From: Candidatus Latescibacterota bacterium | Lineage (GTDB): Bacteria; Latescibacterota; UBA2968; GCA-2709665 | NCBI GenBank assembly: GCA_965222075.1 | Contig: OZ244937.1 | Location: 2,464,001 to 2,528,000 of the forward strand | Direction: 5' to 3' | Length of the DNA: 64,000 nt | Shown here: positions 1 through 64,000 of the stretch, piece by piece | Layout: each line of letters begins with the position of its first letter | Numbering within the stretch: position 1 is the first letter of the stretch | Program-made: the position numbers and the translations under genes | The notes under the pieces: model-generated | Told to the model about the DNA's origin: nothing | Databases searched by the model: none | The model's input: only the letters and a program-made list of their open reading frames with translations

Positions 1-22475: not shown

Positions 22476-23414
22476 ATGCTGGGAAACCTCCTCAACAGAT
22501 TCAAAAAGGGACTGACCAAAACCCGGGAAGGGATGTTTGGAAAGATCAGGGAGGTCATCCGCCGCCACCCGGAACTCGACGAGCAGACCTTAGAGGACAT
22601 CGAAGACATCCTCATCCAGGCCGATGTGGGTGTCGACCCTACCCTGCGCATCATAGACCGCCTCCGGGAACGGGTGAAAATCCACCATGCGCCTGCCGAG
22701 GCCGAGGGGATTGTACAACGCTTCCTCGAAGCGGAAATCCTCCAAATCCTCCAGTCGCCGCAACCCCAGGCCCAACCCTCACCGGCCGCAACCCCTTATG
22801 TCATCCTCGTGGTGGGGGTCAACGGCGTGGGGAAAACCACCACCATCGGTAAAATGGCTGCACGCTACAGGGCCGGTGGCAAGCGGGTGCTCTTGGCCGC
22901 CTGCGACACCTTCCGAGCCGCTGCCATCGACCAGCTTTCCATCTGGGCCGAGCGCACGGGCGCCGACCTCGTCCGCCACCGGCCCGGCGCCGATGCGGCC
23001 TCCGTGGCCTTCGACGCCCTCTCCGCCGCCAGGTCCAGGGGCATCGACATCGTCCTCATCGACACTGCCGGGCGCCTGCACACCAGGGTCAACCTGATGG
23101 GTGAACTCAAAAAGATTCGACGCGTGCTGGGCAAGTGCCAGGACGGCGCCCCCCACGAAACCCTGCTCGTCCTGGATGCCGCCACCGGCCAGAACGCCAT
23201 TGCCCAGGCCCGTCAGTTCCACACCGACCTGGACATCACCGGCCTGATCCTTGCCAAACTCGACGGCACCGCCAAGGGCGGGGTAGTCATCGCCATTGCC
23301 GACGAACTCGGCCTCCCGGTCCGCATGATCGGCTTTGGAGAAGGCCCGGACGACTACAACGACTTTGACCCCGACGCCTTTGTCAAAGCCCTCTTCGAAG
23401 ATATCAAAGAATAA
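22476..23414 (+). CDS. ftsY: SRP receptor FtsY
   Basis: [36 protein letters not shown]; ATG 22476 after GGAG. Confidence 0.95.
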
Positions 23415-23460
23415 AACAACCAATTGTTTATAATAAAATTATTCACATTATAGAAAAACC

Positions 23461-23489
23461 TTGATGTTAACGTTAAAGTTGGGTATATT
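23461..23489 (+). promoter_or_regulatory. Sigma70 promoter of iscS-mrp-moeZ with AT-rich upstream region
   Basis: TTGATG-N17-TATATT. Confidence 0.6.
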
Positions 23490-23516
23490 CCCGTCAGACG
23501 GCCTGATCCTCCACCT

Positions 23517-23542
23517 GTAGGGGCAAACGGCCGGTCGCCCCT
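23517..23542 (+). repeat. GTAG-type REP-like palindrome
   Basis: GTAGGGGC...GCCCCT; relatives at 22425-22448, 56835-56859, 16561-16585. Confidence 0.6.
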
Positions 23543-23561
23543 TAAGACACCAGGAATCCCA

Positions 23562-24779
23562 ATGTCGGTCAAAACCCCCATCTACATGGACTGCCATGCC
23601 ACCACGCCTGTCGATGAGCGGGTGCTGGAAGCCATGCTCCCCTATTTTGGCGAAAAATTCGGGAACGCAGCCAGCCGCACCCACACCTTTGGGTGGACCG
23701 CCGAAGCCGCCGTGGACGATGCTCGGCAACAGGTTGCCTCGCTGATCGGCGCAAAGCCCACAGAGATCATCTTTACCAGCGGGGCAACCGAGGCCGACAA
23801 CCTGGCCATCAAGGGCGTGACCGCCATGCACCCGGACCGGAGGGCGCACATCGTCACGCAGGCCACCGAGCACCACGCCGTCCTCGACCCCTTGAAGGCC
23901 CTGAAGCGGCAGGGCTACGGGATTACCGTACTGCCGGTCGACCGCTACGGGCGGGTCAGCCCGGAGGCCGTGGCCTTGGCCATCACGGACGAAACCACCC
24001 TGGTCTCCATCATGGCCGCCAACAACGAAATCGGCACCCTTCAACCCATCGCCGAAATCGGATCGATCTGCAAAGAACGGGGCGTTCTCTTCCACACCGA
24101 TGCCACCCAGGCCGTGGGCAAAATCTCCATTCACGTCGAGGCCCTGAACATCGACCTTCTCTCCCTCTCCGCCCACAAACTCTACGGGCCCAAAGGCGTC
24201 GGCGCGCTTTACGTGCGCAGCCGCCCCCGGGTGCGGCTCATCGCCCAGATGGACGGCGGAGGCCACGAACGGAGCATGCGCTCCGGCACTTTGAACGTAC
24301 CCGGAATCGTCGGCCTGGGGGCAGCCTGTGAAATCGCCGGCGCCGAAATAGCCTCGGAAGGCCCACGGATTCGGAAGCTCCGGGACCGCCTGGAAGAAAA
24401 AATCGCCGGCGGCCTCAACGAGGTCCACCTCAACGGCCATCCTCAAGAACGGCTCGACGGCAACCTCAATCTCAGCTTCGCCGGCGCGGACGGAGAAAGC
24501 CTCCTGATGGGACTCGGTGAAATCGCCCTCTCTTCCGGGTCGGCCTGCACATCGGCCACCTTAGAGCCCTCTTACGTCCTCCGGGCCCTTGGTGTGAAAG
24601 ACGACCTGGCCCAGAGCAGCCTCCGGTTCGGACTGGGCCGCTTCAATACCCAGGCTGAGGTCGCCCACGTCGTCGACCGGGTCATCGCAGAAGTCAACCG
24701 CCTGCGGGAGATCTCGCCCTTCTCAAAACGTGAAACCAGGGCGCGAAGACGAGCCAGTGTTTCACCTTTCACACCTTGA
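23562..24779 (+). CDS. iscS: Cysteine desulfurase
   Basis: FTSGATEADN, SAHKLYGPKG, RSGTLN, SSGSACTS. Confidence 0.95.
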   Translation: MSVKTPIYMDCHATTPVDERVLEAMLPYFGEKFGNAASRTHTFGWTAEAAVDDARQQVASLIGAKPTEIIFTSGATEADNLAIKGVTAMHPDRRAHIVTQATEHHAVLDPLKALKRQGYGITVLPVDRYGRVSPEAVALAITDETTLVSIMAANNEIGTLQPIAEIGSICKERGVLFHTDATQAVGKISIHVEALNIDLLSLSAHKLYGPKGVGALYVRSRPRVRLIAQMDGGGHERSMRSGTLNVPGIVGLGAACEIAGAEIASEGPRIRKLRDRLEEKIAGGLNEVHLNGHPQERLDGNLNLSFAGADGESLLMGLGEIALSSGSACTSATLEPSYVLRALGVKDDLAQSSLRFGLGRFNTQAEVAHVVDRVIAEVNRLREISPFSKRETRARRRASVSPFTP

Positions 24780-24795
24780 AAAGGAGCTTGTTACC

Positions 24796-25608
24796 GTGCA
24801 AATGCAGCCCGGCCCACCTCAGCCCCTCCCGGAAGTCCGGCACACCATCGCCGTATCCAGCGGGAAAGGAGGCGTCGGCAAAACCACCGTCAGCGTCAAC
24901 CTCTCGGTTGTCCTGGCCAGGTTAGAAGGCGCCGTGGGCCTCTTAGATGCCGACATCTACGGTCCCAACGTACCCATGATGATGGGCGTCAAGAAACAGC
25001 CCGAGGCCGTTGACGGCAAAATCCTTCCCCTCGAAAATTACGGCGTCAAGCTGATGTCGCTCGGCTTCATCACCGGCGAAGACACCCCGGTCATCTGGCG
25101 CGGGCCCATTGTCGGGAAAATCATCCAGCAGTTCCTCACCGATGTTGTCTGGGGCGCGCTTGAACACCTCATCGTCGACCTCCCCCCCGGTACTGGCGAT
25201 GCCCAGTTGACCCTCGCCCAGACGATCCCCTTAAGCGGTGCGGTGATCGTCACCACCCCCCAGGATGTGGCGCTGGAAGACGTTCGACGCAGCATCGCCA
25301 TGTTCCGGAAGGTCGATGTCCCTATCCTGGGCGTGGTCGAGAACATGAGCTACTTTGTCTGTCCCTGCTGCAAAGACCGGGCCCCCATCTTCGGAGAGGG
25401 CGGAGGCGGTAAAATCGCAGCCTACTTCGACATCCCCCTCCTGGGCCAGATCCCCATCGTTCCCGACATCCGTGAAGGGGGAGACAGGGGGAAGCCTGTT
25501 GCCGCTTCCGACGCTGAAACCGCCAAAACCTTTCTCCAAATCGCCCAAAATGTCGCAGAGCAACTCAACGCGCAGGAAGACACGGGCCCGGAGATCACCA
25601 TCTCATAA
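24796..25608 (+). CDS. Mrp/ApbC Fe-S carrier ATPase
   Basis: [33 protein letters not shown]; GTG start after AAGGAG. Confidence 0.9.
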   Translation: MQMQPGPPQPLPEVRHTIAVSSGKGGVGKTTVSVNLSVVLARLEGAVGLLDADIYGPNVPMMMGVKKQPEAVDGKILPLENYGVKLMSLGFITGEDTPVIWRGPIVGKIIQQFLTDVVWGALEHLIVDLPPGTGDAQLTLAQTIPLSGAVIVTTPQDVALEDVRRSIAMFRKVDVPILGVVENMSYFVCPCCKDRAPIFGEGGGGKIAAYFDIPLLGQIPIVPDIREGGDRGKPVAASDAETAKTFLQIAQNVAEQLNAQEDTGPEITIS

Positions 25609-25676
25609 TAAGCATTCAATACATTGTTTCTGATCCTTTTTACGCACAGCAAACCCGCTTCCAAAGGGGGCACACG

Positions 25677-26861
25677 ATGGGCACAGCCTTCGACCAACAC
25701 ATCACCAGAGTCAAATCGGAAGTCCAGGAGATCTCCCCACAAGAGGCGCAGCAGCGTCTTGAGGAGGCGAACGCCATCCTGCTCCTGGATGTCCGGGAAC
25801 GTGAAGACTATGCGAACGGATACATTCGGGACGCAGAGAACCTGCCCCGGGGCTTTCTCGAGCTTCAAATAGAGGGAAAATCCAACGACCGGTCCGCCGC
25901 CATCCTGGTCTACGGCGATGAGAACCAGGGGCCGCTGGCCGCCCGCGACCTTCAAAACATGGGCTACACCGACGTAACCTGCATCGAAGGAGGATTTGAC
26001 GCCTGGGTCGCGGCGGGCCTCCCCCAGGCCCGGCACAGGGCCCTCAGCAAGGCCGAGGTCCAGCGCTACTCCAGACACCTCCTCGTCCCGGAAGTAGGGG
26101 AAAAGGGGCAGGGCAAGCTCTTAGACGCCAGGGTCCTGATGATCGGCGCCGGTGGCCTGGGAAGCCCGGCGGCGTTCTACTTAGCCGCCGCAGGAGTGGG
26201 CACCATCGGCATTGTGGACGCCGACATGGTCGATGTGACCAACCTGCAGCGCCAGATCCTCCACGGCACCTCCGACCTGGGGCGGCCCAAGGCCATCTCC
26301 GCCTATGAGACCCTCCGGGACCTCAATCCGGGGTGCAACGTCGTTCCATACGTGGACTACCTCTCCTCGGATAATGTGATGGATATCCTGGCCGACTACG
26401 ACATCGTGGTCAACGGGTGCGACAACTTCCCCACCCGCTATCTGATCAACGACGCCTGCGTCTTCACACGCAAGCCGCTTGTGGACGGATCCATCTTCCG
26501 CTTCGACGGCCAGGTGACGGTCTTTACCTGCGATTCGGAAGGGCCCTGCTACCGCTGCCTCTATCCCGAACCACCGCCCGCCGAACTGGCCCCCTCCTGC
26601 GCCGAGGCGGGCGTTCTGGGCGTGCTGCCGGGCACGGTTGGCGTGATCCAGGCCACGGAGACGATCAAACTTATCCTCGGCCAGGGCGACCCGCTCATCG
26701 GCAAGCTGCTGATGTATGACGCGCTTTCCATGAACTTCAAAACCTTCAAAATAAACCAGGATCCGAACTGCCCGGTATGTGGAGACAATCCGTCGGTCAC
26801 CGAACTGATCGACTACGAGGCCTTCTGCTCCGGAGTGAACCATCAGGTCGCTGCCGATTAG
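25677..26861 (+). CDS. moeB: Rhodanese-MoeB fusion (MoeZ-like sulfur-carrier adenylyltransferase)
   Basis: N-terminal rhodanese fold; RYSRHL, GAGGLG, NLQRQ, DNFPTRY, CYRC, CPVC. Confidence 0.9.
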   Translation: MGTAFDQHITRVKSEVQEISPQEAQQRLEEANAILLLDVREREDYANGYIRDAENLPRGFLELQIEGKSNDRSAAILVYGDENQGPLAARDLQNMGYTDVTCIEGGFDAWVAAGLPQARHRALSKAEVQRYSRHLLVPEVGEKGQGKLLDARVLMIGAGGLGSPAAFYLAAAGVGTIGIVDADMVDVTNLQRQILHGTSDLGRPKAISAYETLRDLNPGCNVVPYVDYLSSDNVMDILADYDIVVNGCDNFPTRYLINDACVFTRKPLVDGSIFRFDGQVTVFTCDSEGPCYRCLYPEPPPAELAPSCAEAGVLGVLPGTVGVIQATETIKLILGQGDPLIGKLLMYDALSMNFKTFKINQDPNCPVCGDNPSVTELIDYEAFCSGVNHQVAAD

Positions 26862-26868
26862 CGTTGAC

Positions 26869-26906
26869 GCAACAAAAGGGGCGCTCTTTTAAGAGCGCCC
26901 CTTTTC
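26869..26906. terminator. Bidirectional terminator, left edge of island 2
   Basis: AAAAGGGGCGCTC-TTTTAA-GAGCGCCCCTTTT. Confidence 0.85.
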
Positions 26907-27161
26907 TTTGTACGGCTTGTGCCTTCTGGTGGGTCAATTGGTTTGGTTATAGCCAATGGATTGATTTCGATGTATACTTGAGCATCGCCATAAGATTTAC
27001 CGGAGTAACATTTGCCCTGGAGGTGCTCGATGGCTCTGGGATAATCTCAGGTTACCACCGAAAAGTCCAATTCCGTCTGAATCATAACAAGCGAAGGGCC
27101 GAATGGCCCGGAGCCGGGCACAGTCGTGTTATAGGAAGTGCCAGCATGACAACTGCGCAGT

Positions 27162-27605
27162 TTATTCAGGCAATCTTACCATCTGAACGTGAGTAGAATC
27201 TTCATCGGCGATCTTGAATCCCAGCCTTTGGTAGAAGGCGATGCCACGGGGGTTGATCTTTAATACTTGAAGGGTCACAGCCTTCTCCTCAGCGCCAGCA
27301 TCGTCGATAATGCGTGTCATGCACGCTGACCCGATTCCTCTCCCCTGGTACTCAGGGAGGATAAAGAGCTGATGGACCTTGAGCGAATCGGAAGTAGAGG
27401 ATGTAGACAAGATACCAACGTCGTTTCCTTGAAATCGGATAACGTGAAAATCCTGTGAAGCAAACCGCGTATTATGTAGTTCCCTTTGATGGGTATGGTC
27501 CCAGCCCCAGACCTGTTCCACATATCCGCGGAATGCTGCCTCCTTCACGGCAAAGGCAAAGTCGCTGTCAAGCGCATTCGCCTTGCGAATGCTCAACTCC
27601 TCCAC
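27162..27605 (-). CDS. GNAT acetyltransferase (cassette-like)
   Basis: LFILPEYQGRGIG, LQVLKIN..IAFYQRLGF; probable GTG start 27605. Confidence 0.85.
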   Translation of the reverse strand: MEELSIRKANALDSDFAFAVKEAAFRGYVEQVWGWDHTHQRELHNTRFASQDFHVIRFQGNDVGILSTSSTSDSLKVHQLFILPEYQGRGIGSACMTRIIDDAGAEEKAVTLQVLKINPRGIAFYQRLGFKIADEDSTHVQMVRLPE

Positions 27606-27678
27606 GGCAAGACTCCCGATGCCACACTCGTCATGCGCCAAACTACTCACAACGTGTTGTCCCTGGTGACCATTTTGA

Positions 27679-27853
27679 TGGCATTTCCTATAACGTTTGG
27701 CGTCTGCGACGGCTTCCGGTCCGGCGCAGCCGGATTGGCGCAGCAGTTGCCATTCGCTTCTTTTTAAAATCACTTGCAACTGACGTGACAAAGGAAGCTG
27801 TGTCCGAAGGGCCGAAGGAGCGTAGCGACTGAAGCGCAGACATGGTGTTGGAC
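27679..27853 (+). mobile_element. attC-like integron cassette recombination site
   Basis: CCTATAAC...GTCTGCG / CGCAGAC...GTTGGAC; left end is a 15/16 inverted match to 27128-27143. Confidence 0.6.
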
Positions 27854-27950
27854 GAAGTTCTTGGGGTGGTGCCACTATCAGTTTTACATTCAAGGCGTTG
27901 ATAAAGCACGCGACATTAGGATTCGTTGCTTTTTTTCAGGACAGAACGGG

Positions 27951-28793
27951 TTATCCAGTAGGATAGGCACAGTCTGCATTTCCATTATCATAACTCCAAT
28001 AAACCATTGTTGCACTATCTTTTCCCTTTTCTTGATCAACCCTTTTCAACACTTCCAACACATTTGATTTGATCCCAACTTGCCCATCTGTGTTCTTCCT
28101 GGATAAACTCTCATAAAGGAATTCGGAATTCTCAAAAGGTCGAGACCCGCATTCCAATAATCCATCAGTGATCATGACTATCTGATTCTCGCTTTTTCTC
28201 AATTCTCTTGTTCCTGATGTATAACAGGGTACCGGCAAATCAAAAGAACTCACCTGCCCAATCCACTCATAATAGCTCCTTTGATTTAGAGCGTACTGGC
28301 CAAGATGGGCCAGCTCCGAATGGAACAAATAAATAAGGCAGTCTCCAATTGAAAACCACCATAAAAACCGATCTCTTTGAACACAGATCAAGCAAGCAGT
28401 TTCCCCTCGAATCTGTTTGCATTTGGTCTTAAAATCCTCCGAAGTGAACAGATCAATAAGAAGCCGGTGTAGTAATGAAAATAGCTTCTCTACGGGTAGA
28501 CCCAAAATGGCAGTAATGCGCTCTTCCTCTGATTCAATCATATCCAGAACCAATTTCGCGCTTTGAATGCTATTGTGAGCATCGAGCAATACTGCAAACT
28601 TCCAAGCCCCATTTTCTGCACACCAAACTAAAGCTCCATCCTCATTTTTGACAGCACCAGCGTCTGAATTGCCTCCATAACAGCCGACAATGACATCTCT
28701 ACAAGTTTGGATGGTGGGTTCATCCAAATACATATTATCACTGCCTAACCACCTAAATTTCAAGATGTTTCCATGATGCTCCGGAGTTTCCAT
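27951..28793 (-). CDS. PP2C-domain protein phosphatase-like protein, AT-rich
   Basis: KNEDG, LLDAH, FSIGDC, MITDGL, KDSAT metal-binding motifs. Confidence 0.75.
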   Translation of the reverse strand: METPEHHGNILKFRWLGSDNMYLDEPTIQTCRDVIVGCYGGNSDAGAVKNEDGALVWCAENGAWKFAVLLDAHNSIQSAKLVLDMIESEEERITAILGLPVEKLFSLLHRLLIDLFTSEDFKTKCKQIRGETACLICVQRDRFLWWFSIGDCLIYLFHSELAHLGQYALNQRSYYEWIGQVSSFDLPVPCYTSGTRELRKSENQIVMITDGLLECGSRPFENSEFLYESLSRKNTDGQVGIKSNVLEVLKRVDQEKGKDSATMVYWSYDNGNADCAYPTG

Positions 28794-28814
28794 TTACCTT
28801 GCCCTCCTTTAGCC

Positions 28815-31800
28815 GCTTCAATGAGGCCGCCTGCCTGTGCGGTGCACGCAGACAGGCGATCTAATGACCGCGGAAATAACCGGATACACGGACAGGGGGG
28901 TTAGGGGGGGAATGCTTCAATGAGGCCGCCTGCCTGTGCGGTGCACGCAGACAGGCGATCTAATGACCGCGGAAATGATGGATTCCGATTTCACTCCGGG
29001 GGTGACGCGATACCTGCTTCAATGAGGCCGCGATCTAATGACCGCGGAAATCCGAGGCACATATATCATACCCTGGCAAAAATCGTTGCTTCAATGAGGC
29101 CGCGATCTAATGACCGCGGAAATCCAGATGGACAGCACGGCTCATCGTGGTGGCTATATGCTTCAATGAGGCCGCGATCTAATGACCGCGGAAATGACGC
29201 CCCCGACGACCTCATAAAGAAATTCTACGACGAGCTTCAATGAGGCCGCGATCTAATGACCGCGGAAATGTGGGGTGGCAGCGGGCAAGAGGGGTATGAA
29301 GGCGATGCTTCAATGAGGCCGCGATCTAATGACCGCGGAAATACGAATTCGGATCCGCCTTCGGGGAGCTCGACGTCGCTTCAATGAGGCCGCGATCTAA
29401 TGACCGCAGAAATAGGCTGGGCAAGGGCAAGTCCGGCCCCATCCCTCATATGCTTCAATGAGGCCGCGATCTAATGACCGCGGAAATGTACTTTGGTATT
29501 CTGATTATGGCTTTGTTTCGGGGGCTTCAATGAGGCCGCGATCTAATGACCGCGGAAATGGATATGGACAGGTCAATACGAGAGGCGCTAATCAGGCTTC
29601 AATGAGGCCGCGATCTAATGACCGCGGAAATGGACCGGAAGGTAATCCATGACCGTATCGACAGACACGCTTCAATGAGGCCGCGATCTAATGACCGCGG
29701 AAATCCCACACACCGCCAGCACCCAGGCCGGCCGTCGTGATGCTTCAATGAGGCCGCGATCTAATGACCGCGGAAATCAGGATCACCAGCCGCAATGGGT
29801 ATGCCGGGTTGCCATATTGCTTCAATGAGGCCGCGATCTAATGACCGCGGAAATAAGCACCAGGAAGCACAAGACGCCACCTCCGAGAGGAGCTTCAATG
29901 AGGCCGCGATCTAATGACCGCGGAAATAGGGGTGCTTCGGGCCTTGCTGCCTTGCAACATATAGCTTCAATGAGGCCGCGATCTAATGACCGCGGAAATG
30001 CCCACCAACGCGATGCACACTTTACGCCAGGCATACGGCTTCAATGAGGCCGCGATCTAATGACCGCGGAAATAGGGCGAGGGAGAGGGGGGCGCGAATC
30101 AGTTCACTATGCTTCAATGAGGCCGCGATCTAATGACCGCGGAAATGTCGGGCCGGTGTTCCATGTCGAGCACGGTGCCCCCGCTTCAATGAGGCCGCGA
30201 TCTAATGACCGCGGAAATATGCTATGGTAATCTTTGAGCCGGCGAACGTTAAGTAGCTTCAATGAGGCCGCGATCTAATGACCGCGGAAATCACTTCAGA
30301 CCAGAACGAGAAGACCCGATATGACAAGCTTCAATGAGGCCGCGATCTAATGACCGCGGAAATATAGGTGGCCCCCTCAAGGCTATTCGCCATACCCTGG
30401 CTTCAATGAGGCCGCGATCTAATGACCGCGGAAATCGCTGTCGGGCAACTCACAATGGAGTAACTCTGCCTCGCTTCAATGAGGCCGCGATCTAATGACC
30501 GCGGAAATGACGTGAAATACGGCCTCAGCAACTTCGAGGACAAGACGGCTTCAATGAGGCCGCGATCTAATGACCGCGGAAATTCATCGTATGCCATTTC
30601 AACCCATTTCTCTTGACCTTGCTTCAATGAGGCCGCGATCTAATGACCGCGGAAATCACCCTCAGCCCGGCGGGCGCCGAGCCCTGGCCGTAGGCTTCAA
30701 TGAGGCCGCGATCTAATGACCGCGGAAATTCTTGGGGCCGGAGACGCTGCATCAGCTTCAGTGGTTTGCTTCAATGAGGCCGCGATCTAATGACCGCGGA
30801 AATTACACTATCGGATCGGCAAGCACAACGGGTTTCATTTGCTTCAATGAGGCCGCGATCTAATGACCGCGGAAATGCGGAAATTCTTGCGCTGGTTGCG
30901 TCGTTCCGCGACGTCGCTTCAATGAGGCCGCGATCTAATGACCGCGGAAATAATCTTTGGGGTGCGCCATGCTCACTCTCCGCTCTCGCTTCAATGAGGC
31001 CGCGATCTAATGACCGCGGAAATTTCAATGACGGTGTTCGCGACGGTGCCAAATTTGACGCTTCAATGAGGCCGCGATCTAATGACCGCGGAAATTTGGT
31101 GATTTATCAACTGGCTTTGAGTGACCTATTTCGCTTCAATGAGGCCGCGATCTAATGACCGCGGAAATGTATGGCGTAGAAATCGCCCCGGTGCTGACCA
31201 CCTCGCTTCAATGAGGCCGCGATCTAATGACCGCGGAAATGTGCTGATGGCCGAGACCCTGGAGGCGTGTATCAATCGGCTTCAATGAGGCCGCGATCTA
31301 ATGACCGCGGAAATTCGAAGTCGTCGTCGTCCTTATCGCAGGCGTAAAGGCTTCAATGAGGCCGCGATCTAATGACCGCGGAAATTTAATCTCATTCGCC
31401 GTCTTCGTCAGGCTGTTCAAAGCTTCAATGAGGCCGCGATCTAATGACCGCGGAAATCCTATGGCGTAGACCAGTTTCCCCCTCTGGGCGTCTTGCTTCA
31501 ATGAGGCCGCGATCTAATGACCGCGGAAATATGGCGAAAGCGAAAGCGGAAGCCTTGCATCAAAGCGCTTCAATGAGGCCGCGATCTAATGACCGCGGAA
31601 ATGCAGCTGGGGTCCGTCTCTGAGGTCATCGACAACAAGCTTCAATGAGGCCGCGATCTAATGACCGCGGAAATGCAGCTGGGGTCCGTCTCTGAGGTCA
31701 TCGACAACAAGCTTCAATGAGGCCGCGATCTAATGACCGCGGAAATGCAACCCGAAGCTCCGTTACCGGCGCAAGTCTGACAGGCTTCAATGAGGCCGCG

Positions 31801-32475
31801 ATCTAATGACCGCGGAAATCGTTCTTTGATTCTCTTTCATAACTTCGATCAGATAGCTTCAATGAGGCCGCGATCTAATGACCGCGGAAATGCGCCGGGG
31901 TGGGCCTTAATCCCGCTGAGCTCAAAGATGCTTCAATGAGGCCGCGATCTAATGACCGCGGAAATGCGGCAATTGCGCGCCGACCTTGTACGCCTGTTCC
32001 TTGCTTCAATGAGGCCGCGATCTAATGACCGCGGAAATCATGTTGTATACGGTGAAAAACGGCATCATGATTTGCTTCAATGAGGCCGCGATCTAATGAC
32101 CGCGGAAATGAGCTGGGCGTCGTCACACAGATGCGTGGGGGCCTCCTGCTTCAATGAGGCCGCGATCTAATGACCGCGGAAATAGTAAAAAACTTTGAGG
32201 ACCGAGAGCATGGAACGAAAGCTTCAATGAGGCCGCGATCTAATGACCGCGGAAATGCATAAGGGGCTGATCATGACAAAAGTCTACGTATCAGCTTCAA
32301 TGAGGCCGCGATCTAATGACCGCGGAAATTCTGGGCGCGTATGTTGCACGCAGGGTCCAAAACAGGCTTCAATGAGGCCGCGATCTAATGACCGCGGAAA
32401 TGATCTGAACGAAGAGCGGGCCGAGCGGGACGATACCCTGCTTCAATGAGGCCGCGATCTAATGACCGCGGAAAT
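28815..32475 (-). CRISPR. Type I-G (I-U) CRISPR array, 50 repeats / 49 spacers; repeat ATTTCCGCGGTCATTAGATCGCGGCCTCATTGAAGC
   Basis: 36-bp repeats counted by hand, spacers ~35-41 bp; 3' ATTGAAGC handle; leader on cas1 side; two trailer repeats are 63 bp; one point variant at 29408. Confidence 0.98.
28830..28856. mobile_element. 27-bp palindromic mini-insertion in terminal CRISPR repeat (second copy 28929-28955)
   Basis: CCTGCCTGTGCGGTGCACGCAGACAGG; removal restores exact consensus repeat. Confidence 0.85.
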
Positions 32476-32659
32476 AGCCTATACCGTAATCAACTTATTT
32501 TCAACAACCTGCCCAGGCAAATGCGAGCGGCCACATCCCAGACGCCTGAATCCGAATCCTCCACTGATCCCTCCTATGTTTAAGTGACTGTAAACATTGC
32601 CTCTTCAACCGACGCGAGCACCCTCCGGATTTTCCTCGCCGCCTCGCCGCTCGCAAGGC
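32476..32659 (-). promoter_or_regulatory. CRISPR leader
   Basis: Non-coding segment between cas1 stop and first repeat, with TGCGAGCGG (32522-32530) / CCGCTCGCA (32647-32655) inverted motifs. Confidence 0.8.
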
Positions 32660-34465
32660 TCAGCGCGTTACAAAAACCGGGTACCTGCTCAACTCGCCCT
32701 GAAGCGTTTTGGCGAGCAGACGGGCCTGGATTTCGAGTAATCGCCGATAACTGACACGATAGTCGAAGAGAGGATGCGTAACCAGCGTGTTCATCCGAGC
32801 CTCATACGCGCGGAAGAACCCTTTTCGACCTGCAACCGTCAACGCAACCGCGTTCCCCGAAGACACGAAGTCGCGCTCGGAGACCATCTTTGTGTTCACC
32901 GCGCTGAGCACGGCAGAGTCCACGATCAGGGGACGTAGCGGTTCCATCAGATCTAACGCCAGCGCCGGCCGGCCATGACGCGGCTGATGATAGAAACCGA
33001 TCATCGGATCAAAGCCAACAGCATAGCAGGCAACGGTCAGATCCTTCGTCAGGAGGCTATAGCCGAGCGACAACAGGGCATTGACGGGGTCGCGCGGCGG
33101 CCGGCGATTCCTGGCCTGAAAATTGAAGGAGAACGCCGGATCGCCGTCCCATTCTTCGTCGCGTTTCAACATGCCTCCGAACAACCCGAAATAGATGCGT
33201 GCCGCCCAGCCCTCAAAGCCCAACAGTTCTTCAAGCGACCCGGCCGTTTCCGCTTGACCTACGATCCACGTCAATTCACGCAACACCGCCCTGGACGGTT
33301 CGATGTGATTGCGCCGCAGCATCGTTCGTTGATTGCGAATCTTGCCTGCCACGAGTTGGCGGGCAAGGCGCAGGCAGTACCAGGGTTCGTCGGATAGACG
33401 GAACTGCGCCTGCCGCAAGAAGACGTTCTTCGTGTTGAGCCCGGACGTGACCCCGTAGAACCATCCCCCCTGGGAAAAGTAGCAGATAGGGATCTCCGCC
33501 GTACACAATGCCTGCACGGCCTGCGTGGTCATTTGAACACTGCCCATCAGGCTGACCTGGCAGATCTCGTTGATGCGCACTTCCTGAACCACCTTGTCAC
33601 GCTCTTTGACGCGGAGGACGCCGTTGCTCTTGCCCACGCGCAGTCTATGGGAATTCAAATACAGAGGCTTCTGGTCGGTGCGCGGCGCGACAAGGCGTCG
33701 GACCTCCTGGACCGCAGGTTTCAGGCTTTGTCGCGTGCCATGGAACAAGTCGAGCTGTTCCGCGCCTTCGGGCTCGATGTGAGCTTGCAGATGCCAGGTC
33801 TCATCCGGCATACAGATACCGACCAACGAGCAGCCGGGGCACTTGGGCGAGTCAATGAGTGGCGGCGGTATCTCGATCGCCGCGGCCGTCGTCCACGCCT
33901 CCGCGATGGCTCGCTCGGCTTCGGCGATCGTCTCGTCGTCGAAAGGCACACGCACCCGCTGTCGCGTCTTATGGTAGAAAATGACGCCTTCGTCACAGCA
34001 ATAGCCGTGGGCGCGCAACACGAGCGCCTGGACAGATAGTTGAACGCGGTCGTTGGGCCAGGCTTCCACACCGTGCTCACTGGCCATTGGACGGCCGTGT
34101 TTGTAATCGACCGGCGTGACCCGCCCCTCCGTGAATTCTGCCAAATCCAGCTTGGCGATGACGCGATGTTCTTCCGACGACAGCGTGATTGACCGCACGA
34201 CGACGGGCGCTTCCGATTCTTCACCTGTCTGCGTGCGGTGACGCACAGGCAGGTCGGGCCGGGGCGCCGCCTGTGCTTCCCGGTCGACGCGCTTGTGCTG
34301 GACCGCCCCCTCGGCGGTGTGCTCGTTGTGGACAAAGATACCTTCCACTTGTTCGAAGTAGAACAGCCGCGGGCAATAGACATACTCATTGATCATGCGC
34401 GCGGGGAGATAGTCGGGCAACGGCCGACGGGACGCGTGAAGTTCCTGAGCGGGGGGAGCGCTCAT
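32660..34465 (-). CDS. cas1: Cas4-Cas1 fusion
   Basis: YCPRL, KLD, PVDYK, KCPGCSLVGIC (Cas4); NQRTMLRRN, GFEG, RPPRDPVNALLS, DLMEPLRP (Cas1). Confidence 0.95.
   Translation of the reverse strand: MSAPPAQELHASRRPLPDYLPARMINEYVYCPRLFYFEQVEGIFVHNEHTAEGAVQHKRVDREAQAAPRPDLPVRHRTQTGEESEAPVVVRSITLSSEEHRVIAKLDLAEFTEGRVTPVDYKHGRPMASEHGVEAWPNDRVQLSVQALVLRAHGYCCDEGVIFYHKTRQRVRVPFDDETIAEAERAIAEAWTTAAAIEIPPPLIDSPKCPGCSLVGICMPDETWHLQAHIEPEGAEQLDLFHGTRQSLKPAVQEVRRLVAPRTDQKPLYLNSHRLRVGKSNGVLRVKERDKVVQEVRINEICQVSLMGSVQMTTQAVQALCTAEIPICYFSQGGWFYGVTSGLNTKNVFLRQAQFRLSDEPWYCLRLARQLVAGKIRNQRTMLRRNHIEPSRAVLRELTWIVGQAETAGSLEELLGFEGWAARIYFGLFGGMLKRDEEWDGDPAFSFNFQARNRRPPRDPVNALLSLGYSLLTKDLTVACYAVGFDPMIGFYHQPRHGRPALALDLMEPLRPLIVDSAVLSAVNTKMVSERDFVSSGNAVALTVAGRKGFFRAYEARMNTLVTHPLFDYRVSYRRLLEIQARLLAKTLQGELSRYPVFVTR
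34224..34253. mobile_element. 30-bp palindromic mini-insertion, in frame in cas4 domain
   Basis: CCTGTCTGCGTGCGGTGACGCACAGGCAGG; arms match the element in the CRISPR repeats. Confidence 0.8.
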
Positions 34466-34482
34466 ATTGACTCTCACCTCCA

Positions 34483-34779
<297 letters not shown>

Positions 34780-34875
34780 TCAGAAGGTTGATCTATGTTT
34801 CGGTGCTGTGCGCTGGAGCATTCGTGCGAGATAGAGAACTTGGACTGTTCAACACGCGCCGTAAACCCGTCGGGC

Positions 34876-34916
34876 TTACGGAATAACCTCAAAGCCCATC
34901 TGTCGGTAGACCTCAC
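34876..34916 (-). pseudogene. Remnant of VapC/PIN toxin
   Basis: GTG overlaps antitoxin stop (GTGA); YRQMGFEVIP* resembles PIN C-terminus (FxxxGF). Confidence 0.55.
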
Positions 34917-35164
34917 CGGTACAGCACTTCATCGTGCAGTGCGGCAACGTCCCCCGATTCGGATTTACCAACGGCTGGGGCCTGGTACAGCGAATCAGAT
35001 TCCAGTGGCGCGTTTCCGATCGGTGGACTGCCAACCGGGACGATGTCGAAAGCCGGACGACTGCGGTATAGAACGGTAAATCGCTCCCCGCGCCGCACTC
35101 TCTTAACGACATCCTGCAGGCGCTCTCGAAGCTGTTTGGCGCTGATCACCTCTGGCATAGTCAT
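34913..35164 (-). CDS. Phd/YefM-family antitoxin
   Basis: ISAKQLRERLQDVVKRVRRGERFTVLYRSRPAFDIVP; AAGGAG SD. Confidence 0.85.
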   Translation of the reverse strand: MTMPEVISAKQLRERLQDVVKRVRRGERFTVLYRSRPAFDIVPVGSPPIGNAPLESDSLYQAPAVGKSESGDVAALHDEVLYR

Positions 35165-35171
35165 GCTCCTT

Positions 35172-35213
35172 TCAAGTTTAACTCAAGATAATCTTTTCTC
35201 GAAAGCGATACAA
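35172..35213 (-). promoter_or_regulatory. Antitoxin promoter/operator (copy A)
   Basis: TTGTAT-N17-TATCTT followed by AGTT-N-AACT dyad. Confidence 0.7.
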
Positions 35214-35234
35214 GCACCCAAGCTCTACTGGACG

Positions 35235-36845
35235 TTAATCACGTGCGAACATTCCAAGGCCAAAATGGCAGGCATAGCCAAGAGCTAAGGGTCCCTTAAT
35301 TGGCTCGTTAAAACTCAGGCGCAGCAAGGCCCCTTGCGCGTCGGGTTGTTTCTCTCGCCCCCGCGAACGGAACCGGTGAAAATGGACTGGTCGGCGGGAA
35401 ACACCATGGACCTTGATGTTGCTCAAGATCTCGACTTGAACAGGCCCAGTACGCGAACTGGATGCGATCTCCCGGCGTTTCCAAAGCCGGTTTACCTCGC
35501 CCTCATAGCCAGCCTTTTTCAAATGACCAGCCGCCAAAAAGGGCGTTATGCTGACCCATTCATCGGAACAGCCAAATAGCCTTGATGTATCCGCAAAGTC
35601 CTCCGGGCGGCCAAAGCCCTCCAGGGCCAGCCGCCATTCCTGGCGGCCGCTCTCTTCATCTCCTTCTTCTCCACCGGAATCGTTTCTGCTGACCCACAAT
35701 CGGGTCAAGCGATCCAGCTTCTCGCGCACTGCGGCATCGAAACCTTCCTCTGCGTAAACCGATATGTGGTCAATCCAGCCATCGCCATCGGCGTCCTCGG
35801 GCAGCCAAAAAGCGTGAGAATGCCGACCGTCTCGCAAAGGTTTGTTGTCGGGACCGCGGCCCGAGATCACCGACGGCGCTTTGGGTCTCCTGTTCTTCCA
35901 ACCGAACTTGGAAAGCACGGCCAGCCGCATGAGTTCGCCGATCTTGACTGCGTCCTCAATGCGAGGTAGTGGACGGCCGGCCAGGAGATAGCGCGCTACG
36001 GTGAAACGATTGCGGCCAACGGCGTGGCGACGCGGACTAACATGTCGCGGAACGGGCGACAGCGGCGGACGAATGTAAACGATCTCGCGTGCGGCCGGCG
36101 GCCGATTCCAGCGGTACTTCTGGTAATCGGCCGTATCAAGCGTCAAGGCGTCGGACAAGCGTTCCGGCAAGGTCGGCCCAAACGCCTCGTTGTGCGCCCT
36201 TTCAAGTGCTTTGGGCGTGGGGAGTCTCTTGCCGGAAGCAGCGGCGCGGGAACGCTCTGCATCGTCGGCTTCCTCTAACAGGCGCGTGCGTTCTACGGCA
36301 TAGTCCCTGGCACTGCGCGGCACGAGCAACCGCACCGCTTCCCCGTCAGTGGCCCCATTTTGGCCGACCAGGCGGCAGTTTGTCTCTCCCCCCCAGTCGA
36401 TTGTCGCTTCGCAGTCAACCCAACTCTCGGCACGGCCCAAGTAGCCGATCCCTTCGGCGAGGTCGGCCGCCAAGTCAAAAAGATTTGCGTCCAATTCGAG
36501 TTCCGGCCAAACCGCTACGATCTTCTCGCCTTTGGGAAGGTGTGCGAAGGCGTCGAAGACGAGCGTCGTCTTCACCGGCGCGGGCATGTAGTGCCGGGTA
36601 TGCGCATGGATCGCGCCTTCGGGCAGGTGGTAGATCGGCACATCCTCGGCGAGCGCGTCCATTAGCCGGGCGAGCGCGTCCTCGGACCAGCGCACCCTGT
36701 CTCCCTTACGCCAATAGCTGGCGACGAGCGCCCGGAGAATGCGCCACGGCTCCGGCGGCCAAGCGACATCGGCTTCGTTGACATGGCGTCCCCACGGGGT
36801 GGCGTGATAGCGGCCCGTGGGGAAGCTGAAAGTAAGCGCGAACAT
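35235..36845 (-). CDS. csb2: Type I-G Csb2 (Cas5/Cas6 fusion)
   Basis: GRYHATPWG..VNE..WPPEPWRILRAL, YLGRAESW, GPLALGYACHFGLG. Confidence 0.92.
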   Translation of the reverse strand: MFALTFSFPTGRYHATPWGRHVNEADVAWPPEPWRILRALVASYWRKGDRVRWSEDALARLMDALAEDVPIYHLPEGAIHAHTRHYMPAPVKTTLVFDAFAHLPKGEKIVAVWPELELDANLFDLAADLAEGIGYLGRAESWVDCEATIDWGGETNCRLVGQNGATDGEAVRLLVPRSARDYAVERTRLLEEADDAERSRAAASGKRLPTPKALERAHNEAFGPTLPERLSDALTLDTADYQKYRWNRPPAAREIVYIRPPLSPVPRHVSPRRHAVGRNRFTVARYLLAGRPLPRIEDAVKIGELMRLAVLSKFGWKNRRPKAPSVISGRGPDNKPLRDGRHSHAFWLPEDADGDGWIDHISVYAEEGFDAAVREKLDRLTRLWVSRNDSGGEEGDEESGRQEWRLALEGFGRPEDFADTSRLFGCSDEWVSITPFLAAGHLKKAGYEGEVNRLWKRREIASSSRTGPVQVEILSNIKVHGVSRRPVHFHRFRSRGREKQPDAQGALLRLSFNEPIKGPLALGYACHFGLGMFARD

Positions 36846-36852
36846 TCAAGAC

Positions 36853-40118
<3,266 letters not shown>

Positions 40119-40129
<11 letters not shown>

Positions 40130-42551
40130 ATCCACCATCCAGTTCTTCTTTTGCTGATGCCCGCCAGTCCGCAATACGCACCAGTGCCTCCAGCAAAGCA
40201 AGCCGGAAAGGGCCGTACTGGGAAAGCAAGTGGCGCGTACGCTCGGTCCAACTCGCGCCTGTTTCCGGATGCTCCCCCAACTCCATCACGGATAGTGCGA
40301 GCGGCCCGCCGGACCAGGTTTCCCCATCGCCCAAGTCAACCGGCGGTACCTCATCACCCTCCCACACACCGCGTGCAAAACGGCGGCTACCATCTTCCAT
40401 TGCCGGCCTTTCGGCCGGAAGCGGACGCAAGTTCAGACGCACCTTGCCGTGATGGGCGGCGATCAGGTACGCAACCAGATCCGCCTCACGCACCCAGTCC
40501 GCTTGTGAGAGGATCGCGAGCGCAGACGCCAGCTCGTGCCGGAAATACGCACGTCCTTTCGTCCGGTCGTATTTCGGAGCCTTGGCTAACAACCCCTTCG
40601 GTCTTGAATCGGCCTCCAGATTACTCGCAACCATCCGTGCCTGAAATTCAGGGTGTGCCTTGCCGAGGTCGTGCCAGTACGCTGCCCGCACAATCGCTGC
40701 TTTCCAAGCTTCACAAACGCCGAGGCCATCGCACAGGTGACCAGCTTCAAAAGCCACGTGATCCAGATGGTCCGTCAGGCCCACGAACCCTCCCTGCTCG
40801 CTGTCAGAATCGGCGTCGTTCGACTCGTCTGCTGCCTGTGAGGGCAACTTCGCCGACTCCACGGGCTCGACTGCTGCTTTAATTGTCTGATCGAATCCCG
40901 TTTCCGGCGCGTACCCTCCGGCATTCGCATGAACCAACAATACCAAGCCCGGCCAAGGTGCCTCGCTGAACTCGGTCCAAGCAGGGACCCTGCCCTTACT
41001 TTCAGCTCGTGCCTGCGGGTCTATACGAAACACCCGCTGTCCTTCCTTTTTTCTTACATTCTCAAGCCAATTGCGCGCGCGCCCAATCGGAACCGCACAA
41101 AGCTCGTCCCGCATCGGCGCGGGCTGATCCTCCAGTCCAGTCGAAACGTCGAAATTGCGCCAGAAAACGCGAATATCGGTATCCTCGGCATCGCGGATGT
41201 AGGGAGCGACATCGACATCAAAACCGGTCAAATCTGGATCGGTGTCGTATAGGTCCAGCATATCCCTAGATCGCATCACCCACTGATGGGCGCAATCGTC
41301 GACTGCCGGCGGCACGAGATTGGACGGCCGGGCGTCCGTCAACACAGCAATCCGCTCGCGCCCGATTTTGAGCTCGTCAATCTCATAAGGAGCGGCCAGC
41401 GAATCATCGAGATCGCCACCGCTGAGATCAATCCAGCGGATCCTCCCGCCGCCGGAATCGTTCAATTCTCCGTAGCGGTTCACCCGACCAAACCGCTGGA
41501 CGAGGGACGAGGCGGGCGCGAGTTCGGTGAGCATGACCGCCGCCGAAAGATCGACACCCGCTTCAATCGCCTGCGTCGCAACGACAATCAAGTCTTTCAC
41601 TTCCCCAGGCTCCGGCAGCTTGTCCATCTGCGCTTTGCGGTCTTTGGGCCGAAAGCGCGAGTGAATGAGGGCGAGGCGGGTGGGCGGAATATCCTTTTTC
41701 TGGAGTTCCTTATGCACAGCTTGAGCGCGGGCGACGGTATTGACCACCACGAGCGTCGTGCGGTTCCCTTGGTGCAGATGCAGAGTTTCCTCCGCCAACG
41801 CCGTGGCGTAGGCATCCAGATCGTCTTTCTTGTCGCTCACAGGTGCGACGGGTGTCTGTTGAATCGGCTTGGGCGCGTCAATCAGCTTGCGGACATGCGG
41901 CGATTGCGCGTCTTCGGGGAAATCGTCTGGAACGCGCCAAACTGTCGGACTTTGCTGGAAATCAACCGTGCATAGCCAGTCTGGATGAAGGGTCGCCGAC
42001 ACCCAGAGACTGCGCGAGGCAATCTCCGTCCCCAATTTGCGGCGAAAGCCTTCAAGTTGTGTGGAGGTCGCCAGTCCCGAGCCCATGAGTTGCACCTCGT
42101 CAAAGACCCACTGCGCGTCGTTGTGCAGCAACGCGAAGTCCACCGGCCAGCGGAAGCGGCTCATGGCGTACCCCCGCATCAGGGCGCGACTGAGCAGCAT
42201 GTCTTGTGTCCCAATCAGGATGGCCGGATGCTCGGGGTTTTCAAACCAGCGCGGTTCGTCAATGCCCCCCATCAGGACATGGACTCCGGTTTCGGGATCC
42301 GGCAGGCGCGATTTCCAGTGCATATCTGCTTCGCCCAGCCGTCGCAGCCATTCTCTGACATTCCGCTCCGTCTGGTCAACGAGTGTGCGCATCGGCAGGC
42401 AATAGACGAGGCGACGTGGATCGTATGGCGTCAACATCCGGTAAGTGGCCGAGGCGCCCATTATCCGTTTGAGTTTGGCCATCGAAGGAGTGAGTCCAGT
42501 GTTCTCGCCATCACTCTCCAAAGGCTGCTTCGTGTCGTTGTCGGAGTTCAC
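40119..42551 (-). CDS. cas3: Type I-G Cas3 (SF2 helicase + C-terminal HD nuclease) lacking Walker A
   Basis: GTG after AGGAG; RRLVYCLPMRTLV, DEVQ, SAT, QRFGRVNR; HD motifs HDLGK, RHE, HHG, ADW; no GKT in protein. Confidence 0.9.
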
Positions 42552-42584
42552 GCAATTGCTCCTGTGAGGGTTCGACCCGGTTCC

Positions 42585-42933
42585 CGACGCCAACATGAAC
42601 GCGTCCACGGGAATGAGCCGCTCATTCACGGGGTCAATGCCCAAGCTGAATATCTCCAAAGTGACAGCGCCAAGCAGCGGTTGCACGCAGAACACAACAG
42701 GCGAAATGTCCTCGCGGCCGCAGTCGCATCCAGGTCCTTCCAAAGCCTCGCTCAACGCGGCTGCCATCGGCGAGGACGAACCTCCGGACACTGTGCGGAA
42801 CCACGCCCAAGCGCTCGAGGATCGAAGCCGGAAGGACTGTGCAGGTCGCCCCGGAGTCCACCATGGCTTCGACGGTTTCGTAATGGCGGCCTTCCGGATC
42901 AGCCACCTCGAGCGGCACAATAAACGTACGCAT
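42585..42933 (-). pseudogene. Clan AA (retropepsin-like) aspartic protease, frameshifted
   Basis: AMVDSGAT active site, FVLADG; C-half PLLGAVTLE..LGIDPVNERL in another frame (shift near 42720). Confidence 0.75.
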
Positions 42934-43011
42934 GGTCTTTACGCCCTCCTCAGGGATGGTCGACGTAATGGACTTCGACGCCTGCCCCCGCTTCGTGCGC
43001 CTCCCGAACAC

Positions 43012-44559
43012 TCAAGCCCGCTCTACCTCGAACGCCGTCAGGTTGCGCGCGTCCTTGCTGAACTCCACGGCGACCAGGTAAATCGGCTGGCCCAGGCCTC
43101 GATACTTGTCGGCGTAGCGCTTCTCTTTCAACTGGGCCAGCGCCGCGCCCTCCGGCGTCATTTCCACTACCTTGAACTCGAAGAGGTAGACGTTGTCGTT
43201 GAAGCGAACCGCCATGTCTACGCGGCCGTGGCTGCTGCTGTCCTCCACCGTGATGTCCAGCCCCAGCGCCGCAAAATAGGAGTAGAACACGCTGGCGTAA
43301 TAGCCCTCGTAGCGGGCGATGTCGTTGTTCGTGTACCACTCGTAGGGTATGCTGGCAAAGAAGGCGTGGAATAACGTCTCAAGGCCGGCGAAGTCGTTGG
43401 CCTCCAGCAGCCGGTAGAGCCGGACGCTGTTCGCCATCTGCCGCGATGGGTCCTTCACCAGGTAGCGCAACAGACTCCGGTTCAGGCTCTGCCACACTTC
43501 CCGATTGGGATAGCCGAGGCGATAGACAGGCTCGCCGCCGAGGTCCTCCTCGTCGGTTATCGTGAGGTAGCCGGTCTGGAACAGCAGCGCCTCCGTCGCC
43601 ATATCGTCCACGTCAAAGGTGGACAGCAGATCCCCGCTGCCGACCATGTCATCCAGAGCAAGGGCACTTACCCGGCGCTTGCACAGCGTTTCGACCAGGA
43701 ACGCCGGCGTGCCCGTCTCGAACCACCAGGCACCGAACCTGCGCTTGTCGAAGAGCAGCAGGATGTCGAAGGGGTTGTACATCTTCTCGTCGCCCAGCCA
43801 GCTGTAGCCGTTGTACCAGTCGCGGATCTCGTCCCGGTCGAGGCCGGGGAGCTCCGGCGCGAACACCGTGTCGAGGTCCGCCTCGGTGTAGCCGCAGATA
43901 GCGGAATAGCGCGGGTCGAGGGTGATGTCGATGAGGTTGTTGAGGCCGGAGAACAGGCTGACCTTGGAGAACTTGCTCACTCCGGTAATAAAGGTGAAAC
44001 GGATGTGGGCATCGCTGTCCTTGATCGTCGCATAGAAGCCGCGCAGAAAGTCGCGGTTGGCGCGGGCGACCTCCGGCGTATCCAGTGCGTCCAGGATCGG
44101 CTTGTCGTATTCGTCAATCAACACCACAACGCGCTGACCAACACGCTCGTGCAGCGCCTTGATCAAGTGGCGGAAGCGGGCCGGCGTGGTGTTGTAGCGA
44201 GCAGGGACCGCCGTTTCGTCCCCCAGGGCCTCCAACCGGTCCATCACTTCCGCGCGCAGATCGTCCGGGCGCTGGAAGTTGCCGCTGCCGAAGCTGAGAC
44301 GCAGGACGGGGTGGCGCACCGACCAGTCCCAGTGATCGTGGATGTCCAGCCCCTCGAACAGCGGCTTGTTGCCCTCGAACAGCTCCTTGCACGTGTCCAG
44401 GAACAGGCTCTTGCCGAAGCGCCGCGGGCGCGACAGGAAGTAGTGCTTGCCCTCGTCAAGCAGCCTGCGGATGTAGGCCGTCTTGTCGACATAGTAGCAG
44501 TCCTCCTCGCGGAGCTCGCCGAAGGTCTGCATACCGATGGGTAGTCTGCGTCTGGGCAT
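43012..44559 (-). CDS. AAA-ATPase-like + PD-(D/E)XK nuclease domain protein
   Basis: LPIGMQTF, YYVDKT, SRPRRFGKSL, LIDEYDKP, WYNGY, GRVD..LFEFK..QLKEKRY. Confidence 0.9.
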   Translation of the reverse strand: MPRRRLPIGMQTFGELREEDCYYVDKTAYIRRLLDEGKHYFLSRPRRFGKSLFLDTCKELFEGNKPLFEGLDIHDHWDWSVRHPVLRLSFGSGNFQRPDDLRAEVMDRLEALGDETAVPARYNTTPARFRHLIKALHERVGQRVVVLIDEYDKPILDALDTPEVARANRDFLRGFYATIKDSDAHIRFTFITGVSKFSKVSLFSGLNNLIDITLDPRYSAICGYTEADLDTVFAPELPGLDRDEIRDWYNGYSWLGDEKMYNPFDILLLFDKRRFGAWWFETGTPAFLVETLCKRRVSALALDDMVGSGDLLSTFDVDDMATEALLFQTGYLTITDEEDLGGEPVYRLGYPNREVWQSLNRSLLRYLVKDPSRQMANSVRLYRLLEANDFAGLETLFHAFFASIPYEWYTNNDIARYEGYYASVFYSYFAALGLDITVEDSSSHGRVDMAVRFNDNVYLFEFKVVEMTPEGAALAQLKEKRYADKYRGLGQPIYLVAVEFSKDARNLTAFEVERA

Positions 44560-44673
44560 GGGCACGTTACTCCAGGCACCGGGCGATGTAATCCTTAACC
44601 AGTTCCGTTTGGGCTGCACTGCGAACGGAGCCCGTTTTCCGTACTTGACGAATCCGGAATCGCAGCACCTTTC

Positions 44674-44715
44674 TCAAGTTTAACTTAAGATAAACTTTTC
44701 TCGGAACCGGGGCAA
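44674..44715 (-). promoter_or_regulatory. Promoter/operator copy B at head of cas interference module
   Basis: TTGCCC-N17-TATCTT plus AAGTT-N-AACTT dyad; 28/30 identical to 35172-35201. Confidence 0.7.
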
Positions 44716-44757
44716 GACCGTCCGGCTGCGGTCGGAACATTTCCATAAAGGCCATAA

Positions 44758-44798
44758 GCAACAAACGGGGCGCTCTTAAACAGAGCGCCCCGTTTGTT
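44758..44798. terminator. groEL terminator, right edge of island 2
   Basis: ACAAACGGGGCGCTC/GAGCGCCCCGTTTGT hairpin. Confidence 0.85.
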
Positions 44799-44814
44799 AT
44801 TCGGCTTGTGTTGC

Positions 44815-46449
<1,635 letters not shown>

Positions 46450-46472
46450 TTATAAAAGTCACAAAGCCCCGG

Positions 46473-46769
46473 TTAGCTTTCGATAATCGCCAGAATGTCG
46501 CCTTCCGACATAATCAGGTGCTCCTCATCGTCTAATTGTACCTCGGTACCGCCGTACTTTCCGTACAGCACCAGATCCCCGGGCTTGACCGAAAGGGCGA
46601 TCCTTTTGCCCGAATCGTCGACCTTACCCTCGCCCACGGCCACGACTTTGCCCCGCTGCGGCTTCTCCTTGGCCGTATCGGGAATGATAATGCCGCCCTT
46701 GACCTGCTCTTCCTCCTCTTCAGGCTTAACCAAGACACGGTCGCCCAGTGGTTTAACATTTACTGCCAT
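46473..46769 (-). CDS. groS: Co-chaperonin GroES
   Basis: [22 protein letters not shown]. Confidence 0.98.
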
Positions 46770-46840
46770 GTCCCTATCCTCCTTTAGATACGGGAAGTTG
46801 GGTTAACATCAACCGAATGATAACATGTTGCCACAGTTTG

Positions 46841-46867
46841 TTAGCACTCTCTATTGTTGAGTGCTAA
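46841..46867. promoter_or_regulatory. CIRCE element (HrcA operator)
   Basis: Perfect TTAGCACTC-N9-GAGTGCTAA upstream of groES. Confidence 0.95.
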
Positions 46868-47013
46868 CACATGAACAATATATAAAAGCACCCTCTGTTT
46901 GGCAAGAGAAATCTACCTTTTTTGCAGGCGCAAACGCCCTTTGCTTCCAAAAAAATGAGGGCCTGTCTCGTCGCTTCAAGACAGACCCGTATACTCCCGC
47001 AGCCCCCAATTTC

Positions 47014-47475
47014 CTACTTCTTTTCGTAGAGACGCTGGAACGTGTGCAGCAGATCGTGAAGTTTCTTCACATTTGTCAGATCGGTGGTCTGCTTGCACTT
47101 CATCGCGGTGACGATCATCTGGTGCAGCAAGACCAGCTTCTGCGTGTAGTCCGCATAGGCCGCCTGATCCTCCGTGGATGGAGCCTTGACCCGCTGTGCC
47201 AGAAAGTACTGAGCCACGACCTCACGGATATGATTGGCGTGGCTTTCCTTGTTATTCACCCAGCGCACCAGCTGGTTCATATTCGTCTGGGAGTCAGCCG
47301 AAAGCGCAACGATCATCTTCATAGACTTCTCAATCGTCGTGAGGTCTTCGGTAATCGCAGCAAAACGCACATCGTCGCCGTATATTCCACAGGGGATCTC
47401 ACAGTGGGCAAACAGGGGCGCGTGAAGCGACAGGACAAACGCCGGTAACAGGACAGCAACGATCAGACGTCTCAT
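47014..47475 (-). CDS. sodN: Nickel superoxide dismutase precursor
   Basis: Ni-hook HCEIPCGIY after hydrophobic leader. Confidence 0.9.
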   Translation of the reverse strand: MRRLIVAVLLPAFVLSLHAPLFAHCEIPCGIYGDDVRFAAITEDLTTIEKSMKMIVALSADSQTNMNQLVRWVNNKESHANHIREVVAQYFLAQRVKAPSTEDQAAYADYTQKLVLLHQMIVTAMKCKQTTDLTNVKKLHDLLHTFQRLYEKK

Positions 47476-47798
47476 AGCAACCTCCTCAAAATGAGATGAG
47501 CACCAATATATCGTGAGCATCGAAAACACTCACGAATCTTAACCTCGCCGCTGAAATCAGAATCTCATGAGGGTGCAAATCGAACCCTTTCTCCGCCATC
47601 ACCTCCTTAATATGGCGCCAAAGCGGTCTGCTGCAACTGTTAATAGCTCGCTACCCTGGCCTTTTACATTGATTTTTCTCACCGTTTCTTTATATTTCAA
47701 ATGGTCCCGGTCCTGCCGTTTTAAGGTAAGGAAATTTCGCCCCCCAATCAAGCAAAGAGCGAATAGAATCGAACGTCCAGGAATACGACCTCCCCCCT

Positions 47799-47981
47799 GT
47801 GTTTCCCCCTCACCCGCAGGCAGCCGCAGATGAAATCCCCGATGCAATTCCGAAAGCAGAGATCCAAAAACGCTGCGACCTTCAAGACCTGGCCTGCGTC
47901 ACCATCGACCCCAAAGACGCACAAGATGACGATAACGCCGTCTCCTTAGAGATCCGAGCAGTCAGCGAACATACTTTCTAA
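47799..47981 (+). pseudogene. RNase R/RNB-domain fragment
   Basis: RCDLQDLACVTIDPKDAQDDDNAVSLE matches the degenerate TIDPxxAxDxDDA catalytic motif; isolated. Confidence 0.65.
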
Positions 47982-48008
47982 CATCTAACCCCAACGTCAG
48001 GAGAGTCC

Positions 48009-49406
48009 ATGGACCCCCATGTGAAACACTACTGCGGCATCTTCGGCATCTATGGACACCCCGATGCGGCCCAGCTGACCTCGCTGGGGCTGCATGCGCT
48101 CCAGCACCGGGGGGAAGAGAGCAGCGGCATTGGCACGGGCGACAACAAGCGGGTGCATGTCCACACGGGCATGGGCCACGTAGCCGATGTCTTCATGGGG
48201 GGGCCCGAGGTCCTGGACCGACTTCCCGGCCACCTGGCCATTGGGCACAACCGCTACTCCACCACCGGTTCCGATACCCTGTGCAACTCTCAGCCCTTTT
48301 TGGCCGAGTGCAGAGACGGGTGCATCGCCGTGGCCCACAACGGCAACCTGATCAACACCACTCAGCTTCGCAGCCAGATGCAGGAGGACGGCGCCATCTT
48401 CCAGACCACGACCGACAGCGAGCTGATCCTCCACCTCATCGCACGGTCTAAGGAAGAACACATCGTAGACCGCGTCATAGACGCCCTCCAATACATACAG
48501 GGGGCCTACTGCTTTGCCCTTTGCACAGAAGACAAACTCCTCGCCGCTCGGGACCCCTACGGATTCCGTCCCCTCTGCCTGGGTCAGCTCGGGGATAGCT
48601 GGATCATCGCCTCCGAATCCTGTGCCCTCGACATCATCTCGGCCCGCTACATCCGCGACATCGAACCGGGCGAACTGGTGGTCATCGACGCCAACGGCCT
48701 GCGCACCTTTTCTCCTTTTGAAGCCGACAGACACGCCTTCTGCATCTTTGAGTACATCTATTTCTCACGCCCCGACAGCATCATCTTTGGGGACACCGTG
48801 GACAAAACCCGGCGGAAGCTTGGCAAACAGCTCGCCATCGAACACCCTGCCGATGCGGACATCGTCATCCCGGTTCCCGACTCCAGCAACACAGCAGCGA
48901 TGGGATATGCCGACCAATCGGGTATCAAACTCGAAATCGGACTCATCCGAAACCACTACGTCGGACGGACCTTTATCACGCCCGGCCAGGACACCCGCAC
49001 GGCCATGGTCCGCCTCAAATACAACCCGGTGCGCGGCGTCCTCAAAGGCAAACGCGTGGTCGTGGTGGAAGACTCGATCGTGCGGGGCACCACCCTGCGC
49101 TACCTCGTCCGGATGCTCCGGGAAGCCGGCGCCTACAAGGTCCACGTCCGGGTAAGCTGTCCCCCCATCATCTCCCCCTGTTACTACGGCATCGACTTCC
49201 AAACCGAAAACGAACTGATTGCCAACGAAAAAACCATCGCACAGATTCGGGAACACCTGGGCGTAGACAGCCTCAGCTACCTCTCCCTAAGAGGGATGCT
49301 CAGCGTTGTGCCCAACACCACCAGCCAGTACTGTACCGCCTGTTTCACCCGGAATTACCCCATCCCCATCGAAACCGAAATCAACAAACTGATCCTGGAA
49401 AGGTAG
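48009..49406 (+). CDS. purF: Amidophosphoribosyltransferase (Fe-S type, propeptide)
   Basis: CGIFG, LQHRG, HNRYST, CIFEYIYFSRPDS, VVVEDSIVRGTT, CTAC. Confidence 0.97.
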   Translation: MDPHVKHYCGIFGIYGHPDAAQLTSLGLHALQHRGEESSGIGTGDNKRVHVHTGMGHVADVFMGGPEVLDRLPGHLAIGHNRYSTTGSDTLCNSQPFLAECRDGCIAVAHNGNLINTTQLRSQMQEDGAIFQTTTDSELILHLIARSKEEHIVDRVIDALQYIQGAYCFALCTEDKLLAARDPYGFRPLCLGQLGDSWIIASESCALDIISARYIRDIEPGELVVIDANGLRTFSPFEADRHAFCIFEYIYFSRPDSIIFGDTVDKTRRKLGKQLAIEHPADADIVIPVPDSSNTAAMGYADQSGIKLEIGLIRNHYVGRTFITPGQDTRTAMVRLKYNPVRGVLKGKRVVVVEDSIVRGTTLRYLVRMLREAGAYKVHVRVSCPPIISPCYYGIDFQTENELIANEKTIAQIREHLGVDSLSYLSLRGMLSVVPNTTSQYCTACFTRNYPIPIETEINKLILER

Positions 49407-49529
49407 GAACGCATCGCGGTGCGCCCTTAAAATCCGATTCCTCTGGAGCAACCTTTTTCGCTCTCAAACGTAGAAAATATATACCCTATTCCCGGTTGTG
49501 TGTTTCGTCGCTCTCCAGAGGAGTCCGCC

Positions 49530-50801
49530 ATGTCTCACCCGCCCGTCAATCGCTTTTGTCGCAGCCTGCTGGTCATCTGTGCGGTCTTCGCCGCCGGCCC
49601 TCTCACCGCTGCAGACCTGGAAGACCTTCTGCACCCGGACAAACTGGCAAAACACCTCAAAGCGAAGGTGGACCAAAAACCGGTCCTGGCCGGGCACGTC
49701 CAGAGGCTTCGGCAGACAATTGCCGACTACCAGTGGGAACGGGAAAAACAGACCTGTGAGGCCCGGCTCTGGCAGGCGCATCGGATTCGTCCCGATATCC
49801 GCGAACTTCGCGAACTCCGGAAGAACACCCGAAAAGCGGTGGATGCAATTCTCGACACCCTAAAGGCCGGACTCGACCCAAAACAGGCCAAGCGGTTCCG
49901 GAAACTCCTGAAAGAGGAAGGCAACATACTCGACCTGCCCGTTTCCGAGGTTCCGTTTTCCCACATCAACAATACGCCCCTCTTTCCCCAGTTTCAAACC
50001 AAAGTCAGAGCTTACAGCGTGACCCTGCCGGGGTCCCCCTCTTCCGACGACACCTGGACCTATGCCGATTATTTGCGCACCTGGACCGTTCGGGGGTACA
50101 TCCCCACCCAGCGTCCCATAGATGCCATCGGCCGGGAACAGGCAATAGGGATCAACCAGCCCGGCATGCAGGTCCGAACCATGCCTGGCCAGTCCCGGAC
50201 GCGTGTCGTCAAGTCTCCCCTCCTCCTCGCAGCCACTCTGCTGGTCCCCGACCTGGGCCGGGCCGAATCCGAACTCCTGTGGGATTACTACGCCCGCGAA
50301 TCGGAAGACAAGGAAGCCGCCTGGGCCCACTACCGGACGCAAAATCGGCTGGATGGCGCCGTTTTGGTGCGCCTGAAGCTGAGCACGCCCTTTGCAGAAG
50401 GCTATCTCAGCTTAGACCGCTGGATCATCTACTTGGAAGACAGTGAGGGCACCGGTTACGAATCGGTGCAGGTCGACCAGGGCGCCTTCTACCCCCTCGA
50501 AGCACTCGAAATCTCCCTGCCCGGCCGGGAGGCCGAAGTCACCGACGTCTTTGGCACCTACTACCCCTACATCCCCGGCCACAAGGAACGCATCTATCTG
50601 GAGGCCCCGGCCAAAATTGTCTACGCCGGACACGAGAAACTCCTCAAACTCTTCTTCCCCGGCAAAAACTATCAGGGCCAGCCGGTTATCACCGAAAAAA
50701 CCGAATACCTCAAGCTCATCGTGCAATCACAAGAAGACGAATTCGGCCGCGCCGAACTTATCTGGGACCTGAAACCCCGCAAACCCAGGCCCCCCAAATA
50801 A
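49530..50801 (+). CDS. Hypothetical secreted protein
   Basis: Long ORF, host-like codon usage, GAGGAG SD, signal-peptide-like N-terminus. Confidence 0.65.
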   Translation: MSHPPVNRFCRSLLVICAVFAAGPLTAADLEDLLHPDKLAKHLKAKVDQKPVLAGHVQRLRQTIADYQWEREKQTCEARLWQAHRIRPDIRELRELRKNTRKAVDAILDTLKAGLDPKQAKRFRKLLKEEGNILDLPVSEVPFSHINNTPLFPQFQTKVRAYSVTLPGSPSSDDTWTYADYLRTWTVRGYIPTQRPIDAIGREQAIGINQPGMQVRTMPGQSRTRVVKSPLLLAATLLVPDLGRAESELLWDYYARESEDKEAAWAHYRTQNRLDGAVLVRLKLSTPFAEGYLSLDRWIIYLEDSEGTGYESVQVDQGAFYPLEALEISLPGREAEVTDVFGTYYPYIPGHKERIYLEAPAKIVYAGHEKLLKLFFPGKNYQGQPVITEKTEYLKLIVQSQEDEFGRAELIWDLKPRKPRPPK

Positions 50802-50810
50802 GGATAGAGA

Positions 50811-52748
50811 ATGAAATCGTCCTTCCGCCCGATCTTCCCGATCCTATTCCTTGTAGCAGGCCTCCTGGGCTGCGCAGCCTCGCAGCCTCCCTCCATCGTC
50901 CTGCGGCCTGCCCGCAAGCCCCCGCCCGACCCGGAGGCCCTTGGCTACTTTATCGACGCCAAACGCTTCGAGATGAAGGGAGAGAGAGGTGCGGCCGTCA
51001 ACGCACTCTACGCCGCCATTGACATCGACAGCACATCTGCCACCCTGTATGGCGCCCTGAGCCGCAATCTCAACGCGCTCCGGCGCTTCTCCGAAGCCGT
51101 CGCCCCTGCCCGCCGGGCCGTCCGCTTAGACCCCCGCAACCTTGAGAACCGGCGGCACTTCTACCACGCCCTGATGGAAGGCCCGAAGGATACCACCGCA
51201 GCCGTCAAACAGCTCGAAGCCATCACCCGCATCGCTCCCAACCCGCTGGCGGCCTACGATGGACTTCTGAAAATCTACGCTGCACAGAACCGCCGGGACG
51301 ACGTCCTCCGAACCGTGGACCGCGTCCTGACCATCCCTTCGTTAAATACCCGGGGGCAGATCTTTGCTGCTGAAACCTACATGCGCACCAACGTCCCCGA
51401 ACGCGCATCGGCCGTTTACCGGCAGGTCCTCGCGCAAAACCCCCGGCAGGCAAACATCTGGGGCCGTCTGGGCAGCATCGCCCTGACCGTAGGGGATACC
51501 CTCAAGGCTGAAGGGATCTATCGAGAAGGCCTCACCCATTTTCAAAACCGAATCAACCGTCTTACGGCCCCCATCTGGAGGCAGCTCTTTCTCATCTACG
51601 ATTCAGACACCTACCTGGAGGGCCTGATCTCGGAAACCCCCCTGGATACGACCTTTGTCGAACACCTCGCCAAGATCGTCATGGACCTCGCCCGGAGGCC
51701 TGAAAACAATCCCAAAACGACGGAGCGCAGGTACAACCGGGCCGAAATCCTCCTGGATCACCTCATCCATGCCAATCCGAGCCGGCACGACCTTCTGGCC
51801 CGGAAAGGCTACCTCCTCCTGAACACCAATCGCCCCGAAGAGGCCAGGGCGACCTTCGGTCGGGCCTACAAACAGGACCCCAAGGCCGAATACTGGCTCG
51901 GCATCGGTCACACCTACCTCTCCCAGGGCCGGAAGAACAAGGCCCTCACCCTCTTCCAGGCCCTCTACGAAAAGGCCCCCACCAACTCACCGCTCTACCC
52001 CCAGATCGTCTCTGAACTGGGTCGGCTCTATCGCGCCACCGGCCAAATGGCAGACGCCCGGGGCGTCTACGCGAAGGCCGCAGAGGCGGATACCTCCCGG
52101 CCTGAGTACCGCTTTGAACTGGGCTACACCTATGCCTCGGAAAAGGCGTGGGAGAAAGCCATTCCCATCTTTGAGGCCCTGCTTGACCGTGTCGGCGACG
52201 ATTCCGAACTCTTCCGCCGCACCCTCCTTGAACTGGCGCAAAGCTACGAACGCGCCGGTCGTTTTGACAGCGCCGTAGCGGAGTTTCAGCGTCTGATCAC
52301 CCTGGATCCCGACAACCATCGCGCCCTCAACAACCTTGGATACATGCTCGCAGAAAAAGGGATTCGCCTCAACGAAGCCGAGCGCCTGATCGAACGCGCC
52401 CTCAGGGCCGAACCCAAAAACGGTGCCTACCTGGACAGCATGGGCTGGGTCTACTACCGGCAGGGCCGGTACGACGAAGCCATGGAATACTTAGATCGCG
52501 CCCTGAAGGTGGAAGAGGCCGAACTCCAGAACCACACGGACGACGACCGGTACAGGGCCTCCTTGTACGAAAATCTGGCGGTGATTTACGACCATGCCGG
52601 AGACGCCGCCCGTGCCCTGGGGGACCTCAACAAGGCACGCCGGCACTGGAAACGCGCCTCCCGGTTCAATCCGGACAACGCGGCCATCCACCAGAAACTC
52701 CAGACGTTCACCGCTCCCGTCGGTAACGCCCCGGCAGGCCCTGAATGA
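50811..52748 (+). CDS. TPR-repeat lipoprotein
   Basis: Lipobox LLGC; ALNNLGYMLA, AYLDSMGWVYY TPR motifs. Confidence 0.85.
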   Translation: MKSSFRPIFPILFLVAGLLGCAASQPPSIVLRPARKPPPDPEALGYFIDAKRFEMKGERGAAVNALYAAIDIDSTSATLYGALSRNLNALRRFSEAVAPARRAVRLDPRNLENRRHFYHALMEGPKDTTAAVKQLEAITRIAPNPLAAYDGLLKIYAAQNRRDDVLRTVDRVLTIPSLNTRGQIFAAETYMRTNVPERASAVYRQVLAQNPRQANIWGRLGSIALTVGDTLKAEGIYREGLTHFQNRINRLTAPIWRQLFLIYDSDTYLEGLISETPLDTTFVEHLAKIVMDLARRPENNPKTTERRYNRAEILLDHLIHANPSRHDLLARKGYLLLNTNRPEEARATFGRAYKQDPKAEYWLGIGHTYLSQGRKNKALTLFQALYEKAPTNSPLYPQIVSELGRLYRATGQMADARGVYAKAAEADTSRPEYRFELGYTYASEKAWEKAIPIFEALLDRVGDDSELFRRTLLELAQSYERAGRFDSAVAEFQRLITLDPDNHRALNNLGYMLAEKGIRLNEAERLIERALRAEPKNGAYLDSMGWVYYRQGRYDEAMEYLDRALKVEEAELQNHTDDDRYRASLYENLAVIYDHAGDAARALGDLNKARRHWKRASRFNPDNAAIHQKLQTFTAPVGNAPAGPE

Positions 52749-53554
52749 AACACATCCGGCAGGCTGGCGGTCAACGGGGCAGTCGGGCATTCCTTCTGTA
52801 CCTGCCCCTCCTTTTTCTCCCGGCCTGTGCCGCCCACCTTCCTCGTCCACCCGATGTTGGCCCTGTTTTAAACGCCGCCGATCTCCTCCACACCGTCTCC
52901 GCCCGTACAGAGGGCCTCCGCGACCTGGAGGCCAAAGCCCGGATTACCCTCCGCATCAACAGTGTCCGGCAGAAGGCCTCCGCCTTCCTGGTCTACCGGT
53001 CTCCCAACGTGCTGAAATTCGACGTCAGGGGCCCCCTCGGCGTAGGCATCCTCTCCGCCCTTGTCCTGAACGACTCCCTCTACCTCTACCTGCCCAGAGA
53101 CAACCACTACCTGGACGGCCCCCCCGAAGAAGTCCTCTATCGCGTCACCGGCGTCAACCTCGAATACTACGACGCCCGCTGTGCCATCCTTGGCCTCCCC
53201 AACCTCTCCCCGCTCGACCTGCCCCGCGTTGCCCGGTTCGAAGCGGAGGACAAACACTTCTTCCTGGAGCTTCACACGCCCCTCTGGACCCGCCGCCTCT
53301 GGCTCGACCGGCGCACGGGCACCCTCCTCGAAGAACAGATCTACACCCCCCAGGGCGGCCTCCTGTCGGCCCGCGTGATGGGCGACTATCGGGACGAAAA
53401 CGGCGTGGTCCTCCCCCGCCGAATCGAAATCATCCAGGGCGATGACCGCGTCCGGATCGAAATCACCCGCCGGCAGGTCAACGCCGGGCCCTCCGACGAC
53501 CGGTTCCGGATGAAGCTCCCTTCCGACGTCATCCGCCTCAACGGTGGAGACTGA
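52745..53554 (+). CDS. LolB/DUF4292-like lipoprotein
   Basis: Lipobox LPAC; follows TPR gene; DVRGPLG, LPRRIEI. Confidence 0.65.
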   Translation: MKHIRQAGGQRGSRAFLLYLPLLFLPACAAHLPRPPDVGPVLNAADLLHTVSARTEGLRDLEAKARITLRINSVRQKASAFLVYRSPNVLKFDVRGPLGVGILSALVLNDSLYLYLPRDNHYLDGPPEEVLYRVTGVNLEYYDARCAILGLPNLSPLDLPRVARFEAEDKHFFLELHTPLWTRRLWLDRRTGTLLEEQIYTPQGGLLSARVMGDYRDENGVVLPRRIEIIQGDDRVRIEITRRQVNAGPSDDRFRMKLPSDVIRLNGGD

Positions 53555-53626
53555 ATGCAAAAAAAACCCGGAGCATCTGCCCCGGGCCCTTGAATCCCTC
53601 CATACGCTGCGGTAACGTTCTGCCCG

Positions 53627-54469
53627 CTAAGCCTTCCGCCTCTGCCACCAAGTCGCAAGTCGCGCACCCGTACGCTGGGCCACGTGTCCGAACAGGGCCT
53701 TTACCGACTGTCCCGACGCTTCACGGGCGGACCACCGATTGCGCAGCTCAATCATCGTCAATACGGTCACCTCGCCGCTCGGTTCCAGCCCACATACGAC
53801 CTGGAACTGCCGCAGGGCGTCGCGGCAGGCCTCCTTCATTTCCCCGTCAATCCCCCCCACGTCATAACCCAGGTTGTGGAGGATAACCTGCGCCTCATAA
53901 ACGTGCTCGGGTCCCGCCGGCCTGTCAGGCTCCGAAACCGCCTCCGGGGCTTCCGTTTGCCCAACAGCCGCCGTATCCTCCGAAATCAGCACCCGGTTGA
54001 CCAACCGTGCCTCAAAAAATGCCGCACCCAAAGCAAGCAGGGCCAGCAGCCCCAAGAGGGCGGCAGCTCCCCCCCGAACCACGTAGAGCCCCCCCAACGT
54101 ATCGGCCGGTTCTAAGCGGTAAAACAGATCAAAAGAGACGGTGTAACGCCCCCCTGCCCAGAGCCCCAGGTGAAACGCCGCCAGGATCGGGGGCGTCTTG
54201 ACCGGCACCCGCAGGGGAGTCCGCTGCGACTGTCTAAACAGCGCTATCCCCAGGGCCCAGAGATCCAGCAGCAGCAGCGTCAGCGGCAGTTCGACCAGCG
54301 TCCGAGCCGTAACCTCCGTCGGATTGGCCTCCATATGCAGACCCAGCCCAACCGCCCCCAAAAGGGCCAGCCCGAAAACGGACCATGTCCCTCCCCGCAG
54401 ATAACGTGCCACCCTCGAACGGGGAGGCCGGGCCACAAGCTGTCCGGAAACAGGATCGAGTCTGTTCAT
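53627..54469 (-). CDS. Membrane protein with C-terminal peptidoglycan-binding domain
   Basis: Several TM helices; QVILHNLGYDVGGIDG...ALRQFQ...GLEPSG. Confidence 0.75.
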   Translation of the reverse strand: MNRLDPVSGQLVARPPRSRVARYLRGGTWSVFGLALLGAVGLGLHMEANPTEVTARTLVELPLTLLLLDLWALGIALFRQSQRTPLRVPVKTPPILAAFHLGLWAGGRYTVSFDLFYRLEPADTLGGLYVVRGGAAALLGLLALLALGAAFFEARLVNRVLISEDTAAVGQTEAPEAVSEPDRPAGPEHVYEAQVILHNLGYDVGGIDGEMKEACRDALRQFQVVCGLEPSGEVTVLTMIELRNRWSAREASGQSVKALFGHVAQRTGARLATWWQRRKA

Positions 54470-54682
54470 CCTCTGTTCCCCGTTGCGCCTTTACAGACTT
54501 TGATGCATTCGCCTTGGTAGGGTCACCCAGTGTCAAACAAATCGTAATATAGGGCCATTTCCTCCGCTTTGCAACCCGAGATCGCAGGGCCGAAAAACCC
54601 TTTCCACTCCCCTGAAAATTGGCTATATTTTAGTGTTACAAACCGCAGTAAGGTATAGGCCTACAGGAGATTTCACAAATTT

Positions 54683-56809
54683 ATGGACAGTCAAACCGCC
54701 ATCCTTGCCGTCGAACTCATCGGCGGCAACCAGATGGTCTTCTACACCCAGGACGGGCAGTACACGCAACCCTTCTCTCCCTGGCTGCTTGTGGAAGCCC
54801 CCGAGGACTGCAACCGCGCCGGGCTCTCCGGCATCCGCGAGGTCGTTTCCCTCAAAGGGGGGGGAGAATTTCGCTTTCGCGCCCATTTCCACACCTGGTC
54901 CGACTTCTTAGAGGCGAAAGGGCGCCTCTCTGAAGACGGCATCGCCCACTTCAGCATCAACACCCCCGTCCGCCAGCACCTCCTTCTCTCCGGTCAGACC
55001 CTCTTTTACAAGATGAGATACGCTGAGGCCCACCGCCTCCAGCTCGACATCGAAACCCTCACCCTGCACCCGCAGGCCCCCGGTGCCGAAATCATCCTCA
55101 TCGCCCTCTCCGATACCTGTGGCTACGAAGAGATCCTCAATGGTCAGGACATGTCCGAAACCGAACTCTTACAGCAACTCAACCAGCGTATCGCCGATCG
55201 CAACCCCGACGTGATCGAAGGCCACAACATCTTCGATTTCGACCTGTTCTATATCAGCGCCCGGGCCGACCGCCTGAAGGTGCCCCTTACCTGGGGCCGC
55301 GATGCATCCCAGCTCAAAGTCGGTCACGGCACGCGCCGCTACAAAGTCGGCGCCCACAACCCCCTCTTCCGCCCCGCCTACATCCACGGCCGCCACATCA
55401 TCGACACCCTGCAACAGGTCCGGCGCTACGACGTGGGCGGACGCCTGGAAAGCTATGGCCTCAAAAATGCCATCCGGGTCCTGGGCCTGGAGCGGAAAGG
55501 CCGGGTCTTTGTGGAAGGCAAAGACATCCCCCGGCTCTGGCGGGAAGACCCGGACCGCCTCACCGAATACGCCCTGGACGACGTCCGCGACGTCCGTGTG
55601 CTCAGCGAACGCGTCGTTTCCACCGAATTCTACCAGACCCAGATCCTCCCCTACAGTTTCCAGGACACGGCCATCACCGGTCCCGGCGAAAAGATCAACG
55701 CCCTCATGGTCGGGGCATACCTTCGCCGCAACCTCGCCATCCCCCGCGCCCGCGCCTCCAAATCGTTCGGGGGAGGCTACACGCAGCTCTTCGCCTCCGG
55801 CATCTTCAAACGGGTCGTCAAGGCCGATGTCGAAAGCCTCTACCCCTCCATCATGCTTACCTACGGCATTCGCCCCACCGCCGATACCGAAAACGCCTTT
55901 CTCCCCATGCTGAAACGCCTCACCCGGCGGCGGCTTGAAGCCAAAGCCCACTACCAGGAGGGCGCAAACGAAGCCGAAGAGACCTACTGGGACGGCCTGC
56001 AAAGCAGCTACAAGGTCCTCATCAACGCCTTCTATGGCTACCTCGCTTACGGTCGTGCGAATTTTAACGACTACAAAGCCGCCGAACAGGTCACCGCGAT
56101 GGGTCAGGAGATCGCCCGACAGCTTGTGACACAACTCCGGAATAGGGGTGCGGAGATCATCGAAGTAGACACCGACGGCGTCTACTTTGTCGTCCCCTCC
56201 CGAATCGACACCGAAAAGGGTGAACATCGGTTCATCGAAGAGATCTCCGAGGAACTCCCCAAGGGCATCCATCTCTCCCACGACGGCCGCTACCGGGGCA
56301 TGATCAGCCTGAAGACCAAGAACTACATCCTGATCGGATATGACGATGTCTTAACGGTCAAAGGCAGCAGCCTTCGAAGCCGGCGCGATGAACGGATTTT
56401 TCGGAGCTTTATCAAACAGCTTGCATATCTGCTCATCGACAGAAAAACGGAAGAGGCCTCGGCTTACTACCTCGGCCTCGCCGGACGCCTTCAGGAAGGC
56501 CAGGTCCCTCCGAAGAACTTCTGCCGTTGGGAGAGCATCACCGAAAAGACCTTCTCCAACCCGAATCTCCGCCGTCTGGCCGCAGCGGCAAAAGGCGGCA
56601 AAATAGGCGAAAAAATTGCCGTCTACCAGAAACGCGACGGGAGCCTTGCCCGGATCGAAACCTATGCGGAAGACGAAGACCGGGACTATCTCCTCCGGAG
56701 GCTACACGACATGGCCGGACGCTTTCGAAGCCTCTTTGGCGATGCCGAATTCCGCCGCCTCTTCCCCCTGGTACAGAAACCCGCCGAAGAACAGCTCAGC
56801 CTGTTTTGA
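54683..56809 (+). CDS. Family B DNA polymerase with 3'-5' exonuclease
   Basis: LDIET, GHNIFDFD, YALDD; DVESLYPS, KVLINAFYG, DTDG. Confidence 0.9.
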   Translation: MDSQTAILAVELIGGNQMVFYTQDGQYTQPFSPWLLVEAPEDCNRAGLSGIREVVSLKGGGEFRFRAHFHTWSDFLEAKGRLSEDGIAHFSINTPVRQHLLLSGQTLFYKMRYAEAHRLQLDIETLTLHPQAPGAEIILIALSDTCGYEEILNGQDMSETELLQQLNQRIADRNPDVIEGHNIFDFDLFYISARADRLKVPLTWGRDASQLKVGHGTRRYKVGAHNPLFRPAYIHGRHIIDTLQQVRRYDVGGRLESYGLKNAIRVLGLERKGRVFVEGKDIPRLWREDPDRLTEYALDDVRDVRVLSERVVSTEFYQTQILPYSFQDTAITGPGEKINALMVGAYLRRNLAIPRARASKSFGGGYTQLFASGIFKRVVKADVESLYPSIMLTYGIRPTADTENAFLPMLKRLTRRRLEAKAHYQEGANEAEETYWDGLQSSYKVLINAFYGYLAYGRANFNDYKAAEQVTAMGQEIARQLVTQLRNRGAEIIEVDTDGVYFVVPSRIDTEKGEHRFIEEISEELPKGIHLSHDGRYRGMISLKTKNYILIGYDDVLTVKGSSLRSRRDERIFRSFIKQLAYLLIDRKTEEASAYYLGLAGRLQEGQVPPKNFCRWESITEKTFSNPNLRRLAAAAKGGKIGEKIAVYQKRDGSLARIETYAEDEDRDYLLRRLHDMAGRFRSLFGDAEFRRLFPLVQKPAEEQLSLF

Positions 56810-56891
56810 AATCGCAGACGTAAAGATTCACTTTGCAGGGGCGGACCCCTGTCCACCCCGGTGTGGAGCGGGAGTCTGTTTGCCCTTTGCG

Positions 56892-58130
56892 CTATGCCCT
56901 TTCACGGACCTCCCACCAGACCATCCCCCACAAAATCCCCGCAAACAGGCATCCGGTGATTGCAGGTGCCAGCGTCGCCTGCGCAGCACCCCAGGTCCGG
57001 ACCGCTGCAATACCCAGCCCCGTGCCCGCCGTCAACAGGGCCAGCAGCGTGAGCATCCCTCTCCCTTCCCGGTTCATGGCCAGCAGCGCCGTATGCGCCA
57101 GCCCGCACAGCGCAAATGGAGGCACCGTCCAGGCCAGCAGCCGGAATGCCTCTGACGAAGGTGCAAACTCGGCCCCGAAAATCCACACCGTAACCGGACG
57201 GGCCGCCACCTGCACAATGCCCACGCCCAGCAGCGTAATCCCCAGCAGCGCCCAAAACGTTCGCAGGAGCGTCCCCTTCAGGTCCGATGCCTCCTGAAAA
57301 CGGTGCGTCAATGCCGGCAGAATCGCCTCTAAGTTGGCGGTGGCCAGCACAACCAGCGCCGAAACAACCCGGTAGCCGATGGCGAACTGTCCCGATTCAG
57401 TGTCGCCCACAGCCAGATAGGTCGTGATGTAGGTGAGATTCAGAAGGTTCCCCAAAAAATAAACCGCTGGCAAATGCCGTAGTCCCAGAAGGACCAGATC
57501 CTTGTTGGCCAAAGGCCGAACAGAGGGACGCAGACCCGGCGCCACGCGGCCGACCAGCAAAAGGCCAGCGCCCAGGTACCCGCCCCGACACAGGAGGTAA
57601 CATGCCCCCACCCCTACCAGGCCCAGCCCGGCGGCCATCGCCCCGACACCGGTCCCAAACAGCAGCCCGTTCAGTCCCCCCACCAGAAGCACACTACAGG
57701 CCGGCCGCTGCAGGCCCTTAAAAATCGCATTGACCGCGTCCCCCAGGCTCATCGCCACGGTGGAGCCCCCCACCAGGAGCACCGCAATTAAAATCTCCGC
57801 AGGCATGTCCGAAGCCCAGGCCACCGCCCCCATCACCACCAGCACAGCAGGCGCCAAAGCCAGCTTGAACCCCACGGCGTCCACAGCCGTGGCCTTCGCC
57901 TCGGGCCCTCCTGAGGCAACGGCCTTGATGACCCGGTTGTTCAGCCCAATATCCAGAACCGGCACGAAAAGGGCCGTCAGCGAGATCACATAAGCATAGT
58001 CGTCCAGCCCCTCCGTCCCCAGCAGGCGAGCCACCCCGACCATCAGCAGCATCGCGCCTATGAGGTGGGCACCCTTTTCAGCCGTCAGGGCAATCGAATG
58101 GACCGACAGTTGTCCCACGACCTCCTCCAA
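56892..58130 (-). CDS. Wzx-like oligosaccharide flippase
   Basis: Multi-TM; VARLLG...LDIGL, GQFAIGYR, IFGAEF. Confidence 0.75.
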   Translation of the reverse strand: MEEVVGQLSVHSIALTAEKGAHLIGAMLLMVGVARLLGTEGLDDYAYVISLTALFVPVLDIGLNNRVIKAVASGGPEAKATAVDAVGFKLALAPAVLVVMGAVAWASDMPAEILIAVLLVGGSTVAMSLGDAVNAIFKGLQRPACSVLLVGGLNGLLFGTGVGAMAAGLGLVGVGACYLLCRGGYLGAGLLLVGRVAPGLRPSVRPLANKDLVLLGLRHLPAVYFLGNLLNLTYITTYLAVGDTESGQFAIGYRVVSALVVLATANLEAILPALTHRFQEASDLKGTLLRTFWALLGITLLGVGIVQVAARPVTVWIFGAEFAPSSEAFRLLAWTVPPFALCGLAHTALLAMNREGRGMLTLLALLTAGTGLGIAAVRTWGAAQATLAPAITGCLFAGILWGMVWWEVRERA

Positions 58131-58216
58131 TCTCGCAACACAAACAAAAAGGAGCAGGTGCCTTCGCCTGCTCCGCCTCTGGCTTCACAGCCCTCTTCCC
58201 CCGGGCCTCGGCCCCT

Positions 58217-58942
58217 TTACCCGCCCCGTCCCCCGCGGTCATTGACGCGTACGATCACGGTGTCCGGACCGCTGGTCAACGCACCTGTGGCGTCCACTAT
58301 GTCATCCCTCACCCGGAGCACAAACACGTAGTCTGCCGGTGCAACCGCCCGAAAAGATGGCGTCTCGCTTTCTCTGGGCTGAATGGTCACCCCGGGTCCT
58401 CTCGCCTGCAGCCAGAGATAGCGCAACTCGTCCCTATCCGGGTCGCTGCTGCCCGATCCGTCCAGCATAACCCGCAGCGTATCGTTATACGCCAGCACCC
58501 GGTCCTCCCCCGCATCGGCCAGCGGAGGCTCCTGCGTGACGGTAATCCGCACAGAAGAGGTCGCGCGTTCCCCAGACTTCCCATCGCTCACCTCCACGGT
58601 AAGATCGTACATCCCCACTTCGCTGGGGGCCTTCCAGACGACCGTAACCGAATCCTGAAACAGGTCCACCAGGGTATCCCGCCCGCTCTTTTTGAACGTG
58701 CCCCCCGAGGCAACCCAGAGAAAATCGAGTTCATCGTTGTCGGGATCTGCCGTCAGGAGGGTCACCTGGATCTGATGCCCCCGACCAACGGATGCAAGCG
58801 AGTCCCTATCGGTGCGGATACCCACAATTTGGGGTTCTTTCTGCCGGTCCAGAAGGCTGCAGCCAGCCAGCCAGACCACGCAGCTCAAAAGCACCATCCA
58901 GCGCACAGGACGCTCACAAAATTTCGCGGTTTTCAAAACCAT
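58217..58942 (-). CDS. Lipoprotein with PKD/Ig-like domains
   Basis: LAGC lipobox; ADAGED, LDGSGSSDPD. Confidence 0.75.
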   Translation of the reverse strand: MVLKTAKFCERPVRWMVLLSCVVWLAGCSLLDRQKEPQIVGIRTDRDSLASVGRGHQIQVTLLTADPDNDELDFLWVASGGTFKKSGRDTLVDLFQDSVTVVWKAPSEVGMYDLTVEVSDGKSGERATSSVRITVTQEPPLADAGEDRVLAYNDTLRVMLDGSGSSDPDRDELRYLWLQARGPGVTIQPRESETPSFRAVAPADYVFVLRVRDDIVDATGALTSGPDTVIVRVNDRGGRGG

Positions 58943-59128
58943 AAAGGCTATTGACGAAATAGTCCACCCCCGCTATCCCCCCTTCCACACCCCAAAGAAA
59001 TCCCTTGGCCAGATCCTGTAAACGGCTTTTATTCTGACTACTTAACGGCCCATCGGGTTCCACATTCAAACCGTATATTTCCGAATAAAGGCGCTTTATC
59101 AATCCGCATTCCGAAATCCGAAATCCGT

Positions 59129-59767
59129 TCACTCTCCTTCTTGCAGCAACCTCCTCACATCCGGTAAAAGCCTGCCTGCCAACTCGGCATCGGTCCCATC
59201 GTAGTAGGCGCGGACCTGCCCCTTTCGATCGACCAGCGCAAATCGAAGACTGTGCATAATCTGGTCGGTTCCCTCCTCCGGCTCGTCTCCGACCGCCACG
59301 CGGAATCCTTCCCGGATCAGCCTGTACACCGCCGGTTTTTCCCCCGTAATAAAAAGCCACCGGTCCCGGTCCGCCCCGTACCGGAACGCATAGTCGGAAA
59401 GCAACCGGGGGGTATCCCGTTCCGGATCCACCGTAATTGAAACCAGGCGAACGTCGGGCATCTCGCTCAAGGGGTCCTGAAGCGCGCCCATTTGGGCAGA
59501 AAGCAGCGGGCAGGGCCCAGCGCAGTGAGTGAAAATAAAATCGGCAATCCAGACCTTCCCGGCCAGGTCGGCAAGCGCGATCGGTCTGCCGCTGCGTTCC
59601 ACCAGAGAAAATTCCGGAACCTGTCCCAGCACCGGCAGGGCCTGCCCCTTCCGGGCCTGCAGCCCTTTCACCTCACGCCAGAAGAGCAACCCGCCCACCG
59701 TACCCATCAGCAGAACGGCCAGCACGATGCACAAAAAGACGTATCGCATCGGTCTTGGAAAGCTCAT
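59129..59767 (-). CDS. SCO-family copper chaperone
   Basis: FIFTHCAGPCP, ITVDPERDTP, HS..FALVD. Confidence 0.9.
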   Translation of the reverse strand: MSFPRPMRYVFLCIVLAVLLMGTVGGLLFWREVKGLQARKGQALPVLGQVPEFSLVERSGRPIALADLAGKVWIADFIFTHCAGPCPLLSAQMGALQDPLSEMPDVRLVSITVDPERDTPRLLSDYAFRYGADRDRWLFITGEKPAVYRLIREGFRVAVGDEPEEGTDQIMHSLRFALVDRKGQVRAYYDGTDAELAGRLLPDVRRLLQEGE

Positions 59768-60588
59768 CGTCCTCTTCCTCGCTCCCTGCCCACCACAACG
59801 ACCGAAATCCCCAACATCACCAGAGCGAAAAGGGCCGTAATCGTCACACAAATCCCCAGCGGAGGAAGGTCGCCCACCGCAAAGGGAGCCTCCATATAAA
59901 GCACACGCCGCAGACTGGTCATCCCGTAAGTCAGCGGATTAACCCGCATCATCCAGCCCAGCCAGGCAGGCACCCCCCACGGCGGAAAGAATGCCCCCGA
60001 AAGCAGCCACATAGGCAGCAGAAAAAGGTTCATAATGGCATGAAAACCCGCCGTCGACTCCATCCGCCATGCAATCGCAAACCCCAGGCCTGTCAACCCC
60101 AGCGCAATCAGAAAAAGCAGCCCCACGGTCGAAACCAGCGCCTGGGCACTCAACGGAATCCCCAACCGAAACGCAAAAATCAGGAAAAGCAGTCCCTCCA
60201 GTACGGCCATGGTCGTCCCTCCCAGGACCTTGCCCAAAACGAGGCTTGTCCGGGGAATCGGAGCCACTAAGACCGACTGCATAAACCCCTCCCTGCGGTC
60301 CTCCACCACAGAGATCGTCGAAAAAATCGCTGTAAAAAGGAGGATCAACATCAGGGTGCCCGGATAAATATACTCCAGATAGCTCATCCCCTGCGAATAA
60401 CCCGCCGGTAGAAAGGAAGCATCCAGACCCGAACCGACCAGCAGCCAGAAGAGCAAAGGCTGCCCAATCGCCCCGAACAGCCGCTGCCGGTCCCGCACAA
60501 ACCGCACCAGCTCCCGTTTCCAGAGGGTATACACAGGCAAGAAAAAAGCCGATTTTACATTTTGCAATTTTAAATCTTCAATCTTCAA
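59764..60588 (-). CDS. ABC-2 type transporter permease
   Basis: DRREGF..VLVAP..R...LGK, LSGAFFP, NPLTY. Confidence 0.9.
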   Translation of the reverse strand: MKIEDLKLQNVKSAFFLPVYTLWKRELVRFVRDRQRLFGAIGQPLLFWLLVGSGLDASFLPAGYSQGMSYLEYIYPGTLMLILLFTAIFSTISVVEDRREGFMQSVLVAPIPRTSLVLGKVLGGTTMAVLEGLLFLIFAFRLGIPLSAQALVSTVGLLFLIALGLTGLGFAIAWRMESTAGFHAIMNLFLLPMWLLSGAFFPPWGVPAWLGWMMRVNPLTYGMTSLRRVLYMEAPFAVGDLPPLGICVTITALFALVMLGISVVVVGRERGRGR

Positions 60589-61520
60589 TTTCCTTCTGTC
60601 CGAAACCGGTGTCCGGTCCGCTGAATGAACACATCCTCCAGCGTCGGCCTTCCCAGGGTAATCGAATCAATCCGCTCCCGGAAGGACGAGCAAAGGCGCT
60701 CCATCAGGGCCTGCCCCTCGTCACACTTGATTCTCAGCATGCCGTCTAAAAGCGTGGGCCCCTCTCCAAACTGCGCCGCAATATCGTCCCGCAACCCCGC
60801 AGAATCGTCCGACGCAATCACAATCACATCCTTTCCCACCGCCTGCTTGAGCCCTGCTGGTGTCCCCAGCGCCACCAACCGCCCCCGGTCCAGGATGCCC
60901 ACCCGGTCGCACCGTTCGGCCTCCTCCATAAAATGGGTAGTCAACACCAGCGTCACGCCATCCCTTCTCCTCAGGGCCTCCAGATCGTTCCAGAACGCCC
61001 GCCGCGCCCCCGGATCCAAGCCGGTTGACGGCTCGTCAAAAATCAGCAGCGCCGGCCTGTGCAAAAGCCCTTTGGCCAGGTCCACACGCCGCTTGAGGCC
61101 CCCCGAGAGGACCTCCACCCGGTCCCCAACTCGGTCGAGCAGACGGACCAGGTTGAGTACCTCTTCAATTCGCCGGGCCAACCCCTGCCCCCGCAATCCG
61201 TAGAGGTGTCCCTGGTGGCGCAGGTTTTCGAAAATCGTCAGCTTCGGATCTACACTCGGGCTTTGAAACACAACGCCTATACACAACCGGATCTTCGTCG
61301 CCTCTGCCACAGGGTCCATCCCCAGCACCCGGACCTCCCCAAGGGTGGGAGAAAGCAGCGTACACAAAATGTGAAACAGGGTGGTCTTCCCCCCCCCGTT
61401 GGGGCCCAGCAACCCGAAGATCTCCCCCTCTTCAATCGCCAGGTCAATCCCATCTAAGGCCCGTCGATCTCCATAATCGTGACAGAGCCCCCTAACCTGT
61501 ATGGCAAAGGCACGGTCCAC
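60585..61520 (-). CDS. ABC transporter ATP-binding protein
   Basis: GPNGGGKTT, LSGGLKRR, DEPSTGLD. Confidence 0.93.
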   Translation of the reverse strand: MDRAFAIQVRGLCHDYGDRRALDGIDLAIEEGEIFGLLGPNGGGKTTLFHILCTLLSPTLGEVRVLGMDPVAEATKIRLCIGVVFQSPSVDPKLTIFENLRHQGHLYGLRGQGLARRIEEVLNLVRLLDRVGDRVEVLSGGLKRRVDLAKGLLHRPALLIFDEPSTGLDPGARRAFWNDLEALRRRDGVTLVLTTHFMEEAERCDRVGILDRGRLVALGTPAGLKQAVGKDVIVIASDDSAGLRDDIAAQFGEGPTLLDGMLRIKCDEGQALMERLCSSFRERIDSITLGRPTLEDVFIQRTGHRFRTEGN

Positions 61521-61624
61521 GCAAGCGTCCTTCCATCACAAAGTGAGACAACATAAAGATAAGGTGATAGGGTCCGGGGGCACCTATCACCTCCTGGCGG
61601 ATCGAAAGAACCACTTGAACCATC

Positions 61625-62530
61625 CTACAGTACGATCTTATCCAGAACCATCATCACCCAGAGGGTAGGCAAATAAACCAGTGTGGCTCGCAACAGGCGT
61701 CTGGCATCATGCTCGGTTCGGTACCTGGCAAAAGAAAAACTAAACCGCAGCAGCCCCAGGCCCAGCACAACCGCCGCAATAAAATAAACCGTCCCACTTA
61801 CCCACACCAGGGCGGGCAGCAGACTAAAAGGTAAAAGAACCAGGCTGTAGAGAACGACCTGTTGTGAGATGCGATCCCCCCCGGAGTCCTCCACCGAAAT
61901 CATCCGGTGTCCCCCCCGCACATAGTCCTCCCGATAAATCCAGGCAATGGAGAAAAAATGGGGAAACTGCCAGAGGAACATAATCGCAAACAGCACCCAC
62001 GCCTCGGCCCCGACTTCTCCCCGCGCGGCTGCCCACCCGCCAACCGGCGGCAGCGCCCCTGCAATAGCTCCCACGGCCGTGTTGTGCGCCGTTTTCTGTT
62101 TGAGCGGCGTGTACAGGAAAAGATAGATCCCCGACGTCAACCCCGCCAGAATGCCGGCCAGCCAGTTGACCACCATCCCCAGATAAAGAATCCCCAGCGC
62201 CGAAAGCAACAGCCCAAAAACATAGGCCTCCTCCGGCTGCAGCCGCCCCGCTGGCAACGGCCGGTTCTTCGTTCGTCTCATCCGAGCGTCTAAGTCCCGT
62301 TCGAGAAACTGGTTCAGCACCGCCGCCCCGCCAGCGATCACCAGCGTAGCCAGGACCGTATGCAACAACCGGGCAAGATCAAGTGAACCGGTGGCCCCCA
62401 GGACGAATCCCACCGCCGTGCTCAACGCGACAAACAGGGTAATCCGGGGTTTGGTCAAGGCCATATAGTCCGACACCCGTGTCCAGGTGAGGGACAAATT
62501 CGCTTCCCCGATGTCGGCCTGCGGCTTCAT
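61625..62530 (-). CDS. cyoE: Protoheme IX farnesyltransferase
   Basis: LTKPRI, D..MRRT..RPLP.G, YTPLK, WQFPHF. Confidence 0.93.
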   Translation of the reverse strand: MKPQADIGEANLSLTWTRVSDYMALTKPRITLFVALSTAVGFVLGATGSLDLARLLHTVLATLVIAGGAAVLNQFLERDLDARMRRTKNRPLPAGRLQPEEAYVFGLLLSALGILYLGMVVNWLAGILAGLTSGIYLFLYTPLKQKTAHNTAVGAIAGALPPVGGWAAARGEVGAEAWVLFAIMFLWQFPHFFSIAWIYREDYVRGGHRMISVEDSGGDRISQQVVLYSLVLLPFSLLPALVWVSGTVYFIAAVVLGLGLLRFSFSFARYRTEHDARRLLRATLVYLPTLWVMMVLDKIVL

Positions 62531-63612
62531 AAAGCAGGTTCTCCGGAAAGGCGAGACGGAACGTGAACGCCCGCACCTTTGGGTGCGGTCATCCGCCAGC
62601 TTCGCAGGGTCAAAACCAGGCTCAATGCCAGAATAGACGCCCCTACAACCACGTGGAACGTCGTCACGGAAACCCTTTTCTCCGTCCAGATCACCAGCGC
62701 CCCCAAAACAATCTGCAGGCTGACCAGCCCCAGCATCAAAAGCGCGGGACGGACGAGTTCCCCTCGACCCTGGTATAGCCGTAGAATGTGTACCGCCGCC
62801 CACACCACTGCGACCAGCACGACCACGGCCCAGGCTCGATGGGCAAAATGGATGAGCACACGGGTTCGAAACGTCTCGGGAGAAATGGGAAAAGGCACGT
62901 TTGGATCAACCGACAGAGAAGAAAGGGGTGGAACGAGATGACCGAAAGAAAGGGGGAAATCGGGAATGGCCAGCCCCGCTTCCGTATGCCGCATCAGGGC
63001 ACCCAGAACAAGCTGTACGTAGATCACGCCCGTGGTGATCACGGCCAGCCCTTTCAGTGGAATCCCACCCCTTTCGACCAGAAGCATCGAAGGTTGCCGC
63101 CAGCGGGGGGACGTGAACAGGGCAATCCCAACGATAAGACAAAAAAAGGTCTGAGCCAAACACGCATGGGCCACCGAAATCGGGGTCGGCAGGAGGTAAA
63201 GCACCGTGATCCCTCCCAGCACCCCCTGCAGCACAACAGCGACAAAGGCCGCAATGCCCAAGTACCGCAGCCACCGCCGAGGCTCCTGCTTCCAGAGCCA
63301 GATGGCCAGAACCGTCGTCAAAAAACCGACGAAAGTGGCGACCATCCGGTGGCCGTGCTCGTAGAAGATGCCGCCTATCATCGGCGGGAAAATCATCCCG
63401 TAAGACAGCGGCCAGTCCGGCACTGCCAGCCCCGAACCCGTGCTGGTCACCAGCCCCCCCGCAAAAATTAAAAAGAGGGTCGCCCCCGCCGTAAACACCG
63501 CAAACCGGTGCAGCCAGCGATCCCCCCCCGTCATCTCAACCGGGTGTCCCTGCATCCTGCTAACGCTCTGCATCTGCCACAAGGTGCTTTCCGTTATTTC
63601 GGGGGAACGCAA
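62527..63612 (-). CDS. ctaA: Heme A synthase COX15/CtaA
   Basis: GSGLAVPDWP, EHGHR, HFAHR; start uncertain (63534-63612). Confidence 0.85.
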   Translation of the reverse strand: MRSPEITESTLWQMQSVSRMQGHPVEMTGGDRWLHRFAVFTAGATLFLIFAGGLVTSTGSGLAVPDWPLSYGMIFPPMIGGIFYEHGHRMVATFVGFLTTVLAIWLWKQEPRRWLRYLGIAAFVAVVLQGVLGGITVLYLLPTPISVAHACLAQTFFCLIVGIALFTSPRWRQPSMLLVERGGIPLKGLAVITTGVIYVQLVLGALMRHTEAGLAIPDFPLSFGHLVPPLSSLSVDPNVPFPISPETFRTRVLIHFAHRAWAVVVLVAVVWAAVHILRLYQGRGELVRPALLMLGLVSLQIVLGALVIWTEKRVSVTTFHVVVGASILALSLVLTLRSWRMTAPKGAGVHVPSRLSGEPAL

Positions 63613-63625
63613 CCTGGAAATGCGC

Positions 63626-63883
63626 TTACAAGGACGCCATCTCCTCTGGGGTAACCCGCTTGAGCAAGCGCGCCCTCCGGATCCAGAACAGCGTCACCCC
63701 CACAATCGCCCCCAACACCGTGACGACAACCCCCAGCAGAATAAGAATACCCGCATTGGCCCCCTTCACCATGTCCGAATTCGGATCGCCAAAACAGACG
63801 GCGCAGGCCAGCAGGGCTTCAGAACCAAACAGAATGACCCCAAAAGCCAGCAGGGCCGAACAGAATCGGAAAACGCCGTTCAC
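63626..63883 (-). CDS. Small membrane protein with CxxC, oxidase-biogenesis associated
   Basis: ACAVCFGDP followed by TM helix. Confidence 0.6.
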   Translation of the reverse strand: MNGVFRFCSALLAFGVILFGSEALLACAVCFGDPNSDMVKGANAGILILLGVVVTVLGAIVGVTLFWIRRARLLKRVTPEEMASL

Positions 63884-64000
63884 AGGTAGCTTACCCCTTT
63901 GAGTTTTTTCAAGAACCAGATCCCATACCAGATCAGCACCCCACACCCGACAAACGCCACCAGCCCCATGGTCAGGTTCACCCCATTCCCGGATACAAAA
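63880..64000 (-). CDS. 3' end of small membrane protein (partial)
   Basis: ...GLVAFVGCGVLIWYGIWFLKKLKGVSYL*, stop overlaps next GTG. Confidence 0.55.
   Translation of the reverse strand, partial: FVSGNGVNLTMGLVAFVGCGVLIWYGIWFLKKLKGVSYL

Follow-up and report, generated by a model that had tools for sequence, protein, structure and literature searches.

The type I-G CRISPR-Cas locus

The window, by which we mean the whole 64,000-nucleotide stretch analysed from a Candidatus Latescibacterota bacterium (contig OZ244937.1), contains a type I-G CRISPR-Cas locus (Table 1). The genes cas3g, csx17/cas8g, csb1/cas7g, csb2, cas2 and a cas4-cas1 fusion adjoin an array of 50 repeats and 49 spacers (35-41 nt long). 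Each of the six passes the cut-off of its NCBIfam model, which agrees with the Csb2 system named in an earlier, sequence-only reading of this DNA. From general knowledge of type I-G systems we take the csb2 product to be the repeat processor. The consensus repeat of 36 nt is found 48 times (47 exact, one with a single mismatch at 29378), and the remaining two repeats are each filled with a 27-bp insert. The array matches Rfam CRISPR-DR16 on the minus strand, at 32.2 bits and below the gathering score of 35 bits; moreover, the cas operon and a conserved leader lie at the opposite end, and the filled repeats are indeed those of the trailer end, as the sequence-only reading had them. The PP2C gene shares the strand of the array, and its start codon follows the terminal filled repeat at a distance of 21 nt. 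A second anomaly of the array is a pair of consecutive identical spacers (31603-31638 and 31675-31710).

Table 1. Features of the type I-G locus and its surroundings (positions in the window).
Feature	Position	Strand	Evidence or remark
PP2C-family phosphatase gene	27951..28793	-	PF13672, 54 bits
Terminal (trailer-most) CRISPR repeat, 63 nt	28815..28877	-	36-nt consensus plus 27-bp element; X4 record 27
Element copy 1, CCTGCCTGTGCGGTGCACGCAGACAGG	28830..28856	+	sequence match; minus strand (crRNA sense) folds better
Spacer between filled repeats, 36 nt	28878..28913	-	unique in genome
Second-to-last CRISPR repeat, 63 nt, identical to terminal	28914..28976	-	X1 record 6 spans 28829-28943
Element copy 2	28929..28955	+	same sequence, site and orientation as copy 1
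Spacer with filled repeat at its 3′ flank; crRNA 3′ end expected to be affected	28977..29015	-	
Other 48 regular 36-nt repeats with spacers	29016..32475	-	Rfam CRISPR-DR16, minus strand, below gathering score
Leader between cas4/cas1 and first repeat	32476..32659	-	conserved beside arrays of relatives G021 and G009
cas4g/cas1g fusion gene, 607 aa	32660..34483	-	NF049935, 740 bits, cut-off 560
Third family copy in window, 30 bp, in frame in cas4/cas1	34224..34253	-	site empty in G021 and G009 orthologues
cas2	34483..34773	-	
csb2 (Cas5-Cas6 fusion), presumed repeat-processing enzyme	35235..36845	-	TIGR02165
csb1/cas7g, csx17/cas8g and cas3g of the type I-G operon	36853..42920	-	

Anatomy of the filled repeats

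The two filled repeats are identical 63-nt units, each composed of GCTTCAATGAGGCCG + CCTGCCTGTGCGGTGCACGCAGACAGG + CGATCTAATGACCGCGGAAAT, with the insert placed after GCCG of the consensus. The sequence-only reading had described a 27-bp palindromic mini-element in both trailer repeats, splitting the 3′ arm of the repeat stem, whose excision restores the consensus. Each of these points holds: the copies are identical and share the GCCG^CGAT site, the break falls at GATCG^CGG on the RNA strand, and removal of the 27 bp leaves exactly the 36-nt consensus. The 27-mer has exactly two matches in the window, where 0.00 are expected by chance (0/100 shuffles). The two copies are separated by 72 bp and the direct repeats that carry them are 99 bp apart. 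Because of a 2-nt GC microhomology, three placements of the insert are equivalent at the CRISPR site, which by itself also fits an insert of 25 bp together with a 2-bp duplication of GC. The claim that no target was duplicated is therefore ambiguous at this site but stands for other filled/empty pairs, which fit CCTG…CAGG without duplication.

Reads, which the sequence-only reading had named as a check, support the filled repeat through Logan contigs from three studies, among whose runs the source sample may itself be included. In X1, record 2 (28703-28844), record 3 (28815-28857) and record 6 each show 0 differences; X3 record 19 spans 28766-28844, and X4 record 27 covers 28766-28877, the entire filled terminal repeat, again with 0 differences. 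Depth over the spacer between the filled repeats is seen in X1 only and parts of the array are uncovered in every run; such holes are left by filters, are uninformative and prove nothing. The same contigs bear on the possibility that there was no insertion at all, the 63-nt form being either an assembly artefact or the ancestral repeat from which the 36-nt form derived. They join the filled repeat to the unique trailer flank; moreover, all 18 repeats in the array of relative G009 and all 29 in that of relative G021 are uninterrupted 36-nt units, and the 27-mer is present elsewhere in the genome and in many other genomes. Such a reading was weighed because repeats assemble poorly; nothing speaks in its favour, and we regard it as refuted and as having next to no probability.

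A dispersed family of hairpins

The 27-bp insert is a copy of a GC-rich hairpin family, CCTGYCTG…CAGRCAGG, that has no CRISPR specificity. The motif, which the sequence-only reading had proposed to search for, has 229 copies in the genome, with modal lengths of 27 and 33 bp (overall 19-46 bp) and multiples of three in 172. The exact 27-mer occurs four times, and the two occurrences outside the CRISPR array have unrelated flanks. Most copies lie outside genes; 21 of the 229 are in frame between coding flanks, including those in cas4/cas1, where the 30-bp copy adds LPVRHRTQTG (residues 78-87), and in IS-like transposase paralogues. Nested copies, one element inside another, are also present. Copies cluster locally, with 62 of 228 neighbour gaps below 1.5 kb against 14.2 expected, and adjacent oriented pairs within 200 bp (n=17) share their orientation in 14 cases and are inverted in three.

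Across about 40 related genomes the copy number ranges from 0 to 292. Copies with identical stems were found in at least 118 loci under more than 20 phylum labels and one archaeal label, and in 19 viral contigs. In G019 the same 27-mer has been multiplied as the passenger of a larger repeat, with shared flanks in 20 of 21 sampled copies. None of 137 loci from other genomes and phages lies in a CRISPR context. A junction-specific pattern for a second filled array had 0 matches in genome contigs and two in metagenome contigs, both of which fall in an RHH-protein ORF and were rejected as chance. An Rfam scan of 26000-36000 at E<=1 matched the filled repeats to mir-214 only, which was judged spurious.

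Mobility and target site

Filled and empty alleles, which the sequence-only reading had proposed to look for, were found in both orthologues and paralogues. In a DNA alignment of three close orthologues, the 30-bp copy in cas4/cas1 is missing from the 85%-identical genes of G021 and G009. G021 has a copy between leader and cas1 at a place that is empty in G000 and G009. Paralogous empty sites with a gap of 0 include those at genome positions 297352, 552988, 931620, 1872327 and 1905896. The family thus inserts precisely at a purine-pyrimidine junction and leaves the target unduplicated. Among 93 oriented copies, position -1 is A in 54 and G in 36, position +1 is T in 51 and C in 33, and position -4 is C in 76, giving a flank consensus of C-N-S-R^Y; this flank is assigned to the target and not to the element because the empty sites carry it. 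Of 123 copies from other phyla, 101 have G at -1. The CRISPR site, GCCG^CGAT, is of the CG^C class and fits the family target.

A register offset by 1 nt, suggested by the cas4/cas1 site, was rejected because CCTG…CAGG is the one register compatible with the empty paralogue at 552988; the C/T difference seen in cas4/cas1 is synonymous (GAC/GAT). A preference for palindrome centres was likewise rejected: enrichment is confined to the ±1 pair (58.5% vs 25.2%), and symmetry reaching 3 bp or further occurs at background frequency (1.7% vs 1.5%). With respect to the replication strand the 93 oriented copies show a weak bias (37 vs 56, p=0.06).

One multicopy repeat of the genome shows repeated occupation of a single site. 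Its 37 copies share the site AAGGGCG^CCGCTCA, which is empty in 24, filled in 11 and composite in two, and all 11 filled sites hold the same 33-mer in one orientation. Filled and empty states combine with every flank haplotype, down to 6-8 bp from the site, and are scattered on the flank tree, which requires 12 changes where shuffling gives 11.0 on average; at least seven are forced by starred branches. Such scatter would be produced equally by recurrent gain and, if the ancestor was filled, by recurrent precise loss.

Predicted effect on the crRNAs

The 36-nt repeat folds into an 8-bp hairpin of -13.2 kcal/mol. For the 63-nt repeat the minimum free energy is -25.4 kcal/mol; in this fold the stem of the element continues into the repeat at the cost of the native hairpin (native pairs p<=0.017). 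The sequence-only reading had predicted a branched RNA, which the folding does not support: a structure that retains the stem reaches -21.1 kcal/mol, with an estimated probability of 1.6e-4. Owing to G.U wobbles the element itself folds better on the minus strand, the crRNA sense (-14.6 vs -10.2 kcal/mol on the plus strand). On the transcribed strand the 8-bp stem would thus be lost because the stronger hairpin of the element pairs into the repeat, and this stem is what the Cas6-like part of Csb2 should recognise. By this folding prediction, maturation would probably fail for the last spacer and for the 3′ end of the preceding one, and silencing of the crRNAs of the two oldest spacers is plausible.

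Origin of the second filled repeat

Site-specific re-insertion, conversion and Cas1-Cas2 copying, the three candidate origins named in the sequence-only reading, were compared for the second copy. On balance we lean towards re-insertion at the same site and in the same orientation, because the family shows such spread in another multicopy repeat. One copy would have entered a trailer-end repeat of the type I-G array, and the element would then have reached the next repeat, 72 bp further on, through re-insertion (targeted or local) or through copying of an extremely short patch. That only the oldest and least used end of the array is filled may be because insertions are tolerated there and exposure has been longest; selection against insertions in the array interior is assumed. 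A random double hit was rejected, since the same junction (1/9 R^Y), orientation, variant (4/229) and adjacency combine to about 1e-5. Other points count against re-insertion. A trailer-end block of variant repeats is the classical signature of inheritance by leader repeat duplication, and the terminal, contiguous position is explained more simply by duplication on the leader side. A strong homing target might be expected to have more than 2 of the 50 identical repeats filled. No variant-specific targeting of CRISPR is evident, given the unrelated flanks of the two other copies of the exact 27-mer, and the passenger copies in G019 show that hitch-hiking on the copying of a host repeat also happens in this family.

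The rival origins both start from a single insertion. In one, the 63-bp unit was duplicated by Cas4/Cas1-Cas2 during spacer integration, either when it was leader-proximal, the element then being precisely lost from the copy nearer the leader before the remaining 48 units were added, or by ectopic integration at the terminal repeat; with the palindrome extruded as a cruciform, the filled repeat could come within the reach of a 36-bp ruler. One insertion would then account for identity, site, orientation, adjacency and terminal position, and the spacer flanked by both units is of normal length. Precise loss could be helped by the GC microhomology and by the palindromic sequence, and in G019 family members do ride on host-repeat amplification. 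That the trailer-flank contig of X3 ends at 28844, as if there were two upstream contexts, and that the reference spacer has no depth in X3 are weak hints in the same direction, since gaps in cover also arise from filtering. In type I-B, an insert placed upstream of the only anchor was carried along unchanged in the duplication (Wang et al. 2016, quoted in PMC5039180). In type I-E, however, PMC5039180 describes rulers that measure 8 and 16 bp and are anchored in the inverted repeats; when an insertion lies between two such anchors, the shorter ruler brings the new repeat back to normal length. Here the insert is inside the leader-distal inverted repeat, so that the second cut of the ruler would fall within the element and yield a truncated new repeat; no such repeat is present, the only two element matches in the window being full. 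Moreover, the model calls for an additional precise excision or, failing that, for an ectopic integration 50 repeats away from the leader. Because these published type I-E mechanisms would not duplicate 63 bp, copying by Cas1-Cas2 appears the less likely origin, and we consider it improbable.

Gene conversion or template switching to the adjacent repeat during replication or repair would need neither element mobility nor Cas1-Cas2. It too accounts for identity, site, orientation and adjacency; neighbouring direct repeats at this distance are generally good substrates for template switching, and the identical consecutive spacers are another sign of internal recombination or duplication in this array. 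However, only 15 and 21 bp of homology lie beside the insert within the repeat, and simple slippage deletes or duplicates entire repeat-spacer units and does not convert one repeat. Moreover, the polymorphisms 6-8 bp from the site in the multicopy repeat were not co-transferred, unlike in ordinary conversion tracts, and the terminal position is left unexplained. We rate this origin as more improbable still. As a whole, the reading built on re-insertion, that a mobile copy of the hairpin family entered the trailer repeat, that the neighbour was filled by same-site spread and that crRNA maturation is impaired, has in our judgement slightly less than an even chance of being right in all its parts.

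Implications

The locus offers a natural case of a mobile micro-element in CRISPR repeats and, at the same locus, in cas4/cas1. The 63-nt repeats are a ready substrate for questions on type I-G systems, namely what Csb2 requires for cutting and whether Cas4/Cas1-Cas2 gauges repeat length by a ruler. The hairpin family itself may be the larger result, with identical stems across more than 20 phylum labels, under one archaeal label and in phage contigs; this spread points to a mobilisation mechanism not yet worked out. A further reading, which we hold to be less likely than not, is that the family represents a new cross-phylum class of hairpins of 19-45 bp that home site- and orientation-specifically without duplication and without a known hairpin-using transposase family. 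If so, the mover would be an unrecognised enzyme carried between phyla, given that phage copies exist, or ordinary replication and repair functions that act on the hairpin. CRISPR repeats would then be natural targets because they are hairpin-forming and repeated, and arrays and cas genes could erode from within. In proteins the elements add peptides of 9-11 residues, such as LPVRCTQTG. Lengthened repeats may cause array finders to truncate arrays, and elements of the family inflate the repeat graphs of metagenome assemblies.

Comparison with known systems

Among 41 genomes, Y1 transposase hits (PF01797) bear no relation to element counts: G019 has 139 elements and 0 Y1_Tnp matches, G038 one element and 75 matches. 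The Y1 genes of the genome studied here are an intact IS200-like tnpA without nearby copies and a broken tnpA that has one copy at a distance of about 150 bp. A RAYT or IS200 mover found no support: the search with PF01797 gave no RAYT-like gene flanked by copies and no co-occurrence. Enrichment of neighbouring genes at 137 loci (3043 ORFs) returned only common families (NtrC-type regulators, ABC ATPases) and genes common to six related phage contigs. The literature searched contained no account of the hairpin family or of REP-like insertions in CRISPR repeats.

According to PMC3733652, REP/REPIN-RAYT systems resemble this family in consisting of short (20-40 bp), GC-rich, imperfect palindromes of high copy number that are mostly extragenic, with some in frame within genes, that are patchy among related genomes and in which G.T pairs make one strand the better hairpin. 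REPs in that account carry a conserved end tag, GTAG or CGTC (PMC3733652), whereas the termini here are CCTG/CAGG without a tag. REPINs and BIMEs are inverted doublets, in contrast to the predominance of same orientation here and to single units that are polymorphic alone. A cognate Y1 gene is flanked by repeats in REP-RAYT systems, whereas here none is flanked and counts are unrelated; moreover, REPs are described as lineage-specific, whereas these stems are common to many phyla. MITEs have the terminal inverted repeats of an IS, a length of 70-300 bp and a target duplication, unlike the 19-46 bp and lack of duplication seen here. Among the Rickettsia palindromic elements (RPE), RPE-1, at about 100-150 bp, is also longer than this family. 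RPE and the intragenic REPs of Opitutus terrae are alike in being palindromes in frame in probably functional protein genes, and insertion into CRISPR repeats is not among what the part of PMC3733652 used here describes for them.

Degenerate CRISPR repeats of the trailer end are similar in that the aberrant repeats are here too at the oldest end of the array. They differ in that we see a clean insertion of a dispersed element in two repeats, the flanking 36 nt being intact, and no point-mutational decay.

The anatomy resembles single-strand HUH-type transposition in its hairpin, strand asymmetry, lack of duplication and oriented target. IS200/IS605 elements move by single-strand 'peel and paste' transposition, from which seamless excision is possible. 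Their hairpin derivatives share with this family strand-specific mismatches, the absence of target duplication and a one-sided oriented target (here -4 C and -1 R). However, IS200/IS605 have separate left and right subterminal hairpins, both of which a single 27-bp hairpin cannot hold. Their target is a fixed 4-5 nt 5′ of the left end and their lagging-strand bias is strong; here the left flank shows a C-N-S-R preference, the orientation bias is 37:56 (p=0.06), and Y1 co-occurrence is lacking. Small dispersed repeats (SDR, families SDR1-8) of heterocyst-forming cyanobacteria, the subject of Elhai et al. (2008, Genome Res 18:1484; cited in PMC3116915), are reportedly nested palindromic units of 21-27 nt that seem inserted without target duplication and are not known to have a transposase. 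By this description, and with what appear to be a different sequence family and host range, they would be the closest analogue in behaviour to the hairpins found here.

A hairpin insert in the two trailer-most CRISPR repeats

A single CRISPR array occupies 28815-32475 of the window; its 50 repeats are separated by 49 spacers, each 35-41 nt long. The exact 36-nt consensus is present in 47 repeats and one further repeat, at 29378, carries one mismatch. Each of the other two consists of the consensus with CCTGCCTGTGCGGTGCACGCAGACAGG placed after GCTTCAATGAGGCCG; this 27-mer arose in 0 of 100 shuffles. In public-run contigs from three studies the unique trailer flank is joined to a filled repeat with 0 differences, and a contig in one run links the two filled repeats across the intervening spacer; one of the runs carrying the filled repeat may be the source sample of the genome. 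These contigs support the insert that a sequence-only reading had reported in both repeats.

The 184 bp separating cas4/cas1 from the array are conserved beside arrays in two relatives, the other array end is not conserved, and the repeats match Rfam model CRISPR-DR16 on the minus strand, with a score below the gathering score. Given the side on which the cas genes lie, the conserved 184 bp and the strand of the CRISPR-DR16 match, we read the array on the minus strand and take the filled repeats to be the two oldest. Read-through from the array may reach the PP2C-family phosphatase gene.

Features of the CRISPR locus and its flanks (window coordinates)
Feature	Position	Strand	Remarks
PP2C-family phosphatase gene	27951-28793	minus	same strand as array; RBS and start codon 21 nt beyond terminal repeat
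Filled repeats	28815-28877 and 28914-28976		low-coordinate array end; identical 63-nt units
Leader	32476-32659	minus	conservation in two relatives
Type I-G set (cas3g, csx17, csb1, csb2, cas2, cas4/cas1 fusion)	32660-42920	minus	complete
30-bp family copy in cas4/cas1	34224-34253		in frame; adds LPVRHRTQTG, residues 78-87
AAA-ATPase_like + PDDEXK_9 protein gene	43012-44619	minus	directly upstream of cas3g

Three further observations concern the array itself. Counted from the trailer side, repeat 29378-29413 is the sixth regular one (the eighth if the two filled repeats are included); it alone among the regular repeats has a point change, GACCGCAG for GACCGCGG, in the stem. The consecutive spacers 31603-31638 and 31675-31710 have one and the same sequence, which points to duplication of a unit within the array. 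Spacers 30147-30182 (30/30 nt, genome 1676548-1676577) and 30657-30693 (36/37 nt, 4922490-4922526) match their own chromosome and, judged by these matches, could be self-targeting or aimed at resident mobile elements.

The insert belongs to a large, mobile family

A terminal-motif scan (CCTGYCTG…CAGRCAGG) of the whole 5.36-Mb genome returned 229 family copies, most commonly of 33 bp (n=88), 27 bp (n=44), 25 bp (n=16), 30 bp (n=15) and 36 bp (n=13), and in 172 of the 229 the length is divisible by three. There are several subfamilies; one of them, CCTGCCTGTG…GCAGACAGG (n=93), is asymmetric, and its C/T and A/G differences leave one strand with G.U pairs and the opposite strand with C.A mismatches. 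Four copies genome-wide have exactly the 27-bp sequence that is present in the CRISPR repeats. By a codon-usage test, which under-calls genes scoring poorly, 154 copies had no coding flank, 48 had one, 21 lay in frame between coding flanks, 2 were out of frame and 4 lay between opposite genes; for comparison, the test placed 834 of 2000 random sites in frame between coding flanks and found no coding flank at 386. Several IS-like transposase ORFs hold in-frame copies, read as LPVRCTQTG and similar peptides. Several in-frame family inserts (e.g. NADL^MFEML vs NADLPVRCTQTGLMFEML) distinguish two paralogous ORFs of ~515 aa (genome contig G000:C1, 2831384-2832922 and 3463690-3465237), both probably part of an insertion sequence. 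At 1139014-1139359 of the same contig, three tandem units of ~153-166 bp contain one 27-bp family copy each.

The copy in cas4/cas1 is absent from 85%-identical orthologues in two relatives. Since it sits in a proline-rich stretch that varies among orthologues, and the protein with the insertion retains an end-to-end match to its family model, it is probably tolerated. One relative has a different copy between leader and cas1, at a site that is empty in the window and in the other relative. Many more filled/empty pairs, that is, sites with and without a family copy, exist among paralogous sequences within the genome, with flanks that abut exactly. Further copies of the motif and empty-site alleles, which the sequence-only reading had proposed to look for as a check, are thus both present. 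Nested copies lie in loops or stems of other copies, in this genome and in other phyla.

Motif counts in 41 related genomes range from 0 (nine genomes) to 292, and within one genus likewise from 0 to 292. When each species was represented by one genome, a scan located the 27-mer with a free loop at no fewer than 118 loci. Labels among the matches listed, which are from metagenome bins throughout (some contigs 0.1-6 Mb), include Thermodesulfobacteriota, Nitrospirota, Verrucomicrobia, Kiritimatiellae, Planctomycetota, Methylomirabilota, Chloroflexi classes, Bacillota, several proteobacterial classes, Latescibacterota, Poribacteria and one Methanosarcinales label. The 27-mer also occurs in 19 viral stretches, six of them from related phages; these related viral contigs (L165, L167, L168, L173, L177 and L178) have structural genes in common and one or two 27-mer copies each.

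Insertion site and candidate enzymes

The insert begins with C, ends with G and lies between G and C, and can therefore be drawn in three registers, so that the CRISPR site taken alone is compatible with a 2-bp duplication. The filled/empty pairs agree on one register, in which the unit is exactly CCTG…CAGG, the adjoining bases are target sequence and duplication is 0. The absence of target duplication proposed earlier is thus supported by the clean pairs elsewhere rather than by the CRISPR site itself. Of the 93 oriented copies in this genome, 90 have A/G at position -1, 84 have T/C at +1, 68 have complementary bases at these two positions, and 76 have C at -4; of 123 copies in other phyla, 101 have G at -1. 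Flank palindromy past the first pair did not exceed that of random junctions. With respect to replication, the copies show a weak orientation bias (37 vs 56, p=0.06), and they are clustered, with 62 neighbour gaps below 1.5 kb against 14.2 expected.

These insertion traits recall HUH single-strand transposition, but no cognate enzyme was found in the genome or in the 41-genome comparison. Of the genome's IS200-type tnpA genes, one is intact and has no copies nearby, and one is broken with a single copy beside it. Y1 hits bore no relation to element counts across the 41 genomes: one genome has 139 elements and 0 hits, and two have 32 and 75 hits with 2 and 1 elements. Nor did any gene family recur beside copies at 137 loci. 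In the related genome G021 (locus L007, G021:C1:4547652-4548200) a 1252-aa open frame contains a weak Y1_Tnp-like match, and one copy of the 27-mer is situated ~300 bp upstream of this match; relatives G002, G003 and G020 have long frames of a similar kind, but neither the window's genome nor relative G019 yielded one.

Origin of the second identical copy

Two independent random hits were set aside because their joint odds, by arithmetic estimate, are ~1e-5 (1 of nine purine-pyrimidine junctions, the same orientation, a rare variant at 4/229, adjacent repeats). We lean, at somewhat short of an even chance, towards same-site spread by the element itself, which would move to the same site, in the same orientation, in the neighbouring repeat. 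A 37-copy genomic repeat shows a pattern of this kind at the site AAGGGCG^CCGCTCA (…AAGAAAAAGGCCGAAAAAGAAGGGCG^CCGCTCAGACGCCGCGGGGG…; e.g. G000:C1 4835817, 1905896 and 3405284): 24 copies are empty, 11 hold one same 33-mer in one orientation and 2 are composite. On the flank tree the filled state is scattered as shuffled labels are, with 12 changes, at least 7 of them forced by well-supported branches, and it accompanies all flank haplotypes, including those defined by polymorphisms 6-8 bp from the site. The family is therefore characterised by repeated gain (or precise loss) at one site in a fixed orientation.

Copying of a filled repeat by Cas1-Cas2 would be the simplest account of a terminal block, yet we consider it somewhat unlikely. 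In type I-E (PMC5039180), anchors in two inverted repeats define the second cut, at distances of 8 and 16 bp, and insertions located between these anchors are corrected to normal size. The insert lies within the leader-distal inverted repeat, where a type I-E-like ruler should place its cut within the insert (the array here is type I-G); the truncated repeat expected from this is not present in the array, and later precise loss or ectopic integration would be required besides. Ordinary conversion between neighbouring repeats agrees with the two consecutive identical spacers, but its homology arms measure merely 15 and 21 bp, and we judge it unlikely. Hitch-hiking also occurs in the family, since in relative G019 the same 27-mer has multiplied as the passenger of a larger repeat (20/21 sampled copies); it is central in this multicopy repeat (loci L184-L203; CCGTTGAAAAAGYCCATCCGGGCTG, 27-mer, CGKCCGGCCCTTG…), which accounts for most of the 44 copies in that genome.

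Predicted effect on the repeat RNA

On the RNA strand the insert falls at GAUCG^CGG and interrupts the 8-bp stem in its 3′ arm. The 36-nt repeat is predicted to form the expected hairpin (-13.2 kcal/mol). For the 63-nt repeat a branched RNA had been proposed, but the minimum-energy fold (-25.4) instead prolongs the element stem into the repeat; the branched fold keeping the native stem lies 4.3 kcal/mol higher, with an estimated probability of 1.6e-4 and native pairs at ≤0.017. Cas6-type processing needs the hairpin, and Csb2 is presumed to be alike. If so, these folds suggest that the last spacer would be without both processing sites and the preceding spacer without its 3′ site. The cost of losing both is probably small, as they are the oldest.

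Comparison with known elements

Identity with MITEs was rejected because the copies are too short and make no duplication. In size, structure and copy number the family is like REPs. However, the GTAG or CGTC tag of REP/REPIN-RAYT systems is absent, their inverted doublets were not seen (14 neighbour pairs are direct and 3 are inverted), and a Y1 gene associated with the family was not found. In behaviour the family comes closest to what is reported for cyanobacterial small dispersed repeats. A search of openly accessible articles found no account of the family and no case of such an element within CRISPR repeats; an earlier description is possible. We regard the family as REP-like mobile palindromes, a previously known kind in a new form, and there is a real chance that their mechanism of mobilisation is new.

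Follow-up and report, generated by a model that had tools for sequence, protein, structure and literature searches.

A 30-nt in-frame insertion in a cas4-cas1 fusion gene belongs to a dispersed family of nonautonomous mobile hairpins

The 30-nt segment at positions 34224 to 34253 of the window, by which we mean the whole 64-kb stretch of DNA that was analyzed, belongs to a dispersed family of nonautonomous mobile hairpins that are mostly 25 to 36 nt long. Our full account, which we regard as probable, is of a dispersed family of mobile hairpins that insert precisely, whose genic copies are filtered by selection, and whose movement may, with less confidence, be of the Y1 kind. The insertion lies in a type I-G CRISPR-cas locus with the following features.

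28815..32476, minus strand: CRISPR array of about 50 repeats with the 36-nt unit GCTTCAATGAGGCCGCGATCTAATGACCGCGGAAAT on the plus strand
28830..28856, plus strand: 27-nt mini-element, GTG-loop variant, in the outermost CRISPR repeat, inserted at GGCCG^CGATC
28929..28955, plus strand: 27-nt mini-element, identical copy, in the second CRISPR repeat at the same repeat position
32660..34483, minus strand: cas4g/cas1g fusion gene, 607-aa open reading frame, host of the insertion
34224..34253, minus strand: 30-nt imperfect-hairpin mini-element, in-frame insert, A orientation on the coding strand
34483..42920, minus strand: remainder of the type I-G cas operon beyond cas4g/cas1g
34483..34773, minus strand: cas2 of the type I-G cas operon
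35235..36845, minus strand: csb2 of the type I-G cas operon
36853..38001, minus strand: cas7g of the type I-G cas operon
37799..40201, minus strand: cas8g/csx17 of the type I-G cas operon
40119..42920, minus strand: cas3g of the type I-G cas operon

The product of the 607-aa open reading frame matches the NF049935 Cas4g/Cas1g profile with 740 bits. The minus strand of the element reads CCTGCCTGTGCG-TCACC-GCACGCAGACAGG, a gapped-arm pattern matched once in the 64-kb window and not at all in 100 dinucleotide-preserving shuffles, and its flanks are CCCGA^...^TGAA. As the original prediction had stated, the sequence without the 30 nt reads CCC GAT GAA GAA, and the element adds 10 codons to Cas4. 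These encode residues 78 to 87 of Cas4-Cas1 (LPVRHRTQTG), and a gap of exactly 10 residues occupies this place in 27 of 27 aligned homologs (63 to 88% identical; alignment A1). Within the Cas4 part, the insert occupies the linker with the greatest variability. All alignment-invariant columns are kept in this genome's Cas4-Cas1, and the 30-nt insertion leaves the gene intact. An AlphaFold2 model of the protein (28 sequences) was poor, with a mean pLDDT of 50.2, and residues 64 to 93 were modeled as coil. Rfam gave no match at 34224 to 34253.

Contigs from other runs were inspected at the cas4 site. One RNA-library contig (X14 record 1; 159 nt, 2 mismatches) covers the entire element, and the X4 record 15 contig crosses its left junction. 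The X2 and X6 contigs, and X4 on the right side, end within the element, fewer than 31 letters past the junction, and were not counted as bridging. No contig that skips the element was seen among those read, which does not by itself prove that empty alleles are absent. Carriers beyond this genome are mostly metagenome-assembled genomes, as would be expected of an assembly or sequencing artifact. However, the cas4-site copy occurs in contigs of three other studies, the family is present in contigs whose names follow the styles of several different assemblers, as well as in long records of chromosome scale, and the in-frame placement and reading-phase bias described below have no technical cause. 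An artifact is already refuted, and we assign it a negligible probability.

The original prediction of a tiny, frame-preserving, nonautonomous element was borne out by a census of the 5.36-Mb genome, which contains 222 strict copies versus 0, 0, 0, 0, 1, and 0 in six controls with scrambled termini. The main copy lengths are 27, 30, 33, and 36 nt, and members have the terminal stem CCTG(C/T)CTG...CAG(A/G)CAGG in common. Most copies are solitary (181 of 222), while 18 sit inside another copy; adjacent pairs within the asymmetric class are direct in 10 cases and inverted in 2. The hairpins fold with energies of −7.9 to −9.1 kcal/mol (z about −2.2). Folding is strand asymmetric, at −9.1 kcal/mol versus −7.9 kcal/mol for the complement, with G.T wobbles on one strand and C.A mismatches on the other. 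In 156 of 222 copies, the R and Y at the flanks can add one more pair to the stem. With the origin and terminus placed by cumulative GC skew, replication-strand bias appears weak (60:39 in the asymmetric class, P = 0.04; 48:51 in the symmetric class).

Two ISLre2-like paralogs, with an identity of about 99.5% across some 1.75 kb, are set apart by four exact insertions of 27, 27, 25, and 25 nt (alignment A2), which indicates recent mobility. The insertion sites are GCGGA^T, GCCGA^T, GCGCA^T, and ACAGA^T, with unambiguous boundaries and with target bases neither duplicated nor lost. From the empty paralogous sites, it is clear that the foot is part of the target and not of the inserted DNA, and a CnGA foot is found at five of the six copies in these paralogs. 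Target site duplications, which had been noted as lacking, are absent from these four filled/empty pairs, and no direct repeat at all (0 nt) flanks 169 of the 222 genomic copies, the longest being 4 nt. The purine^pyrimidine insertion step noted for the first copies likewise extends to the genome, with an R^Y junction in 175 of 222 copies. Of 91 copies with an oriented 5′ flank, 72 have C at −4, 87 have R at −1, and 83 have Y at +1. Their foot tetranucleotides include CCGA, CAGA, CGCG, and CCCG, and CCGA was observed 18 times versus 0.55 expected. Insertion in this genome is 3′ of a CnGA-like tetranucleotide and in one orientation. Copies have landed in intergenic DNA, other family copies, CRISPR repeats, and genes, among them a CusA-like RND permease in which a 9-aa copy (LPVRRTQTG) is absent from 18 of 18 homologs.

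Arms that resemble 12- to 13-bp inverted repeats joined by a few bases could also be the remnant of a DDE transposon reduced to its terminal inverted repeats, a minimal MITE. Such a remnant is at odds with the absence of a target site duplication. A longer, autonomous parent with the same termini was also sought: 85 pairs of solo terminal 8-mers lie 300 to 4,000 nt apart, and extended arms are common to none of the 60 pairs listed. Barring a DDE enzyme that makes no duplication, the MITE explanation is already refuted, and we consider it highly improbable.

Genes, as predicted by a codon-usage caller built for this analysis rather than by curated annotation, contain 88 of the 222 copies, and 131 copies are intergenic. 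The share in coding sequence is thus 40%, whereas 85.5% of the genome is coding. Lengths in multiples of 3, claimed originally for the copies then noticed, prevail across the genome and more strongly in coding sequence (82 of 88 copies versus 98 of 131 intergenic copies, Fisher P = 5e−4); in high-confidence genes, 56 of 58 copies have such lengths and 33 of 58 use phase 2 (P = 2e−4). All six frames are free of stop codons in 201 of 222 copies; the corresponding share is 26% for segments drawn at random from the genome and 40% for elements that were shuffled. The preferred reading frame of genic copies is Leu-Pro-Ala...Gln-Ala-Gly. Because genic copies are nearly all multiples of 3, stop free, and phase biased, they are evidently translated as loop insertions of 8 to 13 residues that have been filtered by selection.

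The intergenic copies lie where hairpins can act on transcripts, and REPs play such roles (PMC6006769). The family might on these grounds be a motif under selection for a function, be it as a protein-binding site, terminator, or uptake signal, that is spread and held uniform by selection and gene conversion rather than by transposition. A selected motif would not be expected to be cleanly present or absent at otherwise identical paralogous sites, to nest within copies of itself, to interrupt conserved proteins at places where all homologs lack it, or to be depleted from genes and pass a multiple-of-3 filter there. Together, these observations point to tolerated insertion events rather than selected motifs, and the functional-motif explanation, already largely refuted, is in our estimate very unlikely.

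Within the CRISPR array, two repeats (28815 to 28877 and 28914 to 28976) measure 63 nt versus the usual 36 nt, and each holds CCTGCCTGTGCGGTGCACGCAGACAGG. The 27-nt insert is absent from the 48 other repeats. It has the same arms as the cas4-cas1 copy and a different, shorter loop, in agreement with what had been noticed. The reverse complement of the repeat ends in ATTGAAGC, a 3′ motif that we take to mark orientation, and we infer from it minus-strand transcription of the array, proceeding from the side of the cas genes. Transcription in this direction would place the two insertion-bearing repeats at the trailer end.

The original prediction located all three copies in the CRISPR locus. This holds for the window, where the only three strict copies fall within the 14.1-kb CRISPR-cas locus, but not for the genome, through which the family is dispersed, and it occurs in other phyla as well. 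About 0.58 copies would be expected in the locus (Poisson P[≥3] = 0.02); if the two repeat copies represent one event, then P(≥2) = 0.12, and enrichment is at most weak. The three-of-three count is what would favor an element that targets CRISPR-Cas loci specifically, as a form of antidefense sabotage. However, 219 of 222 strict copies are elsewhere, the two repeat copies are probably a single event, cas4-cas1 retains every invariant residue, 48 of about 50 repeats are intact, and the repeat-site foot GCCG accounts for 1 of 91 oriented copies. We see very little likelihood of such targeting.

Among 40 relatives, hits per strand ranged from 0 to 165, and of 168 genomes in the phylum, just 13 had 14 or more. 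At least 124 loci have exact arms; by their titles, the genome records that hold them cover at least 15 phyla. Forward and reverse counts in other phyla were 19/22 in a Spirochaetaceae genome, 32/51 in an Opitutales genome, and 10/11 in a Kuenenia genome; the reversed pattern gave 0. Horizontal spread is suggested by the family's uneven occurrence inside the phylum combined with the exact-arm copies present in many others. The flank of 133 copies in other genomes is NNYG^Y, with G at −1 in 109 of 133 and TTTG as the commonest tetranucleotide (16 copies); the CnGA foot is not general to the family. The 30-mer had no blastn match at an E value of ≤1 in PLSDB plasmids or INPHARED phages. A literature search with the arm sequences returned only matches whose titles and abstracts deal with unrelated subjects, and the Geobacter genome paper describes different multicopy sequences (PMC2700814).

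The anatomy of the hairpin suggests single-strand chemistry of the HuH-Y1 (REP/IS200-like) kind. We tentatively propose, at a little less than even confidence, that movement would occur by the "peel and paste" mechanism of IS200/IS605 TnpA and RAYT proteins, with the enzyme supplied in trans. This enzyme would act on one strand, where it would recognize the hairpin in its folded form and make its cut after the tetranucleotide of the target. The oriented 5′ flank, the match of its CnGA-like foot to that of class 3 TnpAY1 hairpins, and the better folding of one strand speak for the proposal; the weak replication-strand bias, the different foot in other genomes, the presence of one hairpin in place of two different end hairpins, and the lack of a cognate gene among those found speak against it.

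The original prediction had left the mobilizer unknown, and a search covering Y1, RAYT, and TnpB genes and genes flanked by copies yielded no cognate enzyme. No Y1 gene flanked by family hairpins was found in the genomes examined. In this genome, PF01797 at an E value of ≤10 matched only IS200-like and RAYT-like sequences, and a TnpB search (PF07282) found none. The single intact IS200-like tnpA (genome positions 2071937 to 2072296 of contig C1) has end hairpins unlike the element and no family core within 1.5 kb; there are also two IS200-like remnants. The single RAYT-like gene (P0125, at 3242104 to 3242871), like its four orthologs, is flanked by GTAG-footed REPs of different sequence. The REPs of the RAYT-like genes of this lineage are GTAGCACAAACTG...CAGTTTGTG and xCGAGGGCA-N4-TGCCCTCGx, and RAYTs of the P0124 type are flanked by CGAGGGCA hairpins. 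About 20 Y1 or RAYT-like loci were inspected in relatives and distant genomes, and only one, in L146, adjoined a family copy, of 33 nt, located 7 nt past the stop codon. PF01797 counts do not track copy number (32 matches and 2 copies in genome G004; 75 matches and 0 to 1 copies in G038). In the Spirochaetaceae genome, which carries 19/22 copies, Y1 is represented by no more than a fragment of 44 aa, and NF047646 finds no match.

Twelve of 13 genomes with at least 14 forward hits had a RAYT-like match to P0125 (E value of ≤1e−5), versus 5 of 28 with at most 6 (Fisher P = 9e−6), for a threshold picked after the data were seen and genomes that are kin rather than independent. For these reasons, and because RAYT genes have REPs of their own, we treat the co-occurrence as a lead and not as support.

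Several other candidates were considered and set aside. The ends of a multicopy 327-aa RAYT-like unit in Opitutales are not these hairpins. Thirteen genes are flanked on both sides by copies; an H-u-H motif screen matched two of them, and by this screen none of the 13 was recognizable as a candidate. Pfam assigned the neighbors of element clusters to an ISLre2-like UPF0236 protein (twice), an outer membrane beta-barrel protein, a KAP NTPase, and DDE_Tnp_1, none of which was taken to be the mobilizer of the hairpins.

Given that no HuH-Y1 gene is tied to the family, the hairpins might be moved by another recombinase acting on folded hairpins or short palindromes, for example, an integron-integrase-like tyrosine recombinase on attC, an IS607-like serine recombinase, or an IS110-type enzyme. 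The exact boundaries and lack of a target site duplication fit site-specific recombination, and the G^C junction of the CRISPR repeat could have a GC dinucleotide at both junctions. Integron integrases recognize attC through strand asymmetry with a mismatch or bulge, which the strand asymmetry of the hairpins, with its conserved mismatch or bulge, may recall. At the A^T sites, however, the junctions have no dinucleotide in common (AC and GT), so a 2-bp crossover core does not fit, and no candidate adjoins the copies, as far as the HuH-motif screen of the 13 flanked genes extends. We consider another recombinase unlikely.

The hairpins might also need no dedicated enzyme, if the core proteins of replication and repair copied released or fork-extruded hairpins into nicks or ligated them there. 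Such a process would account for spread across phyla with no cotraveling gene, for a mobilizer found in none of the genomes examined, and for a genome of about 20 copies that lacks an intact Y1 gene, and the stems extendable by flanking R and Y are in keeping with it. On the other hand, the oriented preference for a foot such as CCGA and the range of 0 to 165 copies among close relatives, whose core machinery is the same, both suggest a variable, specific factor, and the arrival of identical sequences in other phyla is left unexplained. Movement with no enzyme of its own seems to us quite improbable.

A broader reading is possible, if doubtful: that the family is the smallest mobile DNA known to cross bacterial phyla. 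It would be a gene-less, protein-compatible hairpin of 25 to 36 nt (multiple of 3, six frames open, LPA...QAG) that colonizes coding sequence, CRISPR repeats, and transposons and adds loops of 8 to 13 residues to proteins in many phyla, by way of an enzyme or host process outside the recognized REP/RAYT and IS200 systems. If the family is as it appears, a mobile DNA can be reduced to nothing but a hairpin shorter than 40 nt and yet spread both inside a phylum and from one phylum to another. It would then provide a steady source of short in-frame protein insertions, as here in a metal efflux pump and in an enzyme of CRISPR adaptation. The family would also give annotators a signature that explains lineage-specific loops of 9 to 12 residues, "degenerate" CRISPR repeats, and breaks in metagenome contigs. 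Which enzyme recognizes the CCTGYCTG stem and the target tetranucleotide is a tractable question. With a patchy distribution, from 0 to about 165 copies in close relatives, it lends itself to comparative genomics and to a straightforward excision/insertion assay.

Several known systems resemble the family in part. REPs are short, G+C-rich, imperfect hairpins of 21 to 65 nt that occur in tens to hundreds of copies, with several subfamilies per genome, a patchy taxonomic distribution, and an adjoining foot tetranucleotide (PMC6006769). The family resembles REPs and REPINs as a short, G+C-rich, imperfect hairpin with many dispersed copies, patchy occurrence, and a foot tetranucleotide. It differs in that no GTAG/GTGG foot is seen, GTAG being absent from the 25 commonest tetranucleotides listed for the 91 oriented copies. 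REPs are extragenic and often form inverted doublets, whereas 40% of the family copies are in genes and 181 of 222 are solitary, and unlike in REPtrons, no RAYT gene is flanked by family copies.

Class 3 TnpAY1 hairpins, described by Quentin, Siguier, Chandler, and Fichant in 2018, have a 5′ CnGA foot (PMC6006769, "Class 3," Table S1). They read GCCGCGACCGTnAGGGAGCGG, number about 600 in Solibacter usitatus, and are found in Planctomycetes, Acidobacteria, and Proteobacteria (PMC6006769). The family is like them in its CnGA-like oriented 5′ flank in this genome and in its high copy number but unlike them in sequence and in having a foot derived from the target. A search for the published class 3 motif in this genome gave only three near-matches, each with three mismatches, so that hairpins of this type were not found, and a search for a class 3 HuH-Y1 gene found none by the PF01797 profile at an E value of ≤10. 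With IS200/IS605 elements and PATEs, their miniature derivatives, the family has in common the lack of a target site duplication, oriented insertion 3′ of a tetranucleotide, and an irregular hairpin of which one strand folds better. Unlike IS200/IS605 elements, it consists of a single hairpin of 25 to 36 nt rather than two distinct subterminal hairpins (LE and RE), it has no TnpB, its lagging-strand bias appears weak, and IS200-like tnpA does not track it.

The small dispersed repeats (SDR) of Nostoc and other cyanobacteria, credited to Elhai et al. in 2008, are reportedly hairpins of 21 to 27 nt that nest within one another and were found to be mobile by comparison of orthologous sites. To our knowledge, no mobilizer of SDR is known. 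Going by this description, the family matches SDR in kind in size, nesting, and mobility, but SDR were described within one phylum and the family is found across phyla. Rickettsia palindromic elements (RPEs) are said, after Ogata et al. in 2000, to be selfish palindromic repeats that lie in frame in genes and add peptide segments. They are about 100 to 150 bp long and are not known outside one genus. The family is like RPEs in the in-frame insertion of a palindrome within protein-coding genes. A review cites the RPE paper for repeats that became fused inside coding sequences (PMC3184786). Unlike RPEs, the hairpins of the family are four to five times shorter and cross phyla.

The cas4/cas1 gene closes a type I-G operon ordered cas3g, cas8g, cas7g, csb2, cas2, cas4/cas1, and hosts a copy of a small hairpin element, here called the mini-element (stem CCTG(C/T)CTG...CAG(A/G)CAGG). 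Taken as their longest ORFs, cas8g and cas7g overlap by ~200 nt (37799 to 38001), and the true cas7g start is probably downstream of the first TTG. In window coordinates, the features are as follows:

28815-32476, CRISPR array of ~50 repeats of 36 nt, adjoining cas4/cas1
32660-34483, minus strand, cas4g/cas1g fusion ORF (607 amino acids; NF049935 at 740 bits)
34224-34253, minus strand, mini-element copy within the fusion ORF

The cas4 copy reads CCTGCCTGTGCG TCACC GCACGCAGACAGG, and its gapped-arm pattern has a single match in the window and none in 100 shuffles. Removal of the 30 nt gives CCC GAT GAA GAA with the frame kept, and the residues that it encodes, LPVRHRTQTG (query residues 78 to 87), correspond to an exact 10-residue gap in all 27 aligned Cas4-Cas1 homologs (63 to 88% identical, taken from 120 listed). 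Both results had been anticipated in the original prediction, which proved right in each detail that could be checked; the alternative that the segment is conserved protein sequence is contradicted by all 27 homologs. The gap lies where conservation of the Cas4 part is lowest, and the insert-bearing query retains every invariant alignment column. On this alignment, the segment is an insertion into cas4/cas1. An AlphaFold2 model (mean pLDDT of 50, residues 64 to 93 as coil) was too poor for further inference.

The element is also present at the cas4 site in contigs from public sequencing runs of three other studies. One contig (record 15 of run X4) bridges the left junction, and the others end within the element, as assemblies typically do at short high-copy repeats. 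Depth summed over the two bins of the element was ~70 to 210 times that of neighboring bins in the different runs. From an RNA library, a 159-nt contig (window 34152 to 34310, run X14) covers the full element, ungapped and with two mismatches, which is consistent with retention in the transcript; DNA carry-over into the library is an alternative source. No contig omitting the element at this site was found among the public-run contigs. The metatranscriptome libraries of X14, labeled as sponge metagenome, yield short contigs of cas4/cas1, and in all four runs many more contigs match the element alone and then continue into unrelated flanks.

The two outermost repeats of the CRISPR array are 63 nt long, each with CCTGCCTGTGCGGTGCACGCAGACAGG between GGCCG and CGATC. 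As had been claimed, their arms are identical to those of the cas4 copy and the loop alone differs. Both occupy adjacent trailer repeats behind a noncanonical foot (the tetranucleotide 5′ of the hairpin), GCCG, and we suspect a single insertion copied via repeat duplication or recombination. All three strict copies (exact termini) in the window lie, as first noticed, within the CRISPR-cas locus, where ~0.58 would be expected; this enrichment is weak and shrinks further if a single event gave rise to both repeat copies. Elsewhere in the array, neighboring spacers at 31614 to 31654 and 31686 to 31726 open with an identical 25 nt, CCGTCTCTGAGGTCATCGACAACAA, which suggests a duplicated spacer-repeat unit. 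A 280-amino-acid ORF (27951 to 28793, minus strand) directly past the trailer end had no NCBIfam match at an E value of ≤1e−5.

The census of length modulo 3 and target context proposed in the original prediction was carried out on the whole genome (G000; contig C1), a single contig of 5.36 Mb with 59.3% G+C. The strict pattern (exact termini, spacing of 5 to 30 nt) gave 241 matches and 222 minimal copies, while six controls with scrambled, still complementary termini gave 0, 0, 0, 0, 1, and 0 matches. Tolerating one mismatch per terminus yielded 475 merged sites. The commonest copy lengths are 33 nt (93 copies), 27 nt (50), 30 nt (19), 25 nt (17), and 36 nt (13), and the copies comprise 133 distinct sequences. 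Two classes are seen, 99 copies being asymmetric (CCTGCCTG...CAGACAGG) and 119 having symmetric termini. Eighteen strict copies are nested, mostly in the loop of another copy; an IS200-like tnpA N-terminal remnant (G000:C1:611297-611461; locus L144, 1447-1611) is split by a 33-mer in the loop of a 25-mer.

Recent movement is recorded in two copies of an ISLre2-like insertion sequence (IS) (PF06782, UPF0236), listed here with the inserts found in one of them (^, insertion point):

G000:C1:2831000-2833300, ISLre2-like copy 1 (locus L136)
G000:C1:3463300-3465600, ISLre2-like copy 2 (locus L137)
Copy 2, 27-mer at GCGGA^TGCG
Copy 2, 27-mer identical to the CRISPR-repeat 27-mer, at GCCGA^TTTG
Copy 2, 25-mer at GCGCA^TCGA
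Copy 2, 25-mer at ACAGA^TGAT

The IS copies are ~99.5% identical across ~1.75 kb and have two further mini-elements in common; the four listed are missing from copy 1 and lie inside ~1 kb of copy 2. Insert placement in the alignment is unique: the difference between filled and empty sites is exactly CCTG...(C/A)(A/G)GG, with target bases neither duplicated nor lost. Since the copies diverged, there have been either four insertions into one or four precise excisions from the other. Genome-wide, 169 of 222 copies have no flanking direct repeat, in line with the lack of target site duplications (TSDs) described originally. One of the two 25-mers would frameshift the transposase.

Genes were called by a codon-usage model trained on long ORFs (3,689 genes, 85.5% coding), which placed 88 strict copies in coding sequences, 131 in intergenic regions, and 3 at gene edges. 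Given 85.5% coding sequence, genic copies are strongly underrepresented. Length is a multiple of 3 in 82 of 88 genic and 98 of 131 intergenic copies (Fisher P = 5e−4) and in 56 of 58 copies in genes with good coding scores. Of these 58 copies, 33 begin at the third codon position, for a reading of Leu-Pro-Ala/Val...Gln-Ala/Thr-Gly, with Pro-Ala-Cys (16) and Cys-Leu (9) as the other frames (P = 2e−4 versus equal use). All six frames are free of stops in 201 of 222 copies, compared to 26% of length-matched random genomic segments and 40% of shuffled copies. A CusA-like RND permease (G000:C1:1498725-1501964) bears a nine-residue insert, LPVRRTQTG, absent from all 18 aligned homologs (taken from 120 listed). 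Together, the length bias, frame use, open frames, and homolog gaps indicate that genic copies are translated and that frame-breaking ones are removed by selection.

A purine precedes and a pyrimidine follows 175 of the 222 copies (G^C 79, A^T 58), in agreement with the purine^pyrimidine (R^Y) step originally described. Orienting the asymmetric class and dropping duplicate flanks left 91 copies, of which 72 have C at −4 of the 5′ flank, 77 have G or C at −2, and 87 have A or G at −1; a CCGA foot occurs 18 times versus 0.55 expected. The foot is part of the target, since it is present at the empty ISLre2-like sites. The symmetric class has the same signal, weaker, on one side. The two strands are not equivalent: CCTGTCTG...CAGGCAGG forms G.T pairs and has a folding energy of −9.1 kcal/mol; its complement (−7.9 kcal/mol) has C.A mismatches in their place. 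Orientation relative to replication (origin and terminus from GC skew) is 60:39 for the asymmetric class and 48:51 for the symmetric class.

Forty relatives have 0 to 165 pattern matches per strand (0 to 164 within a single genus), and the reversed pattern has none in them. Among 168 genomes of the phylum, 13 have at least 14 forward matches; 12 of these belong to the same family as the window and the 13th to a sister family, and the remaining genomes have 0 to 4. A scan of one genome per species found the exact arms at at least 124 loci outside the family. Record titles among the 80 matches listed belong to what we take to be Desulfobacterota and other "delta" lineages, Zeta-, Alpha-, and Gammaproteobacteria, Campylobacterota, Planctomycetota (Brocadia, Kuenenia, Phycisphaerae), Verrucomicrobiota with Kiritimatiellae and Lentisphaerae, Methylomirabilota, WOR-3, Bipolaricaulota, Patescibacteria, Spirochaetota, Actinomycetota, Bacteroidota, Thermotogota, and others. 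Flanks of the listed matches are unrelated and often A+T-rich, and nesting occurs there as well. Forward/reverse counts were 19/22 in a Spirochaetaceae chromosome, 32/51 in Opitutales, 10/11 in Kuenenia, and 1/3 in a deltaproteobacterium; the controls gave 0. A fifth genome counted (55/52) comes from the family to which the window itself belongs. The element is present in nine viral contigs, and PLSDB plasmids and a phage collection gave no match. In 133 foreign copies with full flanks, G precedes 109 and C or T follows 109; TTTG (16) and TGCG (10) are the most frequent feet, and CCGA occurs 6 times. Therefore, the R^Y junction is general and the CnGA preference is a trait of the lineage of the window's genome.

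The original prediction left the mobilizer unknown, and searches for Y1, RAYT, and TnpB genes identified no enzyme. The anatomy is HuH-Y1 like because the hairpin is single-strand specific, there is no TSD, and the target is an oriented tetranucleotide; HuH-Y1 chemistry is our leading, still tentative, candidate mechanism, with no enzyme named. In Quentin et al. 2018 (PMC6006769), rare class 3 Y1 proteins adjoin CnGA-footed hairpins, present in ~600 copies in one acidobacterium; these TnpAY1 hairpins have the foot in common with the mini-elements of G000 but differ in hairpin sequence. A motif search found no class 3-type hairpins in G000. This genome has no TnpB, two IS200-like tnpA remnants, and one intact IS200-like TnpA, whose end hairpins are unrelated to the mini-element. 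It also has one RAYT-like gene:

G000:C1:3242104-3242871 (locus L145, 1138-1905), RAYT-like protein P0125, 255 amino acids, HVH and Y motifs, intact

P0125 scores 55.6 bits against NF047646, below the cutoff of 80. On either side of the gene lie GTAG-footed hairpins, GTAGCACAAACTG-N3-CAGTTTGTG, found only there in the genome, and orthologs in four relatives (70 to 82% identity) have the same flanks. A motif related to these hairpins lies inside the gene. A second RAYT type in relatives (loci L146 to L150, genomes G021, G018, G009, G020, and G002) is flanked, even invaded in frame, by CGAGGGCA hairpins, the surrounding hairpins reading xCGAGGGCA-N3-4-TGCCCTCGx. The peptide predicted from in-frame translation of this hairpin, RGQDALD, is repeated at the N terminus in two of three translated proteins (P0123 and P0124), and some matches of this type lie within open frames of 1,203 to 1,441 amino acids.

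RAYT-like genes are present in 12 of 13 element-rich and 5 of 28 element-poor genomes, a cut made post hoc among kindred genomes, but no REPtron (a RAYT gene flanked by cognate REPs) for the mini-element was found among the RAYT-like and Y1 loci inspected. PF01797 counts do not track element load, and the Spirochaetaceae genome with ~20 copies has no intact Y1 gene. An Opitutales genome (G044, loci L187 to L191) has at least eight copies of a ~1-kb unit with conserved ends and a 327-amino-acid RAYT-like protein. The unit, which resembles an IS, has no CCTGCCTG hairpins at its ends and was rejected as the mobilizer's locus.

Searches with the arm sequences returned no relevant literature match, and word searches, with supplements and subscription journals outside their scope, no description. 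Identity as a DDE MITE failed its defining tests, as did identity as REP/RAYT on foot, REPtron, extragenic position, and doublets. The mini-element resembles in kind REPs, class 3 hairpins, and cyanobacterial SDRs. Rickettsia palindromic elements have the in-frame habit in common with the mini-element but are far larger. Its minimal size, its 40% genic share with a clear frame filter, and its near-identical copies across many phyla form an unusual combination.

Follow-up and report, generated by a model that had tools for sequence, protein, structure and literature searches.

The window, the 64-kb stretch of DNA analyzed here, carries a type I-G CRISPR-Cas locus in which the Cas3 protein lacks the N-terminal segment that contains the Q motif and the Walker A motif of SF2 helicases. 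The locus raises the question of how this segment came to be missing, and of whether the protein that remains might still serve interference. An initial reading of the sequence, referred to below as the original prediction, had described a Cas3 from which these motifs were cleanly lost.

Motifs retained and lost in Cas3

The ORF that contains cas3 comprises 933 residues and occupies 40119..42920 of the minus strand. It matched NCBIfam TIGR02621, the type I-G Cas3 family, with 680.7 bits, which is above the curated cutoff of 400; the match began at profile position 66 of 854 and spanned positions 66-854 only. Matches to two further models were similarly short of the N-terminus, beginning at position 56 of 733 in the PADLOC Cas3g model PDLC01770 (E 2.5e-246) and at position 43 of 167 in Pfam DEAD. 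The other Pfam domains were Cas3-like_C_2, Helicase_C and Cas3_HD, the last of which lay at residues 737-924 of the 933-aa ORF, with TIGR01596 at residues 715-923. Helicase motifs Ia, II and VI and the C-terminal HD domain were unchanged. More specifically, DEVQ, QRFGRVNR and the HD dyad were all found in the ORF, and the DEVQ and QRFGRVNR columns are invariant in the homologue alignment (A3).

The top match to the Cas3 part of this ORF in a large protein set was P0002, a protein of 825 aa encoded on a different contig, of 20,955 bp. Residues 168-933 of the window ORF and residues 60-825 of P0002 are identical at 766 of 766 positions and, according to tblastn, P0002 60-825 maps to window positions 42419-40122 at 100%. 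This identity bears out the expectation that motifs Ia, II (DEVQ) and VI and the HD residues remain. The first 59 residues of P0002 constitute a normal N-terminus with FAYQQ and PTGLGKT. Using tblastn of P0002, TIGR02621 and Pfam, we delimited the cas3g remnant to 40119..42420 of the minus strand, which begins with the last base of codon 59 and continues through codons 60-825 to the stop codon at 40119-40121.

Neither the Q motif nor motif I (Walker A, PTGxGKT) of SF2 helicases was present in the window Cas3. GK[TS] is absent from the whole 933-aa ORF (40119..42920, minus strand), in agreement with the statement in the original prediction that no GKT occurs there. Two explanations for the absence were considered and ruled out. 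The first, a divergent Walker A, had been named at the outset as one of two findings that would undo the prediction; none was found, the TIGR02621, PADLOC and Pfam models all beginning past the motif. Walker A is invariant in all 58 aligned full-length homologues. The second was that the N-terminus is displaced or encoded in another frame. When P0002 residues 1-80 were searched against the 64-kb window by tblastn, the sole significant match was that of residues 60-80 at 42419, and residues 1-59 had no counterpart within the window. Similarly, all minus-strand frames from 38000 to 47000 were free of G..GK[TS]; the pattern occurred once in this interval, at 46131 of the plus strand, where it is antisense to groEL. 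The next-best tblastn match of P0002 1-80 (33 residues, 36%) lay at 19352-19450, inside a pyruvate phosphate dikinase gene.

An N-terminus with G.GK[TS] is kept in 80 of 80 related loci, which were drawn from a scan of species-representative genomes. PTG.GK[TS] also occurs in 112 of 120 representatives of homologue clusters and is missing in eight. These eight start at the equivalent of M69 (P0044, P0086 and P0117), at M109 (P0038 and P0113) or later (P0037, P0043 and P0108). Some of them may be contig-end fragments. Three lie on contigs of 80 kb to 1.4 Mb, which indicates that 5'-damaged cas3g recurs at a low rate.

The deletion junction

The window was compared at the DNA level, using blastn and MAFFT, with the four closest loci, which have 82-84% protein identity. 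Three of these are from Latescibacteria/Latescibacterota (L001, L003 and L004) and one is from Gemmatimonadota (L002); all four are metagenome-assembled genomes. The direct join of LTPYD to PRRLVYCLPMR that had first drawn attention to this gene is real: on the minus strand, the ORF reads ...YRMLTPYD and then PRRLVYCLPMR, with the join between 42421 and 42420. The DNA comparison with L001-L004 places the deletion junction at 42420..42421. Window position 42421 and upward corresponds to approximately positions 9780-9913 of the related loci, 5' of the cas3 ATG at 10001, and position 42420 and downward corresponds to the sequence from locus position 10180. The flanks of the junction are collinear with L001-L004 on both sides. 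The alignment that had been suggested for sizing the deletion gave 266 bp absent from the window relative to L001 and L004, 269 bp relative to L002, and 273 bp relative to L003. Microhomology at the breakpoints was 0 nt in each of the four relatives, which are comparators and not the true parent DNA.

The missing DNA corresponds to three consecutive pieces in the relatives: the final ∼25 codons of a small upstream ORF; the intergenic spacer, including the cas3 ribosome-binding site; and the native cas3 ATG with codons 1-59, including the Q motif FAYQQ and the Walker A motif PTGLGKT. The small ORF and cas3 do not share a reading frame; the length of the deletion offsets the difference and thereby creates one in-frame chimera. 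This chimera comprises 810 aa, 44 residues from the small ORF followed by Cas3 residues 60-825, and its frame is open from the GTG at 42551 to the stop at 40119. A hybrid GAT codon (D) straddles the junction.

An internal in-frame deletion within Cas3, as originally predicted, was rejected because the sequence preceding the join matches, in L001-L004, a distinct ORF 5' of cas3. These 44 residues derive from a different gene, and codons 1-59 of cas3 disappeared along with its native start and ribosome-binding site. The annotation was corrected such that the ORF residues before the join, 44 from the GTG at 42551, are assigned to the small-ORF family rather than to Cas3. The interval 42380-42551, in which the loss had been noticed, consists of the small-ORF remnant and the first Cas3 codons after the junction. 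With its start, its ribosome-binding site and an essential motif gone, the window cas3 resembles a pseudogene in these respects; it has no frameshift or stop of the kind that breaks a frame, the chimera being uninterrupted over 810 aa. We propose that one deletion of about 266-273 bp struck the 5' end of the type I-G cas3.

The small ORF upstream of cas3

The 5' part of the small ORF, 43 codons and two bases, occupies 42421..42551 of the minus strand, starts with GTG at 42551-42549 and is fused in frame to cas3. It was recognized by alignment to L001-L004 and by the family alignment (A4), and it aligns with positions 9779-9913 of L001, 9755-9906 of L003 and the equivalent stretches of L002 and L004. 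A Shine-Dalgarno-like AGGAG, read from the sequence, is found at 42559..42563 of the minus strand, 7 nt 5' of the GTG, and probably directs translation initiation of the chimera. In L003, the same AGGAG precedes the small-ORF ATG. The chimera would be translated from the small ORF's own AGGAG and GTG signals and is probably still transcribed too.

In L001-L004, the intact small ORF encodes 68-70 aa and ends 8-15 nt 5' of the cas3 start. It was found upstream of cas3 in nine of the 80 related loci (L001-L004, L011, L012, L059, L067 and L077). The family comprises 33 clusters in a 90%-clustered set and 186 representatives in a 50%-clustered set, and its core, LTPS..KLK...G.S....LTPYEI.LLR, is nearly invariant in alignment A4. 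The window copy is cut right after ...LTPY, with loss of the nearly invariant EI.LLR helix. The small ORF yielded no Pfam family above cutoff, no PADLOC hit and no name from any source. Judged by its conservation, it is a genuine conserved, uncharacterized family located directly 5' of cas3 in some type I-G loci.

We searched for further fusions of the small ORF to Cas3 in protein sets in which 90% clustering could hide a chimera under P0002. Among proteins longer than the small ORF there was one match, P0155, which is not a Cas3. Nor was a fusion present among the best 150 of the 186 family representatives, the longest being 553 aa. The lack of such a fusion among the proteins searched indicates that the architecture is not recurrent.

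A different rearrangement was found in P0137, a protein of 95 aa that is encoded on a 2,401-bp contig and is one of a cluster of 11 sequences. It joins small-ORF residues 6-58 to the C-terminal tail of a Phd-like ORF. In L003 and L004, this tail is encoded ∼7.6 kb further downstream; its position in the window is 35032-34919. Taken at face value, the P0137 protein sequence implies an independent deletion of cas3, cas8g, cas7g and csb2 in another population that would also have started in the small ORF.

The remainder of the type I-G locus

The type I-G assignment of the locus is borne by the genes beside cas3, namely cas8g/csx17, cas7g/csb1, csb2, cas4-cas1 and cas2, and by the adjacent array, all on the minus strand. 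The cas8g/csx17 ORF as listed (37799..40201) matched TIGR04113 with 533.9 bits over profile positions 1-715 of 718 and is collinear with L001 and L004 over residues 4-800. Its start is likely the ATG at 40138 or 40129, overlapping the 3' end of cas3. The cas7g/csb1 ORF as listed (36853..38001; PF09617 and TIGR02570) is collinear with L001-L003, and its true start is probably further downstream. The gene for the Cas5/Cas6-like Csb2 (35235..36845) matched TIGR02165 over profile positions 1-490 of 492, and its product has 80-89% identity to those of L001-L004 over residues 1-535. Between csb2 and cas2 (34483..34773; Pfam CRISPR_Cas2, E 7e-19) is a small Phd/YefM-like ORF (34913..35164) whose match to Pfam PhdYeFM_antitox (E 2.6e-4) is below the curated cutoff and which is conserved in L003 and L004 at 89%. 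The cas4-cas1 fusion (32660..34483) matched NF049935 with 740.2 bits over all 546 profile positions (1-546). Overall, the cas genes other than cas3 are full length and collinear with those of the relatives.

The in-frame nature of the fusion, together with a cas8g start that overlaps the cas3 stop at 40119-40121, indicates that expression of Cascade is probably undisturbed. In such an arrangement, cas8g and the rest of the operon would not be cut off, as the chimera is probably still expressed.

According to a repeat search, the CRISPR array occupies 28815..32475 of the minus strand and contains 48 canonical 36-nt repeats and two variant repeats at the far end, for a total of 50 repeats and 49 spacers. 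On the minus strand, the repeat forms a hairpin of 8 bp, which indicates that the array is read in the direction of the cas genes, with the leader beside cas1. The complete Cascade with 49 spacers of the original prediction is therefore confirmed by the full-length cas genes and the 50 repeats.

A self-targeting spacer as the cause of inactivation was not backed by the spacer sequences: when 47 of the 49 spacers, all except the two beside variant repeats, were scanned against the 64-kb window with the array masked, no exact match exceeded 14 nt, a length expected by chance. A comparison of the spacers with the 80 related loci gave one 16-nt match. A megablast search of the whole array against phage and plasmid collections, in which 28 exact bases are needed, returned no hit.

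Genes further upstream

A retropepsin-like aspartyl protease gene lies 5' of the small ORF. Its N-terminal frame (42634..42933, minus strand) encodes a DSGA motif and matched Pfam Asp_protease_2 (E 2e-6). A frameshift near 42720 leads to a premature stop, as judged by tblastn of the intact 203-aa P0155, in which the frame changes at ∼42720. The C-terminal part (42552..42719, minus strand; tblastn) shares a frame with the small ORF and cas3, uninterrupted by any stop, and the longest ORF therefore extends up to 42920. This part is three codons shorter than in P0155 and P0153. In P0155 and P0125, the same read-through of the protease runs into an intact small ORF. The frameshift and the three-codon loss suggest real local decay in the retropepsin-like gene.

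Further upstream, at 43012..44619 of the minus strand, is a gene for a protein with Pfam AAA-ATPase_like and PDDEXK_9 domains. It is syntenic with L004, in which it corresponds to positions 7629-9197 (blastn), with 80% in tblastn over residues 21-535. The groEL and groES genes are located beyond it.

Discussion

The perfect match between the cas3g remnant and P0002 bears on both the timing and the reality of the deletion. The occurrence of 0 differences in 766 residues relative to an intact allele indicates that the event is very recent and strain-level, or else that it is present in this assembly only. In the latter case, the deletion would stem from an error in the assembly or consensus, or from a structural variant carried by a minority, and the cas3 of the population would be the intact P0002 form. 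P0002 could be from the same population as the window, and this explanation is favoured by the occurrence on another contig of an intact allele without a single difference over 766 residues, and by the closest genomes having been assembled from metagenomes. However, consensus errors do not typically remove 266-273 bp cleanly and leave collinear flanks, and the other genes of the window match Pfam models end to end, the assembly not being riddled with indels. Moreover, the neighbouring retropepsin-like gene has lesions of its own, independent of the junction, and the larger deletion in P0137, which also starts in the small ORF, argues that real deletions occur here. We therefore consider an artefact or minority variant to be rather improbable.

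The reading that we favour, and regard as reasonably probable, is that a real deletion occurred recently, that the Cas3 is most likely helicase-dead and misfolded, and that interference is lost or attenuated. It builds on the findings that the deletion has defined ends, that the two genes are fused in frame, that what is left of Cas3 equals an intact allele, and that neither the array nor any other cas gene is damaged. In SF2 helicases, motif I sits between the first strand and the first helix of the first RecA domain. The segment lost from the window Cas3 carries this strand and helix, and the chimera would most likely be misfolded or unstable. Without a P-loop, the protein is expected neither to bind nor to hydrolyze ATP and would not translocate. 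Interference would be lost or strongly weakened, while Cascade assembly, crRNA processing and the adaptation genes would remain.

The suggestion in the original prediction that the locus was recently attenuated fits these data best, given the 100% identical intact allele of P0002 and the retention of the N-terminus in 80 of 80 loci. The window allele most likely means that, in one strain, interference was recently inactivated or attenuated. One feature counts against a reading of decay: an in-frame fusion, which has a 1-in-3 chance, with a Shine-Dalgarno sequence and start codon that are both kept, would equally be expected of a variant that is expressed and under selection.

The behaviour of engineered Cas3 variants is relevant to this point. 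According to two reports on the type I-G system of Thioalkalivibrio sulfidiphilus (PMC9638904, PMC10482374), Cas3 is a constitutive subunit of Cascade. The same sources describe Cas3g variants of Walker A and Walker B, K39A and D164A, respectively, that bind and nick the target without degrading it. These variants protected against plasmid only at full induction and retained protection against phage P1 (PMC9638904, PMC10482374). K39A and D164A still protect, and loss of ATPase activity alone is therefore no proof of lost immunity. The K39A result (PMC9638904, PMC10482374), together with what is known of SF2 helicases, is also the ground on which the predicted ATPase-dead state of the window Cas3 would follow.

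A working, helicase-less Cas3 might accordingly be envisaged that stays in Cascade and whose HD domain introduces a nick into the displaced strand of the R-loop without translocating; the 49 spacers would then silence their targets or confer an attenuated immunity through nicks. Consistent with such a protein, the junction preserves the reading frame as well as AGGAG and GTG, no change affects the HD domain or helicase motifs Ia-VI, and every Cascade gene is intact. So is the finding that K39A and D164A bind and nick without degrading and still protect against phage P1 and, at full induction, against plasmid (PMC9638904, PMC10482374). By contrast, K39A and D164A are single substitutions in which the fold is kept, whereas the window allele has 44 unrelated residues in place of 59 that include the strand and helix around the P-loop. 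A point mutation is a far milder change than the removal of 59 residues and the addition of 44 foreign ones, and misfolding is therefore likelier than a working nickase. Furthermore, the lost segment is kept in all 80 related loci; no small-ORF::Cas3 fusion was found among longer proteins (one match, P0155) or among the best 150 of 186 representatives; and the zero divergence since the event gives no sign of selective maintenance. We consider a functional nickase unlikely. The idea of action by nicking or silencing, raised in the original prediction, draws its backing from point mutants that keep their fold and is unsupported here: a nickase is possible, and less likely than a dead protein.

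A broader version of this idea is more doubtful still. The chimera would be expressed, would stay in the type I-G Cascade and would serve as an RNA-guided nickase or roadblock of natural origin, equivalent in the wild to the engineered K39A system. Viewed alongside the loss of the whole interference module in P0137, it would then suggest that interference is repeatedly tuned down in nature through breaks in one region of the small ORF.

If the inactivating deletion that we favour is real, the window provides a snapshot of a CRISPR-Cas locus as its interference arm is disabled, with Cascade, the adaptation genes and the 49-spacer array intact. Gene decay by deletion is ordinary, and the in-frame chimera and the uncharacterized small ORF are modestly interesting by-products.

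Comparison with known systems

CRISPR-associated transposons and type IV systems are derivatives of type I that are not known to carry any cas3 and that have partner genes for a new function. The window resembles these Cas3-less systems, and also loci whose cas genes have decayed naturally, in that it has Cascade and an array without a working Cas3 helicase. It differs from the Cas3-less systems in that its cas3 is only damaged, its adaptation genes are kept and no new partner was seen. Truncated cas3 genes have reportedly appeared in print for strains of E. coli (PMC6301781).

The type I-G system of T. sulfidiphilus is similar to the window locus in its partner genes, cas8g/csx17, cas7g/csb1, csb2, cas4-cas1 and cas2, and its Cas3g is similar to the window Cas3 in belonging to the TIGR02621 family, with the helicase first and the HD domain C-terminal (PMC9638904, PMC10482374). 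Unlike Cas3g, the window Cas3 is without profile positions 1-65 of TIGR02621, which include the Q motif and Walker A, and without its own start codon, and it carries 44 residues of the small ORF. It is comparable to K39A and D164A, as described in those sources, in that loss of translocation is expected and the HD site is untouched (PMC10482374, PMC9638904). These laboratory variants, which nick at the R-loop and keep partial immunity, are single substitutions in a full-length, folded protein; in the window allele, by contrast, 59 residues of the first RecA domain are deleted. The most similar protein is P0002, which is identical over 766 of 766 residues and differs by its normal 59-residue N-terminus with FAYQQ and PTGLGKT. 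The window allele and P0002 thus form a clean natural pair with which to ask whether type I-G tolerates loss of the Cas3 motor and how such loci decay.

Walker A-less Cas3g homologues

The Walker A region was absent from the protein sequences of 8 of the 120 Cas3g cluster representatives, namely P0037, P0038, P0043, P0044, P0086, P0108, P0113 and P0117. Three of these eight begin at a methionine equivalent to M69, just past the breakpoint in the window.

The small ORF upstream of cas3

In the window, the remnant of the small ORF that is fused in frame to cas3 occupies 42421-42551 on the minus strand; its counterparts in the related type I-G loci L001 and L003, in which the cas3 ATG lies at locus position 10001, are at 9789-9992 and 9776-9985, respectively. 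Nine of the 80 type I-G loci carry this ORF immediately ahead of cas3. Its products are approximately 70 residues long, share the core LTPS..KLK...G.S....LTPYEI.LLR and have 186 representatives in a protein set clustered at 50%. The small ORF matched no family in Pfam or PADLOC, and the small-ORF family is uncharacterised. Toxin-antitoxin-type domains were fused to it in two of the 24 representatives scanned: P0199 carries an MqsA antitoxin domain and P0264 a DUF2442 domain.

Upstream of the small ORF is a gene encoding a retropepsin-like aspartyl protease with a DSGA motif (42552-42933, minus strand). The window copy contains a frameshift near 42720 and has lost three codons. In the relatives P0155 and P0125, no stop separates the retropepsin-like gene from the small ORF, and the former reads through into the latter.

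CRISPR array and other genes in the window

At the far, older end of the array, two variant repeats (28815-28877 and 28914-28976) are identical to each other. Each contains a 27-nt palindromic insertion within the repeat stem, yielding a longer hairpin of −25.4 kcal/mol on the minus strand. Elsewhere in the array, identical adjacent spacers at 31603-31638 and 31675-31710 represent a duplicated spacer-repeat unit.

On the plus strand, 7440-11429 encodes a 1329-residue protein built of leucine-rich repeats over almost its whole length, with additional LRR and Ig-domain ORFs ahead of it at 4915-7464. The plus strand also carries, in otherwise housekeeping surroundings, a family B DNA polymerase-like gene (54683-56809; Pfam DNA_pol_B and its exonuclease domain).

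The Phd/YefM-like ORF and a probable loss of the interference module

Within the cas operon, csb2 and cas2 are separated by an ORF encoding a Phd/YefM-like antitoxin (34913-35164, minus strand). It is kept in the related loci L003 and L004 (89%), where it lies approximately 7.6 kb downstream of the small ORF; no toxin partner was seen adjoining it. In the protein sequence of P0137, the small ORF is joined to the C-terminal end of the Phd-like ORF, the window counterparts of the two segments being 42420-42503 and 34919-35032, respectively. This junction implies that the whole interference module, from cas3 to csb2, would have been deleted in another population.
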